A stretch of 12,700 bases of DNA from Candidatus Nanohaloarchaea archaeon (GCA_047617745.1 JBLGBN010000023.1:1-12700), one strand, 5' to 3'. Positions 1 to 12,700 are shown, numbered from the stretch's first letter. Program-made: numbers and translations. The notes: generated by a model from the letters alone, not told the origin.

Positions 1-1328
1 ATAGTTACACCACAGTTCTCCTGTTCAAGTTTGTTCATCTCCTGCGGTTTGTGTATATGTTTATCGGGTACATTCTCGAGTTCTGGAACCCATTTCCTGA
101 TGTATTCTCCTTCCGGATCGTATTTCTCTCCCTGCGTCCACGGATTGAATACGCGGAAGTACGGCTGTGCATCAGTTCCGATAGAGTATGCCCACTGGAT
201 CCCCCCGATCATTGATGAGAGTTCAGCGTCGACGAACATCCTCGAGAAGTAGTCGTGTAAATCGCGCCAGTCAAGCCACAGATCTTTACAAGCAAACGAA
301 GTTACAACCATTCTCAGCCGGTTGTGCATCCACCCTGTTTTCTTTAACTGCCGTATTCCTGCATCAACAAAGGGGTACCCTGTTCTGCCCTCGATAAATC
401 TCTCCCAGTCTTCGCCAGCCTCTTCTTTTGACCTCCATTCAATACTTCTAAACTGTTCCTGCAGGGCTTTTTTACGGGACTCTGGAAAGTTCCAGAGCAT
501 CTGGAAGTAGAAGTCACGCCACGCCAGCTCTTCCTGCCAGGTTTCAATCCCAGAGGTTTCGGAGTCAGAGTTCCGGGACTTGATTCTTTCAGCTGTCCAG
601 AAAGCCTCCCTGATCGAGACTGTTCCGAACTTTAGATGGGGTGAAAGCTTTGAGGTGGAGTCTTTCCATGCGTAGTCCCTGTTTTCATCATAGTTCCAGA
701 TCTTTTCCTTGAAATCCTCTAGTCTTTCCTTCCCGCCTTCTCTACCTGGTTTCCAGATCCATTCGAACTCTTCCGGCTCCGTGAAACCCAGTTCTTCTAC
801 AGAAGGAATTACGTCTGACTCGACTTCAGGGACGGAATAATCTTCTGGTTCAGACGGTCTCTTTTTCTCGCGGTCGAACCATTTCTTCTTGTAATATGTG
901 TAGACCTGGTAGGGGTCACCGGAGTTAGTCAGGATCTCCTCTTTCTCGAACATCACTATATCCTTGAAGCTTTCAACCTCGATATCCAGATTTCTGACCT
1001 CTTGATCTCTTTCCCGCGAGTAAGGCGAGTAATCCCTATTAAAGTATATTTTATCAGCAGAGGTTTCTTCTACTATCCTTTCCAGTTCCCCGACCGGCTT
1101 GCCTTTCCGAACGACTATATCCTTATCTTTATCCTGCAACTTATCCTTAAGCTCTCTCAGAGATTCGTTCCAGAACTTAACCCTTGGATAACCTAACTCA
1201 GTTTCTTCGAAATACTCTTCATCAACTACATAGAAAGGTATTACTTCATCATGGTCCCGGGAAGCCTCCACTAGAGCCGTGTTATCGTACTCTCTTAGAG
1301 ATCTTCTGATCCAGACGATAGCAGTCAT
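1..1328 (-). CDS. phr: Deoxyribodipyrimidine photolyase (class I CPD photolyase-like), 3' end outside the window
   Basis: Hand translation from ATG at 1328 gives an open frame to the window edge. Motifs: MTAIVWIRRSLREYDNTAL, NRDYSPYSRERD, PYQVYTYY, TSKLSPHLKFGTVSIRE, WQEELAWRDFY, GRTGYPFVDAGIRQLKKTGWMHNRLRM, GTDAQPYFRVFNP, YDPEGEYIRKWVPEL. Probably absent from the ORF track because no stop lies inside the window. Confidence 0.96.
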   Translation of the reverse strand, partial: MTAIVWIRRSLREYDNTALVEASRDHDEVIPFYVVDEEYFEETELGYPRVKFWNESLRELKDKLQDKDKDIVVRKGKPVGELERIVEETSADKIYFNRDYSPYSRERDQEVRNLDIEVESFKDIVMFEKEEILTNSGDPYQVYTYYKKKWFDREKKRPSEPEDYSVPEVESDVIPSVEELGFTEPEEFEWIWKPGREGGKERLEDFKEKIWNYDENRDYAWKDSTSKLSPHLKFGTVSIREAFWTAERIKSRNSDSETSGIETWQEELAWRDFYFQMLWNFPESRKKALQEQFRSIEWRSKEEAGEDWERFIEGRTGYPFVDAGIRQLKKTGWMHNRLRMVVTSFACKDLWLDWRDLHDYFSRMFVDAELSSMIGGIQWAYSIGTDAQPYFRVFNPWTQGEKYDPEGEYIRKWVPELENVPDKHIHKPQEMNKLEQENCGVT

Positions 1329-1359
1329 ACAAGTTAATATTCAGGCAGCTTGAAGTGAG

Positions 1360-1659
1360 TTAGTCTCCTCCCACGTATAGGAAGTCAGAATCGTTATCCT
1401 CACCAGTTAGATCGGAATACCTTATGCTTTCACTGGCCTCCGAAATCCCTGTCCTATAACCTTCTAGAAAGCTGTCCGGCAAGTATTCCTCAGTCAGGCT
1501 TATCTCCTTTCCAAGTGTCTGGGAATATATACTGTACTCGATTCTATCCTGGCCAGAAACAATTCGATCAACATCTGCAGAAGTCTTATCTTGAGATTCC
1601 AGTCTACCCATAATTTCGCCGACCTTTCTCAAGGGGTTAACCGATTCTACAGTTTCCAT
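1360..1659 (-). CDS. Hypothetical acidic protein, 99 aa
   Basis: ATG-started ORF that fills the gap between trkA and the photolyase in the same orientation. D/E-rich like its neighbours. TATA-like TATTTAAG on the minus strand about 25 bp upstream of the ATG. No family recognised. Confidence 0.7.
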   Translation of the reverse strand: METVESVNPLRKVGEIMGRLESQDKTSADVDRIVSGQDRIEYSIYSQTLGKEISLTEEYLPDSFLEGYRTGISEASESIRYSDLTGEDNDSDFLYVGGD

Positions 1660-1692
1660 AGGCGGAAAGCGGATACAAAATCTTAAATATAG

Positions 1693-2352
1693 TTACTGTT
1701 TCTGGAAGTAGCTGTCCAGTTTCTTCTTCTTGTCCTCGGGGCCAATCAAGATCAGCTCATCGCCTTCGTCCAGCTGTATGTTGATGTCTTCAGAAATCGT
1801 CTTATCGCCCTGAATGACCGTGACTATCTTGAACCTGTCAGGGAAGGATTTGTCGTCCTGAATCTCCTTAGCTGTCCTCTCTGCGAGCGAGGAATCCTCC
1901 TCCAGCTTCGCTTTCAGGATCTCTCTCCCATCTGAAATATTTGCTAGCTTAACTAGATAAGGGTGCTCTACCGTGCTCAGAAACTCGGAAAGCAGTAGGT
2001 CTGTATGCGCTACCGTTTCAGCGCCTATAATGTCAAACGCCTCAAGATATTCGTCGTCTTCTACCCTTGTAATAACCTTTGGCACGCCGTATTTCTTTGA
2101 AAGCGAGCACACGACCATATTCTCGTTGTCATCGGCTAATGCGGATATAACGACATCTGCCTCGTTTATTCCTGCGTCTTCCAGTGCTGTAATAGTCCCA
2201 GGCGACTTGTTGACAACTGTTGCCCCGGAAGAAGCGTACAGTCTTTCGCATTTGTCTTCATCCTCGTCTATCACCACTATATCATGTCTGTCCTCCAGTG
2301 ACTTGACGAGTTTCCTTCCTATTGTGGTTATCCCTGCTACAACTATGTACAT
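1693..2352 (-). CDS. trkA: TrkA/KtrA-type K+ uptake regulatory subunit (single RCK_N + RCK_C), 219 aa
   Basis: MYIVVAGITTIG...HDIVVIDEDE...LEDAGINEADVVISALADDNEN...VPKVITRV and C-terminal LDEGDELILIG. Start placed at ATG 2352, 1 nt after the trkH stop, rather than the track's 2409. Confidence 0.93.
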   Translation of the reverse strand: MYIVVAGITTIGRKLVKSLEDRHDIVVIDEDEDKCERLYASSGATVVNKSPGTITALEDAGINEADVVISALADDNENMVVCSLSKKYGVPKVITRVEDDEYLEAFDIIGAETVAHTDLLLSEFLSTVEHPYLVKLANISDGREILKAKLEEDSSLAERTAKEIQDDKSFPDRFKIVTVIQGDKTISEDINIQLDEGDELILIGPEDKKKKLDSYFQKQ

Positions 2353-2353
2353 A

Positions 2354-3784
2354 TTAGGAGTTTTTGAAAAGCTCCGTATTAAAAATTGCGAGAACGGGGA
2401 GCATCTCAAGTCTTCCTGCCAGCATAACTATAAGCCAGATGAACTTGGTAACCGGATTTAGCGTGATAAGGTCGTTATGCATGTACACAGGACCCATATT
2501 GCCGGCCGCCGATATCGTCCCTGAAAGCGCGGGCATCAGAGCCGTATCCTCTATAACCAGTACAAGCATCGTTGTCAGGAAGATTACAGAAACCCATGTG
2601 AAGAAAAGTACAGATATAGTACGGACCGCCGAGTTATCTAGAAGCTCGCCGTCTATCTTCACCTCGTTTATAGCAGACTCGGGCAGACTATAGGCCCTCA
2701 ATCTTGTCTTGAGAAGCTCTATCATGGTTTTTAACCGGAACACTTTCCAGCCACCAGCGGTGGAACCGAGCGAACCTCCGACAAACATCAGCCCGAGAAA
2801 TACTACCTGTAGAAGTATGGAGAGAGACATTATGCTTGTCGTGGAGTAGCCTGTCGAGGAAAGAACTGAAGCCGACTGGAAGAAACCATCAATAAGAGAG
2901 CCCTGTAGACCTGACCCTCCTAGAATAAGCTCCAGAGACATCATCCCTCCAATCAGGAAGAATATAAGGCTGTAAAGCCGGAATTCGGAGTTCTTCAGGA
3001 TAGGTCTGTAATCCGATCTCATTAATCGGTACAGGAGCACGAAGTTTACACCGCCGAGGAACATTAGAACTATCGTTGTTATCTGTATAGAACTGCTGTA
3101 AGCTGCCAGACTCGCTGACTGGGTTGAAAACCCTCCTGTTGAAATCCCTGAGAATGCATGCAGGATAGAGTCGAAGATGGGCATACCCATACCTACGTAA
3201 GCAGCAGCGAAAATAACTGTCAGAAACCCGTAAACCCTCCAAAGATCTATAATCGATTTTTCAAGTGAAGGCCTTATTGAACCAGAATCAGTTTTGTGGG
3301 CCTCTGCCGAATAAAGTCTTCTAGCTACACCCCCTGACTCTCTAATAACAGCGATGAAGAATGTCAGGATGCCAAGGCCGCCGATCCACTGCATGAATGA
3401 ACGCCAGAAAAGCATAGATTTGGACAGAGCCTCAGGTTCCGCAAACATTGAGATACCTGTAGTTGTGAGACCGGCTGAGGCCTCGAAAAGCGCGTCAATT
3501 ATACTTATATCGAATACCAGGAAAGGTATCGCACCGAAACATATCGCCAGAAACCACCCCAGAACCGTCGAATACATAGCCTCCCGAACACTTGGAGATT
3601 CCCTGACGCCGATCCTTTCCAGTGTAGCACCCATCGCCACACAGACGACTGCGGAAAACACGAAACCTGACAACATGAAGTAGCTCTCCCCGTAGTAAAG
3701 CCCTACGAAAACCGGAGCGACCAGGAGAAACCCGAATATCTGCAGGAAACTGCCAATTAACTGGAATGAAACCCGGTTCCTCAT
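2354..3784 (-). CDS. trkH: TrkH-family K+ uptake membrane protein
   Basis: Multi-TM protein with four pore-loop glycine motifs (LTTTGIS, ISTGGFS, LSSTGYS, AGNMGP), plus WRSFMQWIGGLGI, GSTAGGWK and GRLE. Confidence 0.96.
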   Translation of the reverse strand: MRNRVSFQLIGSFLQIFGFLLVAPVFVGLYYGESYFMLSGFVFSAVVCVAMGATLERIGVRESPSVREAMYSTVLGWFLAICFGAIPFLVFDISIIDALFEASAGLTTTGISMFAEPEALSKSMLFWRSFMQWIGGLGILTFFIAVIRESGGVARRLYSAEAHKTDSGSIRPSLEKSIIDLWRVYGFLTVIFAAAYVGMGMPIFDSILHAFSGISTGGFSTQSASLAAYSSSIQITTIVLMFLGGVNFVLLYRLMRSDYRPILKNSEFRLYSLIFFLIGGMMSLELILGGSGLQGSLIDGFFQSASVLSSTGYSTTSIMSLSILLQVVFLGLMFVGGSLGSTAGGWKVFRLKTMIELLKTRLRAYSLPESAINEVKIDGELLDNSAVRTISVLFFTWVSVIFLTTMLVLVIEDTALMPALSGTISAAGNMGPVYMHNDLITLNPVTKFIWLIVMLAGRLEMLPVLAIFNTELFKNS

Positions 3785-3806
3785 AAAGCTAGAATTGCCG
3801 GGGCTG

Positions 3807-3815
3807 AATAAAAAA
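3807..3815 (-). promoter_or_regulatory. Putative TATA-like box for a leaderless trkH transcript
   Basis: T-rich TTTTTATT on the minus strand ~23-31 bp upstream of the trkH ATG (3784). No SD sequence present. Confidence 0.4.
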
Positions 3816-3828
3816 TGTCGTAAGGGTT

Positions 3829-3844
3829 GAAATGGGTTTTAAAG
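3829..3844 (+). promoter_or_regulatory. BRE/TATA promoter of the rps6e operon
   Basis: GAAATGGG followed by TTTTAAAG (3837-3844). Predicts a transcription start near 3866. Confidence 0.6.
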
Positions 3845-3906
3845 CTTATCTACTAATTTCAGATTGCTCGGGACCCATTCCACAAATTAAAAGGAAACTG
3901 GGAACT

Positions 3907-3913
3907 GAGGTGA
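3907..3913 (+). promoter_or_regulatory. Shine-Dalgarno GAGGTGA of rps6e
   Basis: Matches the archaeal SD consensus, 8 nt before ATG 3922. The same motif lies at 4573-4579 before eIF2gamma. Confidence 0.8.
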
Positions 3914-3921
3914 ACTAAATT

Positions 3922-4287
3922 ATGAAAATTACAGTTGGAAACGACGGCGAAACACACCAGATCGAAACCGAAGAACCAGCACAGATTTACGGAAAGCAGA
4001 TAGGAGAAGAGTTCGATGGAGGAATCATCGGACTTGAAGGATACACTCTGAAAATTACAGGAGGAACCGACAGACAGGGCTTCCCGATGAGGAAATCCAT
4101 TGAGGGAGCTGAAAGGAAGAAAGTTCTGCTTGAGGGCGGCGCCGGAATTCAGGAAGATGAAGAAGGCGTTAGAAGAAGAAAATCTGTCCGGGGAAACACT
4201 GTCAGCGGAGAGATCGAACAGCTTAACACAAAGGTAGTAGAAGAAGGTTCCAAATCGATCGAAGACATACTGAGCGAAGAAGAGTGA
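3922..4287 (+). CDS. rps6e: 30S ribosomal protein S6e (eS6)
   Basis: GKQIGEEFDG...GYTLKITGGTDRQGFPMR...GVRRRKSVRGNTVSGEIEQLNTKV. Typical position upstream of eIF2gamma. Confidence 0.97.
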   Translation: MKITVGNDGETHQIETEEPAQIYGKQIGEEFDGGIIGLEGYTLKITGGTDRQGFPMRKSIEGAERKKVLLEGGAGIQEDEEGVRRRKSVRGNTVSGEIEQLNTKVVEEGSKSIEDILSEEE

Positions 4288-4592
4288 TGGGCGTAGTCAC
4301 TGAACATTACCTAGAAAGCTTCGCAGAGAAATCCCGGGACTTTAACAGTATCTGGAACCAGTCTCCCGTCAAGGACGCTCTAGAGAGAACTTACAGCTTC
4401 GACTATCCTGAGGGAGAACTAGTAGAGATCGAAGGCAGCGATGAAACATACGAGATAACCGGAAGAAAACCAGTTTATTCAGTTATATTTGACGAAGATG
4501 TTTATACAGCTGACAGGCTCTGGGAAGATCATGACGGAAACCTCCAGAGAGCGCATGATGAGAAAACCATAAGAGGTGACAAAATACAATGA
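4287..4592 (+). CDS. Hypothetical acidic protein (~101 aa; start ATG 4287 or GTG 4284)
   Basis: Overlaps the rps6e stop (GTGATG) and the eIF2gamma start (ATGA). Acidic composition and host-like purine-rich codons. No family recognised. Confidence 0.75.
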   Translation: MGVVTEHYLESFAEKSRDFNSIWNQSPVKDALERTYSFDYPEGELVEIEGSDETYEITGRKPVYSVIFDEDVYTADRLWEDHDGNLQRAHDEKTIRGDKIQ

Positions 4593-5773
4593 GCGAAGTA
4601 CCAGAAGTAAATATCGGACTGGTCGGACACGTCGACCACGGAAAGACAACTCTAACCAACGCACTCTCAGGGAAGTGGACGGATGAACACTCCGAAGAGT
4701 TGAAGAAAGGGATTACAATCAAGCTCGGTTACGCCGACGTTTCTTACTACAAGGACGAGGATGGTTTCAACGTCGACGGGGATGGAGACCATGTCAGAAC
4801 GCTGTCACTTGTAGATGCTCCAGGCCACGAAACACTGATGGCAAACGTTCTATCAGGAGCAGCCATCATGGACGGCGCAATCCTGCTGGTCGCAGCGGAC
4901 GAAGAAGTTCCACAGCCACAAACCCGTGAACACCTCGCAGCGCTCGATATAATCGGAATTGAAAACATTGTAGTCGTTCAGAACAAGATCGACAAAGTTT
5001 CGAAAGAAAAAGCCAAGGAGAATTACCAGCAGATCAAAGAATTTCTGAAAGGAAGCGTGGCAGAGGACGCACCAATAGTACCTATCTCTGCACAGCAGGA
5101 GGTTAACATAGACGCACTTCTGGAGACAATCGACGAGGAAATTCCTACACCTGACAGAGATCTTGAATCAGATCCGAAAATGCTTGTAGCACGATCTTTC
5201 GACATCAACAAGCCAGGAACAGAGATCGACGAGATTAAAGGCAGCGTTGTCGGAGGAAGCCTCACAAAAGGAAAACTTGAGGAAGGAGAGGAAATCGAAA
5301 TCCGGCCCGGTATCAGAGTCGATGGAAAATGGAAGAGTGTAACGACAGAGGTCGAAACAATCCTCCACGGCGGAAAACCTGTCGACGAAGGAACACCTGG
5401 AGGGCTTCTCGCAGTTGAGACATCTCTAGACCCATCACTTTCCAAGTCGGACGGTCTCGCAGGAAACGTCCTAGGGAAGAAAGGAAAGCTTCCAGAGACA
5501 GCAGACAAAGTAGAGATCGACGTAGAACTTATGGAAGAACTTGCAGGATCAGAAGGTAAAGAGGAGATCGAGAATATCAAAAAAGGCGAACCTCTGATGA
5601 TCAACGTCGGAACCGGTAAATCAGCCGGAGCAGTAACAGGACTGGGAAAAACTGTTGAAATCGACCTCAAAATGCCGATCTGCGCAGAGGAAGGAGATCG
5701 AGTAGCGGTTTCCCGGCAGATAGGCTCTCGCTGGCGGCTTATCGGTCACGGCAGGATTGTTTCAACCAGTTGA
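4589..5773 (+). CDS. eif2g: Translation initiation factor 2 gamma subunit (aIF2gamma)
   Basis: NIGLVGHVDHGKTT, GITIKLGYAD, DAPGHE, QPQTREH, QNKID, PISA, RSFDINKPG and SRQIGSRWRLIGHG. Confidence 0.98.
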   Translation: MSEVPEVNIGLVGHVDHGKTTLTNALSGKWTDEHSEELKKGITIKLGYADVSYYKDEDGFNVDGDGDHVRTLSLVDAPGHETLMANVLSGAAIMDGAILLVAADEEVPQPQTREHLAALDIIGIENIVVVQNKIDKVSKEKAKENYQQIKEFLKGSVAEDAPIVPISAQQEVNIDALLETIDEEIPTPDRDLESDPKMLVARSFDINKPGTEIDEIKGSVVGGSLTKGKLEEGEEIEIRPGIRVDGKWKSVTTEVETILHGGKPVDEGTPGGLLAVETSLDPSLSKSDGLAGNVLGKKGKLPETADKVEIDVELMEELAGSEGKEEIENIKKGEPLMINVGTGKSAGAVTGLGKTVEIDLKMPICAEEGDRVAVSRQIGSRWRLIGHGRIVSTS

Positions 5774-5785
5774 ACCCACGCATGC

Positions 5786-5824
5786 TTTTAAACCGAGGAT
5801 TCAAATTGGAACAATACGGAGGGG
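5786..5824 (+). promoter_or_regulatory. TATA box (TTTTAAA, 5786-5792) and SD (GGAGGGG, 5818-5824) for the MscS/ATP-grasp operon
   Basis: Motifs read directly in the 56-bp gap after eIF2gamma, with spacing suited to a short-leader transcript and ATG 5830. Confidence 0.6.
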
Positions 5825-5829
5825 AATAA

Positions 5830-7320
5830 ATGGTACTTGACCTAATCAGCACAGGCGATCCGCTTGTGCGAGCCGGCCTAGCTCTTCTCATACTTGTTTT
5901 CGGACACCTAGGAGTGAAGGCTTCAAACGTTCTTGCAAGAAGATTCTGGAAGAAGAGAAGCGACAAACTTACCCAGCAGGATTTAAAGGAGAGAAATGAG
6001 GCGCTGAAATACTTCTCATACGCACTTGATTCAGCCATAATTATAATAGCACTTCTCTACCTCAACACCGGTATAAACACAGGTGTAATCGACTCGCTGA
6101 TCCAGTTTGTACCACAGATGATTTCAGCAATCCTAGTAGTGATCCTCGGTTTTCTCGCGATCAACATCACGACAAAGGCTGGAGCGGACTTCATGAAGAC
6201 CATAGGAGTTCACACGTACTTCAGGGAGATAGGGCTTTCACAAAGCGCTCTCAGGCTCTTCGCAGGTATTCTGAAGGCATTCCTGTACCTACTGCTGGTT
6301 CAGATATTCCTCACACAGCTGGGAATAGGAAGCGCTTTCGTGGACGAGCTTGTAAGGGCGTCTTCCTGGGCAGCAGCTTTCCTGATTGCAGGTCTGCTGT
6401 TCTACGGCTTCAAAGATCTCTTCCAGAACTACGCAGCCGGAATATACCTCAAGAACTCCCGTGTAGCTAAACCGGGCGAAGAAATTGATATGGATGGAGA
6501 AAGAGCCGAGATAAGGAACGTATCACTTTTCAGCACGATAACAAACACCGAATCCGGCAGAACAGTTCTCTCACCCAACATAAAGCTGATGAACTCGAAC
6601 CTGTCAGTGAAGAGAACCAAGAGCGATATTGAAACACTGGAAGACATAAAAGACCACTTCATAGCAGAGAAAAAGGAACTAGCAGGAGCCGCATCAATTG
6701 CAATGGCCCTGGAAATATTCGGCTACCGCGCCGAACAGGAAGAAATAGACGAGAAAACAGAAGACACCTCCCCAGAGGAGATCGAGAAAGCAGTCAAAGA
6801 CATCACCAACGGAAACGTGAAGACAGGGTTTGTAGAGCATGAAAAAATAACTGATATCGGATCCGAACTCAAAACCTGGTTCAACGACGGCGGCCTGGTC
6901 CTTGCCAGGATAGACAAAGAAAAACTATTCACAGAAACCGAGATAGAACAACAGGTTCTCTGTGTAGGAGTTGAAGGGAACGAAGTACTGGTGGTTGATC
7001 CAGGAGCAAGAAGAGGAGGCGTATACTATATAGATAAAGAAAGGCTTCTGGAAGCTATCGAGGACACAGAAAAGCCAGGTTACACTGTCATCGCGCCTGA
7101 AGGCACCACAGCATTCTGGAGGATCAAGAATAATCTGCTTTATTCAGATAAAAGCTATTACGAGGAACTCTCCAAAACCCTTGAATCCCGGCTTACACGG
7201 ATAATGAGACAGGGACGTATTCTGAAGGAGAGTATGCCATCTTCCGTCTCCAACTACATGGATAAATGGAGAAAAGAAGGGGACGTCGCAAGGCTCTGGT
7301 CGCCGGAAGACGAGGAGTGA
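5830..7320 (+). CDS. MscS-like membrane protein fused to a C-terminal inactive peptidase C39-like domain
   Basis: About 5 hydrophobic helices, then the MscS TM3/beta-domain pattern (YGFKDLFQNYAAGIYL...KPGEEIDMDGERAEIRNVSLFST...GRTVLSPN). The C-terminal half follows the C39 pattern (AGAASIAMALEIFG..EQEEI...VLCVGVEGNEVLVVDPG) without catalytic Cys/His. Confidence 0.8.
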   Translation: MVLDLISTGDPLVRAGLALLILVFGHLGVKASNVLARRFWKKRSDKLTQQDLKERNEALKYFSYALDSAIIIIALLYLNTGINTGVIDSLIQFVPQMISAILVVILGFLAINITTKAGADFMKTIGVHTYFREIGLSQSALRLFAGILKAFLYLLLVQIFLTQLGIGSAFVDELVRASSWAAAFLIAGLLFYGFKDLFQNYAAGIYLKNSRVAKPGEEIDMDGERAEIRNVSLFSTITNTESGRTVLSPNIKLMNSNLSVKRTKSDIETLEDIKDHFIAEKKELAGAASIAMALEIFGYRAEQEEIDEKTEDTSPEEIEKAVKDITNGNVKTGFVEHEKITDIGSELKTWFNDGGLVLARIDKEKLFTETEIEQQVLCVGVEGNEVLVVDPGARRGGVYYIDKERLLEAIEDTEKPGYTVIAPEGTTAFWRIKNNLLYSDKSYYEELSKTLESRLTRIMRQGRILKESMPSSVSNYMDKWRKEGDVARLWSPEDEE

Positions 7321-7324
7321 TACT

Positions 7325-8134
7325 ATCCGGCTTCTAACAGTCTCAAAAGACGGCGTTGAAGGCTTCGAAGGATTTTTCGAAGAGGTAAAGAACGTAAGCA
7401 TATCCAACGTCTCACCTGAGGTGATAAAAGGTGAGAGAAAAGTAAGCGTCCAGGAAGAGCAGATAGAGGATTACGACGCAGTCTTCACCGAGATACCGCC
7501 TAAAAACGCAGTTTTCGGAAGGGTTTTTCTTGAAACTATCGAGGAAAAAGGAATACCAACCGACAACCCTTCAACAGCCTATTTTACCGCCGCAAAAAAG
7601 AACTACCTTTACTACGTAATGCACAAGCGCAGCATCCCTGCCCCAAACACAGTTTCAGTGGCCGCAGAGAAAGCAGTAAGAGATGTAGAAAACCGTGTGG
7701 AACTACCTCTAGTAGCCAGAAGAATCGAGGAACTTGAGGAAACCGAGAAAAGGAAACTGGAGACCAGCGAGGAAATACAGAGCTTCTCGGAAGGCGTGGA
7801 GTACGAGGAAGATATCCTTCTTTTCCACGAGCTAAATGAAGGAGAGAAGTACCGTTGCCTTGTGATAAACAACGAGATAATATCGCTCAGAGAGGGCTCA
7901 GATGGCTGGAAATTTACGGGAGAGAACCTGAAATACTCGAACCTGTCAGATAAGCAGAAAACCTTAGTCCAGAAAACATGCGACTCAATCGGTCTTACCA
8001 TAGCCGAAATATTGATCAGAGGAGAGGAAATATACGATATAAATCCCAACCCGAACCTGGAACTCTACTCCGAAAAAGCCGGCAAAAACATTTTTTCAGA
8101 AGTAGCAGAAGCCCTGAAAGGTGATATAGAGTGA
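7325..8134 (+). CDS. Degenerate RimK-like ATP-grasp protein (probable start ATC 7325; first canonical start GTG 7421)
   Basis: Colinear with the downstream RimK paralog (EDYDAVF, KKNYLY..SIPAPNT, LPLVARR, KYRCLVI, YDINPNPNL). Similarity extends ~32 codons upstream of GTG 7421. Confidence 0.75.
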   Translation: MRLLTVSKDGVEGFEGFFEEVKNVSISNVSPEVIKGERKVSVQEEQIEDYDAVFTEIPPKNAVFGRVFLETIEEKGIPTDNPSTAYFTAAKKNYLYYVMHKRSIPAPNTVSVAAEKAVRDVENRVELPLVARRIEELEETEKRKLETSEEIQSFSEGVEYEEDILLFHELNEGEKYRCLVINNEIISLREGSDGWKFTGENLKYSNLSDKQKTLVQKTCDSIGLTIAEILIRGEEIYDINPNPNLELYSEKAGKNIFSEVAEALKGDIE

Positions 8135-9012
8135 AGCTGGCTATAATCTACGGTGAAGTATCGACCAAACACCAGATGATAATGGAGAGGGCCGAAGACA
8201 TATTTGACTCTGTTCTAGCTGTACCCGTAGACGGAATAAAGTTCCTCCACACCGGAGATGACCAGAAAGTCCTGTACAAAGATATAGACCTAACAGAATA
8301 CGACGCAGTTTACATCAGAACCGATGACCGCGACATGCTTTTCGCGGAGCACCTGGTAGAGGTCCTAAACGAGGAAGGAGTTGTCACACAGGCTGAGAAC
8401 GACACGTATGCATACGAATCGAACAAGTTCTACAGCATGAAGGTGCTGGCCGAAAACGGGATAAACGTACCTGACAGCGTATACACTCTTTCACCCGAGG
8501 TCGCAGTGAACGCAGCCAAAGAACTCGGATACCCCGTAATAATGAAAACTGTCAAAGGGGTAGGCGGAGAAGGAGTGATGAGAGCGTCAAGCGAAAACGA
8601 GCTGAAACCGGTGATGGATACAATGAAATCGTTTGAGCAGGAGATCTGTCTCCAGGAGTTCAAGGAGCACGGCGGGACAGATACGAGAGTAATTGTTATC
8701 GGGGACGAAGTTATGGCTTACTCCCGGTCCAGCGATGATGACTGGCGATCAAACATCTCAGGAGGCGGTGAACGGGTAGAGGCAGAACTGAGCCAGAAAA
8801 TGAAGGATGTCGCGAGAAAAGCAGCCGGCGTAACAGGGTTCGACATATGCGGTTGTGACGTGATTGAGAGCGATGGAGAACCCTATATACTCGAAATAAA
8901 CGGATCTTTCGGGATAAGTGAGGAAATGAACCGGATAATAGGTAAAGATGTAGTACTACGATTAGTTGAGAGGATGCATGAAAGAGCGATGAAGAAAAAG
9001 AGAAAAGATTAG
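8131..9012 (+). CDS. RimK/LysX-family ATP-grasp alpha-L-glutamate ligase-like protein
   Basis: NKFYSMKVLAENGINVPDS, GYPVIMKTVKGVGGEGV, LQEF, DTRVIVIG, WRSNISGGG, GCDVI and ILEINGSFG. SD AAGGTGA 6 nt before a GTG that overlaps the upstream stop. Confidence 0.9.
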   Translation: MKLAIIYGEVSTKHQMIMERAEDIFDSVLAVPVDGIKFLHTGDDQKVLYKDIDLTEYDAVYIRTDDRDMLFAEHLVEVLNEEGVVTQAENDTYAYESNKFYSMKVLAENGINVPDSVYTLSPEVAVNAAKELGYPVIMKTVKGVGGEGVMRASSENELKPVMDTMKSFEQEICLQEFKEHGGTDTRVIVIGDEVMAYSRSSDDDWRSNISGGGERVEAELSQKMKDVARKAAGVTGFDICGCDVIESDGEPYILEINGSFGISEEMNRIIGKDVVLRLVERMHERAMKKKRKD

Positions 9013-9944
9013 CGCGCCATCTCAATCAACGTTTCCACCACTTTCTCCATCAAAGGCTCCTTCCATGATCTGACATCTTCATCATCATAGAAAACCAGTC
9101 CCGGCTTCGAATTCATCTCAAGGATCCAGGGGCGGCCATTTTCGTCGAAAATGAAGTCGACAGCGTATACCCGATTCCCAAACTGGCTGAACCGGTCCTC
9201 AACTTCATCAACGATTTCAACCGCTCTCTCAGGAATATCTTCAACTTCTATATGATGCATCGATCCTCCTCTTGAGACATTGCTTATCAGCCCTTCGTCA
9301 GGCGTACGGACGAAACTGGCGGCTTTTTCCCCGTTAACAACAATAACCCTGAGATCGTGAACGCCCTCTATATCTAGCTCCGGGATACCAGACTCGGAAT
9401 CAATGAATCTCTGAACCAGTAGATCGTCTTCAGGTTCAAATTCCTTCATACTGTCAATAATTCTAACGCCCTTACCACCGAAATCGTACCTCGGTTTGAG
9501 AACGACGCTGCCGTATTCCTGAAGCATTTCCACAACATTTTCCTCAGACGCCCCCCTTGTCTCAGGCACTCTACCAGGAAATTCATCGTATGTCAGTAGT
9601 TTATCCTTGCATATCTCTTCCAGCTCGTAGCTGTTGAGAACGGGGAGATCATCATGCATTTTCTTCTTGATATCTACAGTTTCATCACCAAACTTGAACT
9701 TGTCAAATATACCATCGATCTCAACGTTTTCGGCCTTACTCCACTCACCGTTTCTATAGCGGTAGGCTTTCTCTAAACCATTGTCTCTATACCAGGAAAA
9801 CTTACCGATCAGTATTTCAGCACCTCTTTCCTCCGCAAGCTGGGAGAAAACAGCGTAACTCGAGTTTATATAATCCTTTTTGAACGGCTTACCTCCGTCC
9901 CAGTCAACCTCACTGTCCCATAAAACGGCTATAGTCGGTCCCAT
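9009..9944 (-). CDS. ATP-grasp peptide ligase (YheC/YheD-like or glutathione synthetase/RimK-like)
   Basis: CKDKLLTY..VPET, VVLKPRYDFGGKGV, LLVQRFID, HDLRVIVVNG, ISNVSRGGS, AVDFIFDENGRPWILEMNSKPG. Start at ATG 9944 (or 9950). Stop overlaps the convergent RimK stop (9009-9012). Confidence 0.88.
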   Translation of the reverse strand: MGPTIAVLWDSEVDWDGGKPFKKDYINSSYAVFSQLAEERGAEILIGKFSWYRDNGLEKAYRYRNGEWSKAENVEIDGIFDKFKFGDETVDIKKKMHDDLPVLNSYELEEICKDKLLTYDEFPGRVPETRGASEENVVEMLQEYGSVVLKPRYDFGGKGVRIIDSMKEFEPEDDLLVQRFIDSESGIPELDIEGVHDLRVIVVNGEKAASFVRTPDEGLISNVSRGGSMHHIEVEDIPERAVEIVDEVEDRFSQFGNRVYAVDFIFDENGRPWILEMNSKPGLVFYDDEDVRSWKEPLMEKVVETLIEMAR

Positions 9945-9996
9945 AATCATTAAACGCCGTCGAATACTTTTCAATATTACTTACAAATACCGTGAC

Positions 9997-11229
9997 ATGA
10001 CCATCCCGAAAGACAGAATTTCCCGGAAGATAGAGGAAAATAAAGAAATTAACCTGGAACTGGGTGACAGTCAGTTAATACAGGATCTCTCCGATACCGT
10101 GGAGGTTTTGCTGGACAAAACACAGTGGTTCAAGAACATACGGATTCAGAACAAGAATAACGAGCTGGAAAGGTTTAGAGAATACAGAGAAAATGGAAAG
10201 AATTACAGACCGAACTTTGAATTCGAAGAGTATCCCCACAAAACCAAGCAACTGAAACAGCTAATCGAAAAATGCAGAAGTGAAACAGAGAAGATAGATG
10301 AAAAACACCTGAAGGAATTTGGCGCAGAAACTATAGGGCCTGAGGATATGAAAGAATTTTTCACGGAGATATTCCGCGAAATAGAGCTCTACATCAAACT
10401 GGCCGACGAGATAGAGAGTGAGCAGAAGTGGCGGGAAATCTCAGAGAAAACCTGGCCGATGATCGAAAAAAGAATAGCCGAAGAATCGACAGAATACCTA
10501 AAAAACAGCGAAAACACTGAACCCAAAGGCGAAGTTTCACCGGAAAGAGTTGCGGAGATGTTCCGGAAAGAGATAGATAGACTCGGGATGGACTACAAGG
10601 TCGAGACCAGAAGAACCGCAGGCTGCTTCAACGCCCCCGAGGAGAAAACGGTCGTTGTTGCCAGAGGTGAAGAAGGCGAGAGGGTTTACTCGGAAGATGA
10701 AGCAAAGATGGTTACGATGCACGAAATCTTCCATGCTGTGAGGGCCTACAATGGATTTAAAGCCGGAGAAAAATCGGGTTTCCCTGAAATAATCGGGCTT
10801 CACACCCCTTTCTACGACAGAGCGGAGGAAGGAGGAGCACTGTACAGAGAAAAAGCAACAGAAACGATGTATACACGAAAAGAGTTCGACTACCATCTCA
10901 GACTTGTCGCGTCATATGAAATATCTGAATCAGACAATTTCAGAGAAGAATTCAGTTCCATAGCCGAAAAACTGATTGATCTCGGTGCGACAGAGGAAAG
11001 AGCTTTCCATCTTCTAGCGAGAAACAGAGAAGCTCTGCGCCACCATATCTACCTCGGCGGATACCATGACTGGAAGGATATAGAGAATAAAGAGAAGATG
11101 CTGGTCGGTAAGGTTAACGAGGAATGGGCAGACAGATTCTGGGAAGAGGCGGAAGCAGGAGGTATGATACAGAAACCTGCGATCGGTTCGGAGAAGCTTT
11201 TCGATTTCACCTTTAAAGATTCAGAGTAA
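9997..11229 (+). CDS. DUF1704 / MATCAP-like (tyrosine/phenylalanine carboxypeptidase domain) zinc metallopeptidase, 410 aa
   Basis: HEIFHAVRAYNG (from 10720) followed ~30 aa later by AEEGGALYRE (QEGLA/EEGLA-like third ligand). Also N-terminal NYRPNFEF and C-terminal HIYLGGY...MLVGKV. Start placed at ATG 9997. Confidence 0.8.
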   Translation: MTIPKDRISRKIEENKEINLELGDSQLIQDLSDTVEVLLDKTQWFKNIRIQNKNNELERFREYRENGKNYRPNFEFEEYPHKTKQLKQLIEKCRSETEKIDEKHLKEFGAETIGPEDMKEFFTEIFREIELYIKLADEIESEQKWREISEKTWPMIEKRIAEESTEYLKNSENTEPKGEVSPERVAEMFRKEIDRLGMDYKVETRRTAGCFNAPEEKTVVVARGEEGERVYSEDEAKMVTMHEIFHAVRAYNGFKAGEKSGFPEIIGLHTPFYDRAEEGGALYREKATETMYTRKEFDYHLRLVASYEISESDNFREEFSSIAEKLIDLGATEERAFHLLARNREALRHHIYLGGYHDWKDIENKEKMLVGKVNEEWADRFWEEAEAGGMIQKPAIGSEKLFDFTFKDSE

Positions 11230-11239
11230 ATAGTCGATT

Positions 11240-11623
11240 ATGGAAGATAAAATCTTGCTCGACACCAATTTTCTGGTAGCGCCATTCCAGTTTTCATTCG
11301 ACGTTTTCGAAGAGCTGGAAAGACTATACCCGCATGCCGAGATATATACTCTTGACGATGCTATACAGGAGGCAAAAAGCATCAAAGGCGGAAAGTACGG
11401 CGATCTGGTCGAACAGCTGATTGAGAAGAAAGATATCAAAGTGCTTGAAACAGAAGGCGAGGGCGAGGTTGACGATCTGATAGTAGATATCGCTGATAAA
11501 TTTGTAGTAGCTACTAACGACAAAGAGCTGAAAGAGAGGCTTCTAGACAACTCCAGACCGGTTATAATCATCCGGACCGGCGACCATCTCGAAGTGAAGA
11601 ACGGTCGGGCGCAGAATCTGTAG
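11240..11623 (+). CDS. PIN-domain nuclease (archaeal Fcf1/Utp24-like)
   Basis: KILLDTNFL...VDDLI...VVATNDKELKERL..PVIIIR. Conserved position upstream of rpoE'. Confidence 0.9.
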   Translation: MEDKILLDTNFLVAPFQFSFDVFEELERLYPHAEIYTLDDAIQEAKSIKGGKYGDLVEQLIEKKDIKVLETEGEGEVDDLIVDIADKFVVATNDKELKERLLDNSRPVIIIRTGDHLEVKNGRAQNL

Positions 11624-11637
11624 AGATACAAACCCAA

Positions 11638-11644
11638 TTTAAAA
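11638..11644 (+). promoter_or_regulatory. Putative TATA box for rpoE'-spt4-rps24e
   Basis: TTTAAAA preceded by A-rich sequence in the PIN-rpoE' gap, ~40 bp upstream of ATG 11682. Confidence 0.5.
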
Positions 11645-11681
11645 CTTGCGTCATCATTTTCTATCTGTTAAAAGGGATAAT

Positions 11682-12248
11682 ATGTACAAAAGACTGACAA
11701 TCCAGGATCAGGTAAGAGTTCCTCCACAGCACCTCGGAGAAGACGTAGAGGAAAGCGTTAAAGCAGGACTCGCAGAGGAAGCTGAAGGAACCATCAACTC
11801 GGAAATCGGAGTAGTAATCGGAGTTGAAGACGTACAGTCGATCGAAGGCGGAGAAATCCAGCCGGAAGACGCAGGAGTTTTCTACGACGTCGAATACAAC
11901 GCAATTGTCTACGAACCAGAGCTTCACGAGATAACCTTTGGAGAAGTAGTCGACATCACAGAGTTCGGAGCGTTCATCAGAATCGGACCATTCGACGGAC
12001 TATGTCACGTATCCCAGATCATGGACGAATACGTCAACCTGGATGAAGAGCAGTCAATGCTTGTCTCCGAAGAAGAACAGTTCACACTTGAAGTCGGGGA
12101 TACAGTTACATCCAGAATAATCGCAGTCAGCCTTGAGAAACAGGACACAAACAAGATCAACCTGACAATGAGGCAGCCTGGACTCGGAAAAGACGAATGG
12201 ATCGAACAGTACGAGGAAGAACAGGAAGAAGAAACGGAGGAGGAATAA
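11682..12248 (+). CDS. rpoE1: DNA-directed RNA polymerase subunit E' (Rpo7)
   Basis: MYKRLTIQDQVRVPP, S1 domain GEVVDITEFGAFIRIGPFDGLCHVSQIMD, and KINLTMRQPGLGKDEW. Start at ATG 11682. Confidence 0.97.
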   Translation: MYKRLTIQDQVRVPPQHLGEDVEESVKAGLAEEAEGTINSEIGVVIGVEDVQSIEGGEIQPEDAGVFYDVEYNAIVYEPELHEITFGEVVDITEFGAFIRIGPFDGLCHVSQIMDEYVNLDEEQSMLVSEEEQFTLEVGDTVTSRIIAVSLEKQDTNKINLTMRQPGLGKDEWIEQYEEEQEEETEEE

Positions 12249-12251
12249 CTT

Positions 12252-12440
12252 ATGGCAGAAAAAGCATGCAAACAGTGCAACAGGATCGTTGAAGACGAGA
12301 CAGAATGTCCTGTATGTAAAAACAACGACCTATCCGGCTCATGGAGCGGACTTGTTGTAATCTACGATCCGGAAGACTCCGAGATCGCTGAAAGACTTGA
12401 AATCCAGACACCCGGGAAATACGCTATTCGAACGAGGTAA
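12252..12440 (+). CDS. spt4: Transcription elongation factor Spt4 (RpoE'')
   Basis: KACKQC...CPVC zinc ribbon and WSGLVVIYDPEDSEIAERLEI..PGKYAI. Confidence 0.96.
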   Translation: MAEKACKQCNRIVEDETECPVCKNNDLSGSWSGLVVIYDPEDSEIAERLEIQTPGKYAIRTR

Positions 12441-12449
12441 AACTATACT

Positions 12450-12700
12450 ATGGACGCAACACTAACATCTGTAAGAGAAAACCCTCTTCTCGGCAGAAGA
12501 GAAGTAGAGGTAGAAGTAAACCACGAAGGAGAACCAACACCTTCAAAAGAAGACATCAAAAGCCGTGTAGCAGCAGAAAACGATCTGGACGCAGAAAAGA
12601 TCGAAGTAGAATCCGTTTACACGGGATACGGCGAGAACACGTCGAGAGGAACCCTCAAAGTGTACGAGGAATTTGAGTACGACGAAGAACTCGAAGAGAA
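12450..12700 (+). CDS. rps24e: 30S ribosomal protein S24e (eS24), 3' end outside the window
   Basis: Hand translation: MDATLTSVRENPLLGRREVEVEVNHEGEPTPSKEDIKSRVAA...VESVYTGYGENTSRGTLKVYE. SD-like GAGGT at 12434-12438. Confidence 0.94.
   Translation, partial: MDATLTSVRENPLLGRREVEVEVNHEGEPTPSKEDIKSRVAAENDLDAEKIEVESVYTGYGENTSRGTLKVYEEFEYDEELEE

Follow-up and report, generated by a model that had tools for sequence, protein, structure and literature searches.

A conserved core of an MscS-papain fusion with a live and a degenerate RimK in Nanohalarchaeota, and its possible part in poly-alpha-glutamate turnover

The conserved unit of the nanohaloarchaeal locus analyzed here is a core of three genes, coding for an MscS-papain fusion protein, a dead RimK and a live RimK, in this order, while a third ATP-grasp ligase and a MATCAP-like peptidase occupy a variable slot beside it. 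The first-pass annotation had proposed all five genes as one channel-anchored synthesis-degradation module. The core trio is conserved in DPANN archaea, its ligase pair docks on the fusion in a structure model and ordinary cofactor or amino acid roles fail, so that much of the description stands; it does not stand as a fixed five-gene unit, the whole set being found on one contig in only 14 of 39 loci.

We read the locus as a membrane-tethered writer of poly-alpha-glutamate with an interchangeable eraser, and give this reading, taken whole, an even chance. The core trio would form one membrane-bound complex, in which the MscS-type protein is predicted to bind a heteromer of live and dead RimK through its C-terminal helix. 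Judging from its family and its active-site conservation, the live RimK would use ATP to join L-glutamate in alpha-linkage, the product being most likely short poly-alpha-glutamate and possibly acidic protein tails too, and an interchangeable hydrolase would turn it over. The ancestral eraser may have been the papain-fold cysteine domain on the channel protein itself. In the source genome this domain would be dead and serve only as a scaffold, and the trimming would be left to the MATCAP-like zinc carboxypeptidase encoded in the slot beside the core, a role suggested because its distribution is complementary to that of the intact papain domain. The third ligase would play an accessory part, adding another kind of residue or else capping or priming the peptide. 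As for its purpose, which is the least certain step, the system would probably store glutamate reversibly and act as an osmotic buffer beside the channel.

The core and its genomic setting

The window, i.e., the whole stretch of 12,700 nucleotides that was analyzed, comes from a genome placed as nanohaloarchaeal with a completeness of 88.6%. The five contiguous ORFs announced by the first-pass annotation were found and all are real genes, with two starts corrected (Table 1). For the peptidase, the start codon is ATG 9997 and not TTG 9880 (the database protein has 410 aa). The orthologous start of the degenerate RimK has no in-frame ATG, GTG or TTG, and ATC 7325 is most likely the start codon. 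An assembly error at this point was discarded, as no indel appeared in the contigs of four out of four runs (one of which may be the source of the window). Special control of the operon through a non-ATG start was not supported either, since only 4 of the 39 orthologues that could be anchored have nothing but ATC or ATT (25 could not be anchored) and a few such starts occur in other genes. The third ligase and the peptidase are divergent, and the short region separating them is a candidate shared promoter.

Table 1. Genes and intergenic region of the locus, in window coordinates
Feature	Position	Strand	Evidence
MscS-papain fusion gene	5830-7320	+	Pfam, PDB profile, structure model
Degenerate RimK gene	7325-8134	+	Orthologue alignment, start analysis
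Live RimK gene	8131-9012	+	GTG start; TIGR00768
Third ATP-grasp gene	9009-9950 (start 9950 or 9944)	-	YheCD match
46-bp gap, A+T-rich, between divergent third ligase and peptidase	9951..9996		Sequence
MATCAP-like gene	9997-11229	+	Profile, fold, motifs

The core was contiguous in 39/39 fusion-bearing loci of the first set and in 25/25 further ones (in two of which the contig ends within RimK), and hence its clustering is far beyond chance. Among the Nanohalarchaeota it is contiguous in all 64 fusion-bearing genomes and kept in 64 of 70; no RimK was found in the five genomes searched among the six that do not have the fusion. In a second DPANN phylum the three genes are contiguous in 23 of 25 genomes, the other two being cut by contig ends. 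Nanohaloarchaea have genomes of about 1 Mb and make almost nothing, yet they keep this core, which together with its presence in a second phylum suggests that it probably does something basic. There were also 35 Woesearchaeota- and Aenigmarchaeota-like loci with the fusion and no adjoining RimK pair (a single RimK adjoins it in one of them), so the fusion can work unlinked.

In nearly all nanohaloarchaeal loci that are long enough, eIF2-gamma flanks the core on one side and PIN/RpoE1/S24e on the other, while in the second phylum it lies outside this superoperon. The link to potassium homeostasis proposed earlier is weak, with trkHA on the other strand, beyond S6e and eIF2-gamma, and no trk gene detected beside the second-phylum core. 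Going by record titles, the second phylum is not halophilic, and an osmotic role specific to halophiles is doubtful because the core is also present in this phylum, whose titles do not indicate brine.

The fusion protein, the RimK pair and their predicted complex

Residues 1 to 261 of the fusion correspond to the N-terminal helices and beta-domain of MscS-type proteins (MS_channel_2nd, PF00924, 24 bits against a Pfam cut-off of 20.2). The MscS matches in the PDB profile search (E 1e-10) stop at the beta-domain, about residue 261-270, and Foldseek matches MscS too. The C-terminal alpha/beta cage domain of MscS was not found in the fusion, and in its place there is a papain-fold, C39-like domain (residues ~265-426; Peptidase_C39_2 15.6 bits, below the cut-off of 24), followed by a conserved helix (446-464). 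In the structure model (pLDDT 74), VIA-align matched the papain fold to PeiR (Z 17.7, rmsd 2.0, 140 aligned), PCAT1 (Z 15.7, 2.6, 133 aligned) and Alr0975 (Z 14.9). The catalytic dyad is lost in the source genome, with Ala285 replacing Cys and Gln374 replacing His, and from these residues we take the domain to be catalytically dead. The label “pseudopeptidase” used in the first-pass annotation is thus right here and wrong as a general description, since an active-looking cysteine peptidase is found in about half of the relatives (dyad intact in 31/63 scorable ones) and, outside the phylum, in the loci that were read. Judged by a crude pattern, the domain seems dead in about 9 of 40 distant representatives. 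The source genome has three MscS-like genes besides the fusion.

By its residues, the degenerate RimK is a pseudo-enzyme paralogue that has kept the ATP-site lysine and lost the metal-binding and catalytic positions. Among 82 orthologues (E. coli numbering) K100 is present in 79, N213 in 3, R64 and E260 in 2 each, and D187 and D248 in none. It scores 23.1 bits with the RimK Pfam model and forms a single clade spanning the two phyla (SH-aLRT 99). The live RimK reaches 115.2 bits with the same model and 145.6 with TIGR00768, over the curated cut-off of 143.4, and its best PDB match is E. coli RimK (E 3e-25). R64, K100, K141, D187, R189, R203, R211, N213, D248, E260 and N262 are each conserved in 79/79 sequences. 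Its score with PRK10446, the equivalog of S6-modifying RimK, was 100 against the 331 required, and we know of no bacterial S6 target in archaea. R64, R189 and N262, all among the invariant residues, are listed among the polyglutamate contacts of P. aeruginosa RimK (PMC10092738), whereas the contacts S7, R8, S14 and S68 are not conserved in this set. The core RimK and Woesearchaeota-type RimKs located behind rimB, which codes for a protease known to act on poly-alpha-glutamate (PMC11957791), form one DPANN clade (SH-aLRT 98). Glutamate is reported as the one amino acid that two nanohaloarchaeal families are able to make (PMC9765267). Judging from family and active-site conservation, glutamate is likely the donor used by the live RimK.

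In the complex model the C-terminal helix of the fusion docks between live and dead RimK with a score of 0.79 (best control, 0.00). In the calibration, 116 of 157 solved pairs and 2 of 215 mismatched pairs came up to the mark used; this job differs from it in having three chains and custom alignments. At least 95% of the contacts agree between runs, the partners have pLDDT of at least 81, and the score was abolished when RimK was replaced. RimK oligomers have already been solved, and part of the model may therefore be recall. Within the docking helix K449, E452 and R460 are present in 89/89 core-linked fusions versus 15/35, 7/35 and 1/35 stand-alone ones (p 0.07 for the contrast with other shared positions), and the interface columns overall are no more conserved than the background (p 0.85, 0.14 and 0.45). 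Physical docking of the ligase pair on the fusion as one complex seems likely from the model.

For the product, a free polymer appears somewhat the better candidate, a protein tail being left a lesser though substantial share. One alternative, which we consider rather unlikely, makes reversible C-terminal glutamylation of proteins (a “tail code”) the main job of the system, with targets such as S6e and RpoE1 of the same superoperon, and the MATCAP-like enzyme trimming the tails. A bacterial RimK modifies a ribosomal protein ending in EE (PMC11957051), and the position of the core in that superoperon fits this idea. Within the source genome alone, 40 of the 877 called proteins end in EE and 9 in EEE, where internal runs would predict 13.2 and 1.5, S6e and RpoE1 being among these acidic enders; an acidic run closes S6e in most relatives too. 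However, disordered tails rich in acidic residues are widespread in salt-in proteomes, the second-phylum core is not in this superoperon, and the channel would be left unexplained.

Slot genes and eraser exchange

The product of 9997..11229 is, on its profile and motifs, a gluzincin metallopeptidase of the MATCAP/DUF1704 family. It scores 24.9 bits with PF08014, just under the cut-off of 27 that most members of its clade exceed. As a single query it gave no PDB match, while its profile matches human KIAA0895L/MATCAP (7z5g, E 6e-11) with both motifs aligned, and human MATCAP is also at the top of the Foldseek matches of its model (pLDDT 94.9; E 1e-4, TM 0.4-0.5). The motifs are HEIFH (242-246) and EEG (277-279). 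HExxH is present in 21/21 members of its clade and in 6/6 of clade B; the HExxxH of human MATCAP was not found, with a one-residue gap in the alignment. The third zinc ligand lies in the EEG motif, with E278 and G279 invariant in the 32 aligned sequences. The human TMCP/MATCAP enzymes are deglutamylases (PMC10499314).

Cassette-type MATCAP is present in 29 of the 32 genomes whose papain domain is dead and in none of the 31 with an intact domain. The gene is unlinked in five genomes, all with a dead domain. Two dead-domain genomes, G044 (99% complete) and G045, had no MATCAP that we could find, and 9 of the 31 intact-domain genomes have a different, unlinked paralogue. RimB was detected in only 1 of 70 Nanohalarchaeota (incomplete genomes), so another eraser is needed; neither RimB (Pfam and a DPANN RimB profile) nor a retropepsin was found in the source genome, at its 88.6% completeness. 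That the MATCAP-like enzyme acts on the product of the ligases seems, on this distribution, reasonably probable.

On a tree of flanking genes there are 13 changes, and 11/12 pairs are concordant (p about 0.001). These changes were rejected as independent events, because a tree of the cassette itself shows just two losses of the dyad, which is too few for a statistical test of the swap. The trees were made with FastTree only, leaving out G061, and the second one does not include seven genomes without flanks. No third dyad loss turned up, as none of the six newly read second-phylum loci has a dead-domain fusion. The third ligase and the peptidase might instead be an independent two-gene module in an insertion hot spot, matching the dead domain by shared descent of one cassette allele. 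The two origins, the movement of cassette alleles as blocks between genera on the flanking-gene tree, the unlinked peptidase copies and the presence of the third ligase beside intact domains too would all fit. We hold it to be unlikely, given that each of the two losses brought in a MATCAP clade of its own, beside a ligase of its own, though the divergent layout is the same, that the five unlinked copies were kept only in dead-domain genomes, and that no intact-domain genome has the cassette type.

Other genes in the slot are amide hydrolases or ligases (AstE/AspA, FGase-like, M20, M24 and GCS2). A P-loop protein also found there gave no matches in the PDB profile search; the Atlas offers, as a lead only, a likeness to DUF1611.

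The third ligase is a YheCD/GSH-synthase-like ATP-grasp protein (YheCD, 53 bits) with intact catalytic residues and without the R64 and R211 of RimK, and for this reason its acceptor is probably different. In relatives it is accessory, in one to three tandem copies, with strong orthologues in 34/50 family genomes. Its match to TTL (PF03133, 36.8 bits) has a best stretch of 47 aa, with YheCD and ST scoring higher, and that to TTLL6/7 (E 1e-5) covers only 60 columns. A metagenome scan with this protein found no new lineage, but 31 nanohaloarchaeal-type loci repeating the same pattern in the same clades, and 49 further loci of unrelated RimK-family proteins. Look-alike clusters are mostly from Patescibacteria, which is only a lead.

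The tandem copies and the missing polymer-binding arginines would also suit a system whose product is a small peptide of defined composition, either glutathione-like or with mixed gamma/alpha-glutamyl bonds, which the papain domain would process and the channel would let out to act as a metabolite or host signal. GCS2 (a gamma-glutamyl ligase) and a GSH-synthase-like ATP-grasp occupy the slot in many intact-domain genomes, and the papain domain resembles both the phytochelatin synthase Alr0975 and the exporter-fused C39 domain of PCAT1. Nevertheless, the source genome has no detectable GCS2, the best matches of the fold (PeiR, a CD lyase, C39 and PCS) point to no one activity, and the invariant part is the RimK pair and not the accessory ligases, all of which makes this alternative improbable. 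An ordinary biosynthetic ligase (LysX/ArgX, CofF or MptN) with its pathway elsewhere is highly improbable: the live RimK stays below threshold with MptN (118.8 of 350), LysX (108.4 of 275.6) and CofF (76.4 of 300), the true LysX of two relatives (score 309.6, own operon) branches apart in a tree that included no named CofF or MptN, and neither LysW nor CofE was found in the 88.6% complete source genome with controls positive.

Comparison with known systems

The RimK-RimB(-RimA) system, known from Pseudomonas and E. coli, shares with the core a RimK-family ligase with the same catalytic and polyglutamate-contacting residues, paired with a glutamate-removing protease (PMC11957791 and PMC10092738), and DPANN relatives of the core RimK are still found behind rimB. 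It differs in that the core has an invariant dead RimK paralogue, rarely has RimB in the same genome, and uses a ligase apparently tethered to an MscS-type protein, with a papain-fold or MATCAP-type eraser. RloABC of P. aeruginosa (PMC11957051) also combines a membrane protein bearing an inactive papain-superfamily (transglutaminase-like) domain with a RimK-like ATP-grasp and a polyglutamate-cutting protease, and the genetic link to hypo-osmotic stress belongs to RloABC. In RloABC, however, the membrane protein is not MscS but a 7-TM protein with a periplasmic domain, the protease is a secreted retropepsin, there is no pseudo-ligase and no relatives with a live form of the dead domain are known.

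In the MscS channels, the pore-region helices and beta-domain are as in the fusion, whose third alpha/beta domain is replaced by the peptidase domain and the predicted docking helix. A mechanosensitive enzyme complex is conceivable, although we think it unlikely: the channel would carry the RimK/pseudo-RimK pair and the peptidase on its cytoplasmic face and couple tension or solute release to the making and breaking of polyglutamate, the eraser having been swapped twice from a papain-fold cysteine peptidase to a MATCAP-family metallopeptidase, two enzyme classes that between them trim tubulin tails in eukaryotes. For the MATCAP/DUF1704 proteins of prokaryotes, this would be a first function. 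Iyer et al. reportedly predicted in 2009 ATP-grasp amidoligase neighborhoods with RimK-like ligases beside peptidases and membrane proteins, a work that predates most DPANN genomes. We found no description of the present system in the open literature (supplements and subscription papers, outside the search, may mention the genes), and the main text of the Nanohaloarchaeota papers checked had no MscS, ATP-grasp, C39 or rimK. Likewise, we did not find an earlier description of a ligase/pseudo-ligase pair docked, as the model predicts, on an MscS-type protein.

Vasohibin is a papain/transglutaminase-like enzyme. In the tubulin system, an ATP-grasp writer (TTL/TTLL) works with MATCAP-family carboxypeptidases/deglutamylases (MATCAP/TMCP1-2), and the cysteine protease vasohibin and MATCAP share one job on tubulin (PMC10499314). 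There the substrate is tubulin, the zinc motif is HExxxH instead of HExxH, the structural similarity to the peptidase is only modest, and the TTL match of the third ligase is a short C-terminal stretch. If our reading of a tethered polyglutamate writer with exchangeable erasers is right, prokaryotic MATCAP/DUF1704 peptidases would gain a testable function as deglutamylases. The family would also be a natural experiment in which RimB, the papain-fold domain, MATCAP, AstE, FGase-like and M20 proteins apparently substitute for each other as erasers of one writer. The soluble parts (the RimK pair, fusion residues 262-496 and the peptidase) are open to direct expression and assay.

The gene cluster and its conservation

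The 12.7-kb window is a whole contig from an 834-kb genome (88.6% complete), and close homologues of its proteins carry Nanohaloarchaea names. The five contiguous ORFs that the first-pass annotation had proposed as a peptide writer/eraser system all proved to be real, and they are inserted between eIF2-gamma on one flank and PIN/RpoE1/S24e on the other. For the degenerate RimK, the most likely start in the sequence is ATC 7325, since the overlapping ATG/TTG found a few codons earlier in same-genus relatives is lost in the window (1 base shorter there), contigs from four runs had no indel at this point, and ATC/ATT is also the sole option in three other degenerate orthologues.

Features of the window and of loci in related genomes (L numbers)
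Feature	Position	Strand	Remark
MscS-papain fusion	5830-7320	+	core
Dead RimK paralogue	7325-8134	+	core
Live RimK	8131-9012	+	core
Third ATP-grasp ligase	9009-9950	-	slot
MATCAP/DUF1704 gluzincin	9997-11229	+	slot; start 9997; motifs HExxH and EEG
Short acidic ORF	1360-1659	-	no convincing family match
Short acidic ORF	4284-4592	+	no convincing family match
Ile-codon start region	7317-7330		ATC/ATT the only plausible start, after a GGTGA-like site; also L048, L049, L052
P-loop protein, L046	7502-8587		340 aa; ~17 similar loci
eIF2-gamma frame, L043	9429-12530		1034 codons, possibly an intein insertion
RimK-like ATP-grasp, L134	4527-5591		further divergent; also L135
RimK-like ATP-grasp, L136	4514-5569		further divergent

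In L052 the Ile codon lies immediately behind two in-frame stops, and comparable starts occur in a few other genes. The eIF2-gamma frame of L061 is similar in length to that of L043 but contains an N run.

The fusion is present in 47/49 family relatives and 64/70 genomes of the phylum (a 65th match was a plain MscS), followed by the dead and then the live RimK in all 64 (39/39 and 25/25 loci). Five of the six fusion-less genomes, which are incomplete, were searched for RimK, with no match. Constant co-occurrence holds for the three-gene core; all five genes share one contig in 14/39 loci and are spread over contig breaks in three further genomes. What follows RimK in the slot is variable: the third ligase in one to three copies, alone or joined by MATCAP; GCS2, alone or joined by the third ligase; a P-loop protein, in some loci with AstE/AspA; or a further RimK-like ligase transcribed divergently from a MATCAP gene of a second clade. 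The P-loop protein converges on RimK, in cassettes with an intact papain domain only, and 11-16% of the members among its look-alikes in the Atlas are related to DUF1611, which would correspond to the D-glutamate acetyltransferase DgcN. In two other families (L098, L100, L102-L105, L108, L109, L111) trkH and S6e are separated by a second, plain MscS gene immediately upstream of the cassette. A 1.1-kb contig (L127, genome G040) has third-ligase genes that nearly match another genus's copy and may be binning contamination.

Papain domain and peptidase

The fusion has the MscS helices and beta-domain and lacks the third domain; residues 265-426 adopt a papain fold (Z 17.7 to PeiR, 15.7 to PCAT1, 14.9 to phytochelatin synthase). 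The Cys-His pair is absent in the window, as the label "dead" had implied, but that label does not extend to the 31/63 scorable Nanohalarchaeota in which it is intact (G061 was not scorable; G053 was read by eye and G015 on His only). Outside the phylum, every one of the 61 fusion ORFs that were read has the pair intact as well (20 from profile or protein search, the rest from a catalytic-motif scan; one locus counted twice), and the intact dyad is therefore probably ancestral.

Phylum MATCAPs form three clades, A (unlinked, mostly HExxxH) and the cassette-type B and C. Clade B or C is found in 29/32 dead-domain genomes (two as contig-end fragments) versus 0/31 intact-domain ones, 9/31 of which have clade A. 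No cassette-type MATCAP was found in three dead-domain genomes: G044, G045, whose slot holds an M24 peptidase, and G047, where the contig ends. A cassette tree built without the papain columns has two changes of the dyad, a different MATCAP clade accompanying each; with two origins significance is out of reach, and the pattern is suggestive of an eraser swap. The 13 dyad changes on the flanking-gene tree imply that cassette alleles would have been traded between genera as blocks. Across 64 loci the two trees are strongly discordant, and whole alleles seem swapped at a fixed site, e.g., in G048 against its genus mates. Unlinked MATCAPs of clades A and C (L069, L070, L120, L121, L122, L129, L130) are found close to the L10 operon and to a large gene downstream, a placement which suggests that the gene resided there earlier.

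The RimK pair and its predicted complex

In the live RimK, eleven catalytic and substrate residues are invariant (79/79 orthologues), while its dead paralogue has lost D187, D248, E260, N213 and R64 and keeps K100 in 79/82. The third ligase has intact catalytic residues and lacks R64 and R211. In a quick-search tree of 48 proteins, without named CofF or MptN, the live, dead and rimB-linked DPANN RimKs form one clade (SH-aLRT 98), with LysX and E. coli RimK outside. The dead copies of this and a second DPANN phylum also group together (SH-aLRT 99), which points to a duplication that is old or was transferred as a unit. Searches of the window's genome (88.6% complete) for LysW, CofE and RimB gave no match; the lack of matches to the first two and the branching of the RimKs apart from LysX count against an ordinary LysX or CofF role for the ligases. 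The phylum's only RimB match (L297, genome G069) comes from a short contig in an oversized bin and may be binning contamination. Two nanohaloarchaeal genomes (L132, L133) have LysX beside apparent Lys/Arg pathway genes, unusual for the lineage; in some nanohaloarchaea the divergent RimK-like ATP-grasp of L134-L136 is clustered, in a conserved arrangement, with a predicted membrane protein of 500 aa.

A three-chain model of RimK, the paralogue and fusion residues 262-496 scored 0.79 against 0.00 for the best control, on a mark reached by 116/157 solved and 2/215 mismatched pairs and only roughly valid for three chains with custom alignments. Contact agreement between runs was at least 95%, partner pLDDT was at least 81, and swapping RimK out reduced the score to 0.00. 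The modelled helix 446-464 is wedged between RimK and the paralogue, contacting the latter's invariant G223, which supports predicted binding of the RimK pair by the fusion. RimK oligomers are already solved, and the RimK-paralogue part may therefore reproduce known structures. K449, E452 and R460 occur in 89/89 core-linked fusions versus 15/35, 7/35 and 1/35 stand-alone ones, where other shared positions decay too (helix contrast, p 0.07); interface columns overall were not unusually conserved.

Distribution and candidate function

In the second phylum the fusion occurs in 25/215 genomes, 23 of them with a contiguous core (one RimK and one paralogue broken) and the other two cut by contig ends. 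A profile search gave ~40 full-length distant representatives, those with names being Woesearchaeota. Among 41 loci from the motif scan, selected for the catalytic motif, five have the core, including records of Iainarchaeum and Micrarchaeota, beside FGase-like, M20, extra RimK or third-ligase genes. No RimK pair accompanies the fusion in 35 loci of Woesearchaeota- and Aenigmarchaeota-like type. Of the 41 genomes of the motif-scan loci, 36 have a RimK; a DTG-motif RimB lies directly upstream in 13/24 such RimK loci (by eye; one confirmed retropepsin), and the order rimB, RimK, RimK in 4/5 Aenigmarchaeota-like loci. In one Woesearchaeota genome (L210/L148) the pair rimB > rimK converges directly on the fusion, and rimB-following Woesearchaeota-type RimKs (L187-L210) share a conserved 60-70-aa C-terminal extension, AbrB-like by eye.

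Beyond the directly observed gene content, residue states and distribution, core and slot would be a poly-alpha-glutamate writer tethered to the membrane, its eraser interchangeable, a reading we favour over its rivals and give about an even chance. RimK, the paralogue and the fusion are predicted to act as a complex. Glutamate is the putative donor because of the RimK family, the rimB-linked sister clade and two RimK papers (PMC11957791, PMC10092738); human TMCPs (PMC10499314) are the basis for a candidate deglutamylase activity of the window peptidase, and the purpose of the system we infer. The system would work similarly to RimK/RimB and resembles RloABC in layout (PMC11957051), but is a member of neither. 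No published description of it was found in the literature searched.

Tagging of protein tails is a minority possibility, to which the 3- and 6-fold enrichment of EE and EEE C-termini over internal runs in the window's genome, with those runs as the sole comparison, lends some weight. The two accessory genes are unlikely to be unrelated passengers, a view that is compatible with the core reading; a small exported peptide as the product is more doubtful still, and cofactor synthesis is highly improbable. Proteins ending in EE or EEE include several ribosomal and RNA polymerase proteins.
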